64,000 nucleotides of DNA, taken from Microbotryum violaceum (Eukaryota). Under the pieces are notes generated by a model. That model saw only the letters and a list, made by a program, of their open reading frames with translations. It searched no databases and was not told the DNA's origin. The position numbers and the translations under genes are program-made. Each line of letters begins with the position of its first letter. Position 1 is the first letter of the stretch. The stretch is from positions 1,674,001 to 1,738,000 of the forward strand of contig CDLV01000010.1 in the NCBI GenBank assembly GCA_001244265.2. The letters are read 5' to 3'. Positions 1 through 64,000 of the stretch are shown here, piece after piece.

Positions 1-671
1 GTGGAGCTGATGGAAGAGTTGTTGTTTGATGCTTCCCCTTCGTCGTGTTCCTATAACAGGCTTTCCTAGCCCTGGCGAACTCCGGGCTGATCATCAAGAA
101 GGAACTCATCCTCGGTAACGAGTTCAAGTAAACAGCTAGTCTGGTCGGAGTCGGTCTGACTCATGCAGTGGCTTCCTGGAGGTGCCTGTAGGGCAGTCAA
201 CGTAAGGATAGGCATCACAGGAGGTGAAAACATTGTATGATTGGGAGGTATACACGCAATCCAAAGCGGTCAACAAGTCGTCCTTGCATCAGCAATGAAG
301 AAGGCCGAGACTTGTTGCCTTGAGCGGACCTGGCACACCATGCTCGGAGACTTCGCCGAGGCGAGATCGCAGGCTCACGTCATCATGAGGAAAACCGGAC
401 TTGAGCGGGGATTTTTCCGTCACCTTTCTGTTCTCTCTGTTCCCTATCACATTATCACTTCTATCAAACCCTAGCCTTCCTTTCCATGTCAGTATGAAAC
501 TGAAGTGGCCGTATTCGTGGTCATGGACGGACTCCGTCTCACTCTCCGCCTTCCGTCCATGAATGTGGGGCGGCACCCGGCTGTTGAACACGCCGGCGGT
601 CGATCGCCATGAATCCTATGCTGAGGATGCTCACACCTCCCGCGGCTCTTGCACAGACCAACAAGAACACC

Positions 672-2072
672 ATGTCGCCCTCAATTCCTTCCACTCAGTC
701 CCGTGTTATCCTGATCAACCGACCTACAGGTGACATCAACCCCGACATCACCTCAGGCAAGGGCACCTTCAAGCTCGAGAAGGATGTCCCCGTCGAACAG
801 CCCAAGGAAGGCCAAGCCTTGATCAAGGTCGAGTGGAGTTCCATCGATCCGGCCATGCGAGGTGAGCTAGCTTCTACCTGTTTCTTTGCAAATATAATGA
901 TAAGTTGTGCTTGTGTGAAACAGGATGGCTCGACGACTCGCGATCGTACATGCCCCCCGTTCCCCTCAACTCAGTCATGCGCGCCGGCACTGTCGGCTCC
1001 ATCGTCGCCCTCGGTTCCAACACCGAAGGCTTCTCCATCGGCGACCACGTCTCGGCCTACGTCGGATGGCAAGAATACGCTGTCGCCCCCGTCGCGGCCC
1101 TGCAGAAGATTCCCACGACTCTCAAAGGACCTGAGAAGGCCCTTTCCGTTTTGGGCACGGTCGCTCAGACCGCTTACTGGGGCTTGTTCGACGTCGCTCA
1201 ATTGACCTCCAAGGACAAGGTGGTCGTCGTCTCGGGAGCCGCCGGTGCCGTCGGGTCGATTGCGATCCAATTGGCCAAGTTGACCGGGTGCGAGAAGGTC
1301 GTCGGTATCGCCGGTGGTGCGGACAAGTGCCGCTACGTCAAGGAAAAGCTCGGTGCAGATGACTGCCTCGACTACAAATCTGCGAGCTTCAAGGAGGACT
1401 TGAAGCGTCTCGGCTTCGTGGACGTCTACTTTGACAACGTCGGTGGCGAGATCCTGGATTTGGTTATGGGCCAACTGGCTGTGCACGCTCGCATTGCTTG
1501 TGAGTGGGTTCGAGACCCCTCCCTCTGACGTGAAATTGCGCTAATATGACATTCCTTCTGTGTTCTTTACCTCGCCAGTCTGCGGCGCTATCTCGTAGGT
1601 TTTGATCAAGTCCCGTTTAGCAAAGGCATGCTGGTGATGGATCCGGCTACTGACGCTCGCACTGATTCTCCCAACAGCGCTTACAATTCGACTGGTGATC
1701 ACTACGCGCTCAAGAACTACGTCCAACTGCTCATGCAAAAGGCCAAGCTTCACGGTTTCATCATCATGGACTACGTCTCTCGCTTCGGCGAATCCCTGCG
1801 TGAGTTTGACTCCTGTTTTTGATCAGGCACCGTGCCTGAAGCGCGGGTATTGCCCTGACGAACTCGTACAATGCTCTTTATCAATGTTTTACCAACCCTT
1901 CCTACCCATTTTCTCGAAATCAGCCAAGCTCTCAAAGTGGTACTCGGAAGGCAAGCTCCAACTTGCCGAGCACAAGATCGAAGGTGGTGTCGAGCAATGC
2001 GTCGATGCGCTCTGCGGGTTGTTCACCGGTGTTAACACGGGCAAGACGATGGTCCATATTGCCAAGAACTGA
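672..2072 (+). CDS. NADP-dependent alkenal/prostaglandin reductase-like oxidoreductase (MDR family), 5 exons
   Basis: SIDPAMRGW, VVVSGAAGAVGS Rossmann motif, DVYFDNVGGEILD and C-terminal GVNTGKTMV; ORF pieces joined by GT-AG introns (e.g. 862-923). Confidence 0.9.
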
Positions 2073-2589
2073 GGGGAAAGTCATTAGGGGGTGTACCTAA
2101 ATTGCAAATGAAATTGAGCCGAGATTGTCAGATGAGCGTCATGGTAGACGGAGAAAAATGACCCCCGAGTTGATAGCTTCAAGTTGAACCGGCGGGCAGG
2201 CCTGAAATCCGTCACGATTCACGTACAGCGGAGAGGTAGTTGCGGAACAACAAGTCAATGTCCACTTAATACAACTAGCAGCTGTGCTCGTGCGGCGGTG
2301 CGCGGCGCCTGCAATTTCAGATCCTCGGTCATTGCAGCACCCTTCTCTCGAGGGGCGGCCGTGCGCCGCACCTGGCAGGATCAAGCACTGCTGGTTCTCT
2401 CCCTTCTTTCAGTTCCTTTGGATTGCGTTAGCGTCCAGCGCGTCAGGTGGCCGTGCTTGGTGAAAATGGCTTAGTTCGTGATTTCGATCTCGATAAGAAT
2501 CATTTTCTCAGTCTCAGCTGCCACCGCATCTATTTTCTCTACCTGCGGTCTCGACGACACCAATCAAGAGCAAGGGTTTGCGAACGATT

Positions 2590-3862
2590 CTAGTTCTTCT
2601 TGCTCCTCTTCTTGGGCCTCGACTTGTCCTCTTCTTCTTGCTCCAAGTCGATCTCGGCGTTCAAGTCCTCTGGGTCATCCTCGTCGTCGTCGTCCTCGTC
2701 GTCCAGTTCGCCTTGGTCGAACTCGTCCAGTTCGTCGTCGTTGTTTTCAAAGAGAAACGAAAGACCAGCGGCGTATCTGCGAGGTGTCAAAAATTCAGAT
2801 ATTTCAGGAAATGTTGAGAAAAGGTTGGAGGAAAGGGAAGAATGGAAGTACGCCATCCCCAAGAGGACGTGAGCACTCACTCGGTCGCATGGGCGAACCA
2901 CTCCAAGAGGGCCTCCCCGACGCCCATCTTGTCCTCGCCATCCTCGCTAAAGAGGTTGAAGAAGCTTCCCGCGCCGTCGAACTCGTCGAACTCCTCCAAG
3001 TCCTCGAGATTGGGTCTCGGCGCCTTCTTGACCAAGTTGTGCTCGTCCGAGGTCCACTTGATCGCGTCCTCCTTGGAGGGGGCCAAGAGGTAGAGCGGGG
3101 CTTCGAGATCATACGGTTTTGCCGGGGTCGTTGAAGAAGGGTGCTCAATTGAGAATTTCTTGGTGAGGGTCTTGTTGCTGAAGAAAGGGTTCTTGGCATC
3201 AAAGGTCTGCGGGTCCAGAGACGAGACAGGGTCAGTTTGGTCAGTCATGAAGGATCCTTCGCCTTTGCCCAGGGGAACACGGAACGGACCAAAGTGATCT
3301 CCCAATTCCTCGGGTCCTTGTCATCGTGCTGGATCCACACATCCGAGAGGTGATTGAAGACGTCCTCGTCGACGGCGTCGATCAACTCGGCGACCTGACG
3401 ACAGTTTTGGAGACTGCGCGCCCAGAACGAAGGCACCTTGGCCGCGATCTTGGATCGCTCGAGGAAGTTGGTGCGTTGGGACGCTACTTTTACTTTGTCT
3501 GGGTAGTGAAAGAAAGGGAGGTCAGATTGGTCTGGGTGGGAAGGGGAGGGGAGGGGAGTGGAAGTGGGGCAACGTGCGAGGAGGGAGAGAGAGAGGTGAG
3601 CGACTGACAAGCCTCAAAGTGCAGCTTTTGGTACTCGTCCAAGTTCTGGTCGAATGCCTCGGCGACTTCGGAGCCGAAAGCTTCGGTGAGGAGTGTCTTG
3701 CGGTCTTCTGTACGAGGGCGGAAAGCGGAGGCGTGTTTTGCCGCGCGAAGGCGAGAGCGGGACGCATGTGAGGAAGGGAGAGAAGAGGGTGTGTGAGCAT
3801 AGTTCAAGGCCAGGTTACTGATCGATGAGTAGAATGGACTTGCGAGGTGCTTCTGTGGACAT
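2590..3862 (-). CDS. Nucleosome assembly protein (NAP/SET/Vps75-like) histone chaperone, spliced
   Basis: KVPSFWARSL, NPFFSNKTLTKKF and GSFFNLF motifs, acidic tail ending in RPKKRSKKN; start at 3862 is inferred through a GC-AG first intron. Confidence 0.85.
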
Positions 3863-4030
3863 GTTTGGTGTTGCTGGAGGATGAGTGGGCGAAGGGCGAA
3901 CGAGTTGGCGCTAGTTTGTGGGTGCGAAGAGACGAGCCGCGCCATAGAACTGCCATCGACTGCGATATTAGACAGGCAGGGCAATTGCGCATTAGCCGCC
4001 ACGTCGAGCCTAATCGCGCATTTCGTCGGG

Positions 4031-4045
4031 CGCGTTGCGACGCGT
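4031..4045. promoter_or_regulatory. Possible MCB (ACGCGT) cell-cycle boxes in the divergent NAP/CHK1 promoter
   Basis: CGCGTT at 4031 and ACGCGT at 4040 within the ~265 bp between the two starts. Confidence 0.3.
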
Positions 4046-4127
4046 GCGGTCGACCGTCATCGGGTCATCGGTGCTCTGCAAACTCGTCTCTCTCCCCCCT
4101 CGCACCTCGCTTGGACTGTCCATAATA

Positions 4128-6599
4128 ATGGCCTCCACCTCGGGCTCACTGCCACCGCTCGTCATCCTCGGTTACCAACTGCGCGAACAGATCGCGTCGG
4201 GCTCGACGTCGCGCGTGTACCGAGCGCGACACCAATCACCGAACCATGCGCACCCCTTCGCAGCCGTCAAGGTGGTCCGTCTCGACGACCGCGTGCACGA
4301 CTCGATCATGCAGCGGAAGCAGCTCGTCAGGGAGATGAGGATCCACGAGACGCTCAAGCACGGCAATGTGCTCGAGCTGTTTGGCGGGGTCAGTCGCATG
4401 CAGGACAGCGACGAACAGAACGGCTGGCCAAAAGGGCTCTATCTGTGTTTGGCACTGGGTGAGAGAGGTTGCAGTGTAAAGTCCTTGGCTCGACATGCAT
4501 GCCGACTCTTGCCGACTCTGTGTTACTGCAGCCGATGGCGGTGATTTGTTTGACAAGATTCGTCAGTTTCAATTTTGACTCGTTTCCGCCAGTGCAACCA
4601 CGTGGAATATGATCCTCAATACTCACGCCGTTACCTTCTTCAAATAACAGCACCCGACTTTGGAGTCCCAGAAGATATTGCCCACCTATATTTTACTCAA
4701 CTCGTCGAAGCACTCGTCAGTCGCGCCAGAGCAACGTTTTTTAACATTGCGCGCAGCCGCTCCTGTTCTGAGACTCGCTTTTCCCTTGCGCTGCTCCATA
4801 GAAATATCTCGGGCGACAAGGCATCTGTCATCGGGATATCAAGCCTGAAAATTGTCTCTTGGATGCTCATGGTCAGTCTTGCGCACACCCTGTACTCATC
4901 CACGACCGCAATGCTCAGACCAGCGAGTTTTCGCAGGCAACTTGAAGCTCTCGGATTTTGGATTGGCAACCGTGTTCAAGTACAAAGGGCAAACGAGGTT
5001 GTTGAAGGATCGATGTGGGAGTCCGCCATATGGTCAGCCATAATCCGACTCCGGTGCGGTTCAGTTTTGAGAACTGACACTGCAAAATCGGCTCTTTATC
5101 CGGCAGCTGCACCCGAGGTGAGGTGGATCAGGTTTGTTAGCGCGCCGCTCCGCATCCTGAGCTGAGGAATTCTCTTGTCCCGTTGATTTCTACACAGCTC
5201 GCTCTTGTCGACCCTTACGCTGGCGAGCCAATCGACGTCTGGTCTGCCGGTATCTTGCTCTTCACCCTCCTCGTCGGTAGTGAGTCTCTTTTTTCCTTCT
5301 TTATTTCTTTTCGCTGTCCCGACCCTTCTTCTGCTCTTCTGATGCGTTTCTGGGACCTAGACACACCATGGGACGAACCGACGCGCAAGTCTCCCGAGTT
5401 CGTCGAGTTTGTAGAGGGGAGATTCAGATCGCAGGAACCGTGGAGACGGATTGGCGCCGCACCGATGGGTACGTCTTGGAATTTCATCATGACCAAATCT
5501 AGCGCCGATCGCTAATTCCATTCACTGCATTCTCCACCCATCATCTCGCTTCTTTCAGACTTTCTGTTGAGGCTGCTGAACGTCGATCCGAGTCGAAGGT
5601 TAGGGCTGGATCAATTCGGATTGCACGAGTGGTACAGAAGGTGAGAGAGTGAATCTTGTGAAACTTGAAACAAGATTTGCTCATTCCTTCGGGTGAAATC
5701 CCTCCTCGAAGAGAAAACGATTTACTCGGCCCGGACCGCACAACAGTTGTTCGACCTGCCGAGCTAGCTAAGAGGTTGACGGATGCATTGCATAGGACCG
5801 GATGGTTAGGCGCGCCGAGCCAGGCTTATGTGACTGCGTGAGTCAAGATTCTGAGCTGCTTGGCATGCGAGAAGCTCACTAAGTTACCGTGACCGCTGGG
5901 ACTCGCTTACGCAGAACGCAAGCGAGCCAACGAGGGCAGCAAGCAATGTCGATGACGTTCCAAGGCTCAATACAACTCTACGTGTGTTGCAGCGCATGTC
6001 TGAACAAGTCCTGACGAGTAGAGAGCTGATGTCGGGTCCTAATGTCCCGCACGCAATAGTCTCAACTCTCGATGGCTCCAACACAACGATCGAATCCGCA
6101 CTTGACCCGATTCTTCTCCACCCTACCCCTCGAGACACTCGTCCAGTACGTCGACCAAGCTTTCTCTGCCCTCGCACAGCACTCTATCCAGCAACCGTCG
6201 TCGAGTTCGAGCCCCTCTTCAAGCGCGCTTCACGCGAGTGCAGGGTTGAAGCATGAGATCATCTCAATGATCGCTCCTACTTCGACGACAACGGGGAATG
6301 CCCCGAGACCTAAACCCATGGCTCGGTTCAAATTCGGAATGAAGGATCGACGAGGGGAGAAGTTGACCGGTAGTTTGTCCGTCACCGAGTCGGTGCTTCC
6401 CGATCTCAATGACGACCCTTCGTCGAATGCGGGTGGTATGGACGTCGACGATGAGGATGCCAAGATGGGGGCCGAGGATCGAGGGACCAAAGGATGGGAT
6501 GTGGTGATGTGGAAGAAGTCGGGGGATCCGATGGAATTGAAGAGGGTGTGGAAGTTGCTTTGTTCGTTCCTTCCGGATGGGACCGTCTTTGCAACCTGA
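4128..6599 (+). CDS. CHK1: Checkpoint serine/threonine kinase Chk1, multi-exon
   Basis: [40 protein letters not shown]-terminal Chk1-type motifs LTRFFST and [14 protein letters not shown]. Confidence 0.9.
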
Positions 6600-6668
6600 T
6601 CCGATTCCTCAGTGCAATTACATCAAATATAGAACGGAGAGGTGATTCGTACGAGCGGCTTGCTCCCG

Positions 6669-7987
6669 CTATGCATCTCGGATCAGTTCAATCCCTCGTT
6701 GAGCCAGTTCTTCCCTCAACCTCGCCCCGACCAAAAAACCCAAACATGCCCCCGATCGGTCTCTCCAGAGCATCCTCCTCAGATTCGGCATCTTGTCATC
6801 CTTGAGCTCGTGTAGGACCATACGCGAGACTTGGAGTCCCGTATCCTGGTAGCCTTGTTCGGTACGGTTCGGGTTCTCGGCTTCTCGGTCGAGTAAGAGG
6901 GTCAGGAAAGTGATGCTTGGTGGGAGGACATGGATTAGGAGCTGTACCCAAGGGACCGCGGTGAAGAGGGAGAGAGTTAGATCGGTGAGAGTTGGCGGGC
7001 ACTGGGGCAGAAGGATCGTCCATGCGTCTATTGAGTCGAAGTCGTAGCAAAAAAAGTCAGGCCATATTACTCGTCGAGGCGCCATCAGCACGAACTCACT
7101 CATCTGCTGGCTCAAATTGACATCGTACGGTCTTCCCGAGGCTCCCCAGCCAGGGCTGAAGGTCAAGCTCAGCTTCTTAAGTCCCGATTGTCGCGAGGAA
7201 TCCTCCGTCTGTGAAGATGAGCTGGAGCGCTGTGGCGTGCTCGTGAGGGTTTGCATGCACCACAGGTACTCCATACGTTGCATATCGAGCGCTTCTACAA
7301 TCGACAAGGACTCGAGGTGGTTTCTTCCATGTATGATCTTGTCGAGGCTGCCTCTGGCCGAGCATCCGAACACGTTGCGCAGTTCGAGATGGCGCTCGGG
7401 AACCGGGTTGCATGAGTCCGCCAGGCGATTGTCGAGGCTTGGGTTCAAGAGGCGCATGTCCTCCGGATGGTAGACTGCGAGCCTCGAGACTGACAAGGAG
7501 GCCAAGGGGGGAACTGCAGGTGATATCTAACTCCAGTCAGACTGCGCAAGCAACTTCAGTGACAAGACTTTATCGTCTCACCTCGGCCAAAACTCAGGAA
7601 GTCGTGGGGGATGTGCAAGCCCTCTACCCGAAGGGCCCTTAGACCGGGGAACATGCGCAACGCGATGTAGTCGCCGAAGAGGTTGTTAACGCCACGCTCG
7701 TGCTCGGCGATGATCCATAACTCTTTGACGGCCCGCTGGAGGAATTGAAGGTCGGAGGCCCGCAAGACCTGAACGAACTGAGTGAGCTTTTCCGTTGTAG
7801 AAAGGATCACACGTGACCAGAGTTGGGGCTGAGCGTAGGCACGCCATTGCGATGAGACGAGGCAGCAAGCGCGGAGGGTCGTGAGATCTTCAAGCTGGAG
7901 CATCCAGAGCGGCGTAGATGGAAGAGGAACGAGGTGGGGTAAGATGGCTTCTATGAGTTCGGGTGGTAGACGGGGCCTAACATCCAT
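6669..7987 (-). CDS. F-box domain protein, 2 exons
   Basis: RLPPELIEAILPHL...TLRACCLVSSQWRAYAQPQLW F-box-like N-terminus followed by LRR-like segments; intron at about 7582-7516. Confidence 0.75.
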
Positions 7988-8948
7988 CTTGGCGGCAAGT
8001 GCGTCGAGTCACAGGGCGTTGGGGTACTCGAAAGTGCTGCCGTAAGTGGAAACGATGCGGGGACCAGTGGATGGAACGTCTAGGGCAGATCGACAGCCGT
8101 CCAGGACTGAACGAGTGGTCAGCCCCAAGACTACTGATAGAACCAGCGTCAAAATGTCTCCGTTGGTTCGGAAGATGAGATGACATGACCCGGGGGCGAG
8201 ACGGAGATCGACCTGTAGTCACCGTGCCGTCGGCAGTTCCCGCGCGGCTGTCTCAGGCGGCCGCCGCGCTGGATTGCGGGGCCCCATTTGCCATTTCTAT
8301 CTGACAGTGTCCCCTGGCAGCTAGGCGAGTAGCGCAGCAACATTACTTGAAAGCTGGAACGCTTTCAGTCAAGCAGAATATGCTGTTGAAGGCAGTGATC
8401 TCTCATGTAGTTTCGACAGGCAGATAGGGGTTCACTCAGCCTGGTTCGCGCGCCGAGGGGCTATGCCGTGACTTTCAGTTCGGATTTGGATGAACGCGGA
8501 GATTCGGGCAGGTGCAAGTTGATAACCTATGTGTAAAGAAAGAGTGGGGTTAAGTTGTGGTCTGTTATATCCCACGAAGAATTACTGCTGGCAAGGTGCG
8601 AGATGGCCAGGAGACGAAGAGAGGGTGCGACTTAAGCACCTGCGATGCGAATGACACCATTTCACGCCCCCAGGGGCTAGAAAAGCTCCAAGGGTTCGAA
8701 AGTGTGAGCTGGCATTCGTCACTCTTTTGCACCGTGTAGATACCTCGTTCACACAGTGACAACCCTCTTGATTGGTTGCACCTGTGGGTATGGGTGCCGA
8801 ATCAGACACTCAGAACAGAGTTCGGGGAGCCGAGGGTCAACAACAAGGAAAATGGTACTGCAATGAAGAAATACAAGTCACCCCTGCCTCATAGGTCTGG
8901 TAATGCTAATTAGATGAATGCGCACGACCTTGAATGAGCCTGAAACCC

Positions 8949-11908
8949 CTAATGATGCCCCGCGCGGACATTGAAGAGCTTCGCAGCCACGACCTCACCC
9001 GCCACGATCTGTGGAGACGCAATGTCATGGTATGATCAGGGCTTACGGTAATTGTAAGAGGTCAACACGGAGAAAAGTACGCACTCCAATGCCGATACTA
9101 GCCGCAACGACGTACCCCCCCAAAGAGGACCATGACAGTGGCCCACCCGGACCCACCCCCGGATCACCCGCTCGACCAGCTTTCGGGCCATCTTCGCCGT
9201 CTTTGCGATACGCCATGATGTCATGGGATGTTTCCCTCGACCTCGCGCTGTTCTCGAGTGACGCCGCATCCATGCGATCTCTGTGCTGACGGTCGAGAGC
9301 GTTTGCTCGGGCCTGCCTAGACGCCTCGATCTCGTTCAGAGTGAGTTGGTGAGCAACCCAAGATGACATGGCCGCGTCAACCCGTGCTGTCGATTGTGGA
9401 GACGATTCATACATCGAAGACGAGGATGGCGACCCATATCCGTAACACGCGTGCGCGTGTTGTTGCTGTTGTGCCAGTGGATGGTGCGCGGGGGCTGGGA
9501 GCAAGCGATTTTCGAGCGATGCTAATCGTTGGGTCAGAGCCTCGAGAGCTGTGGTCGTATTTTGCCCTTCACAAGCGTTCGACGATGTGCGACTCTGCAG
9601 TGTTCTGATAGGGTCGGGTAGATCACCTGCGATTGAAACTGCTGCCTCGGATCCGCCATGAATACTTGCAGCAAGCGCTTCCTCAACCTCGTCCATTCTT
9701 CGGGCAAGAGCCTCGAGTTGGGATCCTGTGAGCAACGAATATTTCAAACCTCAGATGAAAATCCAAAGCGCAAAACAAATTGGTGTTCGAAACTTACGTT
9801 TGACCAAGACCATACTTCTTCTCTTACCCTGCGTCGCACCGATCTCCCATTCGACCAGGTCATCCGCTCCATCGGCACCAACGATCGTTGACCTTCTCGT
9901 CATTGATGATGTCGAGGTCGAGATCGTGGATACCCTCGGAATTTCGAGGTCGAACAAGGTCGCCAGCGAACGGCGCTTCTCCTCTTTTGACATCCGACTG
10001 CCACTTCGGGTCGTGGGTGGTTTCGAGGGAACGCGCTTGCGAGGGTGCGGATTGGGAGACGAGGTCGAAGCGAATGGCCCACGGATGGTCTTCACTTCGG
10101 TCGCATTGGTGGTGGAGATGGGACTGGGAACCCTATTTGATGATGTTCCAAGGTGGGTTCGATCGACCTCCGAGTCTAGGGGCAGGGCGGATTCCGCGCT
10201 GAAGACATCTATCGCAGATGTCCTCATCGAAGCAGTTCGGGTGGTTAACGGTCTCGCAGTAGGATACCCCCCCTCATCCGCCTTGTCCATGGTTCGTGAT
10301 GTTTTCCGAGATGGAACACGAAACTCGGTATGTACATCTCGGCTCTGCTGCAGTTGCTGGACATACGCTCCTTCGTCGACTGAAGCGGTCGACGCGTTTG
10401 AATCGATCGAATCCTGTATCCCGTGTCCACGTGCGTCTCGGGCCGAGTGGCGACAGTAATTCTCCTTTTGTACCGTAGCATCGTAGTTCGGTCCCTTTTT
10501 CTCCCTGCGCGTAACCCTCGGTGATCCTCCCGATCTCGACTTGACCGGGGAGCTTTCCCGACTCCCCTCATCGACCCTTTCAAATACACTCGCCATGCCT
10601 CGAACACGACTCCCTCGATGAGCGCCCCTCCCACCAGTTGACGAAGCGGAGTAGTTCAGCAGTCGCTTCCAAGACTGTTTCCATTCTTCTTTGATGAGGT
10701 CGTCCTCGAGTTGGTTCTGCCCCTCGACTTCGAGGGCGCACGAAGAGGCTGAAGAGGAGTTGTGGCGAAGTAGAGGCGGGGCATACGAGTGAGCTGTGGT
10801 GCCAGATGCGTGGCTTTGCGGCGGTGACTGGGACCGAAGGTACGGCATACCACTGCCAACAGAGGGTGGCCGAGAATCACATGTCGAGCCCGAGCCGGAA
10901 GAGCCAGAGGAAGACCCCGCAAGACGTCGAGTTCGAGCCGTTGAGGCCGACAGAGCCGACGATGCGGAACGAACAGAAGTGGAAAGGCCTAGCAAAAGGT
11001 GAGCACCGTCAAAATCCCGATTGAGCGCAGCTCCGGACGCCGACTTGTTTCCACCATCGCTGTCCTTGACCGCTATCGGCGCTGCTCCACCCTCAAAGCC
11101 CCAAAAGAGCCTCCCATCGGAAGCCTCTTTCTTCAGAATTTCTCGAGCGTCGCTCAAAGCTCTCCTCCATCGTAGATTGATGCCCATTTCTTCCATGTCC
11201 TCGTCTCGAAGCCTGAGGAATGTTCGGCCCGACAAGCGAGACTTCTTGATGAACTCGGTGATGTCTTTGGAGAGGAGTGGGTGGAGAGAGAGACGGGCGG
11301 AGAGGTAGAGAGAGAGATGAGACGGGAGCCAGAGCTTTGGATTCGGCTGCATGGAGATGGGCGGAACACGTCAGTGCTGTTTCCCAGCTGCGAGGGCGCG
11401 ACAAAAGGATACGCACAGGTAGGTCCTCAAGATCATGCTTCCACCTGTCCCACGCCTGACCACTCGCACTCGATCTCAGCACGACCTCGGAATCACTCTC
11501 GTACTTTCTCGGATCATGAATCCTACTCGGTCCAGCCTCATCCTCGTCATCGAGCACGTCTTCGCTCCCCAAAGAAGACGAGGACGAAGATACGCTCAAC
11601 CGATGACTGGCCACGCCGCCGCTCAGCGTCGGAGCGTACTCGCCTTGCTCGACCAGCGCCGCTCGCGTCGAGGCTTTCGATGCGACACCAAGAGGCTGAG
11701 AGCGGATGTAACCCGACGACGGGAGATGGACCGGATGCTGAAAGTTAGGGATCGAGGAGGTTGACGAGGAGGCCCGGTGGCGTGTCGCGAGCGATCGAGA
11801 AGGTGACGCTGAGGGGGAAGTCACGGCGTTCGAGGCAGCAGACGTCGAAGCGGTTAGGGGTAGGTCAACGACGTCTTGGCCCCTGGCCTCGCTACCTGTG
11901 GAGTACAT
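8949..11908 (-). CDS. Uncharacterised protein with SAM-like domain, coiled coil and C-terminal membrane anchor, 4 exons
   Basis: ORFs 11908, 11352 and 9747 link through GT-AG introns; LSGRTFLRLRDEDMEEMGIN is SAM-like; last exon IVAGEVVAAKLFNVRAGHH-stop completes a hydrophobic tail. Confidence 0.7.
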
Positions 11909-12894
11909 GTTGCTGACACTCCTCTGAAAGTCAGAGAGAAATTAAAGAAATATACGCGGGACGAAGTTGCTCAAAAACGAACCTATTCCCCTGCGCAATG
12001 CCTTGACCGCGGCGGACGGACATGTCCTCAACTGTGCCCGACGACGGAGCCCGGCCCATGCCATTCGTCAGTTTGTCGAACGAAGCTTGTCGTTGTCGAT
12101 TCGTCTCATCGCCCAGTACGGCCTTGGAATAAGGAGTCAGAGTGTTTTTGATCGTGTTGCGATCCTGTAACATGAGGCTCAAGCGGATCAGTGACTTTGA
12201 CCGGATCATTCCGGGTCTCGGCCGCTCCAAAGACCCGGACGGCGGGTGGGGCGGCGCGTGCTTCACGCTGCGCGAAGGGCACAAACATGTCCGTCCATCC
12301 ACACCGAAGCCAGCGAGCGTACCTCAATCAAAACGATGGATTGCGCAAACTCGTCCAAGTCGAGGTAAGTTGACTCCCGTGACATTCCACAAGTAGCCAC
12401 CGCTAAGGCCTGTACGTCGAGTGACGAGAGCCGAGCTGATCCAGTCCGGGGAAGGTGTTGATCCAACGCGCGCCGGCGCAGGAGGCGAGAAGGCCCGAGC
12501 GCCCGAGTCGCGAGTGCTGGTAGCGCTCCTCTGCAACTTTGAGCAGGGATCAAACCGGTGTGGTGTAGTAAAGGATGGAATACAGTCGATGTGGAGGGGA
12601 GTCGTGGGTACAGATCGAGGTGTTGATGCTAGATGTCTGATGGGCTCAAGACAAGCATGGTGCCGGCAGCGAGTCGAGCGCGCGCCTCAAGGATCGTTGA
12701 GCATAACGATCGGAACCTTGAGTGCCTACAGGGCTCCGAATTCCCTTGATCGCACGCAACTTGCAAAACTCAACTCAAAAAGCAAGCGGGTGACCGCATT
12801 CCCTAAACGCTGACTTTTGATAAATCTTGGCTAGCTCTAAAGCATTCGGATCGTGGTCGAGGTCATACAGCTGGCCTCTTTCAACTAAATCAGA

Positions 12895-14059
12895 TCACAT
12901 TTTCTCTAGACTGGCCGACGAAGGCTCTTTCCTCGCCGAATCGACTTGAGCTTTATCGAGCGAGACAGCGTCGATCGATTCGATACCGAGCTCGTACCTG
13001 AATGAAGAGAATAACAGGGCATATTCACGATCAGTCTCTCAAGCCTGACATGCATTTTGAGCGCTTGTTCGGGTCCAGACTGACCTTCCCTGCTTGGGAC
13101 CCAAGACGGAGATGCCGACTGTCCGAGCTTTGGCGCGATACATCTCGATCTGAAGCTCACTCATGTCACCCGAGTTGGTGAGAGCAAAGTCTTCTAATGG
13201 GATCAAGACGTCGCACCATTCGTGGGGAGCTTCAGGGGAGGTAGGAGAAGGCAGCCACAGTCGATGTTGGAACAGGTCGGATCGGACTGTGGGGGACGGA
13301 GGGAGAGGCGGGTGAGTGTGCGAGCTCAACGTACCCGGCAACAAAATCACGTTTCCAGACCTACCTGGTCCATCGGTCTGGATGTTGACGAAGTACTTCA
13401 TACCATCACCGGAGCTTTTGACGCGTAATCGAAGAAAGTCGTGCAACTCCGTGTTCCAGAACCGTGTTCCGAACACGGTCGTACGTTGCTTTTGGCAGAC
13501 AAAGCGAATACAACTTATCAGTAGGGTTGAACCTCAAATCGGGAAGAGTACTAGGGCTATAGTACCTTTGTCCTGAATCCAGCATACCCTCCTCGTTCGA
13601 TGACGCCCTCTTTCCGTCGACCTGTGTGCAACTCGTTCGACAGCGATCCCCAGAAGCGTCCCTTTCCTTCGGGTCCCAAATCGAGATTGGCGATAGATTT
13701 GCCGCCTGCGACGATCAGTGACGGTGTTAGCCTCATGAGTGGTGTTGTGGTGTGCCCGATGGCAAGTGAGCTTCGGACGGACTAACCGAGATCGGCATCG
13801 CAGCCCTTGATGAACTGGCGAAGGTCCTCGCTCGACTTGAGCGTCACGAGAGGCAGGACTGTTCCATGTATGGGGGTGGGCTGAGCTCGAAGAACTGCCG
13901 AGCAAAATTATGACGCCGTAGCGATAGGGGTTAGCCAGCTCTGTTCGTTCGAGTGCCATATTGGGCTACAAGCTCGTGCGGCTTGGACTGACCGTCCGCG
14001 GATCGATCACGGAGATGCTCGATGGAGCGTTTCAGGTAGGATCGCCATGCCGAGGCCAT
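12895..14059 (-). CDS. CIA30: Mitochondrial complex I intermediate-associated protein 30 (NDUFAF1 family), multi-exon
   Basis: GCDADIGG-like motif, GYAGFR, LRLRVKSSGDGMKYFVNIQTDG, DLFQHRL, YELGIESIDAV. Confidence 0.88.
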
Positions 14060-14399
14060 TGTGTGATGTTGTTGTTGCGGATAGGTGCTTTTGATTGAGC
14101 GGTGCAGATCCAACAGAGACCGTAACGTGACGAAGCGCCGAGCATGACGAGTTGCGCGCACGGACCAGCACGACACCTTGTCCGGCCTGGTTGAACGTTG
14201 AACGCTTGCACTGGCAGGGCAGGTCAACTCGAGTCAATGACCGAATGGCCCCGCGCCAGCCCACGCCAGCCCGCGCCGAAGCATGCCGCGGCCCCGCCCC
14301 ACTTCAATATTATCTCTCTCTGTCTCTCCCTGCTCTCAGCGCGAATTCCTCTTACTTTGCCACCATTTGTGACCTTCAAGCCTCATCGAGTACCAAGCT

Positions 14400-15576
14400 A
14401 TGGGAGCCTTTTACGATACGGTTCCGAACGAAACGCTCATGGACTGGATCCGCCAGCAAAAGCTCTTCTTCGTCTCGAGCTCGCCCCTGTCCTCGGATGC
14501 GCACGTCAACTGTTCGCCCAAAGGCCACGACGCCCTCTTCACCCTCGTCGACGACAAGAGCGCTTACTATGTCGACTTGACCGGAAGCGGGAACGAGACC
14601 ATCAGCTGCCTGTACGAAGGAGGCAATGGCAGGATCACAATCTGTTAGTCAGCCCGTCTCGGAGTTAGCCGGCTCGGGTTCGGGCTCGGGCTCCAGATTT
14701 CAATCACGTGTAAGGGGCGGGCTGGTCAGAAAGGCCCTAGGCTGACGATGAACGCTTTTATTCATCTATCAACAGTGTTCGTTGCCTTTGAGGGTCCGCC
14801 CAGGATCGTTCGACTGTTCGGCAAGGGCAAAGTTTTCGAACGAGGCTCGCCCGAGTTTGAAAAGTATTTGCCTCCTGGGTGAGTGCTCGAGGCCTACCGT
14901 TTCAAAGGAAAGGGTGAATTTTCCAGTGAATCAACGATTTGATGTCCGATCGGGGCTCACTATATTATGCTAATTTTATCGGCACCGTTTGGAACGGCCG
15001 ATAGAGATCCGAGACGATACCCAGGAACCCGAGCCATCATCTGGATCGACATTCACAAGGTTGGCACCTCGTGCGGCTACTCGGTACCTTTCTTTGAATA
15101 CAAGAAGGAAAGGTATGCTGGAAGCCACGCAATTCAGCGTCATAGCTCCTTCAAGACCATCGTAGTAACAAGCAAAATCCCGTCTCGATGCTCGGCTTTC
15201 ATTGTGCTCTCGCAGGAACACTCTTCTCAACTTTATGGACAACCAAGAGAAGAAAGAAGGTGGCATGAAGCCATACTGGAACCTCAAGAACTCGAGTTCG
15301 GTCGACGGTCTCCCCGGTCCCAAAGTCGCCGAGCCGGATGCGCCCGAACCGAGAGAGAAGTTCACGTTGGAAGGATCGGGAGGAGGGCCCAACGCCGGTA
15401 TTAAGATGGGCAAGAAAAGCGAGGGCGGCGATGTCGTTCAAGATCTGATGGCACGGTTGGCCATGCTCTTGTTGGGACTTTTCTTTGCCGGTTGGTTGCT
15501 TGGGTTGAGGATAACCTTTGATGAAGGAGTTGCGCGGGAAGCGAGGCAACGCCTGTGGGGTACTCTGGCCATTTGA
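14400..15576 (+). CDS. Pyridoxamine 5'-phosphate oxidase-like FMN-binding protein, spliced
   Basis: HVNCSPKG, DLTGSGNETIS, FEGPPRIVRLFGKG, TSCGYSVPFFEY, SVDGLPG; C-terminal hydrophobic helix. Confidence 0.85.
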
Positions 15577-15998
15577 GTTGCGGGGAATAAGTTTGCATGG
15601 CTGTCCCAATTCCTCACCTTTGCTATTTGTAACAGTATTATTTTGGTGTCTCATTCTGATGACGTGCTTTTTGTATGGGAATTGGGATAAATTTACAATC
15701 GATCCGCTTAGATCGATCTCGACTTTAGGGTTCGCGGCTCGAGGCAGCCAGCGAATGCGAACGCCGTCATCTCACATTCCGTCACCTACACCAACCCGAG
15801 CCTCGGGAACGCGAACTGATATTACGCGATATCCGCCACTTCTGTTCACCTTGACACTCTCCCGACTACGCTCTCAATTGGATCTAAAACGAACGGCCGC
15901 CGGTCGTCATCGTCATCAGAAGCGCTGCTCGGTCGTGCATTGACCACGTCAGCGCTCTGCTAGCTCTGCTTTTAGCAGCAGCGACTGCCACTCTCGCG

Positions 15999-18761
15999 AT
16001 GGTCGACCCCAAGCCCGACTACATCATCGTGTTTGACCCGCAACACGTGCCCAAACCCCGATCCGGCAAGCAATCTTCATCGTCCCCGCACCCCAAGAAG
16101 CAGGACAAGGCCCAAACGCAGGCGGCGCTACAGACCGAATATGAGAGCCTGATCGCCGCACTCGAATCCAGCGGATTCGAGGTCACCGGGAGACCGGGAG
16201 CAAAGGGCACCCAGCAGATCTTGCTCTTTGTCCGGGCAAACGAGGACCGGCTGCAGGCCGAAGTGCATCGTGAGAGGTGAGTCAAACAGAACACGAAGAA
16301 TGCCGAAAGCTTGAGACCGTAGATTGAGTGTGAATGTGCTCTATTCGGTGCTTCGTCCGGAACCACCGATAGATTGTCCGACTGGCTTCATGGAGTTGCT
16401 TCGAAGAGGGCCTCACCCAAAACGGCTCGGGATTTTGTCTCCGAGCCCATTACCCCTGCCGAACGACTACGACTCGTGTACTCGATTCTTAGCTCGCCCG
16501 AAGCAGCCATCACCGGGGTCTCGGTCACGTCTTCCGCCTCGTCGGGTCGTACGGTGGGGCTCGACCCCGTTCCTTCACCCGCCAACTTCCCGCACGTCAT
16601 TTCCGTCTTCCCTCCCCACGACGTCGGTTTCAATCAACGCTGGCTCAAAAGCTGGTCCAGTCGATCCCACGCGCTCAAACCAATCCCACGCGCCGAACTG
16701 GACGAGATCAAGGATCACCTCGGCGAGAAAATCGCACTCTATTTTGCCTTCCTCCGCTACTATTTTGCTTCGTTGCTCTACCCCGCCTTGATGGGCATGA
16801 GCTTCTATTTGCTGGGTCTTGCGTACCACCCAATCTACAGCATCGGCATGGTCGGTTGGTCGATCTACTTCATCGAGACCTGGAGGATTCAGGAAAAAAT
16901 GCTGTCGGTCGAGTGGGGGACTTACAACATCCACACCGTCGAGAGCGAGCGTGCCGAGTTTCACGGGGACACACAGATCGTCGATCCCGTCACAGGCGTG
17001 GAACATGCTTACTTCCCCTTTTTGAAGACGTTCGCAAGACAGTTGATGACCATCCCCGTCTTACTGGCCTTTGCAACTGTCCTCGTTGCGCTCATCTCGA
17101 CGATCTACGTCACCGAGACCCTTTTCGGGGAAGTTTACGAGGGTCCAGCAAAGCGGTACTTGACACTGGTACCGACAGTCATGTTTGCTGGGCTAGTTCC
17201 ACAAGTTATCGCTTTGTGAGTTTGAATGGCGGCGGCGTTGCCGCTTTCGCGCCGAAGCTGACATTAAGAACAATCATGCCAGATGGGGCACGACCGCTCA
17301 GAGGCTGACCAAGTTCGAGAACCACACCCATCAAACCGAACATGACCAATCCTTGACGCTCAAGACGTTTGCGCTCAACTTCTTCGTCGCCTACGGATCA
17401 CTCGTACTCACATCTTATGTCTACATTCCCTTCGGATCCGTTCTGGTCCCGTACATCTTGGGAGTGCTACCGTCCAAACACGCCCAGAGGCTTTCTTCCA
17501 CGTCGGTTATGAGCCCGAATGGGAAGAAGGACTTCAGCATCAATTCGAGCAAGCTGCACACTCAGATTGTCGCGTACACTTTGACGAACCAAGTCGTCGG
17601 TGCCTTCACCGAGATTGGTCTGCCTTTCGTTCTGTCCTTCGCCAAGAAGGAAGTAGCCAAAGTGCAAGAGAAGCGAGCGGGTGCGAATTCGCCTTCGCAT
17701 CTCAAGCGCGGGATGGACGACCTGAGCGAGCACGAATACTTGGAGAGGATCCGGGACGAATCTCAATTGCCCGTATACGACGTTTTGGGGGACTACGCAG
17801 AGATGGTGTTGCAGTTCGGGTACCAGGCGCTGTTTTCCGTCATTTGGCCCATCGCGCCGCTGTTTGCGTACCTCAACAACTTTGTGAGTGATTTTGGTTT
17901 CGGCTCCCTCCTTTGTGTCACACTAAACATTCTTCGTGGATTAACAGATCGAATTGAGGTCGGACGCCTTCAAGATCACTCATCAGCACCGCCGGCCGAT
18001 TCCAACTCGAGTCGCCACCATAGGCCCTTGGCTTGATGTGCTCGTGAGTGCACGGTCACGCTTCAATAGGGTATACCTGTAAACTGACGGAGCTCTTCGA
18101 GCAAACTTGGCAGAGCTTCATCTCGTACCTGGCTGCTTTCACAAACTCGTCCTTGGTCTACCTCTACCGACCCCACTGTGATGTCTCGTCACCCACGAGA
18201 GCGTTCCTCTCGAGCCTTTGGTCGCGAGGAAATGACACTCTGGCCGCGAACGCGACGCATATCCACGCAACGTCCAACATGCATCTTGCAACTCGAGGTG
18301 ACCCGGGAGGCTTTTTCAAAGCCGCCTTGGATGGCGCCAACGCCGTGCAGGCGACCAAAGATGCCCTCTGCGGAGGGCTGAGTTCGACTCCTTCGAACCT
18401 CCCTCTCATCACCTCGACGTTGTTCTCAGCATTGCTCGTAGCGCTCTTCTCGGAGCACATCTATCTCGTTGTACGAACGACAGTGAGGTTCATTCTTCAC
18501 CGGACGAGCTGGATTGGGTCCGAAGCGGCCAATCACGTGCGACGTAGTGGGCTCGAGCTGAGGAGAAACTATCTGGACGAGTTGGGCCTGAAGAAGACCC
18601 CGAAGGAATTGGCCGAGGACAGCGGGAAAATTTCAAAGACAGAAGATATTGCCGAGAACGAGAAGATGACTGAGGGCACGAAAAGAGCCGAGCGAGGGGG
18701 GTTCTGGAAAGGGCAAGACAAGGGTTTGGTCGAGTTGAAGAGGGTCGCTAAAATCGATTGA
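15999..18761 (+). CDS. Anoctamin/TMEM16 family scramblase or channel (Ist2-related), multi-exon
   Basis: DEIKDHLGEKIALYFAFL, LTKFENH, DYAEMVLQFGY, IELRSDAFKI, RVATIGPWL; multiple transmembrane segments. Confidence 0.92.
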
Positions 18762-20779
18762 GCGCAAACTCCGAGCCTCCTAACGATTTCTGACGCGGTA
18801 GCAAGTCAGTCGCGTCTGCGATTGAAATTGTTTGTGTTTTTCCTCTGTTTTTTTTGGGGGAGGGGGAGGGGGGGCTCTGTGCTGTACGATTGCTAAGGAT
18901 AGACATAGATACACGAGTTTTGAGAAGACCGCAACAACAATCGGACTAGGATCCTCGCCTTTCTACCTGTGGATATTTGACACCGGGAGTGGGGTCTATG
19001 TGCCTTGCAGCTTTACACTTGCCAATCGGTAGGTGTGTCGGACGGTCTGTTCCGGGATCCATACGAGAGACTGCGAGTCGTCTGTGACCTACATCGAGGC
19101 TCGTCGGTGCCTGAGGCTCGGGCAAGGGGCTGCGCTAACTTTGCAAACCCGGTGGGGCGGTCAAAAGTCTACGACAAAATGTAAGGAGCCCAGATTACTC
19201 AGCAGCGGCGTAAGTAAAGGCGGGTTCCTCGGTAGTACCCTCGATGTCGCGTGACGAATGGACAGTCCCAAAACCAGTCGATTGTCAAGTTTGAGTCAAG
19301 AGTGGGGGTCCAGTGAAGGATGAGAAAAGAGGAAAAAGAGAAGAGAGCTACGGATCGCATATTTAAGGAGATCTGGCGAAATGAAAGGGAGAGATGTAGA
19401 TAATGTGGTTCTTTGTGGTGACCTAGAACAATAGAGACAGATGAGATAAAAAAAATAGGAAAGGATGACAAGGGGATGCACAATGGTCGTCTGTCAAAGG
19501 CAGGAAAATGAAAGGGAGGTCAGGCAAGTCGGTCCGTCGGTCCGAGGTTTGAGCTTGGACCTACCAAGAGGCTGCCGAACCTTACACAAAACTATGGACT
19601 CGATTTACTGCGAATGCCGACGCGGAGCTCGGTCGCTGGGCCGGCTTCACGCAAGAGCTCCAATTGCAACGCGGCGAGTCAAGGCGAGAAAAACTGAAAA
19701 AGAGTGATCCATGTGTACGGGCCTGCATGCGCTGCAAATCGAACCCGAAGATCCCGCGCTCGATCCACGGTTTCGAGTGGTTCGCATGCGACGGCGTCGA
19801 GATTGCACGCCGGTGCATACAGGTACATCTATGTGTATCTCTGTGCACACGCGGGCATCGGTATATCCGAGTGTTGGTTAAACCTCTGGACTGGATCCGA
19901 CTTCAATTGAGCCTGCTCAGAGGGTGTTGCTCGCCCGGAGAGCCTGAACCTCACGTGCCCTTCCATCAATTGACTTCCCCCTTGCAAGTTTCTGCCATGT
20001 CTCCCACGAATATCCCCACTGTGTAGCCAACTCTTCATATACTGTCCGGCCGATCACTTATCGTGTATTGTGGTTCTCGCCCTGCTTGCTCTCCACCTCG
20101 GTTGGTCTTGCACTCGGCGGTGGGTTCGCAACGCAGAAGGTAGCGGTAGGCCGAGCCGATCCGAGCGTACACGAGGGTGCCTAGCCGTGCAATGTCATAC
20201 AGAGAGGTTGGAATGAGGGCAACAGAGGTCGCACCGCTGACAGCAACGGCGACTCGATCCGCGATCTGGGCGGGATTCGCATCGAATGGGGGTGGGGACG
20301 GAGGGGACGGGCACGAGTCACTAGTTAAGCGTCGGCGTGCTTGTTGAAGCAACAGGAGGATGTGGGAGCTGGGAGACGTCCCGATTGTGGCCGGCCATTA
20401 CTCATGCATCCATTAACCCATTCTCCATTACGCATCCTGATTTTCGCCGTCGATCAGATTCGCATTTCCGCATATTTCGCCCCGGGTACGTAGGAAGGAC
20501 CACAAGTTTTCTTCCTAACTGCGGTTTATTACAGAAAAAAAGATTGCGACTATGCTCTGATGCAAGATACTACTGGACGCCGGCCGGTGCCGCAAGCCTT
20601 GCGCTGAAAACGCGAAATCGCCAATGTGGGTGAAGCGCGGACGACGACCGACAATGAGAATGAGTATTTGAACTCCAGCTAGTCTACAAAAAGGAACAAA
20701 CCTTATCAGGCGCTAGACCACATTAACTAGGCTAGTCTCAAAGACCAACGATCAACTTTGAACGGAGTTACTGGCCGGT

Positions 20780-21560
20780 GTCTAAGCGAGGGCGAGATCG
20801 CCGTGGGAAGGGAGTGAGATCGTTCGATGGTTGCGCCTAATGGCCCGCTCTAGATTGGCCCACTGAGCCCTGCTGGGCGCCGGATCCACATTTGGTCCAA
20901 ATCCGACCATCGGCCGTTGAGCGGCAACGCTGGAACGCTTGGTGGAAGGCTTTGCGCAAGGTTCGCCGGGTTCACTCGGACGCCGAGGATACCGGCCACC
21001 TTCTCTCCCTGGGGTCCCTCCATCCGGGAAGCCAAGTCGCCTCCCCAACCAGCCCACATCCCAACAATCGATCTACCTCCTGTGTGATGTGCCTCTCGGA
21101 AGCACCCGAGTGCCTGGTTCACCTCGCGGTCGGCTGCCCATTTGCCCGGCGCCTCTGGTCTGCTCTGTCCCCGACCCCCCACCCAGTCTTTGTGAGGTTT
21201 GTATGCCCGGTCGTGTCTCGCTCGGAACGTCGACTTGCCGAACTACGAGTCCTCTTCTTTCACTCGATCTGGAAGCTCTGTCGCCGTCGTCGATTCTCGT
21301 CGGATCTTTTGGAACCGATCACCGAAACGGAGTTCGAGGGGCTTCGAGCCTCTATCCAGGAGTCCAAGGGTCGCCTAGTGTCTCTGTAAGACACCAAAGG
21401 GGGTTTTAGTGGGTATGGTTGATCCTGGTTCAGGGTCAATGAGTCCTACACTACTGGCTTCTGCCAGTGTGCGTAACAGCATTCCCTCCGACTTTTCGGA
21501 AGATTTCTAGGTATTAATATAATTATGCTGTTAATGAAGTCTATCAAATAAAATAAAAAA
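20780..21560 (+). mobile_element. 5'-truncated L1/Tx1-type LINE relic (ORF2 C-terminal zinc finger, 3' UTR, A-rich tail)
   Basis: CVMC...ECLVHLAVGCPFARRLW zf-RVT-like motif in ORF 20892-21389; AAATAAAATAAAAAA tail at 21546-21560; 5' boundary approximate. Confidence 0.75.
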
Positions 21561-22405
21561 CTGAGCGTCGAACCACGCAAGGCCCGGTCCCCTGGCTCGG
21601 CCGGCCGACTTTGGGAGTGCCGAGTCCGGACGGGCCAGAGAGCCTAACTTTAAGGCCTAGAGCTATCGTATTTGCTCGGCAGACGGCCTTGGAGTTGATG
21701 ACGTGACGAGCGCTGCTGCCGGTTATCGAGACGCTCTTGATGTCAAGTCCATATATTTTTAACTTCTGGGCCGTAGGCGACCTTTGGCAGAGAAGGTGCA
21801 ACATGACGATGCCCTTCTTGGATACTCGAGCCCGGTCGAGTTTAGCCGTCCGAGCTCCTAGGGGGCTCGAACGACCCGTTCACGACCGAGCATTCACAAG
21901 TCGGTCAAAAGTACCTTAGGCGCCACCTAGTACCTACCACGGCATATTTTGATGTGCTGATCGTGCGTGCTGGTGCGACTGGGCTTTGACCCATGGTCAA
22001 TTTTGGGAGCATCAACCAAGCTTGACGACATCATCGATGGCGTCGTGCAAGCGTTTGCTTTGGCGCACAGGCTTGGAGCTTCTGCTTGGAATTCTGGCCG
22101 CGCGCGTGGATCGCTGATCGGAAAGCCCCTGCTCCTCACAGCTTTAGATTGCGATCGGAAGCCTTAAGTCCACCCTTGCGGTGCCCAATGCACGCTGTCT
22201 AGTGCAGCCCGATCACGGTGATCGCAATTTGATCCGTCTGCAGACCGGCGACAGCACCCCAATCGGCCAATAAAAACCAGCACAATTCATCCAGATTCAT
22301 CAGGTTTCATCCCTCGCGAACCCCAGCTCTCTCCGGTCTTTCCGCAAAAGTGCTTCTTCTTCCTCTTTTCCCCCCCACCCCAACTTGAATTGGATCTATT
22401 CGAAG

Positions 22406-24444
22406 ATGTTGTTCAAGTCCTTTGTCACCTTGGCCCTCGTAGGTTGATATGAAAATCGCTGCATGTCACTGTCAGGTCTGGTACGATGTCCCCGTATTCG
22501 ACTGACCCCATCCATTCCCCGCTTTGCCTTGTCGTCATCATCGTCCGATATTCCACGTACAGGCCGCCGGCTCATTCGCCCAGCGCCCCACCAACACGTC
22601 CATCTGCGACTACTACACCACCGCCTTGTTGAAGAACAACACCGGTGCTAACCAGCTTGTGAGTTGCACTTCTTGTGTGCGTTTGAGTTATGCGTTGCAC
22701 TCGGGAATCGGACGCCGCGGACCTTAGCTGGGCCGCCGTGAGGGCGCCAACCACCCGTTGATCGAGGAGAAAGCGCGCCGGTGTGGGAGGGCAAGGCGGC
22801 GCTGTCGTGGTTCGATTGCTCGCCAGCCGCGCCCACCAATCTCCGTCATCGTATTGTGACACAACGTGTCCCGATTCAATCAAGCGCTGTCGCCACGTGA
22901 TCGAGCGGCTGCTAACCACCTAAAATCCTTCTGCGTTCACAAACAAAATACTGCACCTTTCCACTTGTAGATGCTCTTGACCCTCTTAGTCAACACCGCC
23001 GTTATCGGAAACTACTCGTCGAGTAAGTTTTTCGTGCCCTTTCACCCGCTTGTGCCCGCCCCACTGGGCGTGCACGATTTTTCAGCGCCTGGCCTAGACC
23101 CACGCACCATCGCGCGGGCCGCTTAGCCTCGAGTTCGCTTTTCACGCCGCGTGCACCCCTCTTCTCCACTCTTCATGGTTTTCATTGTCGACGTCACCGA
23201 CCGGACTCCATCGCTGCCGCTCTGACACCGTTCTTCTCCATTTCTCCTCCTCTTCTCCTCGCGAGCAGTCAACGTCGGCGTCGCCGTTCCCGGTATCCTC
23301 AACCCCAACGGTACATACAATGGCACCGCTGTCAACCTTGTGAGCCTTCCTGGCGTGTTTCCTCGTGACTGTGGTGCTTACTGGCCCCCTCTGTCACGTG
23401 ATAGGTCCCCTACTTCTCGGGTGCTCTTGCCTCGACCAATCGAGGCGGAAACTCCGGTGTTTCCGTCAACTTCCTCGATGGCGGAGGGGCTGTTCCTCTA
23501 ATGAACAACACGGCCGCGTGAGTACGGTCTCCGCAAATGTTCTCGTGAACAACCGCTCAGCCCTGCTTTGCACTTGTGTTCACGCGCTTACCGGTTCGAG
23601 CTCTTGCGGGGTATTTTGCTCTGCTTCTTGCTGCACCTGCTAACGCGGTAGGCGGTTTTTTCTCCCACTACAGTAACTCCAACTCGACCAATCAATAGTG
23701 AGCTTTACTCTTGATAACTGTTCGTGGCGCCGTCAATGCTGAGACCCCATTTCTCCGATGCGCAGCAAACTTCTCACCCACTTGTACGAGTTCTTCGGTG
23801 TCCTCCTCGGCTGCACGCAACTCGGCTCCACTTATCAACCGTACTCCGGCAACAAATCGATGTACGAGGTTCACAAGTACGTCTTGTCTCTAAATAAACC
23901 GCCAACCTTGGTCACGGCGAGGAACCGACGCTGACTTGACCGCTCTGACCGCTCTCCGGTCCCTGCTTTAAGGTTCATGACTCTCGACCCCAGCGAAATG
24001 AACTACTTCATCACCCAAGTTGCCTTGTCCGCGGCCTCGTTCGGTGTTGCTGAGGCCGATATCCAGGCCGCCGGCTCTGCCTTGAACACTCTGTTCAACT
24101 ACCGCTGCTCGCCCCCCGTCCCACAGAACGTTTCGGCTGCTCTCGCCGGCACGCTCCAATCGATCTGCACCGAATCGACGTGCCCCCTTGACCCCAACTC
24201 GAACTGCACGGCTCAAGCCGCCGTTTCCAACCCCGTTGCCGCCAACTCGACCAACAACGGCTCTGCCTCCGCCACCTCCGCCATGGGTGGCGCTACCTCC
24301 GCCATGGGCTCCGCCACCGGTTCGAGCACCGGGTCGGCCACCGCTGCGGCTGCCACCACTACGAAGGCCGCTTCCGGTGCCAACCAAGTCAAGGCTGCTG
24401 GTGCCGTGGGCATCATCGGCGCTGCCGTTGCACTTCTCCTATAA
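22406..24444 (+). CDS. Secreted, probably GPI-anchored protein with truncated (2/2) globin-like domain, 8 exons
   Basis: Assembled by eye: signal MLFKSFVTLALAAGSFA, SICDYYTTALL, HLYEFFGVLLGC, YSGNKSMYEVHKFMTL, SFGVAEADI, Ser/Thr/Ala stalk, hydrophobic C-terminus GAVGIIGAAVALLL. Confidence 0.75.
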
Positions 24445-25004
24445 GAAATTGACTGGATCGATGTGACTTCAAGCCGATGCTGATGCTTTACAGTAATTGG
24501 TTGCTCGTCGGCTGCTCCTGGTACCGCTTGCTATTTCTCCAAATTACTCCTCCTGGACCCCGTTCTGGGTGTTCGTTGATAACAAATCAGGTCCATGTTC
24601 AGATTAAACTATGATCGTAGCTCAATATCATTCCTATGTCAATACCAGCAACCTTCTCCAACGCTCGTAAACTTAGCCGACCAAGTCCGATGACCGTCCA
24701 GTGGAAGCTATCATCTGGTAAGTTGGAGGATGAAGTCATGAACCTAGTCAATCAATACTGAAGAATGCAGAATGCCAAGAAGCAATGATGGTGCCGAAAG
24801 AAGAACGGGCTGGAGCTGGCTCAGCTGGAGTCTGCTGGGAGCAGCTGAGTCTCAGGCGCTGAGGTGCTGGGTCCAGCCCGCGCGGGCCCCACTTCCGTGC
24901 CTCATCCTCCTCCAACTATCCACCAATCGCGCCCCGGAGCGCCTACCACTTCGTCCGTCAACAAAATCCGTAAAAGATCCCTCTTTCAACTGTGGCGGTT
25001 GATC

Positions 25005-26583
25005 ATGCCCAAGGCGTATCTCCCCGACCTGAGCACGCTGCTCAAGGCGGGCGTGGCCATCGGGTTCACCATCTTCTCCGGGGTTGGTGCGCTGCTGTAC
25101 CTCTATCAGAACAAGCTCATCTACGTTGCATCCATGCCGGCTGGTCAGTTGGTCCCTCGTCCACTTGACGGATTAAGGTGGAAATGCTGATGCTGTTCCC
25201 GGACTGTTTCAGGCTCGCGAACGAATGTGGCCACACCCGACGAGTTCGGCATGCCAGACTACGAGCAACTGACCTTGCACACTCCAGATGGGGTCACGAT
25301 CCGAGCCTATCTTCTGTTGCGACCCGACGCCGAGCAAGAAGAGGCACCTCGGCCGACGATCCTGTTCCTTCATGCCAATGCTGGCAACATTGTGAGGCAT
25401 GCGCCCGCTAGGCGCCGCGAATGCGCGGGAGACCACTGCACTTCTGACGTATGCCTTCCTTTTAGGGTCACCGATTACCGCTGGTCAAGGTCTTCTACCA
25501 AAAACTTCGCTGCAATGTTCTCGCATTGAGCTATCGGGGGTCAGTGCATGCATATCCACTCGGACGCCCGATTGGATACAGCCTCGCAGCCTTCCAGCTG
25601 ACACTTCGCATCTTTGCGCTCGCCTGAAACAAACGAACTTGCGCCGACTTTCTTACAGGTACGGGCTGTCCGAGAGCGAAGCAGATGAGAAAGGGATCAA
25701 AATCGACGCTCAAGTCGCGCTCGATCATGTTTTGTCCCATCCGAGCCTTGAGAAGACGCCCATTTTTTTGGCAAGTTCCCGCAGATTTTCCTTTGCTGAA
25801 TTCAAGACCGGGTGTGGCTGACGCAGTGCAACCGCGTGCCTTCTTACACATCAACAGTATGGCCAATCGATTGGGGGAGCGGTGGCCATATTTCTTGCAA
25901 GTCAAAACGAAACCCGCGTGCGCGGATTGATCGTCGAGAACACCTTTACCTCCCTACGTCGTCTCGTGCCGTCCGTCATGCGTGAGTATGCTCCGTCGCA
26001 TTTGGAGTGGCGATTGATTATTGAGTCTAGTTTAAAAATACTGAGATCAGTATTCAACTGCTTGCTACATCTACAGCTTTCCTTGCACCGTTCCTCTTCC
26101 TCTTGCATCAAATTTGGCCGTCGATCGATCTCATCGACACACTACCCGTCGACTTCCCGGTCCTGTTCCTCAGCGGCGATAAGGATGAGCTCGTACCCCA
26201 GCACCACATGACTCAGCTATATGTGCATTGTTCGAGTCAGAACAAGCACTGGAGAGACTTTGCACATGGCACCCACAGTGAGTGTACTCGATTTTGCCGT
26301 AGCGGAGCCGAGAGAGGCGGGGCTGATCCTGGCCTCGTCGCCTACAGACGACACCTGCATCCAACCCTTGTACTTCAAGCACATTGCGGAGTTCATTTTG
26401 AGAACACTCTCAACACCGACAAGCGACGAGGAGAAGTCTGAATCGCCTACAGTGTCCGCCACTATACCCTCGGCCCCGGGATCCTCGATCGACAGTTTTG
26501 AACTGATTGATCGCGAGATCGATGCAGCTGGCGGTGCAAACAGCGTCAACGTGTTTGAGGCCGCCGCAAAAGACAAGTTGTGA
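25005..26583 (+). CDS. BEM46: BEM46/ABHD13 family alpha/beta hydrolase, multi-exon
   Basis: LYLYQNKLIY, LFLHANAGNIGHR, SYRGYGLS, YGQSIGGAVA nucleophile motif, IVENTFTS, LSGDKDELVP. Confidence 0.92.
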
Positions 26584-27999
26584 CTATCCGCCTGGAAGGG
26601 GCAGATTTTACCACCGGTGTTGTAATACTATGACTGCGAGATCCCCTTCGCAGCGCAGATGCTCTTCATCCTGCTGCCTTGCACCGGCCCACGGTCGATT
26701 CGCGCAGCCCAAAGGCGTTCAATAGCTATGGTTCTAGCAGTGCTCCCGCAACCGTGATCCAATCAGGGCATCGCCTGTTAGCCTTCTCAGTCTGTCACTA
26801 TCACAGTGGACTAGAGATGCTCCTTTCGACAAGCGCGCGGGCGGGGCAGCGACTCAGATCCGAGACGCCGGACGGCGGAGCTTCCTAGTTTGATCCGACA
26901 AATCCTAAATTTCTGCCGCAGCTGCGGATCAACCAAGATGATCGGATGTTCCGCATCACCCGAATATGTAGGAACACAAAAATGACGTGGTACTAAGGGT
27001 AAAGACTGACATCTGCAGCTCGCCAGACTCATTCCTTCGCTGCAGTGGGAACGCGTTTGGTCGCGCCAAAGCTGAAATTGTTCGGTTGATACCGGCCATG
27101 GCTGCCTTGATCCGCGGGTTTGCCTCTTTTGGACACCACCAATGCGTTTCCTGTCAGACGCTCTGGTTGTCGCAACGTTTGTCCTCAAAAGTCGACCGCA
27201 CCCTCGTAATCAGGGAAGAACGGCAATCGAAGCCCTTCTCGGCAGGACGGCGCCTAGTCTTACTCACCTCAGCTTCAGCTATTCGAACCTACGGCATTTC
27301 AGATGTTTATGTTTCCAAGGAACGTCGAACCAAGCTGGCATCTCGTTCCAGTCAGAGGTTGTTCATCGGGTATTCACACCTATCATGCCGGGGTCCAAAC
27401 GTCGAACAAAGCCTTCTTCACCGTATCAGGTGAGGTGCCGCTGCAGTGGTTTTTCGTTCAATCCCTTCAAGCGCGGCCACCGGCGCCTCGCGGCGCTTTC
27501 GTCGATGTGCACAGCAGTTGCGTCGCAGGTGATAATTCCCCAGATACAAAAGCTTGATAGCAAGTTGGATTCAGTTTACCCACATTTCAGCGTGAAGCAT
27601 GGCGTAGGCCGATGAAGTGCAAGAGGATGCTCACTCGATTCATCCGCCGAGATTGTCGATTCTGTCCGACTCGGAGCTCTGGAATCATTTCAAGTGGGGT
27701 GACAAGCCATCTCTTAACACTTTCACTTTCGGGGCTGCAGTCCCGCCCGCAACAAGATTTTGCCCGCGATTGCTAACGCAGAGCACCACAACCATCTTCT
27801 GGGTGAAGTAGGATAGCTACAGCTTCATGAAAGGTTGCGAAGTTGCCCGCAACAACGAATGAAGATTTAGGACTTCGGGTTGTTAGGTTTGGCTGCGCAC
27901 ATCTTCGAAGATGAGATAATAGAGACAAAAGTAGGATCTGCAAAACTTTGATACAGTACAACATTAATTGATTAACTATACGCCTAGGCGCTGAACGAG

Positions 28000-29628
28000 T
28001 CAAGACCGCAAGTGAGCGCGTTGCGAGTCTGACTGCTCCGAGGTTCTTGGAACGACTTTCACTACGCCTTGCAGGGCGGCACGAGACCGTTTTATTCCAT
28101 GCGATGACGAGCTTGAAGATGATGAAAAACTTGAAAAGGGATTGTCCCTAAGCGCTGTTGATAGGCGCAAACGAGACCGCAACGCAGAGGTTGACGAAGG
28201 TTGGACGAGCTTGTCACGGATTGTTCTCACACCGACAGGTTTATGCTGACCCATCAACTCCGATCGCTGCTCTCGCGCAAAGAGCTCCTGCTGTTGTTTT
28301 GCTCTCTTCCATTCCCTCTCTTCTTGGTCCCGATCTTCTTGACGGGCAGGCGTCTTCAGATAATCCTTCGCCACCCGTTCCCCTAGACCGTACCGATCCC
28401 GAACGTTTTCCGCCCTCGCATCGCTTGCGAGACGCGCCTTCTTTGCGTGGCGGAAGGAAGCACGTAGACAAGACGATTTCGCGTATGGATCCGACCATTG
28501 TGCATCCCGATCTTCTTCCAACGCGTTCAGCTGAGCAGCGGCCGTGAGAGCTTTCGTTCGTTGCGTTTGCGACTTCTCCAATACTGCGAAGGGGTCGGGC
28601 GTACCGCTGGGGTCCGCAATCCTTTCATCTGGACACAATTAAAATCGGCACACTTCAGACACGACATATTCACCAATGCTGCTGACTCGTGTTTCCGACT
28701 CGGGTCTTACCCAGTACAACCCCTCCGTTCTCGGCTGGATCCCAGTCTTGATTTTGTTGTCGTGCGCCAGAATGCACTAGATATCTTGTATTCTGGCATG
28801 ACGAAAGGTGATTGCCGAACCAAGTCAATGATCTTACAGCTCTGGGACACCGCGCGCCTCGGAGTGAAACAGCCCAGCCACGTCGCGGCGTCACAACTGA
28901 CCTGAGGGTCCGTTCGGATCTCGAACCATTCCTGGCACAAGTGGCATTTGCAGCGAAAGTTCCAAATTGGGGTCGTGTAGTAGTTGCCAACCTTGCTGCT
29001 CGCATAGGCGAGATATCAAGCCCAATCGTCAGATTGGTGAACCTGGATCTCTTGAAGAAATGCAGCAACCTGCTTTCTCCCTGATGGAGGTGGCGAAGTC
29101 TCGGGGAGTGACATAGTAGACGCACCTTTTCTCGGCGTTGTACCTTACACCTTGGCCGATGTGCCCCTCGCAGTGGCCACACCAGATGTTGAAGGGTAGC
29201 TCGAAGCGAACGATGAGAATGCCCTTGTCCAGCTTGCGGGCGCTGTTGCGTTGTGGACATAGGGCAGCGATGCAGTCAAAGAAGGAATCGATGCGCAAAG
29301 GTTAGTGATGTACGCTCATTGAGCGAGCTCCTTCCTAGACGCGTCCTAGCGCGAAACCGAACCAGTCTTGGCAAGCGAGCGATGAGTTGGCGAGCGGAAG
29401 GCAAAGGGTAGCGAAACTCACCGATCACCCAATGCATGCTTTCCATGGACCTTGTTCAGTGATCCTTGCTCCGGCACATAGTCGGGTGGGTAGTACTATA
29501 TCGCCCAAGGCAGCCAGATTGCTCGCGTCAAAGGGATGCGATCGGTAGCGACGAGCGATGGTGTCAGAGCCGCGGATACAAGGTGTAGTGACGTGTCGAA
29601 GGGCACGCACCTTGTTGAAGCCTTGCAT
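28000..29628 (-). CDS. CCDC130: CWC16/YJU2-family splicing factor, CCDC130 (YJU2B/Saf4) type, multi-exon
   Basis: MQGFNK-YYPPDY, ILIVRFELPFNIWCGHC, GVRYNAEK, GNYYTTPIWNFRCKCHLC, IRTDPQN, WSDPY. Confidence 0.88.
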
Positions 29629-30140
29629 ATCAACCACGAAAGCGAATGGATATTGGGCGTGTGGTTTGGCGCATGAGATCGATCCGAAAAGGGCGGGCAG
29701 TGACAAGGGAAGAACCACCCGGCGCGACGGTCGATGGCTGCTTGAGCCATTTCGATCTTGCTTCCTGCAGCTAGCTGCAGCTTCTTGCTCTCTCGGACTC
29801 TCTTGCTTTACGTTCTTACGTAAGCTCACGTACTTCCGAGTTCACCGAACCCGACTTTTGGAAGGTCGCATCTGCACGCAGGACATGGCCAATGTCCACG
29901 AATGCGAGCAAAGCAAGCGCTACAGTGACCAGAGGAGAACTGTTGCTATCGACTAGCACCGCCGTTTCGAAGTTCGAAGCAGGATTGCCCAGGGGTCGGC
30001 AGAATCGCTCTCTTGCTGATACTGACCCTCCAACAAGTGAAGCTACAAGTTCTTGGCTTCTGCTACAGAGACCCTTCACAAGCCGGACGCTACTCATAGT
30101 GTGATACAAGGATTCTCGGATAATGCCAATAAAAGCAGGG

Positions 30141-32605
30141 CTACAATGCGGTCCCGGATCGCCACTTCTCGGAGCGCTGAAGGCACCCTGCAGCCAGTGC
30201 AGCGAGAAGGAAGCACAGCGACGAGAGGAACAATGGCAGTGACACATTGATGGACAGTAACAGTCCCGTTACGATTGGCGCAAATATACCGGCTAGCCGA
30301 CTGAGTGCGGAAGCAATCCCACATGCAGTGCCTCTGCATCGGCATCCAAAAGTCGGTCGTCAATTCTGTGTCCACTATCGCAACAGTGATCACGATCAAG
30401 ACTCACCGACTCGCCACCGGAAACGCTTCGGGGGTGTAACCGTAGATGACGGCATACATGAGCGTTGCAACAAGCGAAACGAACATCGAGCTCGACACGA
30501 CGCCAGCTTGCGATGTCACGAGCACAAAGATCAGAGTCCCCGCTGAAGTAGCGAGTGTCGAGAATGCGAGGGTCTTGACTCTCCCAAGTCGCCCTTCAAT
30601 CAGCCACGCACCCAACGGGGCTCCGGGCAGTCCGCTAACTACAACAACGCCCGAAATAAAAGCGAAGATGAGTTCATATCAGTACGGATCAATCGGCCGA
30701 TGGGATATCCGCGGACAGTTCCTCTCACCAGTGTATAGCACATCTGGAAAGCACGGAAGGGGACATTCAGCACCCCGGAGTTTTCGTCAGCCGATACTTT
30801 GCGTCGCCACGGCACTTACAATCCCACAAGCTCTGCGTCCGACTAGCCTGTCCGGTACTTTGGCCCAACCTCTGCTCTAGGTATTTGGGTAGGAAGACGT
30901 TGAATATGGTATAGCCCGCACTGACGAGGAACCAGATGGCCCAAATGCAAGAGGTGGTGAATCGGAGTTGAGGGCTGAACAGGTCACCGACCCGGGAGCG
31001 ATGCTCATCAAAAGCTTGCGCATAGCGTCGCTCTAGGAAGTGCCACCAGCCTGGACTTTGATTACGTGCGTGCATCCTTGGACGTCGAACCCCGACACGT
31101 TCAGCTGCCGATACCTCCAGACGTGTCTCGGAAGTTGGATTCTCAATGCTGTTTCTCGAATCGTCCAATGATAAGGGCAAATCCCCCATCGTGTCGTAAT
31201 CGGTCGTAATTCCGTTCCGCTGCATCGCGGCTGAAGGGGAATCAGGGACAGAAGATTCCCCGTCCACCACGTCACTGAGCTCCCACGACGTCGGCTCGCC
31301 ATTATAGCGAGAGATTCGTTCCAAGACGAGAACGGCTTGATCGGGCCGTCCACTGGATACGAGCTAAAGAACGAAAGGCGAAAGTAAGTTCAAAGCTTGT
31401 TAGCCCTTGCGAAAACGTCAGCCCACCGCTCCTGGCATGTGGCCCCGGCGGCTTACTACTCGGCCAGCATCAACTCACAAATTTTGCAGATTCCCGAAGC
31501 CGGAAAAGACCGATCCTGGCCAGACCCATGAAAAGGCTAACCAGCGCAAGGCAGCCCAGCATAACTCTCCACCCGTTGTTGTCACGAGAAACGTTGCATG
31601 TTTGATCTGCTGGCGCTGCCTCGGCACACGAGAAGCTCGGTAGGATCGTTACGCCAAGAAGCGAAGTCAGGACGGCACCGAGGGAAAAGAAGAACGAGAG
31701 CGCCGTCAAGAGGTAGTGGTGCGAAGGAGGCGAATTTTCGAGAAAGAGTGTCCCATCTGTGGGCATCGATCCGCCTACCCCAGTTCCTAGCCAGAAGAGA
31801 GCGAAACAGAGCCACGTGAACGAAGGTGCAAGTGCGGCGGCGAGACCGAAAGCCGAGGTGAGCAGCAAAGTCTGCGACAGCACGGGGACTATGGTGAGAC
31901 GAGGACCTTGGCCGAGGAAATAGTTTCGTGGGATGATCTTACTCACGAAGTGGAATGCGGGTCGTCTCCCTTTGGTGTCGGAGTCTGGTAGGCGCGTCAC
32001 CGTTCGTATGCACAGAGATCAGGAGCGGAACTTGCCTGGACCTAGCTCGGAAACTCACAGCTTCCCCACGCCTGCACATGATGAATCCCACGCCCCCAAG
32101 AGAAGACCAAGGCAGAGACCACAACGACCGAGCCAGGTAGGATTGGGAAACAATCGAGTATCAGTCGTCTCACGGTCTAGGTCAAGGCTTGGAGAGCGTG
32201 CGAACTGACCGCAGCGCCAAGCATCATACCGGCAAAGATCGAGGTGCTGAGCAGTCCAATCCATTGATCCCCGATAGCGAAGTGCTCTTGCACACGCGGA
32301 AGGATGATCGCAACGCACTGGAGCCACATGTTGTCGGCCATCCACCCGAACCCGCAGAGGACCAGCAGCATCTGTTGGTACGACCCAAAGCCGATGATCT
32401 CCAACGTTTGATCGAGCGGGGTTAACGACGGTGGGCTCCGCGTATCGTGCAAGTCTTCGAACTCGTCGGTCTCCTCATCAGTTGGAGGGTCATCACGGGC
32501 ATGTCGAGTTTGCCAGCTATCCTCAGCGTCCTCGATCATCTGTGCGGACGCATCGGGGGAACGGCTAGCAACGACGATGGGATGCGAGTCAGCATCACGT
32601 GCCAT
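30141..32605 (-). CDS. MFS transporter, SV2/SVOP-like, multi-exon
   Basis: IGFGSYQ, GFGWMADNMW, GVGGSMPTDGTLFLE, GWRVML, YGYTPEAFP, GTACGIASALSRLAG; stop at 30141-30143. Confidence 0.9.
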
Positions 32606-33185
32606 CGAGTCGGCGCTGCCTCGCTGACGACCTTCCTCGTCGAGCCTGTACTTTGACTGAAGCCTCGATCCCGGCGAGCGATTTCGACGCGATCAGGTGC
32701 TGTCGTGATGGCCAGATTGCGGAAAGAGGGCGGATGAACCAAGTGAAGCCGAATCCGAGCTCGCCGAGGGGAGAGCAAAGAAAGATTACCCGTCACGCGT
32801 CACGCTTGGAACGCGTGGACGAGCGCGAAGCAGCGCGAAGCACAGATCGCAGAAGCACTACCAAGCACGGCTTGATCGCTTCCACGACCGGGCCTGATGG
32901 CTCCGGTGTCAGGGTGGATGCTGGAAGTCACGGTGATCGGGCTGTGTCGGCATTTACACAGCGTGAAGTGCATTGAAAAATGGCCTTGGCGCAACGGATC
33001 TGATTCGCCTGAACAACAAAGAAAACTCAATAGCGCAGAGAGGACAACACAGGTTGGAAGACAAAGAAAAACCAGCTTTCCAGCGTCGCGAGCGCAGCTT
33101 CACCAAAACAATCACACACAGCGTCCCCATTCGCCGACCCTTCACTCCCACAGACCATCAAACCTCAGAGCGACAGGCCAACGCT

Positions 33186-35324
33186 TCAATCATCATCCTC
33201 AGTGTACATTGCTCCGTCGCCTTCATCGTCGTCGTCATCGTCGTCGTCGTCATCGTCCAATACCTCGGCACTAACACCAGCCCCTTTTTCTTTCTGACTA
33301 GCCGCTGCCGCGGCTCCTGCCCCCGACGGTGAGGAGTCGGTGCTGGTCTTCTTCCCCTTCTTGTGTTGATGAGCGGCAGCGACCGGCGAGCCTTTCTCCA
33401 GCTTCGTCCAGCCTCCATTTGCGAAACGCCACTCTTCGGATGGGATGATAGTCCAGAAGCAGCCTTTTTTCCCCGGGATCGTGTTGTCGGGTATTTTCTT
33501 GAACACGGGTTGAAGGGAAAGGTTATGTCGAATCGAGTTTTGCCAGCCGCACTCGTTCTTTTTATAGTACGAATCTGAGACGAAGAAGAATGTGTGGCAA
33601 GGAACCGAGGAATCAGCTCAGGTGGTCCCACGACAGGGACATGCAGGAAAGGAAGCAAAACCTCGGATCTCTTACAGTTGTTCGTGACAAAGTCGTAGAT
33701 CTCGGATAATCGGAGACGCTTGAGGGGGGCAGTCAAGATCGCTTGACCAATCAAGGCCGAGTACGAAAAGTTAGGCCGATTCGGATCGTGGGGGCGTTGG
33801 ATGCGGGTAACCTTCTTCACAGGAGACGCGTCCACGGACTCAGGTACCACGACGGGTTTCGCCGGCGCTGCGGGTTTTTTGGGTCGAGCTGTAGACAAGA
33901 CCGCGACCGGGGATGCGGATGCTGGCACCACTTCGGCGGGGGGCCGAGCCGCAGCGAGCATTGGTTTCGAATCGAGTGTCGCAGTCGCCGAGCCTCTCCG
34001 CGATGACGACGCTGCGGACACTGGCCGCCGTGAGTTCGTGACGGGAGGCACTGCGACCTTTGCTCTTTTCCGATCAGCTTCAGCCACGTCATAATCGGCG
34101 GCATCATTCTCGACCCCAACCGAAGGTGAGTGCGCAGATGGTCGAGACTTCCTGTGCGAAGCTCCGGTCTCGATGGATGTCATTTCGACGGATCTCTGTC
34201 GAGGCGCCGCGTTGGAGAGGTCTTCAAGGGCGAAAGGATCGTATGCGATCGATGTTGCGGTGGATGTCGATCCTATGGGTTTGGACGAGTGTGTTTGGCT
34301 GCGGCAAAAAAGGGAAAAGGTGATCAGTTGGATGGGCAATGCCGAGGGCAAGATCTCGACGGGGGTGTACCGAGCTCTTCCTATCGCCATCTCCTCTTCC
34401 GTAACGGGCTCGATCAAATGTGTCAAAATGTCTTGCAGCGCAGGCGATGTGGTAATCTCGAATTGAAGGCTGCAAAAGAAATTGCCGGTTGGTGAGCATG
34501 CGAAAGTGAAAGCATTGCACTTCACTATCTTGCCATGACCCGCCTTCGCTTGACAGCGGCCCTCTTGAGGTTCGTCAGCCAAAGTAGCAATTCCTCTGTT
34601 TCGTCCGTGGATTGCACAACTTCGAGCCGCTTGAAGCTTGTCAAGATCAAACTGAGCCCATTCCAGCCAGATCCAATCTTGGCCGGGTCAAGTAGGTGGG
34701 GGGGTGACGCAAAGTAGAGGTTGAGGGCATGTCGAAGAGTCGACCATGGAAATGTGACTCGCGAAGGGTGTGTAAGCAGCTGGCCGAAAAGTGACATGAG
34801 CATGCCATTTGTCGGCGCAACTGCAACAAGAGGGAAAAGAACGGACAGGGGAGGAGCAAGGGACGGAGCACGAGTGGAATGTGTTAGGTCCGCGCTACGG
34901 CATTACAATTGAGCCATGTAAAACGATCTCCTAATCTTTGGGAAAGACGGTCGAAGAGGAATGGGTGGGTCGGTCCATCGACTGTCTGCAACAAGGACGT
35001 CTGTGCCTCGAGAGAGGAAGCGACCCAACCTTCTCCGACAAAGCGATCGGTACACCGAAGAAAAGGCAAACCGGACCCGAACATGGAAACTCGGTCCACA
35101 ACTCTGTGTTGGAAGTGATAGCCTCCGAGGCGGTGACGATGGCTGGTTCGAGTCTTCCCTCGGTCGCCTGCCAGGCCGTTCGGGAACGGATCCAATTCGT
35201 ATACAGAGCTAGTACATCCACTAGATCCGCGATGGAGGGACAATGTACACGGCTACTGGCGCTCACCTGGAACACGTGTGCCCTCAAACAGAGAAAGCGT
35301 TGTCAAGTCTGACAGCAGCTCCAT
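33186..35324 (-). CDS. Forkhead (winged-helix) transcription factor, multi-exon
   Basis: RPNFSYSALIGQAIL...LRLSEIYDFV, GWQNSIRHNLSL, GKKGCFW; acidic tail; start at 35324 and N-terminal exons inferred. Confidence 0.82.
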
Positions 35325-35544
35325 AGCGCCGAGTTGTTGTTTGGCCGGTCGCCGTTCTCTTCGGGTCCGGCTCGAACACTTGGGGGTCTCGGGACTTCGA
35401 TGCGTTGCGATTGTGAGGCCGAGCGGGAAGCGCGGCAGCAGCGGGGCCTATGCGACGTCGATTTTAAATTCACCCAGTCGCTTTCTAACGGTCTTAAACA
35501 GCTTCAAGCCGGCGCGCGGTTCCACGGGGCAGACAATTCCGACT

Positions 35545-35800
35545 TCGTATGTCGTCTCTCGCTTGGAGCGTTGAATGTATGCTCTTTCTCCAATCGATCT
35601 GGAAGTTCTCTCGCCGCCGTCGATTTTCCTCGGAACCTTCGGGAACGATCACCGAACCGGCATCCGGGGGTCGCCTGGTATCTTTGTAACACCACCCATA
35701 CCAAGCTGAGGGTATGTTTGATTCTGATGACGAGTCCTACACTTGGCCTAGCCAGTTTAGTAACTCCTCCGATTTTTAAAATCACATTTTACGCTATTAT
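35545..35800 (+). mobile_element. Degenerate LINE 3'-end relic related to the element at 20780-21560
   Basis: Colinear shared blocks TCGATCTGGAAG, CGATCACCGAA, GGGTCGCCT..TGTAA and GAGTCCTACACT. Confidence 0.7.
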
Positions 35801-35952
35801 TGAGATCTAAATCAACCTGTAAGAGTGAATAAGTCTGTAGTGCCTCATTGACAGCCGCTTCGGCGCCGTACCGCTTGCTCTGACTCTAGGCGATTCCAAC
35901 TGGTTCGGATCCGACGGCCACTTTCGAGCACAGACTCCGCCCGCCCAAGCAC

Positions 35953-38900
35953 ATGGCCACCGCTCAGATGTTGTGGGAACCCCAAAATGTCGAGCAGACA
36001 CAGATGTACGCCTTCAAGAAGCACATCGAGGGCAAATACAACGTCTCCCTTGGTCAGTGTGTCCCCTTAGGCTCGTTTGAAGGTGGAGCGGTCGAGGATT
36101 CGTTCCGGCGGAACGATGGGTTGCCCGGCCGACCGTCGCCTCGAGCTCCTGCCGGAGGATATGCATGCCTAGCAATCTGACGCAGAGTGTAAACTGACAC
36201 TGGTATCTACCACCGGCGCCACAGATGACTATGCTGCGCTGCATCAATGGTCCATCGACAACATTCCACAGTTTTGGGAAGAGGTATGGGAGTGGACGGA
36301 TCGGCCCGTCGTAGCCAGTCGCAAGTGGGATAAGGTCAGTGTCAGCAAGGCCGCTGTTCTCCGCCGTTCTGTGGTTAGTGTTTCGAAACATACTCTACCA
36401 TCGGTAGTGCCCTCGTCCTCGATCCCGATGTATCAACCCCCTGCCGCGGCATCTGTCCGCAAGCGCGAGCGCGATTCGGAACGCGCCCACTCGGGCTGCG
36501 CACCGCGGTCGGTCGGCACCGGTAACCGAGCTGGCAAGCGATACCTAGGGGTAGAGGATTTGTGAACGTTGCAGTGCAGAGGTGCCAGATAACGGGTCGT
36601 GTTATTCATCGACATCTTCATTTTGCCTGGCACTTGCCATCCTTGTTTGCGCTCATGCTGTGCTTCACGCTGAACGGCTATGTTGATCTCGTCACGTGCC
36701 GGACTGTCTCGCTCCGCAGGTCATCGATCTCACCGTTCCAATGCAAGCGATTCCTGCTTGGTTCGAAGGCGCGCGATTGAACTGGGCGGAAAACATGCTT
36801 CGTCCTGAGTTCCGAACGAGTGAAAAAATCGCACTCATCCAAGTCGGTACGATTCTCGGCCGCTCGTTCGGAGATCTCCGTCCGATCGCGGGTGAAGCGA
36901 TCTCACCGATCTGACTTCTAGTTCATGCGCTTCGCGTTTTCTGTACTCCCCAGTCGAGCCCGAACCCACCGCGCCTTTGTCCTACACCCGCATTAGTTAT
37001 GCCTCCCTTTATTCGATCGTTCATTCGACATCCTTGGCACTTTCTGCTAAAGGCCTCAAGCCAGGCGATATTCTTGGCTACTACGGCCCGACGTCGCTTG
37101 CAAGCGTCGTTTTCTGCCTGGCTGCGACGTCCCTCGGAGCGATCTGGTCTTCTGCTGCCAGCGATTTCGGGTCCAAAGGCGTCTTGGAGCGATTTGAGCA
37201 GTTCGGCGACAACCTCTTCGGAATCGTTTGCGTCGACGGCGTGCGGTACAACGGCAAACGAATCGACCAGCGCAAGAAAGTTAACGAGATACTCGAAGGG
37301 CTCCAAAAAAATCGAGGCGAGAGAGCACTGCCTGTCATTCTTGTTGACTACCTGCAAGAAGGTTTGCCGGAGCCGAGCCAGGAAGGGTGGACGTCGGAGT
37401 TGACCTTGCGGAGTGAGGGAGAGGAGACGAAGAGAAAATCAGGTGCAGAGATGAAGTTCTATCAAACCAACTTTGATCATCCGCTCTGGGTTCTCTTCTC
37501 GTCGGGCACAACTGGAAAGGTGAGAGAAGTTCCGTCTCAACCTTTTGATACTTGCCACCGATTGACAAATGGGCAGTACTGATGTTATGACTTCACATTC
37601 TGCTCCGCCAGCCTAAGCCGATCGTTCACCGAAGCGGAGGGATGCTGCTTCAATCCAAAAAGGAGCACATGATCCATGGCGACTTGTCCGAAAAGGATGT
37701 ATTTTTCTACTACACCACGCCTGGGTGGATGATGTACAATTACCTCATCTCGGGCCTGCAGACTGGTGCCTCCGTCATTGTTTATGACGGTTCACCGCTG
37801 TGGAAACCGGAGCTTCTGTGGCAGATGGCCGATGAGCTTGCTGTCAGCGTTTTTGGGACCGTAAGTCCCCTCTACCACACTGCACTAAGTTTTGGCTCGG
37901 CTGAAGTTTATGTTCGTTTCATGTTCTTTTGTGCAGTCTGCTAAATACATTGATGTACTCTCCAAAGGATATTCCCCCAATCAACAGTTCGAGCTTGCGG
38001 CTTTGCGACAGGTGCTTTCAACCGGGTCACCTCTCAAGCCCGAATCTTTCGTCTGGGTGTACGAGAATATCAAGAAGAATATCTTGCTCGGTTCTATCAC
38101 TGGTGGTGAGCTATCCGCTATCGTATGGCTCGTCAGATTGGCGAGCAGCCGCTGAACGTGACGATCCGAACAGGCACCGACATTTGCTCGCTGTTTGCGG
38201 GTCACAATGCTATGCTGCCCGTCTATGAAGGCGAGATTCAATCTCTTGGCTTAGGCAGTGAGTGATTCTGTATTTTTTGATGACACTATCGAAGGCAATA
38301 CTGCATCCTGACTATAGCGACGTATTTGACAGTGGCGGTGGAATCTTACTCCGAGGATGGGAAATCTCTTCCGAGAGGCGAGCAAGGGGACCTCGTCTGC
38401 ACCAAACCCTTCCCGTGCATGCCGGTGTACTTCTGGAACGACGAAGGAAACGCGCGCTATCACGCGTCTTACTTTGACAAGTTTGAGGATGTGTGGGCCC
38501 ATGGAGATTTCTGCATCATCACTCCAAGCCAGAAGGGCAATGGAGGCGGCTTGTTGATGCTGGGTCGTTCGGATGGTGTTCTCAACCGTAAGTCTCCGCT
38601 CAGCAACTTCAGCAATCATCAATGTGGAATTAATGAACGGGGGTGTAATCTGTTCCGCAGCATCGGGTGTGCGCTTCGGTTCATCCGAGATTTACGAAGT
38701 CATGGACACGTTCCCTTCATCTATTATCTCGGATGCACTTGTAGTGGGACAAAAGACGCAAGGTGGCGCAGATGAGCGTGTCGTTCTCTTTGTCAAGATC
38801 GCCTCCGGCCAGGCGTTGACAGATGAATTGGTGAAGGAGATCAAGCTTAAGATCCGCAGTGCAAGAAGTGCGCGCCACGTTCCGGAGCGCATTGTGGAGG

Positions 38901-39067
38901 TGACAGATGTGCCTTATACCGTCAACGGCAAGAAGGTCGAGATTCCCATTAAGAAGCTTCTTACCGGTGCACCCCTCAGTTCCATCAACTTTGCCACCTT
39001 AAGCAATCCCGAGTGCCTCGAGGAGTATGTTCAGCTCGGGCAAAAGCTTCGAGCTGAAGTTGCATAG
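35953..39067 (+). CDS. AACS: Acetoacetyl-CoA synthetase, multi-exon
   Basis: WFEGARLNWAENML, LFSSGTTGKPK, GWMMYN, STGSPL, SITGGTDIC, WAHGDF, GRSDGVLN, GKKVEIPIKK. Confidence 0.93.
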
Positions 39068-40600
39068 ACGTTCATGAAGTTTATTGACTCTGGGGGTTCT
39101 GTGGGTTAGCTTCAGCTGTTGACACCTTGCAACCAAACACATCTTGTGATGCCTCATTTCAAAGAGGCTACAGAAGAAATTTTCCAAATGGGCGAACCGC
39201 CGTTCTGCCGAGAGATGGCAAGGGGGTGGTGACAGCAATGCATGCAGACTGTGGCGCTCGTACAAATGAGTAAATTTGCCTCATGCAGTCTGTATTGAGT
39301 TCAGCCCTCGAGCCACACAAGGTCATCGCGGCAGTCGGATCGAGAGCGACCTACTCCGCCTTCGCACTCACACCAAACTGGAATCTTGGGGCAATGCGGC
39401 GTTTGAAGATCATGCTCTTGATACAGTACTCGTGATAGGCATGTGGATGAGAACTAGGTGCACTTCCTCGTGCATCAAAACACGGGGACAAGCTTAAAAC
39501 CCATGATTGCTCCAACGATCGGTACGAGCAGGTCCGGCCAGTCGCACGATCGGCGTACCGGAGAGGCCGAATGGGGAGCTCAAATTTGAGACTGAAGATC
39601 GCTCACTATTAAGCTGACGAGGATGAACGAGGCGGAAGCTGGCATAGTGAAGACGCTGTGAGAGTAGATTCGAAGAGGTGCGATCTCGCGCTGGTCGCGC
39701 GGTGAATGCCGCAGTCGAATGCCGCAGTCGAGTCAAGTCGGGGACGTCCGAGGGCCAGCTTGACCGCGGCCGGCTTGCCTTGTCTTGTCCCCCATTGCAC
39801 ACACAAATGCACAACCATCTGGGTAGTGGAGGGCCAAGATCGAGCCAGGTGCAAGTGACGGGTTGAAAGGAGACACGAGCCAGCACGCCCTCAGAAGCCT
39901 TCAGAAGCCCTCAGTCCCCCTCAATGCCTGAGAGTGCCTGCAGCTGCAGCTCTCAGCATCCTCCGACACCACATGGCTCATCGCAGGGTTTCTGACCGCT
40001 GCAGTATCACGAAGGACAAAGATAGGAGGGATGAGCCGGACGAAAGGGGCTAGGGACGAGGGGCGAGCGACGAGGACGAGTCGAGCGATGTTCTAGGGAC
40101 TTCTCAAGAGAGGCAAGGACGAGGGATGGAAGGATGTGACCTTTGGCGATATTTGAGTTGCAGAAGAGAAAGAGAGAAGCAAGCTACGAAACTGGGGGTC
40201 CCTAGCTAAGTCGAGGCGGTGGAGACTAGGAGAGGCCTTGAGGAGGCGGTGCTTCAGTAGGCGGTGATTGGTGACCGGATGCAATAATAGTCGGGAGTCG
40301 CGATCGAGAGTCGAGGGCGAGAGCCCAAGAGTCGAGAGCACGGCGTAGGAGACGAAAAGGGAAAGGGGCACAGCGCGACACAAGAAGGGCGGGGCGAGCT
40401 GCGTGGGAAAGACGAAAGCGCACGGAGATCCAGAGTCGAGAGTTGCGGAATCCTCATTCATGACATGCAGCAGCAGTGTCGCGCAGTTTTCCGACGCCGA
40501 TATGAAAAGCAAATCAATTTTTGTGGGTGAAAATGGGAGGTTGAAGCCATGAGTGAGGGAGTGCGTGAGAAAAGGTTGGGTAGTGCGGAGGGGGCGATCG

Positions 40601-40608
40601 AAAAAAAA
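40601..40608 (-). terminator. Pol III terminator (T8) of the tRNA gene
   Basis: Eight T on the minus strand directly after the tRNA 3' end. Confidence 0.7.
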
Positions 40609-40693
40609 GGGCCGCTGCGGGATTTGAACCCACCACCACGCCGAAGAACGATGTAGACCCGAACGGCGTATGCAACGACTACACCAAGCGGCC
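40609..40693 (-). tRNA. tRNA-Pro (anticodon CGG) with ~13 nt intron; atypical D-loop
   Basis: Acceptor stem GGCCGCT/AGCGGCC, anticodon stem CGCCG/CGGCG around TTCGGG, T-arm GTGGG-TTCAAAT-CCCGC, followed by T8. Confidence 0.8.
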
Positions 40694-40899
40694 TTACGAG
40701 GTGTCAGTACGAAGTTAGACCAATATATCCCATAAACCCTCGAGGCATGTCTCCAGCCGCGCGCCGGTGTTGACGGCCACCCGCCCGCGCTGCACCCGAC
40801 CGAGGCGTGTCCAATGGACTGTCACATGCTCCGTGACTTTCCCCGGAAATCTCTGGATTGTGTGTTTTTGTGCGAAGTAGGCCTGTTTTGCAGTTGCAG

Positions 40900-41495
40900 T
40901 CATTGGAATGGGGGTGATCTGGGGTCGTGCGGTCGCGAGGGGGGGCCGACTTTGGTAACCGAAAAGGGGTTTGGAATCCGCGGTGGAGATCCAGCGCAGA
41001 CGGGTACAAGGGGTATGTGATTGCTGCGGTCGCAGGGGGTTACATTCCCCCTTTGGACCACGTGAATCATTTGGATTGAGCGGGATGTTTGTGCCATCGG
41101 AGGCCTTGTTCGACGCGTCTCAAAGAATTAAGGGGCTTCAAGGAGTATGGCGGTCTCAGGGGGGGGCTGAAGTCAAAAGATCGAAGAAGGTTCAACTGTA
41201 CGACTATAATCGGATTCGCCTGTACAACACATGTACCATCACCAACGACTCATCCATCTTTTCCCGATTCCTTGTGTATAATCTTCAACCTTCCTTTCAT
41301 TCGTCTCTGGGAGGGAGCAACCGTGGGTGGGGGGACTTGAACTCGGATGTATCGGGTTGGTCTGTTCTGCTAGTTACAACGCATCAAGCGGCGGTTGTGG
41401 TCATCATCGTGCATGCTGGGTAGCATCTCCTTTAGTTCCGTAGGGAGTTTTCTCGTCTTGCAAATTAGCGATGAGTTTCATACAAAAAAAAAAAA
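40900..41495 (+). mobile_element. LINE 3'-end fragment with poly(A), unit 1
   Basis: Ends in A12 (41484-41495); 3' UTR blocks resemble 46975-47182; 5' boundary uncertain. Confidence 0.6.
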
Positions 41496-41498
41496 TTT

Positions 41499-41806
41499 AG
41501 AAGGTTCAACTGTACAATTATGATCGGATTCACCTGTACAACACATGTACCACCACCAACATTTCTTCCATCGTTTCCAGATTCCCCGTGTATTATCTTT
41601 AATCTTCCTTTCATTCGTCTCTGGGAGGGAGCAACCGTGGGTGGGGGGACTTGAACTCGGATGTATCGGGTTGGTCTGTTCTGCTAGTTACAACGCATCA
41701 AGCGGCGGTTGTGGTCATCATCGTGCATACTGGGTAGCATCTCCTTTAGTTCCGTAGGGGGTTTCTCGTCTTGCAAATTAGCAATGAGTTTCATACAAAA
41801 AAAAAA
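41499..41806 (+). mobile_element. LINE 3'-end fragment with poly(A), unit 2 (direct repeat of 41185-41495)
   Basis: About 310 bp highly similar direct repeat ending in A10. Confidence 0.7.
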
Positions 41807-43487
41807 TACATCGGCCATTCTCATACAAGAGCACTTCATCAGACCGCACCTCTGGCAACTCATCAAGGACGAGTACGAGGGCAAGCTCTTCATCAACCAA
41901 CATTGTCTGACTCTAATTCCGGCTGACTCCCCCCTGATCGACGCCGAGCTCTTGCGCACCCACTCGGCACTCGACGGCCGGCTCCTCGTCACGTCCTTTC
42001 GTCTGCGGGGCGACATCAAAATTCTAGAAATCAACAACGTTTACGCGCCCGTTGACCCAAAGCAACGAGCGAAATTCTTTGACAAACTCTTATTTCACAA
42101 AACACAGAAATCCCACCTCCGACTCCTTGGCGGTGATCTCAACGACTGCCCGCGCCCAGAAGTCGATCGGCGGAACCAAAGTCGGCGCGGCCACCACTGG
42201 CCAATCCTGATCGGCAAGCTCGACTCGGCCTACACGGACTGCATCCGCTACAAACACCCCATCACCCCATCCTTCACTCGACCTAATCCCAATCGCAAGC
42301 GACCCAACTCCTTCTCCCGGCTTGACTACTTTCTCCTGCAACGGACACACCAAAAAAGACTCGATCAGGCCTCGACGATCTACGACTATCCCAAGGAGCT
42401 TTCCGATCACCGACCGGTCTTGATTGTGCTGGCTCTCTCAGACGATCCTGATGCGACCCTCCACAGCTCAGCCTACCTACCACATCAAACCAACTACATC
42501 GAATCAACACCACAACCTTTAAGACGGTGGAATTCCAGCGGATGATGGAAGGATGGTTGGAAGGGGCAAGCGGGGAGGAACCGGTGGGGGAGCTCGAGGT
42601 CATTCTGAAGGCGTGCAGGGATAGGGGTGGGGAGATGGCGAGGAGGTTGCATCGGGAGCGGACGGAACGGATGGAGTATTTGGTGGGGAGGGTGCAGGAT
42701 CTGGAGGCGATACCGGAATGGGGGGAGGCGGAAACGGCAGAATGGACAAGGACGTCCGAGGAACTCAAGCGGGCGGTCGAGGAGCGCGCGCGCCTACTCC
42801 GGATCCGAGCCCACGTACCCGAGATCGCCTCCGAGGAACGACTGTCGCGGCCGGTCCACGCCAAGCTCGCGGCGCGAAACTCGGACTCCAAGATCACAGC
42901 ACTGCGCTTGAGCAACGGAGAGCTAACGCATGACATTGATGTCGCTCTTGACACACGCAGGCGCATTTCCAGCGCCTCTACCACATCGAGCCTCGTGACC
43001 CGGACCGCGTCGACCGACTTCGGGACGATTTCCTCGCGCCGATCAGGGCGGCGCGGACTTGCGACGACCCGCGCTCGGATCCTCTCTTTCTGCGCCGACT
43101 CTCGGAATCCCAGATCGACTTACTCCAGCGACCAATCACCGAGGACGAGGTCGTGGCCGCGATCGGGACGACGCACCCGGGGCGATCGCCGGGACCGTCG
43201 GGCGTGCCCTACGAACTCTACCAGACCGCACCCTATTAGGAGCAATATACCACTGCACCAAAAGGAGAGGCACCTCTACTTCAGGGAGCGCATATTGTCC
43301 TAGAAGTGAGATGGAGGGAGGTTCAACACCCCCCTGTGCGCGAAGCTGAAGAGCTTGTGGCAGTGGGTGCGGCTTTGAAGGCAAGTGCGGGGCGCGCACG
43401 AAATTTGCCTGACCCAGGGGGTGCGGCTTTGGAGGCAAGTGCGGGGTGCGCGCAAAATTGCCTGACCCCAGGGGGGCTTGAACCCAT

Positions 43488-43518
<31 letters not shown>

Positions 43519-46500
43519 TATTAGGAGCAATATACCACTGCACCAAAAGGAGAGGCACCTCTATAACCTATTCGATCAACTCTACTACGTCAGCGATGTA
43601 GTTATAGCCAAGAGTGATTAATATTACAACATACCTATTCGATCAACTCTACTACGTCAGCGATGTAGTTATAGCCAAGAGTGATGAATAGGAAGCTAAC
43701 AGTATGGGAGCCGCGCGCCTCAAGTCCTCAGCCTGGGACCCTTGGCTTAACCCTTGGCCAGGCTCGTTCCCTGCGCTTAAGTCCCAGGCTCGCTCCGCGC
43801 GCCTAAGACCTGAGCCGGCGCGCCTAAGTCCCAGGCTCGCTCCGCGCGCCTAAGTCCTGCGCCCGCGCGCCTAAGTCCTGAGCCGGTGCGCCTGGCCCGT
43901 TCCGCGCGCCTAAGTCCTCTGCCGATGCGCCCGGCTCGCTCCGCGCGCCTAAGACCTGTGCCGATGCGCCCGGCTTGATCCGCGCGCCTAAGTCCTGAGC
44001 CGAGCGGAGAGTGGATTCTTCACACACCCAAGGCGTGGGCCAAGGTGCTGACCAAGGCCTACAACGCGATGATAGAGCGAGGCTCACTCTCTCCCAAGCA
44101 GGGCCAAGGACTCGTGCGCCTCATCTTCAAGCGACACAAGAAGAATGCTGATCGCGCCGAACTTTCGGCGTACCGGCCGATCACCCTGCGCGAGTGCGAT
44201 TACAAGATCTTTACCAAGGTCTATGTCGCCCGTTTGAACCAAATTCTACCGGATCTCCTCCCGCCGCAGCAGCATGGATTCGTCAAGGACCGCCGATCGG
44301 CTGACGCTGCACTACACCTTCGTCTCCTGATCGAGGAAGTTGGCGCGCGCAGGACCGAGTTCCCCGCGGCCGCACTCTTATCTCTTGACCAATCGTCCGC
44401 CTACGACCTCGTCAAGCATGACTGGATCTTTGCCATCTTTGACGCTCTGGGCGCTCCTGCCACCTTTCTTCGCGTGCTGAGGATGCTCTACTCGGGTGAC
44501 TCGACCTCGGCCCGCTACATCATCAATGGGTTCTTGACGGCGCCGGTACGACTGACGTGTGGGCTCGGCCAAGGGGACCCGGCGTCGTCGTCGGTCTGGG
44601 ACATCGTGTTTCAGCCGTTTCTGGATGCTCTACACCGTCGAAACATCGCGCTGAATCTCTCCATACCTGCACTTCATCCGTACCCACAGAGCCGCGCCAT
44701 TACATCGCTTGCTTTTGCCGATGACGTTGTCGTCGCCGTCGCGGGCTTGGGGTCACTCAACTTGCTCGATGACCTGGCGCTCGACTGGAGGCATGCAACG
44801 AATGGCCGGCTCAACACGGACAAGACGGTCGTCCTACCGATCGGACGCCGCTGGGACCCGGGGCAACGCCCACTCGTCGTCAAGGCCGCAGGCAAGTCGC
44901 TCGAGTGGATCGGCCTCCCCTTTGACCCGAGCGGCGACACCGAACTCGCCTACGCGAATCTCATCGAACGCCTCGAGGCGACGCTGGAAGGGGTTCAGCA
45001 TCGCTGGCTCACACACCACACCCGTGCCTTTTACGTCAATCGGTACGCCATCCCCAAGATCCTGCACTTCCTTGCAGCCGACATCCCGCCGCCCAAAGTC
45101 GTCAAGAAGCTCGATGACATGCTCGTCGATTTCGTCCGTGGGGGCAAGGGCAGGACCAGCTACGGCAGAGATATCGTGTTCACAGCCAAGCTCAAGGGGG
45201 GACTCGGGGTGATCAGGATGCAGGACGTCGTGGACGCGGTTGCGGCACGGATCTGGGACGTTCTTCTCGGCGGTTTGGGCGCGATCTGGCAAGGACTTGC
45301 GCGCGTGGCACTCCAGCGAGCTCAGTCCGACCTCGACCTGGCCACCGATCTCTGGCCACATCCATCCACTCCCATCCCCAGCGACCTCCATCCCCGATGG
45401 CGAGCAGCATTGGGGGTTCCGAAACAGCAAGACGCGCAGGTCAACCCGAGGACCTTGACCACCGCGAACCTGCTCGCGCTTCCCACCTTGCTCGGCAGCC
45501 TCCACACCCCCATCAGAGGGAGACAGACCATCGACGCGGTTCATATACCTGACTACCTTCGTCTCCAGGGCTACCCGAAGGTGGCGGATCTCTACCGGCG
45601 CGAGTTGTATGCGGGTGGGGGGTTTCACCTTTGGACGCCGCCGGCGGATGTGCTCGGCGACAACAGCGAGTACGATCGACGCGGGCTCCCGCAGCGACTG
45701 GCAATCGCGGCCTGGTACCGGTTCACTGTCGATCGACACAAGAACACGCCCTTGGCGGTGGCGGTGGCGGCAGGACGGCTCAACGTGCCTCCCCGGATCG
45801 GCACCAGCGCACCGCTCGAGGCGATTATCCCCAAGCCCGTGGCCCGCTTTGCAATGGAGCAGCGCCTTCCGGACCCGGTGCTTCCACAGCAGGCGAGCCA
45901 GTACAAGCTGCTGAACATGGCTCGACCGTACACCATCCGTCGCATCCGCCGGGTCCTGAACGCGAAGGCCTTTACCAACACGCTCGGGCTCAAGGGACCA
46001 CCGCAGCCGGACGACCTCAGGAGCTTTTGGAAGGCGGTCAACTCGAAGGCACTGACGGCGAGGGAGAGGGAAGTTTGGTTCAAGCTGATTCTCCGCTTCA
46101 CCCCGACGCGCAAGCTGCAACACCAACAGAATCACGACACTTCTCCGCGTGCCTCGTCTGCGAGGCGCCGGTGGACGACGCCGACCACTACTTTTTCGAC
46201 TGCGTTGACTCTGGGAACGTTTGGATCGCGGCAAGGAGCGTGCTCTGCGACGCACTGGGGCTCGACACGATCGACAACACGCATTACACGGCTGTTCAAC
46301 GCATGTTCGGACTTCCGAAGCTCAAGGCCAGTCTACGCGATCAAGAAGGAGCGGGAGGACGATCGAAATATTCACCGGGCTGGTCTTGGAGATGATCAGC
46401 AGCGGGGGGTGGGGATGCAGAAGTGGGGGACGAAGATGGAGGGTGTTGTGAGGAGGAGGATCATCTTGGAGGAGAGGTTGAAGCTGAGGGCGGGAGGAGC

Positions 46501-47182
46501 TTGGGGAGGAGAGGGCAGTAGAGGCTGGGTTCGACTTTCCCCCACCACCACCACACACACACACCAAATTCTCGTGACATCATTTTCTCCTACTGTACAC
46601 TAAATAGATCGCTTTCATCTTTCATTTGTTACAGGTTCACCGTTGCGGATCATGGACCATCTCGCGATTTGGCGTCGACTCGGTGTGGCTCGCGCTCTTC
46701 GGCTTCGGGGTTCTGAGTCAAGGGAGGGATCAGCGGACACAGGCAGAAAGTCGGCTTTGAGGGGCCAGGGACTGCCGATGGGGGAGGTTTTGAGGGACCT
46801 TCACTGCGTCTTGTTGTGGCTGAGCAGAGACTTGGAGCGTCGAGGGTCGTGGTGGTTGCGCAGTCGTGCTCTTGTCTTCGTCTCGACCGAGTGGGAAGTG
46901 GCTGTGGGGTGGGCCTTCTGTCATTAGTACATTTCTTTTCTTTCTTTTTTTCTCTTCATCTCTCTTTCTCTCTCTCATTAGTCTCCTGGGGGGAGCAACC
47001 GCTTGGCTAGGGCATTTGAATCCGAATCTCGGATTGGTGGACTTGGCTCGTTTCTCGCACTTTTGCGGGCGGTTTGTGTTATCATCGTAGTCTTCCATCT
47101 AGTTTTTTTCCGTAGGCCAAAACAGGGGGAACAGGAACTGGGGGCAATATGATGAACGTTTTCTACAAAAAAAAAAAAAAAA
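41807..47182 (+). mobile_element. L1/Tx1-type LINE, 5'-truncated ORF2 (APE endonuclease, RT, zinc finger), 3' UTR and poly(A); frameshifted and interrupted at 43234-44024
   Basis: APE motifs IQEH, NVYAP, GGDLN, SRLDYF, SDH; RT motifs [23 protein letters not shown]...HYFFDC; A16 tail at 47167-47182. Confidence 0.92.
43234..44024 (-). mobile_element. Chimeric LTR insertion: family A copia LTR (43569-44024) fused to a TRIM-like mini-element (43234-43563)
   Basis: 5 bp TSD CACCC at 43229-43233 and 44025-44029; removal restores the LINE frame LYQTAPKAWAK; mini LTR 43234-43328, PPT, PBS 43488-43518, partial LTR 43519-43563. Confidence 0.85.
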
Positions 47183-47977
47183 CATCTTTCATCTTTCATC
47201 TTTATCGCACTACCCTACCTCGGCAAACGTCAATACATCGAATACATCAACCGCTACATCAGCTATCGACCCAATGTCCGACCAGGCACCGCCTGATCCG
47301 GGCCGCGGCCCTCCGGAGCCGGCAGCGACGGGGCAACCACGTGGTGACGCGGGGGCGGAGGCCGATGCCGCCGAGGGACCAGGGAACCCCGGCCTAGCGC
47401 TGTACCAGGAAAAGCGTGATGAAGAGAAGAAGAGGAAGGAGGATGTCGCGAGGATCCTGAAGATGATCAGTGTCGAAGATGGCACACGCCAGGGCACCCG
47501 CATCCTTGTGCTCAAAGAAGCACTCGGCTTCGGCAAGGACCGGGCCACCTCCCTGCGCTTTAGCGCACTCAATGCAACGAAACCAATCGCCGACACGTCT
47601 GGTGCCGTTCTTGAAGTCACGTTCGAACACACCGGTGTGGCCACTGAACGCGAGAAGTCCGAGTTGTACTCGAAGGTGCTCCGTACCCTGTCGCCCGACA
47701 CGTCGTTGTGTTTTAACCTGCCCGCAGGAGTTGTCCTCCCCCCGAGCTCCAGAAATACGCTCCAGTCATCCATGGAGTCGCACCGGAGTCGATCATCCAA
47801 AACGGCAACACCCGGTTCAAGTTCGTGGTGCGCTGCGCTAGCGCAGCGGCGCTCGACCAAGTCCACGACGCGGCGACCAAGATCGAGTGGAAACGCTCCT
47901 TTGCCCAAGTCCGCAAGCGCTTGGCGTTCGTCAAGAACGTCGTCGAACTGCGTTTCATCATCAGTCCTGAGGCTGAA
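47183..47977 (+). mobile_element. Probable 5' UTR and ORF1 start of a further LINE, frameshifted and interrupted
   Basis: Begins right after the previous poly(A) with (CATCTTT)3; ATG at 47274, Pro/Gly-rich then charged segment; ORF1 identity inferred from position. Confidence 0.5.
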
Positions 47978-48226
47978 TATATGAACCACACAACTGCTCA
48001 AGCGGTGGCGAGTCTCTGATCGACGGACCAGGGAGACCAGACCAATGAAGTTGCTTAGGATTACACACCTGCTCAAGCGGTGGTGAGTCTCTGATCGACG
48101 GACCAGGGAGACCAGACCAATGAAGTTGCTTGAGCAGGAGAGTGAGAAGCGCGGAACCAGTTGGCTGGGGCAAGTGCGCAACCAGGTCCGTGCCCCAGTG
48201 CCAAGCGCACGGACCCAGCTAAGAAG
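47978..48226 (+). mobile_element. Partial, diverged copy of the TIR element family seen at 60436-60975
   Basis: Two tandem units CTGCTCAAGCGGTGG..GAGTCTCTGATCGA..GGAGACCAGACCAA..GAAGTTGCTT; cut by the LTR at 48227. Confidence 0.7.
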
Positions 48227-51139
<2,913 letters not shown>

Positions 51140-51261
51140 TATTCGATCAACTCTACTACGTCAGCGATGTAGTTATAGCCAAGAGTGATGAATATTACAA
51201 CATACCTATTCGATCAACTCTACTACGTCAGCGATGTAGTTATAGCCAAGAGTGATGAATA
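51140..51261 (-). repeat. Duplicated ~55 bp LTR terminus, family A (also 43569-43690)
   Basis: Two copies of TATTCGATCAACTC...GAGTGATGAATA separated by TTACAACATACC. Confidence 0.9.
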
Positions 51262-51472
51262 GGAAGCTAACAGTATGGGAGCCCCGCGCCTCAAGTCCTC
51301 AGCCTGGGACCCTTGGGCTTAACCCTTGGGCCAGGCTCGTTCCCTGCGCTTAAGTCCCAGGCTCGCTCCGCGCGCCTAAGTCCTGCGCCCGCGCGCCTAA
51401 GTCCTGAGCCGGTGCGCCTGGCTCGTTCCGCGCGCCTAAGTCCTCTGCCGAGCGGAGAGTGGATTCTTCACA

Positions 51473-54400
51473 CCCCCCCCCACGCGAACGCGAGGTAGAC
51501 TTGAGCCGTGGGTGACGCGTCCGTAGACCTAGAGTATAGCAATGTGCACCGAAAATCTTGGGACCTAGCGCCTTGGTGAATATGTCTGCAACCATGTTCG
51601 CTGTGCCGACGTGTGAGAGAGAGATCTCGCCTTGGTTGACCATGTCGCGGACAAAGTGCTCGCGGAGGCGTATGTGTCGAGTGCCCGAAGTGCGAACGGG
51701 GTCGTGAGCGACGGCGGCGGCGGCCTCGTTGTCGGTGAAAATGTGGGCTGCATCGACCGGGCGAACGTGGAGCTCGGAGAGGAGTTGCGTAAGGTAAATC
51801 GCTTCCTTACCAGCATGCGACAAGGCGAGGTATTCGGCATCAGTGGTGGAATCTGCTACCCGAGTCTGACACTTCGATGACCAAGAGACGGCGGAGCCGG
51901 CCAAGTAAAAGACGAAGCCCATTGTGGAGATGGACGTGTCGACGCAGGCACCCCAGTTCGCATCAGAATAGCCAACCACACCCGTAATTTTGGCGGGGCC
52001 ACAGGCGTAGAGTAGCTCATCGCGGTACGTAGCGCGAAGGTAGCGAAGGACGTGTTTGACGGCAATCCAATGGCGGCGGCCGGGGTTGTTGGCGAACCGG
52101 GACAGGTACGAGACGGCGAAGGCAATGTCGGGCCGAGTGCCAAGTGAAATGTATAGGAGGGAGCCGATGGCTTGCAGGTACCACGACCGAATGCGTTCCG
52201 TTCCCTGACCCGGTACAGCCGTGAGCAAGAGGCCGGGCGTCATTGGCACCGTAGCGCCGCGCGTTGTGGTGTCGAAGTGGAAGCGGGCGAGCACGTCCAT
52301 GATGTAGCGCTCCTGGGATAGAGCAATGGAGCCGTCTTCCAGGCGTCGAATTTGGATGCCGAGGATGTATTCTGCGGGGCCGAGCCGTTTGACGCCGTAT
52401 CGTTGTTCGAGGCCGGAGATGACACGCTCGATCTCGTTGAGGGCGGGGCTGACAATGAGGAGATCGTCGACATACAATGCGATATAATGGGGCTGCTTCT
52501 GATCATCAATGCGAGAGTAAATGCAGTGATCAGTGCCCGTTGCCTTGTACCCAAGACTTCGAAGTGATGTGTCGATGTGGCGATTCCAGATGCGACCGGC
52601 CTGCTTAAGACCGTAGATCGAGCGTCGCAGCCGGAGAACCTTGTCGCCCGGGAAGTCGAAGCCTCGTGGCGTCGTCATCCAGATATCGTGATCGAGCTCG
52701 CCGTGAAGGTAAGCCTTGTCGATGTCGGCCTGATGAACGTGGTAGCCATTGGCAGCGGCAAGGGCGAGAAGGCAGCGAATGGAGGAGAAACGGGCGACGG
52801 GTGCGAACGTCTCCGAGAAGTCGATGCCGTCGCGCTGGCGATTTCCCTGTGCAACAAGGCGTGCCTTCCGCCCTGTGATATCACCCTGTGCATCGCGCTT
52901 GGTCTTCCAGACAAATTTGGAGGTGACGATGGTGGCGCCCGGCGGTACTGAGGAGCGAGGCTCGATGGTGAACACCTTGAAATCGTCACGCATGGCGGTG
53001 AACTCGTCTGAGGCAGCTTGAGCCCAGAGGTCGTGCTCGTCGCTGGACATCGCTTCACGCCAGGTCTGGGGATCGCTAGTGATCGATTTGACGGGTTCAA
53101 TGGCTTCGAGGGCGGGTCGTCGTCGTCCGTGGCGATGAAAGCGCGATGATGGCGAGAGAGGAAATCGATCTCATCAGGAGAGTCGTCATCGGGGGGCTGC
53201 CAGGCGGCAGCGGCGGGCGTGGGTGTCACCGAGGTGTCGTCGTCGGATCGATGTACGTCCATCAGGTTGAGGCGAACCGCGGTGTCGGAGTTCAGGAGGT
53301 CAAGCGGATCATCCGAGTCATCGATGGACGGTCCCCGGCCGAGGACGTGGCGGGAGACGAAAACGGGCGCGAACGACTGAGACGACGAGGGGCTGGTATC
53401 TGTAGAATTAAGTAAGGATCCGCCAGTGTACCCTGGGGCCACGTCAACGGCGCTCATGGCAGAATCATCAAGGGGGATGAGACGTCCATGTGCGCCGACC
53501 TTACTAGTGGGGTCCTCGTCTTGACGGCGGGGGCGGGCGTGTCGGCGGGGCGGGCATGTCGGCGGGGGCGTGCGTGTCGGCGGGGGCGTGCGTGTCGGCG
53601 GGAATGATGAACTGGCGTTCGGCGTCGTCCGCATCGACGGGCGTGCTGACTGGTAGGCCGGGGAAGTCGTCGTCGAGGAAGGTGGCATTTCGGCCAAGCA
53701 CAACCTTGTTGGTGGAATGGTCGAAGAAACGGAAAGCCTTGGAGGCGAGGTCGTAACCAGTGAAAATCACGCGCGCGGCCTTGGGGTCGAGCTTGCTGCG
53801 AAGGTCCGGCGCGACTGTGAGCCAGGCCGCGCAGCCGAACGGGTGAAGGGCGGTGGCCGTGGTGCGTTGGCCGTTCCAAACGAATTGTGGGGTCTGTTTG
53901 GCCAAAGCTGAGTGTGAGCACCTGTTTTTGCAATAAACGAAGTATGCAGCCGCTTCGTCCCAAAAGGTGGCCGGCAGGTGAGAGTCGGCAAGGAGGGCGA
54001 GGACGCCCTCGACGATGGAGAGGTTGACACGTTCGGCACGACCGTTTTGCTGAGGCATGTATGGAATGGAGTATTGGCGACGAATGCCCCTGGACTGGCA
54101 GAACTCCGTGAACGCGTTGGATCGGTATTCGCCGCCGTTGTCGGTGCAAAGGATCCGTAAACGCGCGTTCGTTTCTAACTCCACTTCGGCGAGCCAAGTC
54201 TGGAAGGTCGGGAAGACGTCGCTTTTGTGATCGATTGCGTATGCCCAGAGTTTGCGAGAGTGGTCGTCAAGGAAGGTGACGAGATAGCGTTTCCCGGTCA
54301 AGGACGGAGTGGGGAACGACAGGACATCGCTGTGCACGAGGCCAAGTCTCTCGGGGGAATGTGACTCCGAGTCGGGAAAAGGAAGACGATGGCCTTTGGA

Positions 54401-56041
54401 ACCAAGGCAAGCATTGCAAACAAACTCTTCTACGTCTTTGTCACTGTACCCGGCCCCAAACCCGTCCAGCAAACCCGCAGCGATCATCTTCTGTATAGAG
54501 GATGGAGCAAGATGGCCGAGGCAGCGGTGGAGGGTAAGTAGGGGCACGGTAGACTCAGAGCGTGAGAGAAAGGCAAGCTGCTGACATTTGGTGTGATCCG
54601 CGTCCAGGAGGTAGAGACCGTCGTTAACCCGTGTACCGTGAGCGATGGCCTGGCCGTCCTTGGTGATGTCGATGCTGTCGCTGGTGAAAGCGAGTCGGAC
54701 GCGGTCGGTGTCACAAAGGCGAGAGACGGAGAGAAGGTTGACGTGAAGGCCCGGCGCGTGCAGAACGCCGCGCAACGTGATCGGGTGTCCGGTGTTGGCA
54801 ACAAACGCTACATCCCCCATACCAATGGCCGTGATACCGCCGGCAATGCCGCCAATCTTGGTGTGTGCCGTTTGACGATAAGTCGTGAACAGGGAGCGGT
54901 CGGCGACCATGTGAGTCGTCGCGCCCGAGTCGACGACGAAGGCGTCGGTCGGGAGTTGGCGGCGGGCAAACAGGCAGGAGGCGAAATAGCCGACGTTCGG
55001 TCGGTGAGCCGTGGAAGAAGACAAGTCGTCCTGGGTGTCGTCGCTGGTACGTGTCTGTTGACCCCGGTTCTTGCAGTCGAGGGCCCAGTGACCTCGCTTT
55101 TGGCAGCGGCGGCAAGGGCCGGTGGGCGGATGCTTTGCACGTGAAGTGCAGTCTCGCAGGCGGTGGCGGGGGCGCGGCAGGCGGGGCAAGAGGGGGCGTC
55201 GGCAAGCATGGCCGAATGCGAGGTCGAGAGGCCGGCGGATCGGAGCTGAACGCGGATACGGTCCGTTAAAGTCGTGAGCTCCGGGAGTTCGCGCTGGGCG
55301 CGCTGCTCGTCCGTGAACGTGAGACGGAAGCTGTCTAGACAGGACGGTACCATGGCGAGAATGTGCGTGGCGAGGACGTCGTTCAGTGATGTCTTGGCGT
55401 CGCGAATCTCTTGAGCAATGGCCATGTATTCTCGCAGCCAGGTGTCATAGGCCTCGACCGAGGCGGGCATCTTCCGAAAGTCCCAAAGGCGGGCGAATAA
55501 TTCGAGAGTGCGAGTGGCGTCGTTTGGTGCGAAACGAGCCTTGAGTGCGTTGAAGATGCGTGGCGCCGACAGGTCGTCGCTTGGGATGGCATCGAGGGTT
55601 GCTGAGACGTCGGCGGAGTCGATCGAGCCGACGATAATTTCCCGCGCGGCGTCGTCGCGAGCGGCCAGCTGGTCTGCCGTCCACGTCGGGGAACGACGCC
55701 ATCAAGGACGTAACCACGAATCTGATTTGGAAGCGTGAGCCGGAGTTGGCGCAACCAGTTTGTGAATGACTTGGAGCCATCTAGGCGAGCGTGCTTGGGA
55801 AAGACGACTTTTGATGCGGTGGTGGTAGTGGCAGTGGGCTGCGAGGCAGCGGCGGTAGAGGCGGTGGCGGCAGGGGGTGCGAGGGCGGTGGCGGCAGGGG
55901 CTGCGAGGCGGCGACGGCAGGGTGCTGCGAGGCCTGCAGGGCGGCGATCTGGGCCTGCAGGGTAGCGAGTTGATCGCTGATCGAAGACGCAAGAGGGCTG
56001 GGGTCCCTGGGGGACGAAGGCGTGGTGGGGTCGCTGTCCAT
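51473..56041 (-). pseudogene. Copia gag-pol polyprotein, broken by single-base indels
   Basis: ORF pieces 56041-55781, 55470-54808, 55189-53504 and 53050-51350 in Gag-PR-IN-RT-RH order. Confidence 0.85.
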
Positions 56042-56111
56042 TGTGCGATGGTGCGATGGACGTGGGCGGCTCGAGTGGCTGGGCTCGAGGAAAAATGCGA
56101 GCGAGCGGCGG

Positions 56112-56137
56112 GCTGGTAGCTCGTTGGGCTTATAACC
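56112..56137 (-). promoter_or_regulatory. Primer binding site complementary to the 5' half (anticodon arm) of tRNA-iMet
   Basis: GGTTATAAGCCCAACGAGCTACCAGC directly after the 5' LTR; one mismatch to the copy at 43493-43518; same type as Drosophila copia and yeast Ty5. Confidence 0.85.
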
Positions 56138-56212
56138 TATTCGATCAACTCTACTACGTCAGCGATGTAGTTATAGCCAAGAGTGATGAATATTACAACA
56201 TACAGTATGGGA

Positions 56213-56580
56213 GCGCGCGCGCCTAAGTCCTCAGCCTGGGACCCTTGGGCTTAACCCTTGGCCAGGCTCGTTCCCTGCGCTTAAGTCCAGGCTCGCTCCG
56301 CGCGCCTAAGACCTGAGCCGGCGCGCCTAAGTCCCAGGCTCGCTCCGCGCGCCTAAGTCCTGCGCCGCGCGCCTAAGTCCTGAGCCGGTGCGCCTGGCCC
56401 GTTCCGCGCGCCTAAGTCCTCTGCCGATGCGCCCAGCTCGCTCCGCGCGCCTAAGACCTGAGCCGGTGCGCCTGGCTCGTTCGCGCGCGCCTAAGTCCTC
56501 TGCCGATGCGCCCGGCTCGCTCAGCGCGCCTAAGACCTGTGCCGATGCGCCCGGCTTGATCCCGCGCCTAAGTCCTGAGC
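56213..56580. repeat. GC-rich GCGCGCCTAAG(T/A)CC minisatellite in family A LTR U3
   Basis: About 11 units here, fewer in the other family A LTRs. Confidence 0.8.
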
Positions 56581-56604
56581 CGAGCGGAGAGTGGATTCTT
56601 CACA

Positions 56605-58785
<2,181 letters not shown>

Positions 58786-58940
58786 AGGACAAGGCGTGGA
58801 GATGGCCGAGTCAGAGCTACCTTGGTCAGAAGCGCTTGATGCAGGTGATTCCGGGTCAGGGAGCTCACGAGCAGAGGAGCCTTGGTCAGGGGCAGGGGGT
58901 GCGAGCGAGTCCTGGTCAGGGACCTCGCAGGCAGGGGCGG
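58786..58940 (-). mobile_element. Probable fragment of another retroelement (Pro/Ser/Asp-rich linker) trapped between two LTRs
   Basis: Minus frame reads PPLPARSPDQDSLAPPAPDQGSS, similar in composition to the IN-RT linkers here. Confidence 0.4.
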
Positions 58941-61900
58941 TATTCGATCAACTCTACTACGTCAGCGATGTAGTTATAGCCAAGAGTGATGAATAGGAAG
59001 CTAACAACAAGAGAGCCGCGCGCTCACGTCCTCAGGCTGCGAACCTTGGGGCTGAGCCAATGGCCCAGGCTCGCCCTGCGCGCCTAAGTCCTGGGGCTGT
59101 GTGCGCCTGGCTCGCTCCGCGCGCCTAAGTCCTGAGTCAATGCGCCTTGCTTGTTCCGCGCGCCCTAAGTCCTGGGGGTGCGCCAGGCAAGCGCGCGCCT
59201 AAGTCCTGGGCCGGTGCGCCAGGCTTGCTCTGCGCGCCTAAGTCCTGAGCCGAGCGGAGAGTGGATTCCTCACACCCCCCCCACGCGAACGCGAGGTAGA
59301 CTTGAGCCGTGGGTGTCGCGTCCGGAGGCCCAGAGCATAGCAATGCGTACCAAAAATCTTGGGACCTAGCGCTTTGGTGAATAGGTCCGCAACCATGTTC
59401 GCTGTGCCAACGTGGGAGAGGGATATATCGCCCTGGTTGACCATGTCGCGGACGAAGTGCTCGCGGAGACGGATGTGCGAGTGCCGGAGGTGCGAACGGG
59501 GTCGTGAGCGACGGCGGCCGCGGCCTCGTTGTCGGTGAAGATGTGGGCTGCATCGATCGGGCGAACATGGAGCTCGGAGAGGAGTTGTGTGAGGTAAATG
59601 GCCTCCTTACCAGCGTGCGACAAGGCGAGGTATTCGGCATCAGTGGTGGAATCTGCTATTCGAGTCTGACGCTTCGATGACCAAGAGACAGCGGAGCCGG
59701 CCAAGTAAAAGACGAAGCCCATTGTGGAGATTGACGTGTCAACGCAGGCACCCCAGTTTGCATCGGAATAGCCAACCACCCCCGTAATCTTGGTTGGACC
59801 GCAGGCGTAGAGTAGCTCATCACGGTACGTAGCGCGAAGGTAGCAAAGGACGTGTTTGACGGCGACCCAATGGCGGCGGCCGGGGTTGTTGGCGAACCGG
59901 GACAGGTACGAGACGGCGAAGGCAATGTCGGGGCAAGTGCCGAGTGAAATGTATAGGAGGGAGCCGATGGCTTGCAGGTACCACGACCGAATGCGTTCCG
60001 TTCCCTGACCCGGTACTGCCGTGAGCGAGAGGCCGGGCGTCATTGGCACCGTAGCGCCGCGCGTTGTGGTGTCGAAGTGAAAGCGGGCAAGCACGTCCAT
60101 GATGTAGCGCTCCTGAGATAAAGCAATGGAGCCGTCTTCCAGGCGTCGAATCTGGATGCCGAGGATGTATTCTGCAGGCCGAGTTGTTTGACGCCGTATC
60201 GCTGTTCGAGGCCGGAGATGACACGCTCAATCTCGTCGAGGGCGGGGCTGATAATGAGGAGATCGTCGACATATAATGCGATATAATGGGGCTGCTTCTG
60301 ATCATCAACGCGAGAGTAAATGCAGTGATCAGTGCCCGTTGCCGTGTACCCAAGACTCCTGAGCAATGTGTCAATGTGGCGATTCCAGATGCGACCGGCC
60401 TGCTTAAGACCGTAGATCGAGCGACGCAGCCGGAGTGTGATGTTGTCACGCCTGCTCAAGCGGTGGTAAGTCTCTGATCGAAGGACCAAGGGAGACCAGA
60501 CCAAGAAGTTGCTTGTTACACACCGCTCAAGCGGTGGTAAGTCTCTGATCGAAGGACCAAGGGAGACCAGACCAAGAAGTTGCTTGAGCAGGAGAGAAAC
60601 CAGAGTGGGGCCATTTGGCTGGGCCCAAGTCAGCCCAGCCAAAGTCAGGCGCACGGACCTGGCCCAGGTGCAGAGACCAGGCCCAGAGTGGGAGAGCTAA
60701 GGTGGTGAAAAGTAGGCCAAAAGTGATCAAAACGAAGAGAGGAGGATTTTGAGGTAGGTACAAGATACAAGAAGGACATGAAGGAGATATTTGATCTCAC
60801 ACTTACCACCGCTTGAGCAGGTGAGCACTACTCTTACTATCATCTTTCACCCCTCTAGATGTGGTAACTTACTGTAGTGCTTGAGCAGTGTGTAACAAGC
60901 AACTTCTTGGTCTGGTCTCCCTTGGTCCTTCGATCAGAGACTTACCACCGCTTGAGCAGGCGTGACAACATCACAAAGCGGATCATCCGAGTCCTCGATG
61001 GACGGTACCCCCCCTGAGGACGGGGCGGGAGACGAAATCGGGGCGAGCGACGGAGACGACGAGGGCTGGTATCTGTAGAATTAAGTAAGGATCCGCCAGT
61101 GTACCCTGGGGCCACGTCAACGGCGCTCATGGCAGAATCATCAAGAGGGGATGAGACGTCCATGTGCGCCGACCTTACTAGTGGGGTCCTCGTCTTGACG
61201 GCGGGAGCGGGTGTGGCGGCGGTGGCGTGCGTGTTGGCGTGAATGACAAACTGGCGTTCGGCGTCGTCCGCATCGACGGGCGTGTTGACTGGTAGGCCAG
61301 GGAAGTCGTCGTCGAGGAAGGTGGCATTTCGGCCAAGCACAACCCTGTTGGTGGAATGGTCGAAGAACCGGAAAGCCTTGGAAGCGAGGTCGTAACCAGT
61401 AAAAATCACGCGCGCGGCCTTGGGGTCGAGCTTGCTGCGAAGGTCCGGCGCGACCGTGAGCCAGGCCGCGCAGCCGAACGGGTGAAGGGCGGTGGTCGTG
61501 GTGCGTTGGCCGTTCCAAACGAATTGTGGAGTCTGTTTGGCCAAAGCTGAGTGTGAGCACCTGTTTTTGCAATAAACGAAGTATGCAGCGCTTCATCCCA
61601 AAAAGTGGCCGGCAGGTGGGAGTCAGCAAGGAGGGCGAGGACGCCCTCGACGATGGAGAGGTTGACACGTTCGGCACGGCCGTTTTGCTGAGGCGTATAT
61701 GGAATAGAGTATTGGCAACGAATGCCCCTGGACTGGCAGAACTCCGTGAACGCGTTGGATCGGTATTCGCCGCCGTTGTCGGTGCGGAGGATTTGTAGAC
61801 GCGCGTCCGTTTCTAACTCCACTTCGGCGAGCCAAGTCTGGAAGGTCGGGAAGACGTCGCTTTTGTGATCGATTGCGTATGCCCAAAGTTTGCGAGAGTG

Positions 61901-63649
61901 GTCGTCAAGGAAGGTGACAAGATAGCGTTTCCCGGTCAAGGACGGAGTGGGAAACGACAGGACATCGCTGTGCACGAGACCAAGTCTCTTGGGGGAATGT
62001 GACTCTGAGTCGGGAAAAGGAAGACGATGGCCTTTGGAACCAAGGCAAGCATTGCAAACAAACTCTTCTACGTCTTTGTCACTGTACCGGCCCCAAACCC
62101 GTCCAGCAAACCCGCAGCGATCATCTTCTGTATAGAGGATGGAGCAAGGTGGCCGAGGCAGCGGTGGAGGGTAAGTAGGGGCACGGTAGACTCAGAGCGT
62201 GAGAGAAAGGCAAGCTGCTGACATTTGGTGTGGTCCGCGTCCAGGAGGAGAGACGCGTCGTTAACCCGTGTACCGTGAGCGATGGCCTGGCCGTCCTTGG
62301 TGATGTCGATGCTGTCGCTGGTGAAGGCAAGCCGAACGCGGTCGGTGTCACAAAGGCGAGAGACGGAGAGAAGGTTGACGTGAAGGCCCGGCGCGTGCAG
62401 AACGCCGCGCAACATGATCGGGTGTCCGGTGTTGGCAACAAACGGTACATCCCCCATGCCAATGGCCGTGACACCGCCGGCAATGCCGCCAATCTTGGTG
62501 TGTGCCGTTGGACGATAAGTCGTGAACAGGGAGCGGTCGGCGACCATGTGAGTCGTGGCGCCCGAGTCAACGACGAAGGCGTCGGTCGGGAGATGGCGGC
62601 GAGCAAGCAGGCAGGAGGCGAAATAGCCGACATTCGGTTGTTGAGCCGCCGATGAGGGTGTGTTGTCCTGGTTGTTGTCGCCGGTTCGGTTTTGGTCGCC
62701 TCGCGGTTTGCAGTCGAGGGCCAGTGACCCTTCTTGTGGCAGCGACGGCAGGGGCCGGTGGGGGGTGTTGAGCGCGTGAGGTGCAGTCACGAAGGCGGTG
62801 ACCGGGGCGCGGCAGGCGGGGCATGGGGAGGCGGTAGCGAGCATGGCCGAGTGCGAGGTGGAGAGCCCCGCCGAACGAAGTTGGACGCGAATGCGGTCGG
62901 TCAGCGTCGTCAGCTCGGGAAGGTCGCGTTGGTTGCGTTGCTCGTCCGTGAACGTGAGTCAGAAGCTGTCGAGGCATGATGGGACCATGGCAAGCACGTG
63001 AGTGGCGAGTACGTCGTTGAGCGAAGTTTTGGCGTCGCGAATTTCTTGTACAATGGACATGTACTCGCGCAGCCAGGTGTCATATGCCTCGACGGAGGCA
63101 GGCATCTTCCTGAAATCCCAAAGGCGGCGAACAACTCGAGGGTGCGGGTAGCATTGTCCGGTGCAAAACGAGCCTTGAGAGCGGTGAAGATGCGTGGCGC
63201 CGACAGGTCGTCGCTTGGGTGGCGTCGAGGGTTGCCGAGACGTCGGCGGAGTCGATCGAGCCGACGATAATTTCCCCGCGGCGTCGTCACGAGCGGCCAG
63301 CTGGTCGGCCGTCCACGTCGGGGGAACGACTCCATCAAGGACGTAACCACGAATCTGATTCGGAAGCGTGAGCCGGAGCTGGCGTAACCAGTTCGTGAAC
63401 GACTTGGAGCCGTCTAGGCGAGCGTGCTTGGGAAACACGACTTTTGATGCGGTGGTGGCGGCGGCGGCGGCGGCAGTGGGCTGCGAGGCAGCGGCGGCAG
63501 AGGCGGGGGCGGCAGGGGCTGCGAGGCGGTGGCGGCAGGGGGCTGCGAGGCCTGCAGGGCGGCGAGCTGGGCCTGCAGGGTAGCGAGTTGATCGGTGATC
63601 GAAGACGCAAGAGGGTTGGGGTCCCTGGGGGACGAAGGCGTGTGGGGTA
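58941..63649 (-). mobile_element. Ty1/copia element, family A, second copy (3' LTR 58941-59274, pol, gag), 5'-truncated and interrupted
   Basis: Colinear and highly similar to 51140-56030; similarity stops just inside the gag start; TIR element at 60436-60975. Confidence 0.93.
60436..60975. mobile_element. Non-autonomous 540 bp TIR element with TGT...ACA ends (Ginger-like MITE candidate)
   Basis: Perfect 88 bp terminal inverted repeats (60436-60523 and 60888-60975), subterminal direct repeats, no convincing ORF. Confidence 0.85.
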
Positions 63650-63845
63650 CGATGAGCGAGAAGGCCGGTAGCGAGACATCCAACATGGTGTTGCAAGTCG
63701 GCGGTCGAGTCGGCCGTGTCGGGCCTGTTGCTGTTCTCGAGAGGTTTCTTGCAGTCGAATGACCAGTGATTCTTCTTGCAGGAGCGACAAGGGCCTGGCG
63801 GCGGGTGTTTCGCTCTCACAGTGCACTGCGCCACACGGTGCAAAG
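63650..63845 (-). mobile_element. Gag zinc-knuckle fragment of a different copia element
   Basis: HRVAQC...[16 protein letters not shown]...VGCLAT, homologous to but diverged from family A Gag. Confidence 0.7.
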
Positions 63846-64000
63846 TGTGATGTTGTCACGCCTGCTCAAGCGGTGGTAAGTCTCTGATCGAAGGACCAAG
63901 GGAGACCAGACAAGAAGTTGCTTGTTACACACCTGCTCAAGCACTACAGTAAGTTACCACATCTAGAGGGTGAAAGATGATAGTAAGAGTACTGCTCACC
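63846..64000. mobile_element. Another copy of the TIR element, opposite orientation, running off the window
   Basis: Nearly the reverse complement of 60820-60975. Confidence 0.88.

Follow-up and report, generated by a model that had tools for sequence, protein, structure and literature searches.

Retroelements are expected to lose introns and, in reverse transcription, direct repeats too, yet in the window analysed here (the whole stretch of 64,000 nucleotides of Microbotryum violaceum DNA) a repeat that carries splice signals is stable and homogenised in three copia families. The locus raises the question of whether an element copied through RNA can keep an intron at the end of its LTR, as the first-pass annotation had suggested when it read the duplicated LTR end as an intron that regenerates itself in each replication cycle.

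Results

A Pfam search in the copia cluster of the window returned RVT_2 with an E-value of 9.8e-59, and the zinc knuckle (zf-CCHC), Pol_BBD, gag_pre-integrs, rve and SH3-like domains were all found in the ORF upstream of RVT_2. With the integrase upstream of the reverse transcriptase, which is the copia gene order, the elements are Ty1/copia, and the right third of the window consists of nested, degenerate elements of this kind. Copia-like elements are described as the commonest LTR elements of Microbotryum lychnidis-dioicae in the available text of PMC4469406. Self-comparison and motif searches gave seven copia LTRs within the window, six of them by a head motif and one (C) by homology. The sense strand of the copia elements is the minus strand, and that of element C alone the plus strand; the LTRs start with TGTGAAG beside a G-run, or with TGACAAG in C, and all seven end in ATA.

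Five of the seven LTRs (A1, A2, B1, B2 and C) end as a repeat, a conserved spacer and the same repeat again, which bears out the earlier observation that the last ~55 bp are duplicated in three LTR families. The block of 53–56 nt occurs twice per doubled LTR, the two occurrences being offset by 67 nt in family A and by 69 nt in B and C, and the doubled tail (copy 1, a spacer of 11–14 nt and copy 2) forms the final 122–124 nt of the LTR. The spacer is common to all families, with 13 of 15 positions invariant, and the 16-nt motif made of the junction plus spacer, TAG followed by GTATGYTGWAATA, has 5 matches in the window against 0.02 expected, a count that 0 of 100 shuffles reached. In A2, on the minus strand, repeat copy 1 (51207–51262, 56 nt) is preceded by the conserved block TTAGCTTCC and is identical to copy 2; the unique spacer (51196–51206) reads, in the sense direction, G followed by GTATGTTGTA and holds the candidate 5' splice site GTATGT; copy 2 (51140–51195) contains CTGAC and ends in ATA; and the candidate 67-nt GT-AG intron (51139–51205) takes its final G from the flank. 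We also considered whether the spacer and copy 2 mimic the LTR 5' start, in the manner of a 2-LTR junction, and rejected this, the local alignment being non-significant (p = 0.41 for A and p = 0.08 for B).

The A-type LTRs all lie on the minus strand. A1 (44024 to 43569) carries the doubled block and a candidate intron at 43634 to 43568, the last G of which is the first base of GGTTAT, while A2 (51472 to 51140) is the 3' LTR of element X, starts with TGTGAAG directly after a G8 polypurine tract and ends in ATA. A3 (56604 to 56138), the 5' LTR of element X, has a single block copy with the spacer before it, and A4 (59274 to 58941), the 3' LTR of element Z, has a single copy after an upstream block of the copy-1 type. 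The B-type LTRs, also on the minus strand, are B1 (48608 to 48227), which is the 3' LTR of element Y and has a doubled block with the candidate intron interval at 48294 to 48226, and B2 (56997 to 56621), likewise doubled, with the candidate intron at 56688 to 56620, a flank base G and no PBS after it. LTR C (58405 to 58785, plus strand) is the 3' LTR of the plus-strand element and is also doubled, with its candidate intron interval at 58718–58786. The flank base is C in B1 and A in C, which leaves both without the terminal AG.

Element X has direct LTRs (A3 and A2), a PBS (GGTTATAAGCCCAAC...) at 56137 to 56112 on the minus strand directly after A3, and the G8 polypurine tract at 51480–51473 on the minus strand, adjoining the start of A2. 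The match of one contig of run X17 to the window stops exactly at position 56112. There is no target-site duplication around element X, its flanks differ, and its LTRs A2 and A3 differ in structure; it is probably a recombinant. It sits inside the integrase region of another copia element, Y, with A2 abutting this older element, and since contigs of two sequencing runs carry on as Y-type sequence past 51137 and 51140, the end of LTR A2 is fixed there. A search for the continuation of Y past the insertion of X gave 0 matches, the rest of Y being absent from the window. The stretch 48227–58785 as a whole is a nested, rearranged cluster, with element C inverted and head-to-head with LTR B2 at 56997/57000.

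The U3 of the A-type LTRs holds tandem units of ~39 nt with the core CGCGCGCCTAAGTCC (43750–44020, 51282–51450, 56254–56600 and 59016–59250), and because their number varies, the length of A-type LTRs ranges from 333 to 467 nt; still other lengths of this region occur in the DNA contigs of run X1. Directly upstream of LTR A1, at 44045–46603 on the plus strand, there is an 852-aa ORF with an RVT_1 domain, which belongs to a retroelement class other than copia. Just outside the copia cluster, positions 41185–41806 hold a tandem duplication of ~309 bp with 93.5% identity.

According to the first-pass annotation, the doubled block is followed by the PBS GGTTAT. This is correct for A1 and not for A2, B1, B2 and C, and among all seven LTRs only A1 and A3 are followed by it. 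At 51139–51272 the statement has to be withdrawn, because A2 is a 3' LTR there, the next sequence is GACATT of element Y, and it is the flank that completes the terminal AG. ATA is followed by G in four of the seven LTRs (A1, A3, A2 and B2), by C in two (B1 and A4) and by A in one (C). In A1, 44 additional nt with ATA at their end separate the GGTTAT from the full PBS GGTTATGAGCCCAAC at 43518 to 43504 (minus strand). The interval 43504–43568 (minus strand) can be described as a third unit bounded by ATA and GGTTAT, with a GT start and an AG end, and by eye the 44 nt look like the tail of a B-type repeat; the unit is possibly an inter-family recombinant at the PBS start. The sequence downstream of the PBS near A1 has weak tblastx matches to the gag/integrase region of X (best E 2.7e-4) and is not clearly copia. 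[quoted passage not shown] At 17505, within ordinary coding-like sequence, there is a further PBS-like match, which was rejected as due to chance.

Of 265 positions compared between copy 1 and copy 2 (5 LTRs of 53 nt each), a single one differs. Between families the block changes: the single substitution between B1 and B2 is present in both copies (1/1), and the same is true of 7/7 substitutions between B1 and C and 8/8 between B2 and C, with no substitution between these three LTRs confined to one copy. The A and B blocks share 36 of 58 aligned columns, and within each family the copies match. The U3 identity is 0.94 for B1 against B2 and 0.83 for B1 against C, so that the block diverges at about the same rate as the U3. 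Since the copies stay identical while the families diverge, one copy must be re-templated regularly from the other during replication, and in this sense the alignments show the copies to be re-templated from each other. Because the spacer is common to all families, the duplication is ancestral and not recurrent. To the best of our judgement this concerted evolution of the copies is a new observation.

The homogenised tract has sharp limits, starting after TC at A(T/C)CAC and ending with the LTR, and its start adjoins the conserved block that precedes copy 1 together with a short pyrimidine run. Homogenised copies in diverging families fit the idea of regeneration in each cycle, and their near-perfect identity suggests that conversion is frequent rather than occasional. 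It is already known that direct repeats are unstable in reverse transcription, a 110-bp repeat being deleted at 41% per cycle, and that LTR repeats of 50–75 bp vary in copy number (both as described in the available part of PMC3187697). Given this instability, the persistence of the doubled form in three families needs regeneration or selection.

The annotation had given the length of the candidate interval as 67–69 nt, and from GT to the base after ATA we count 67, 67, 69, 69 and 69 nt. It had also held that donor, branch motif, acceptor and length are kept between family A and families B and C; this stands for the donor (GTATGT in A, GTATGC in B and C), for the CTGAC branch motif 21–22 nt before the end and for the length, each in five of five doubled LTRs, and only in part for the acceptor, as the terminal AG needs the next base, which is G in three of the five (A1 through the PBS, A2 and B2 through the flank) and C or A in B1 and C. 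Read as sequence, the junctions are those of a tandem duplication across AGGT, with ATAG before GTATG at the first and ATA plus G at the second, and excision leaves one copy plus the PBS, so the proposed rebuilding of the LTR end holds at the level of sequence. The candidate spliced junction and the junction of copy 2 with the PBS share the same 53 nt, and the sequencing data considered here (24 runs, all as k=31 Logan contigs with guessed RNA labels) are too short to tell the one from the other. Over 48100–57100, the contigs of the four runs compared (X15, X17, X19 and X1) break at the repeat, no contig of X15 or X17 reaches across the spacer at 51193, and the joints listed include none at an LTR end, which speaks neither for splicing nor against it.

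For comparison with the host, a Microbotryum forkhead protein was aligned to the window, and three short introns were deduced from the alignment in a forkhead-domain gene at 33189–34797 (minus strand). This gene is 97–100% identical to the Microbotryum lychnidis-dioicae protein in two of three aligned segments, the 91% of the third being due to the alignment reading through an intron, and the match assigns the window to this genus of anther-smut fungi. The three host introns are ~56, 72 and 100 nt long, with donors GTGAAG, GTACAC and GTAAGA, branch motifs CTCAC and CTGAT, and CAG at all three ends. The LTR candidate (GTATGT or GTATGC, CTGAC, TAG, 67–69 nt) falls within their length range and is at least as canonical as these three. 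Across window positions 1–40000 on both strands (80 kb of host sequence), a branch motif and YAG in the same geometry accompany 15 of 245 GTRNGY sites (6%) and 0 of 19 GTATGY sites, and a chance origin of the full signal set at the exact repeat boundary in two lineages is unlikely from these counts.

Both caveats attached to the original proposal are justified. Other AGs do follow CTGAC closely: in family A three of them, at +5, +8 and +10 relative to the branch A, precede the proposed acceptor (+22). In addition, GGTATG differs from the PBS start GGTTATG only by lacking one T, and AG followed by G at both junctions is what any duplication that took in the LTR end and the first PBS bases would give. 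The 3' LTR copies keep the same donor and branch, and in two of five contexts that lack a PBS the terminal AG too; on these signals the 3' copy could also be spliced. The conservation of the spacer beyond the donor hints at another role, for example a poly(A) signal or a U1 site.

The first 8–13 nt of the block are complementary to a stretch near the block end (ATCAC/GTGAT, CTGT/ACAG, CTCT/AGAG). Pairing is predicted within the doubled tails at 51140–51262, 48227–48351 and 58661–58785, the folds having modest z-scores of -1.47, -1.36 and -2.73. In these models each copy is able to fold back on itself, or else the two copies pair with each other across the spacer, and structure rather than splicing may account for part of the conservation.

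Two of the seven LTRs, A3 and A4, are single-copy. A4 equals the doubled form minus exactly the spacer and one copy, that is, minus the 67-nt candidate intron, which would fit a spliced template and equally any deletion between repeats. In A3, compared with A1 and A2, 66 nt with GT..AG ends are missing, and the spacer and copy 2 are retained; the missing stretch opens with GTTAGC, which lies 13 nt before copy 1, closes with the final ATAG of that copy, and is out of register with the repeat (56138–56225, minus strand). This looks like use of the branch and acceptor of the repeat with a cryptic upstream donor, the alternative reading of the same bases being a deletion at a 2-nt GT microhomology. 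Should A3 have arisen by splicing, transcription would sometimes have to begin at least 13 nt upstream of the repeat; a start of this kind would favour annealing to copy 1 and would count against the cycle of splicing and re-annealing discussed below. Both single-copy LTRs equal excisions with GT..AG ends, which would count for an intron. Three-copy LTRs were not seen among the seven LTRs of the window (0/7), a small sample.

A second GT..AG interval, of 95 nt (sense GTCAGC...ACAG, 54585 to 54491, minus strand), lies in element X where the integrase region begins. In the comparison of runs X15, X17, X19 and X1 over 48100–57100, X17 and X19, which are RNA by guess and come from two studies, each have one contig that passes over this interval, with no such joint for X15 or the DNA run X1. 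It is kept in element Z, where 178 of 182 aligned columns over the interval and its flanks agree. When the flanks are joined, a TAA arises precisely where they meet, between the protease-like domain and the integrase. In plant copia elements, a stop coupled to splicing gives a short Gag RNA (available text of PMC5580714), and the 95-nt interval is likely to yield a Gag-protease subgenomic RNA of this shGAG kind, judging from our comparison. This suggests that the X family engages the spliceosome even with a weak donor.

Discussion

The predictions of the first-pass annotation that lend themselves to a check at the level of sequence were borne out in the window, and its reading is coherent and in part supported. 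A self-regenerating intron at the LTR end is, in our tentative opinion, the simplest one-cycle explanation of these sequences. The final 122–124 nt are most likely the transcribed leader (R-U5), and the most likely origin of the architecture is a tandem duplication across an AG/GT site. To hypothesize, transcription would start at about the first base of copy 1, just after the conserved pyrimidine-rich block, and the spacer plus copy 2 would form a host-type intron of 67–69 nt whose acceptor G is the first base of a half-tRNA-type PBS. Splicing would join copy 1 to the PBS, and as the result has the same sequence as copy 2 followed by the PBS, priming would be unaffected. Minus-strand strong-stop DNA made on the spliced leader would be complementary to a single copy, and if it annealed to copy 2 at the RNA 3' end, which would carry no PBS and usually no AG, it would be extended over the spacer, copy 1 and U3. 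The doubled LTR would in this way be rebuilt, with the new copy 1 and the new copy 2 both derived from the old copy 1, while annealing to copy 1 instead would give a single-copy LTR of the A4 kind. Such a cycle would account for the near-perfect identity of the copies and for the sharp start of the homogenised tract, which would be the RNA 5' end.

Conversion of two copies into two copies within one cycle needs a one-copy strong-stop DNA and its annealing to copy 2, and on the sequences at hand such a cycle needs transcription to start at or inside the repeat and the 3' end to lie in or after copy 2. That a leader intron is kept in spite of RNA replication, strong-stop DNA annealing one repeat downstream and rebuilding both LTRs, is possible, and we put it forward with more doubt than conviction from a sample of seven LTRs in two independent lineages.

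The main rival of the self-regenerating intron is copy-choice without splicing, in which reverse transcriptase jumps between the copies during strong-stop synthesis, or the first strand transfer takes place out of register. One-, two- and three-copy LTRs would then arise and the copies would be homogenised over several cycles; the spacer would be retained for a signal it carries (a poly(A) signal or a U1-binding site for 3'-end formation), and the splice-like signals would be by-products, GGTATG being a remnant of the PBS start and AG followed by G the LTR end plus PBS. Copy-choice is a documented property of reverse transcriptase which can homogenise copies in the absence of splicing, and the deletion of direct repeats by template switching is described as frequent and precise, with LTR repeats of 50–75 bp varying (available part of PMC3187697). 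The single-copy LTRs A3 and A4 are of the expected kind, the spacer GGTATG can be compared with the PBS start GGTTATG, and its conservation (13/15) extends beyond the donor alone; U1 binding near poly(A) sites is also described as controlling termination in plant copia elements (PMC5580714, available text). However, copy-choice leaves the host-type set of donor, branch and acceptor in both lineages unaccounted for, the three-copy LTRs that it predicts are missing from the small sample (0/7), and to convert two copies into two within one cycle it needs the same geometry of start site and 3' end as the intron. We regard it as only slightly less likely than the self-regenerating intron.

An intermediate reading, which we consider unlikely, is that the interval is a leader intron without self-regeneration, which only some transcripts lose by splicing, to the benefit of export, stability or translation. 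Unspliced RNA would be the sole productive template, spliced RNA would lead to dead-end single-copy LTRs, and occasional copy-choice would homogenise the copies. It draws on the same splice signals as the self-regenerating intron, and A4 is the exact intron-less form; furthermore, intron removal strongly cuts mRNA accumulation for most of the genes tested in Cryptococcus neoformans (PMC3744415, as far as its available text goes), and copia elsewhere keeps unspliced genomic RNA beside a spliced subgenomic RNA (PMC5580714, in part). The difficulty is that spliced RNA keeps the PBS and everything downstream, and nothing visible bars its reverse transcription, while the copy identity (1/265) speaks for frequent and not occasional conversion. 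The last alternative, a static relic of one old aberrant strand transfer that duplicated U5 and the PBS start, with no ongoing process or function, could draw on the likeness of GGTATG to the PBS start and on the further unit of A1 bounded by ATA and GGTTAT, but it is highly improbable and was rejected, since the 7–8 substitutions between B and C and all differences between A and B occur in both copies, the spacer is shared, and the concerted evolution of the copies contradicts it. A small remainder of probability goes to explanations of other kinds.

Taken as a whole, the feature is a variant of things already known, namely an LTR leader, direct-repeat dynamics and an intron born by duplication. 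The birth of introns by tandem duplication across an AGGT site was described by Hellsten et al. 2011 (PMC3265369, in the part available). As in that system, the direct copies end in AG and then GT, taking out the interval that opens at the first GT and closes at the second AG gives back the sequence as it was before duplication, and the splice signals arise in one step. Unlike the introns in the available text of that article, the LTR duplication lies upstream of a PBS, has a unique spacer of 11–14 nt and is homogenised in three families, and its splicing is a candidate only. The shGAG RNA of EVD/BARE and Drosophila copia (Oberlin et al. 2017, PMC5580714, seen in extract) is similar in that the spliceosome is used and unspliced RNA is the genome, and there the U1 site also controls nearby 3'-end formation. 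In contrast to the LTR feature, the introns described in that extract are in the coding region around the protease, are not duplicated and lie outside the LTR, and their likely counterpart in the window is the 95-nt interval at 54491–54585 rather than the LTR feature.

Similarity also exists with retroviral direct-repeat deletion and R-mediated minus-strand transfer (PMC3187697; for Ty3, PMC5371799; available parts of both), where nascent DNA re-anneals to a repeat, the copy number of LTR repeats changes and strong-stop DNA transfers through R. The retroviral outcome described there is the loss or variation of repeats, whereas here the two-copy state is stable across families and the tract is sharply bounded. 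In split-intron retroviral vectors (Ismail et al. 2000, via the accessible text of PMC3182074) a splice site is copied from the 3' LTR to the 5' LTR, and the intron exists only after replication; in that account the vectors are engineered, donor and acceptor stand in different places, and neither a natural element nor a duplicated R-U5 is involved. The position of the PBS GGTTAT directly after the LTR end is shared with the half-tRNA-primed copia and Ty5 (PMC5371799, in part).

In a literature search, with most subscription journals and supplements outside its scope, we found no description of an intron or of a homogenised duplication at an LTR end. A metagenome scan with the 16-nt spacer motif gave at least 120 loci, and among the matches listed 0 of 120 had a flanking direct repeat, for which reason they were rejected as chance matches. 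Protein-seeded scans for related copia loci gave 9 pattern matches in viral contigs and 89 in genome contigs, none of which was confirmed.

Conclusions

Even without splicing, the sharp boundaries of the homogenised tract show how far strong-stop DNA extends, and they are a sequence-only readout of strand transfer in a fungal copia element. If the self-regenerating intron is true, it would give elements copied through RNA their first known natural means of retaining an intron, and would be a natural counterpart of the engineered split-intron vectors. The element would then have the benefits of splicing with no loss of the intron, both copies being rewritten from copy 1 in every cycle, and this could explain how such elements cope in fungi whose expression is intron-dependent.

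Follow-up and report, generated by a model that had tools for sequence, protein, structure and literature searches.

In the window, by which we mean the whole stretch of 64,000 nucleotides analysed here, a nest of transposable elements begins at about 43.5 kb and reaches the end, and Pfam places Ty1/copia genes on the minus strand. The coding frames and the parts of one copia element, referred to as element B, are the following:

53504 to 55444, minus strand: open reading frame with zf-CCHC (zinc knuckle), Pol_BBD, gag_pre-integrs, rve and SH3_retrovirus domains (Pfam)
51350 to 53170, minus strand: open reading frame with an RVT_2 domain (1e-58, Pfam)
49279 to 51138, minus strand: open reading frame, also with an RVT_2 domain (Pfam)
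51473 to 56111, minus strand: internal region of element B, with leader, gag with zinc knuckle, protease-like barrel, integrase, RVT_2 and a G-rich polypurine tract adjoining the 3′ LTR
56112 to 56137, minus strand: PBS of element B, GGTTATAAGCCCAACGAGCTACCAGC, whose first G supplies the last base of the AG acceptor in unit U1 (see below)
43493 to 43518: second copy of the PBS, with the anticodon CAT, following the LTR A5 and a 50-nt insert

On the minus strand, element B reads 5′ LTR (B5), PBS, leader, gag-pol, G-run and 3′ LTR (B3). It has direct LTRs, a PBS after the 5′ LTR and a polypurine tract (a G-run before TGTGAAG) ahead of the 3′ LTR, and its domain order of gag, protease, integrase and reverse transcriptase, with the integrase preceding a reverse transcriptase of the RVT_2 type, is that of Ty1/copia elements (Pseudoviridae). 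The reading frames are broken or split, and no matching 5-bp target-site duplication surrounds the element, the flanks being GTGCG on the 5′ side and GACAT on the 3′ side. Judged from its sequence, the PBS looks complementary to the D-arm and the anticodon arm of tRNA-Met. ARAGORN predicted no tRNA genes in the window, and Rfam gave no matches at gathering score in the window and none at E≤10 in positions 43430 to 43600.

Seven LTRs in the window begin with TGTGARGARTCCACTCTC, three of a family A, one of an element D and three of a family B′:

56138 to 56604, minus strand: B5, the 5′ LTR of element B, family A, 467 bp, one-unit form with U1 only; on the plus strand its body lies at 56138 to 56191, its linker GTATGTTGTAAT at 56192 to 56203 and its junction with X (CCCATACT) between 56203 and 56204
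51140 to 51472, minus strand: B3, the 3′ LTR of element B, family A, 333 bp, two units; U1 at 51139 to 51205 (67 nt including the flanking G), U2 at 51206 to 51271 (66 nt)
43569 to 44024, minus strand: A5, a family-A 5′ LTR, 456 bp, two units; U1 at 43569 to 43634 plus the G at 43568, U2 at 43635 to 43700
58941 to 59274, minus strand: 3′ LTR of element D, one-unit form with U2 only (GTTAGCTTCCT and body), about 89–91% identical to family A
48227 to 48608, minus strand: family B′, the 3′ LTR of a partial copia element C, with the two-unit layout and another body (TTAGCTTCC, body, TATAG, then GTATGCTGAAATAG, body)
56621 to 56997, minus strand: family B′, two units, 16 nt upstream of the start of B5
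58403 to 58785, plus strand: family B′, the 3′ LTR of a copia fragment E, two units, differing from the other two B′ LTRs by 7–8 body substitutions, each of which both its units carry

B5 is thus the 5′ LTR of the same element whose 3′ LTR (51140) an earlier, sequence-only reading of this DNA had used as a comparison copy; the LTR of D did not figure in that reading. Outside large and 1-nt indels, the family-A LTRs are nearly identical, with 384 matches and 2 mismatches between A5 and B5, 328 and 3 between A5 and B3, and 262 and 2 between B5 and B3. Indels of 79, 78, 47, 156 and 46 nt separate copies that are only 2–3 substitutions apart, and those of 156 and 46 nt are array indels in U3 by which B5 and B3 also differ from each other. 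Arrays of 21-, 26-, 39-, 47- and 79-nt units around GCGCGCCTAAGTCC make up the U3 part of the LTRs (43758 to 44003, 51331 to 51419, 56262 to 56583 and 59052 to 59251), and the range of LTR sizes, 333–467 bp, is mostly due to the length of these arrays.

Several further features were seen in and around the nest. Element D contains a 540-bp insert (60436 to 60975) with 97-nt terminal inverted repeats that are 99% complementary, which looks like a miniature DNA transposon; related pieces lie at 63844 to 63911 and 47976 to 48131, and in a contig of another sequencing run (X11) its terminal sequence adjoins, as a loose end, position 55444 of a B-like element. An 874-aa open frame on the plus strand (43979 to 46603) encodes an RVT_1 reverse transcriptase domain (6.6e-21). 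It extends over the final bases at the outer end of A5 and represents a different retroelement, within or beside which the copia LTR A5 is placed. Just left of the nest, a 314-nt unit is present in two tandem copies of 93% identity (41185 to 41806). A 298-aa exon translation from the window shares 96% identity with a protein of Microbotryum saponariae and 91% with one of M. intermedium.

Tandem intron-like units in U5

Read in the sense of the element, which is the minus strand, a family-A LTR ends in the order X, U2, U1 and PBS, with the two units in tandem beside the PBS. In A5 and B3, X ends in CTCCCATACT and is followed by U2, composed of GTTAGCTTCCT and a 55-nt body (ATTCATCAC...GCTGAC...GATCGAATAG), and then by U1, composed of GTATGTTGTAAT and the same body up to GAATA. 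U2 is 66 nt long (GTTAGC...CTGAC...TAG) and U1 67 nt (GTATGT...CTGAC...TAG); the 55-nt body, identical in both, supplies CTGAC and the terminal AG, which in U1 is completed by the first G of the PBS. A 41-nt core of the unit occurs six times in the window (expected 0.00).

Families A and B′ have in common the U2 head TTAGCTTCC, the linker GTATGYTGWAAT, CTGAC and the terminal TAG, while their bodies differ; GTATG, CTGAC and the terminal TAG have been kept despite this divergence. The linker matches the window six times (0.36 expected), at 56192–56203, 51194–51205 and 43623–43634 in family A and at 48283–48294, 56677–56688 and 58718–58729 in family B′. Since the linker and the layout are common to diverged families, the two-unit layout is old and not fresh. 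The description of the LTR end as two abutting intron-like units meeting at AG/GT, given in the sequence-only reading, applies to families A and D and fails for family B′, whose upstream unit has no good GT donor. A minute upstream reading frame also sits within the linker; family A has ATG TTG TAA there, and family B′ has ATG CTG AAA TAG. Removal of U1 would take the ATG of the linker out of the leader and could separate a well-translated spliced RNA from the unspliced genomic RNA.

How similar are the two units within one LTR? In all five two-unit LTRs the bodies share an identical stretch of 50–55 nt that reaches to the LTR end, and the base after body a is a G. At each of the eight variable body sites in the three B′ LTRs, both units of an LTR carry the same base, and the sole exception to body identity is a C-to-A change in unit b of A5. 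The two bodies evolve in concert, and some process keeps overwriting one with the other. Homogenisation could proceed via out-of-register template switching between the repeats, or via switching between spliced (X-U2-PBS) and unspliced RNA of the same element, aligned where body and PBS meet. We also considered that reverse transcription itself rebuilds the spliced-out unit and rejected this, as we found among the standard strand-transfer steps no route by which a one-unit RNA would regain the linker.

Two structural observations concern the same region. The unit bodies at 56138 to 56191 and 48227 to 48280 can fold with their first and last 9–10 nt paired and CTGAC in the upper part of the hairpin, the sequences differing between the families; compared with shuffled controls, this hairpin was not significant (z-scores −0.5 to −1.8). 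Between the end of A5 and the PBS at 43493–43518 lies a 50-nt insert (43519 to 43568, minus strand), GTTATA...CTAATAG, which again runs from GT to AG, is flanked by repeated ATAGGTTATRAG and holds TGGTGCAGTGG, which resembles the kind of PBS classically paired with a tRNA 3′ end. The insert may be a third intron-shaped piece, or else filler from reverse transcription.

As a host reference we used three introns of the anoctamin gene in the window, defined by aligning protein P0001 to the gene (tblastn); de novo intron finding by open-frame continuity had proved too noisy for a host consensus and was replaced by these protein-alignment introns:

17216 to 17282: intron of 67 nt, GTGAGT, GCTGAC 21 nt before CAG
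17884 to 17947: intron of 64 nt
18044 to 18113: intron of 70 nt, GTGAGT, ACTGAC 26 nt before CAG

U1, with 67 nt, GTATGT and GCTGAC 22 nt before TAG, fits this host pattern well. U2 has 66 nt and the same branch site and acceptor (GCTGAC 22 nt before TAG), combined with a weaker donor, GTTAGC, in which T stands at +3 and C at +6. Both units lie in sense orientation in U5 beside the PBS, and both possess a GT donor, a CTRAY branch site 9–40 nt before the end and a YAG acceptor, at lengths (66 and 67 nt) that agree with the 67, 64 and 70 nt of the host introns. In Neurospora and other fungi, more than 200 GTnnnn donor variants are used and chance sites are spliced efficiently (PMC4408805). With fungal spliceosomes so permissive, the weak donor of U2 is no bar to splicing, and by the same token likeness to an intron is by itself weak evidence of a selected function.

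The missing unit of B5

In B5, X adjoins U1 directly: the sequence runs from ...CTCCCATACT into GTATGTTGTAAT and the body and then into GGTTATAAGCCC of the PBS. The absent piece measures exactly 66 nt, corresponds to 51206–51271 and 43635–43700, starts with GT and ends with AG. Alignment of the three family-A LTRs hence bore out what had been read from the sequence, namely that B5 lacks exactly GTTAGC...GCTGAC...TAG relative to the copies at 51140 and 43569. The 2-nt GT microhomology pointed out at the junction is likewise present, and this overlap permits three equivalent placements of the cut.

Judged by the outgroup LTRs, the X-linker junction of B5 is derived and reflects a loss, not a gain, since the conserved head TTAGCTTCC directly follows X in D (58941) and in all three B′ LTRs. 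A gain of U2 by the two-unit copies was rejected for this reason, the outgroup LTRs carrying the U2 head straight after X.

The loss is also out of register with the repeat. The period from body to body is 67 nt against the 66 nt missing, and the 55 identical nt do not include the junction. Slippage between homologous copies, or an unequal crossover, should remove one period and leave the junction inside the identical part, whereas B5 keeps the linker and not the U2 head, and a one-period repeat slip was ruled out on these two grounds. Had the units crossed over with each other, the product would be a U2-only form that retains the U2 head, not one with the U1 linker. We took the terminal 260 nt of the two-unit LTR B3 together with 12 nt of flank and enumerated every distinct deletion of 20–150 nt (n = 18,463). 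Only 58 of these (0.31%) can be written as GT..AG, and three (U2, U1 and U2 plus U1) combine GTNNGY, CTRAY and YAG; the observed loss is among the three.

Are the predicted forms of the LTR end also found in other material? We placed contigs of four sequencing runs (X11, X19, X17 and X15) on positions 55400 to 56620, where the strains may differ from the assembled one and the best share of words was 0.57. The U2-only form, X-U2-PBS, joined to the PBS, leader and gag of element B, is present in record 4 of X11 (439 nt, 55884 to 56319) and in record 12 of X15 (150 nt, depth 1737), and appears in the contigs of these two runs as a cluster of other letters at 56193–56201. Two-unit forms are present in X15 and X17 as joints that go back from 56191 to 56135 with the linker between them (depths 985 and 2525). 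In X15, a single contig end places the linker directly on a diverged X (27 loose letters at 56191, differing at several of the 27). Judged from this one 27-letter end, U2 seems to have been lost a second time, independently and at the same endpoints: B5 and the two-unit A5 agree at 99.5% identity while the X of the X15 contig is diverged, which suggests two separate losses. Such a recurrence of endpoints would be slender evidence for a deterministic mechanism.

No contig of the four runs crosses the exact junction of linker and X found in the window, with the provisos that contigs drop rare forms and that strains may differ. Depth falls to 0 in X17 at 56201, 56215 and 56224 and in X19 within 56220–56260, and X11 and X15 cross there only with the U2 head. 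A joint of X with the PBS, skipping U1, was absent among the joints listed in the four contig sets, which is a weak negative given that contigs drop rare forms. Metagenome scans gave no matches for the U1-only junction and none for the LTR end with PBS. In the same comparison, element B showed single-base gaps at 55687, 55896, 56224, 56259, 56286, 56364 and 56562, where most or all covering contigs carry an extra base. These seven gaps are either private losses of this copy or unpolished homopolymer errors, and single-base polishing of the assembly may be poor here.

Possible origins of the junction

The reading that we favour, at a probability of about 0.45, is that B5 is a copy of an RNA from which U2 had been spliced. 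Element RNA transcribed through U5 would be spliceable at either unit. Excision of U1, with its strong GTATGT donor, would give X-U2-PBS, and excision of U2, with its weak GTTAGC donor, would give X-U1-PBS. As the two bodies are identical, either product would keep a complete U5 end abutting the PBS and could still be reverse-transcribed and integrated, and the cDNA would fix the splice as a heritable one-unit LTR. B5 would then represent the rarer product, later joined by inter-element recombination to a body and a two-unit 3′ LTR. An RNA start upstream of U2, use of the sites by the spliceosome, packaging and copying of the spliced RNA and the recombination step are the parts of this scheme that we infer. 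Depending on where transcription begins, U2 may even lie outside the transcript.

The proposal that this LTR was copied from spliced RNA, already made in the sequence-only reading, is partly supported. It gains from the exact GT-AG loss, the host-like intron signals, the sense orientation in U5, the exclusion of slippage, the polarity of the change and the recurrence suggested by the one X15 contig; it sits poorly with B3, which retains U2. During one cycle of reverse transcription, the U5 of both LTRs is copied from the same strong-stop DNA, so the cDNA of a U2-spliced RNA should lack U2 in both LTRs. In element B, only B5 lacks it and B3 (51140–51472) keeps it. Element B is probably an inter-element recombinant, or has rearranged flanks, and is not the direct product of a splice-and-copy event, as its LTRs are discordant for U2 and for the U3 arrays and no matching target-site duplication is present. 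If it is a recombinant, the discordance for U2 says nothing either way, and a deletion in situ explains it equally well. The other product predicted by splicing, X-U2-PBS, exists in the X11 and X15 contigs; plain deletion between direct repeats, however, accounts just as well for this common U2-only form.

A deletion without splicing, through microhomology-mediated (illegitimate) loss of DNA or a non-homologous jump that takes the reverse transcriptase from the linker's 5′ end to where X ends, would make the GT..AG pattern a by-product of the unit ends. We regard this as a serious though somewhat unlikely origin. It accords with the 2-nt GT microhomology, with an LTR family extremely prone to indels (79, 78, 47, 156 and 46 nt at 2–3 substitutions) and with the discordance of the two LTRs for U2, which deletion in situ predicts; small deletions flanked by short repeats are, by the reported account of Devos and colleagues from 2002, the usual mode of decay of LTR retrotransposons. 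However, the other large indels are whole units of tandem arrays while the loss of U2 is out of register (66 versus 67 nt), and random endpoints produce full intron signals in only 3 of 18,463 cases. The base of the body hairpin lies at the unit boundary and could pause the reverse transcriptase (z −0.5 to −1.8, not significant), but a hairpin-skipping jump would leave the U2 head. Likewise, when the bodies pair out of register, the linker of 12 nt faces a U2 head of 11 nt, and bringing GT onto GT needs a bulge; an unbulged jump deletes 67 nt, not 66. A second junction of this kind in a diverged subfamily, as in the X15 contig, is not expected of a random event.

Two further origins carry much less weight. 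The junction coincides with the strong GTATGT donor, a possible site of first-step cleavage, and minus-strand strong-stop DNA could have ended at the first G of the linker, at a second start site or at an intermediate cut at GTATGT, and then transferred onto X before any splice was finished. Reverse transcriptases reportedly pause and misbehave at lariat branch points (PMC5399748). This route is wholly inferential and needs strand transfer on 2 nt of homology, and we hold it to be quite improbable. Still less credible, in our judgement, is an artefact of assembly, by which a true two-unit or U2-only locus lost 66 nt in a repeat-rich, poorly polished region. The seven single-base gaps relative to the contigs would fit an unpolished long-read consensus in a transposon nest, but the errors of such a consensus are homopolymer errors of 1–2 nt and not clean losses of 66 nt, a collapse of units would most naturally fall inside the identical bodies, removing 67 nt and keeping the U2 head, and the runs compared may come from another strain than the one assembled (best share of words 0.57).

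Relation to known systems and significance

That a retro-copy loses an intron is a textbook principle, and the Ty1 intron-marker experiment and retrotransposition indicator cassettes are said to show precise intron loss on passage through RNA. As in the Ty1 case, a GT..AG segment of the donor copy is exactly absent from its counterpart, here B5. Unlike the Ty1 marker, U2 is natural, lies in U5 beside the PBS, is one of two tandem units whose removal leaves an identical U5 end, and is known here from sequence alone. Deletion between direct repeats by template switching of the reverse transcriptase is familiar from retroviral vector studies, and Devos and colleagues in 2002 reportedly described unequal and illegitimate recombination in LTR retrotransposons. 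The copy-number variants of the tandem units resemble such events, as does the lack of matching target-site duplications, a sign of inter-element recombination. Repeat deletion, however, predicts a 67-nt loss that keeps the U2 head, which is the existing U2-only form, and not a 66-nt loss that keeps the U1 linker.

The layout also recalls the Rogers model, in which an intron is born by tandem duplication of an AGGT-containing segment. U1 has AG/GT at both ends, its 3′ part repeats the upstream exon, and its splicing would restore a single copy, a product identical to the U2-only form seen in D and in the X11 and X15 contigs. Creation of introns by such AGGT duplications has been described by Hellsten et al. 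2011 (PMC3265369), and as in those introns the last 50–55 nt of U1 repeat the stretch before its donor, so that splicing of U1 restores the unduplicated sequence. In contrast to that model, the copies here are kept identical by concerted evolution, the duplication is old, and loss of the upstream copy is not predicted. A candidate parallel for U1 and U2 is the Ty1/Copia element EVD of Arabidopsis, in which alternative splicing of an intron spanning the protease region yields a gag-only mRNA, the shGAG RNA (Oberlin et al. 2017, PMC5580714). Some transcripts of that copia element are processed by the host's splicing machinery, and sites for the U1 snRNP influence what becomes of the RNA (PMC5580714); the candidate introns of the present LTRs differ from the EVD intron in lying in the LTR and 5′ leader and leaving the coding capacity untouched. 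With the hemivirus-type Pseudoviridae of the ICTV profile (PMC8515867), copia-type elements whose PBS pairs with a short internal segment of tRNA-Met and not with the 3′ end, element B appears to share this internal pairing, an assignment made here by reading the sequence. A non-exhaustive literature search found no account of fungal LTRs whose U5 end carries introns or intron-like units in tandem.

Retroelements face a conflict with their host, which splices Pol II transcripts, and a genome that has been spliced has lost sequence permanently. Were the LTR units real introns, the layout would survive splicing, with an intact U5 end and PBS after either splice. We offer as a tentative and, as a whole, unlikely generalisation that the copia elements of anther smuts carry genuine spliceosomal introns in U5 in the form of tandem units with identical bodies, so that any splice would keep U5 joined to the PBS, one-unit isoforms would record the splice used, and template switching between spliced and unspliced RNA would keep the bodies identical. 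Should an ordinary deletion be the origin of the junction, the finding would be a minor LTR length variant. Should splicing be the origin, one-unit LTRs would be fossils from which splice-site choice can be read from DNA alone, and they would form a natural, genome-wide record of how the spliceosome treats the genomic RNA of a retrotransposon that is spliced without losing replication. Such a record would bear on the origin of new introns from duplications. Work in Cryptococcus reportedly shows that fungal defences sense stalled spliceosomes on transposon RNA, and units in U5, if spliceable, would bear on these defences as well.
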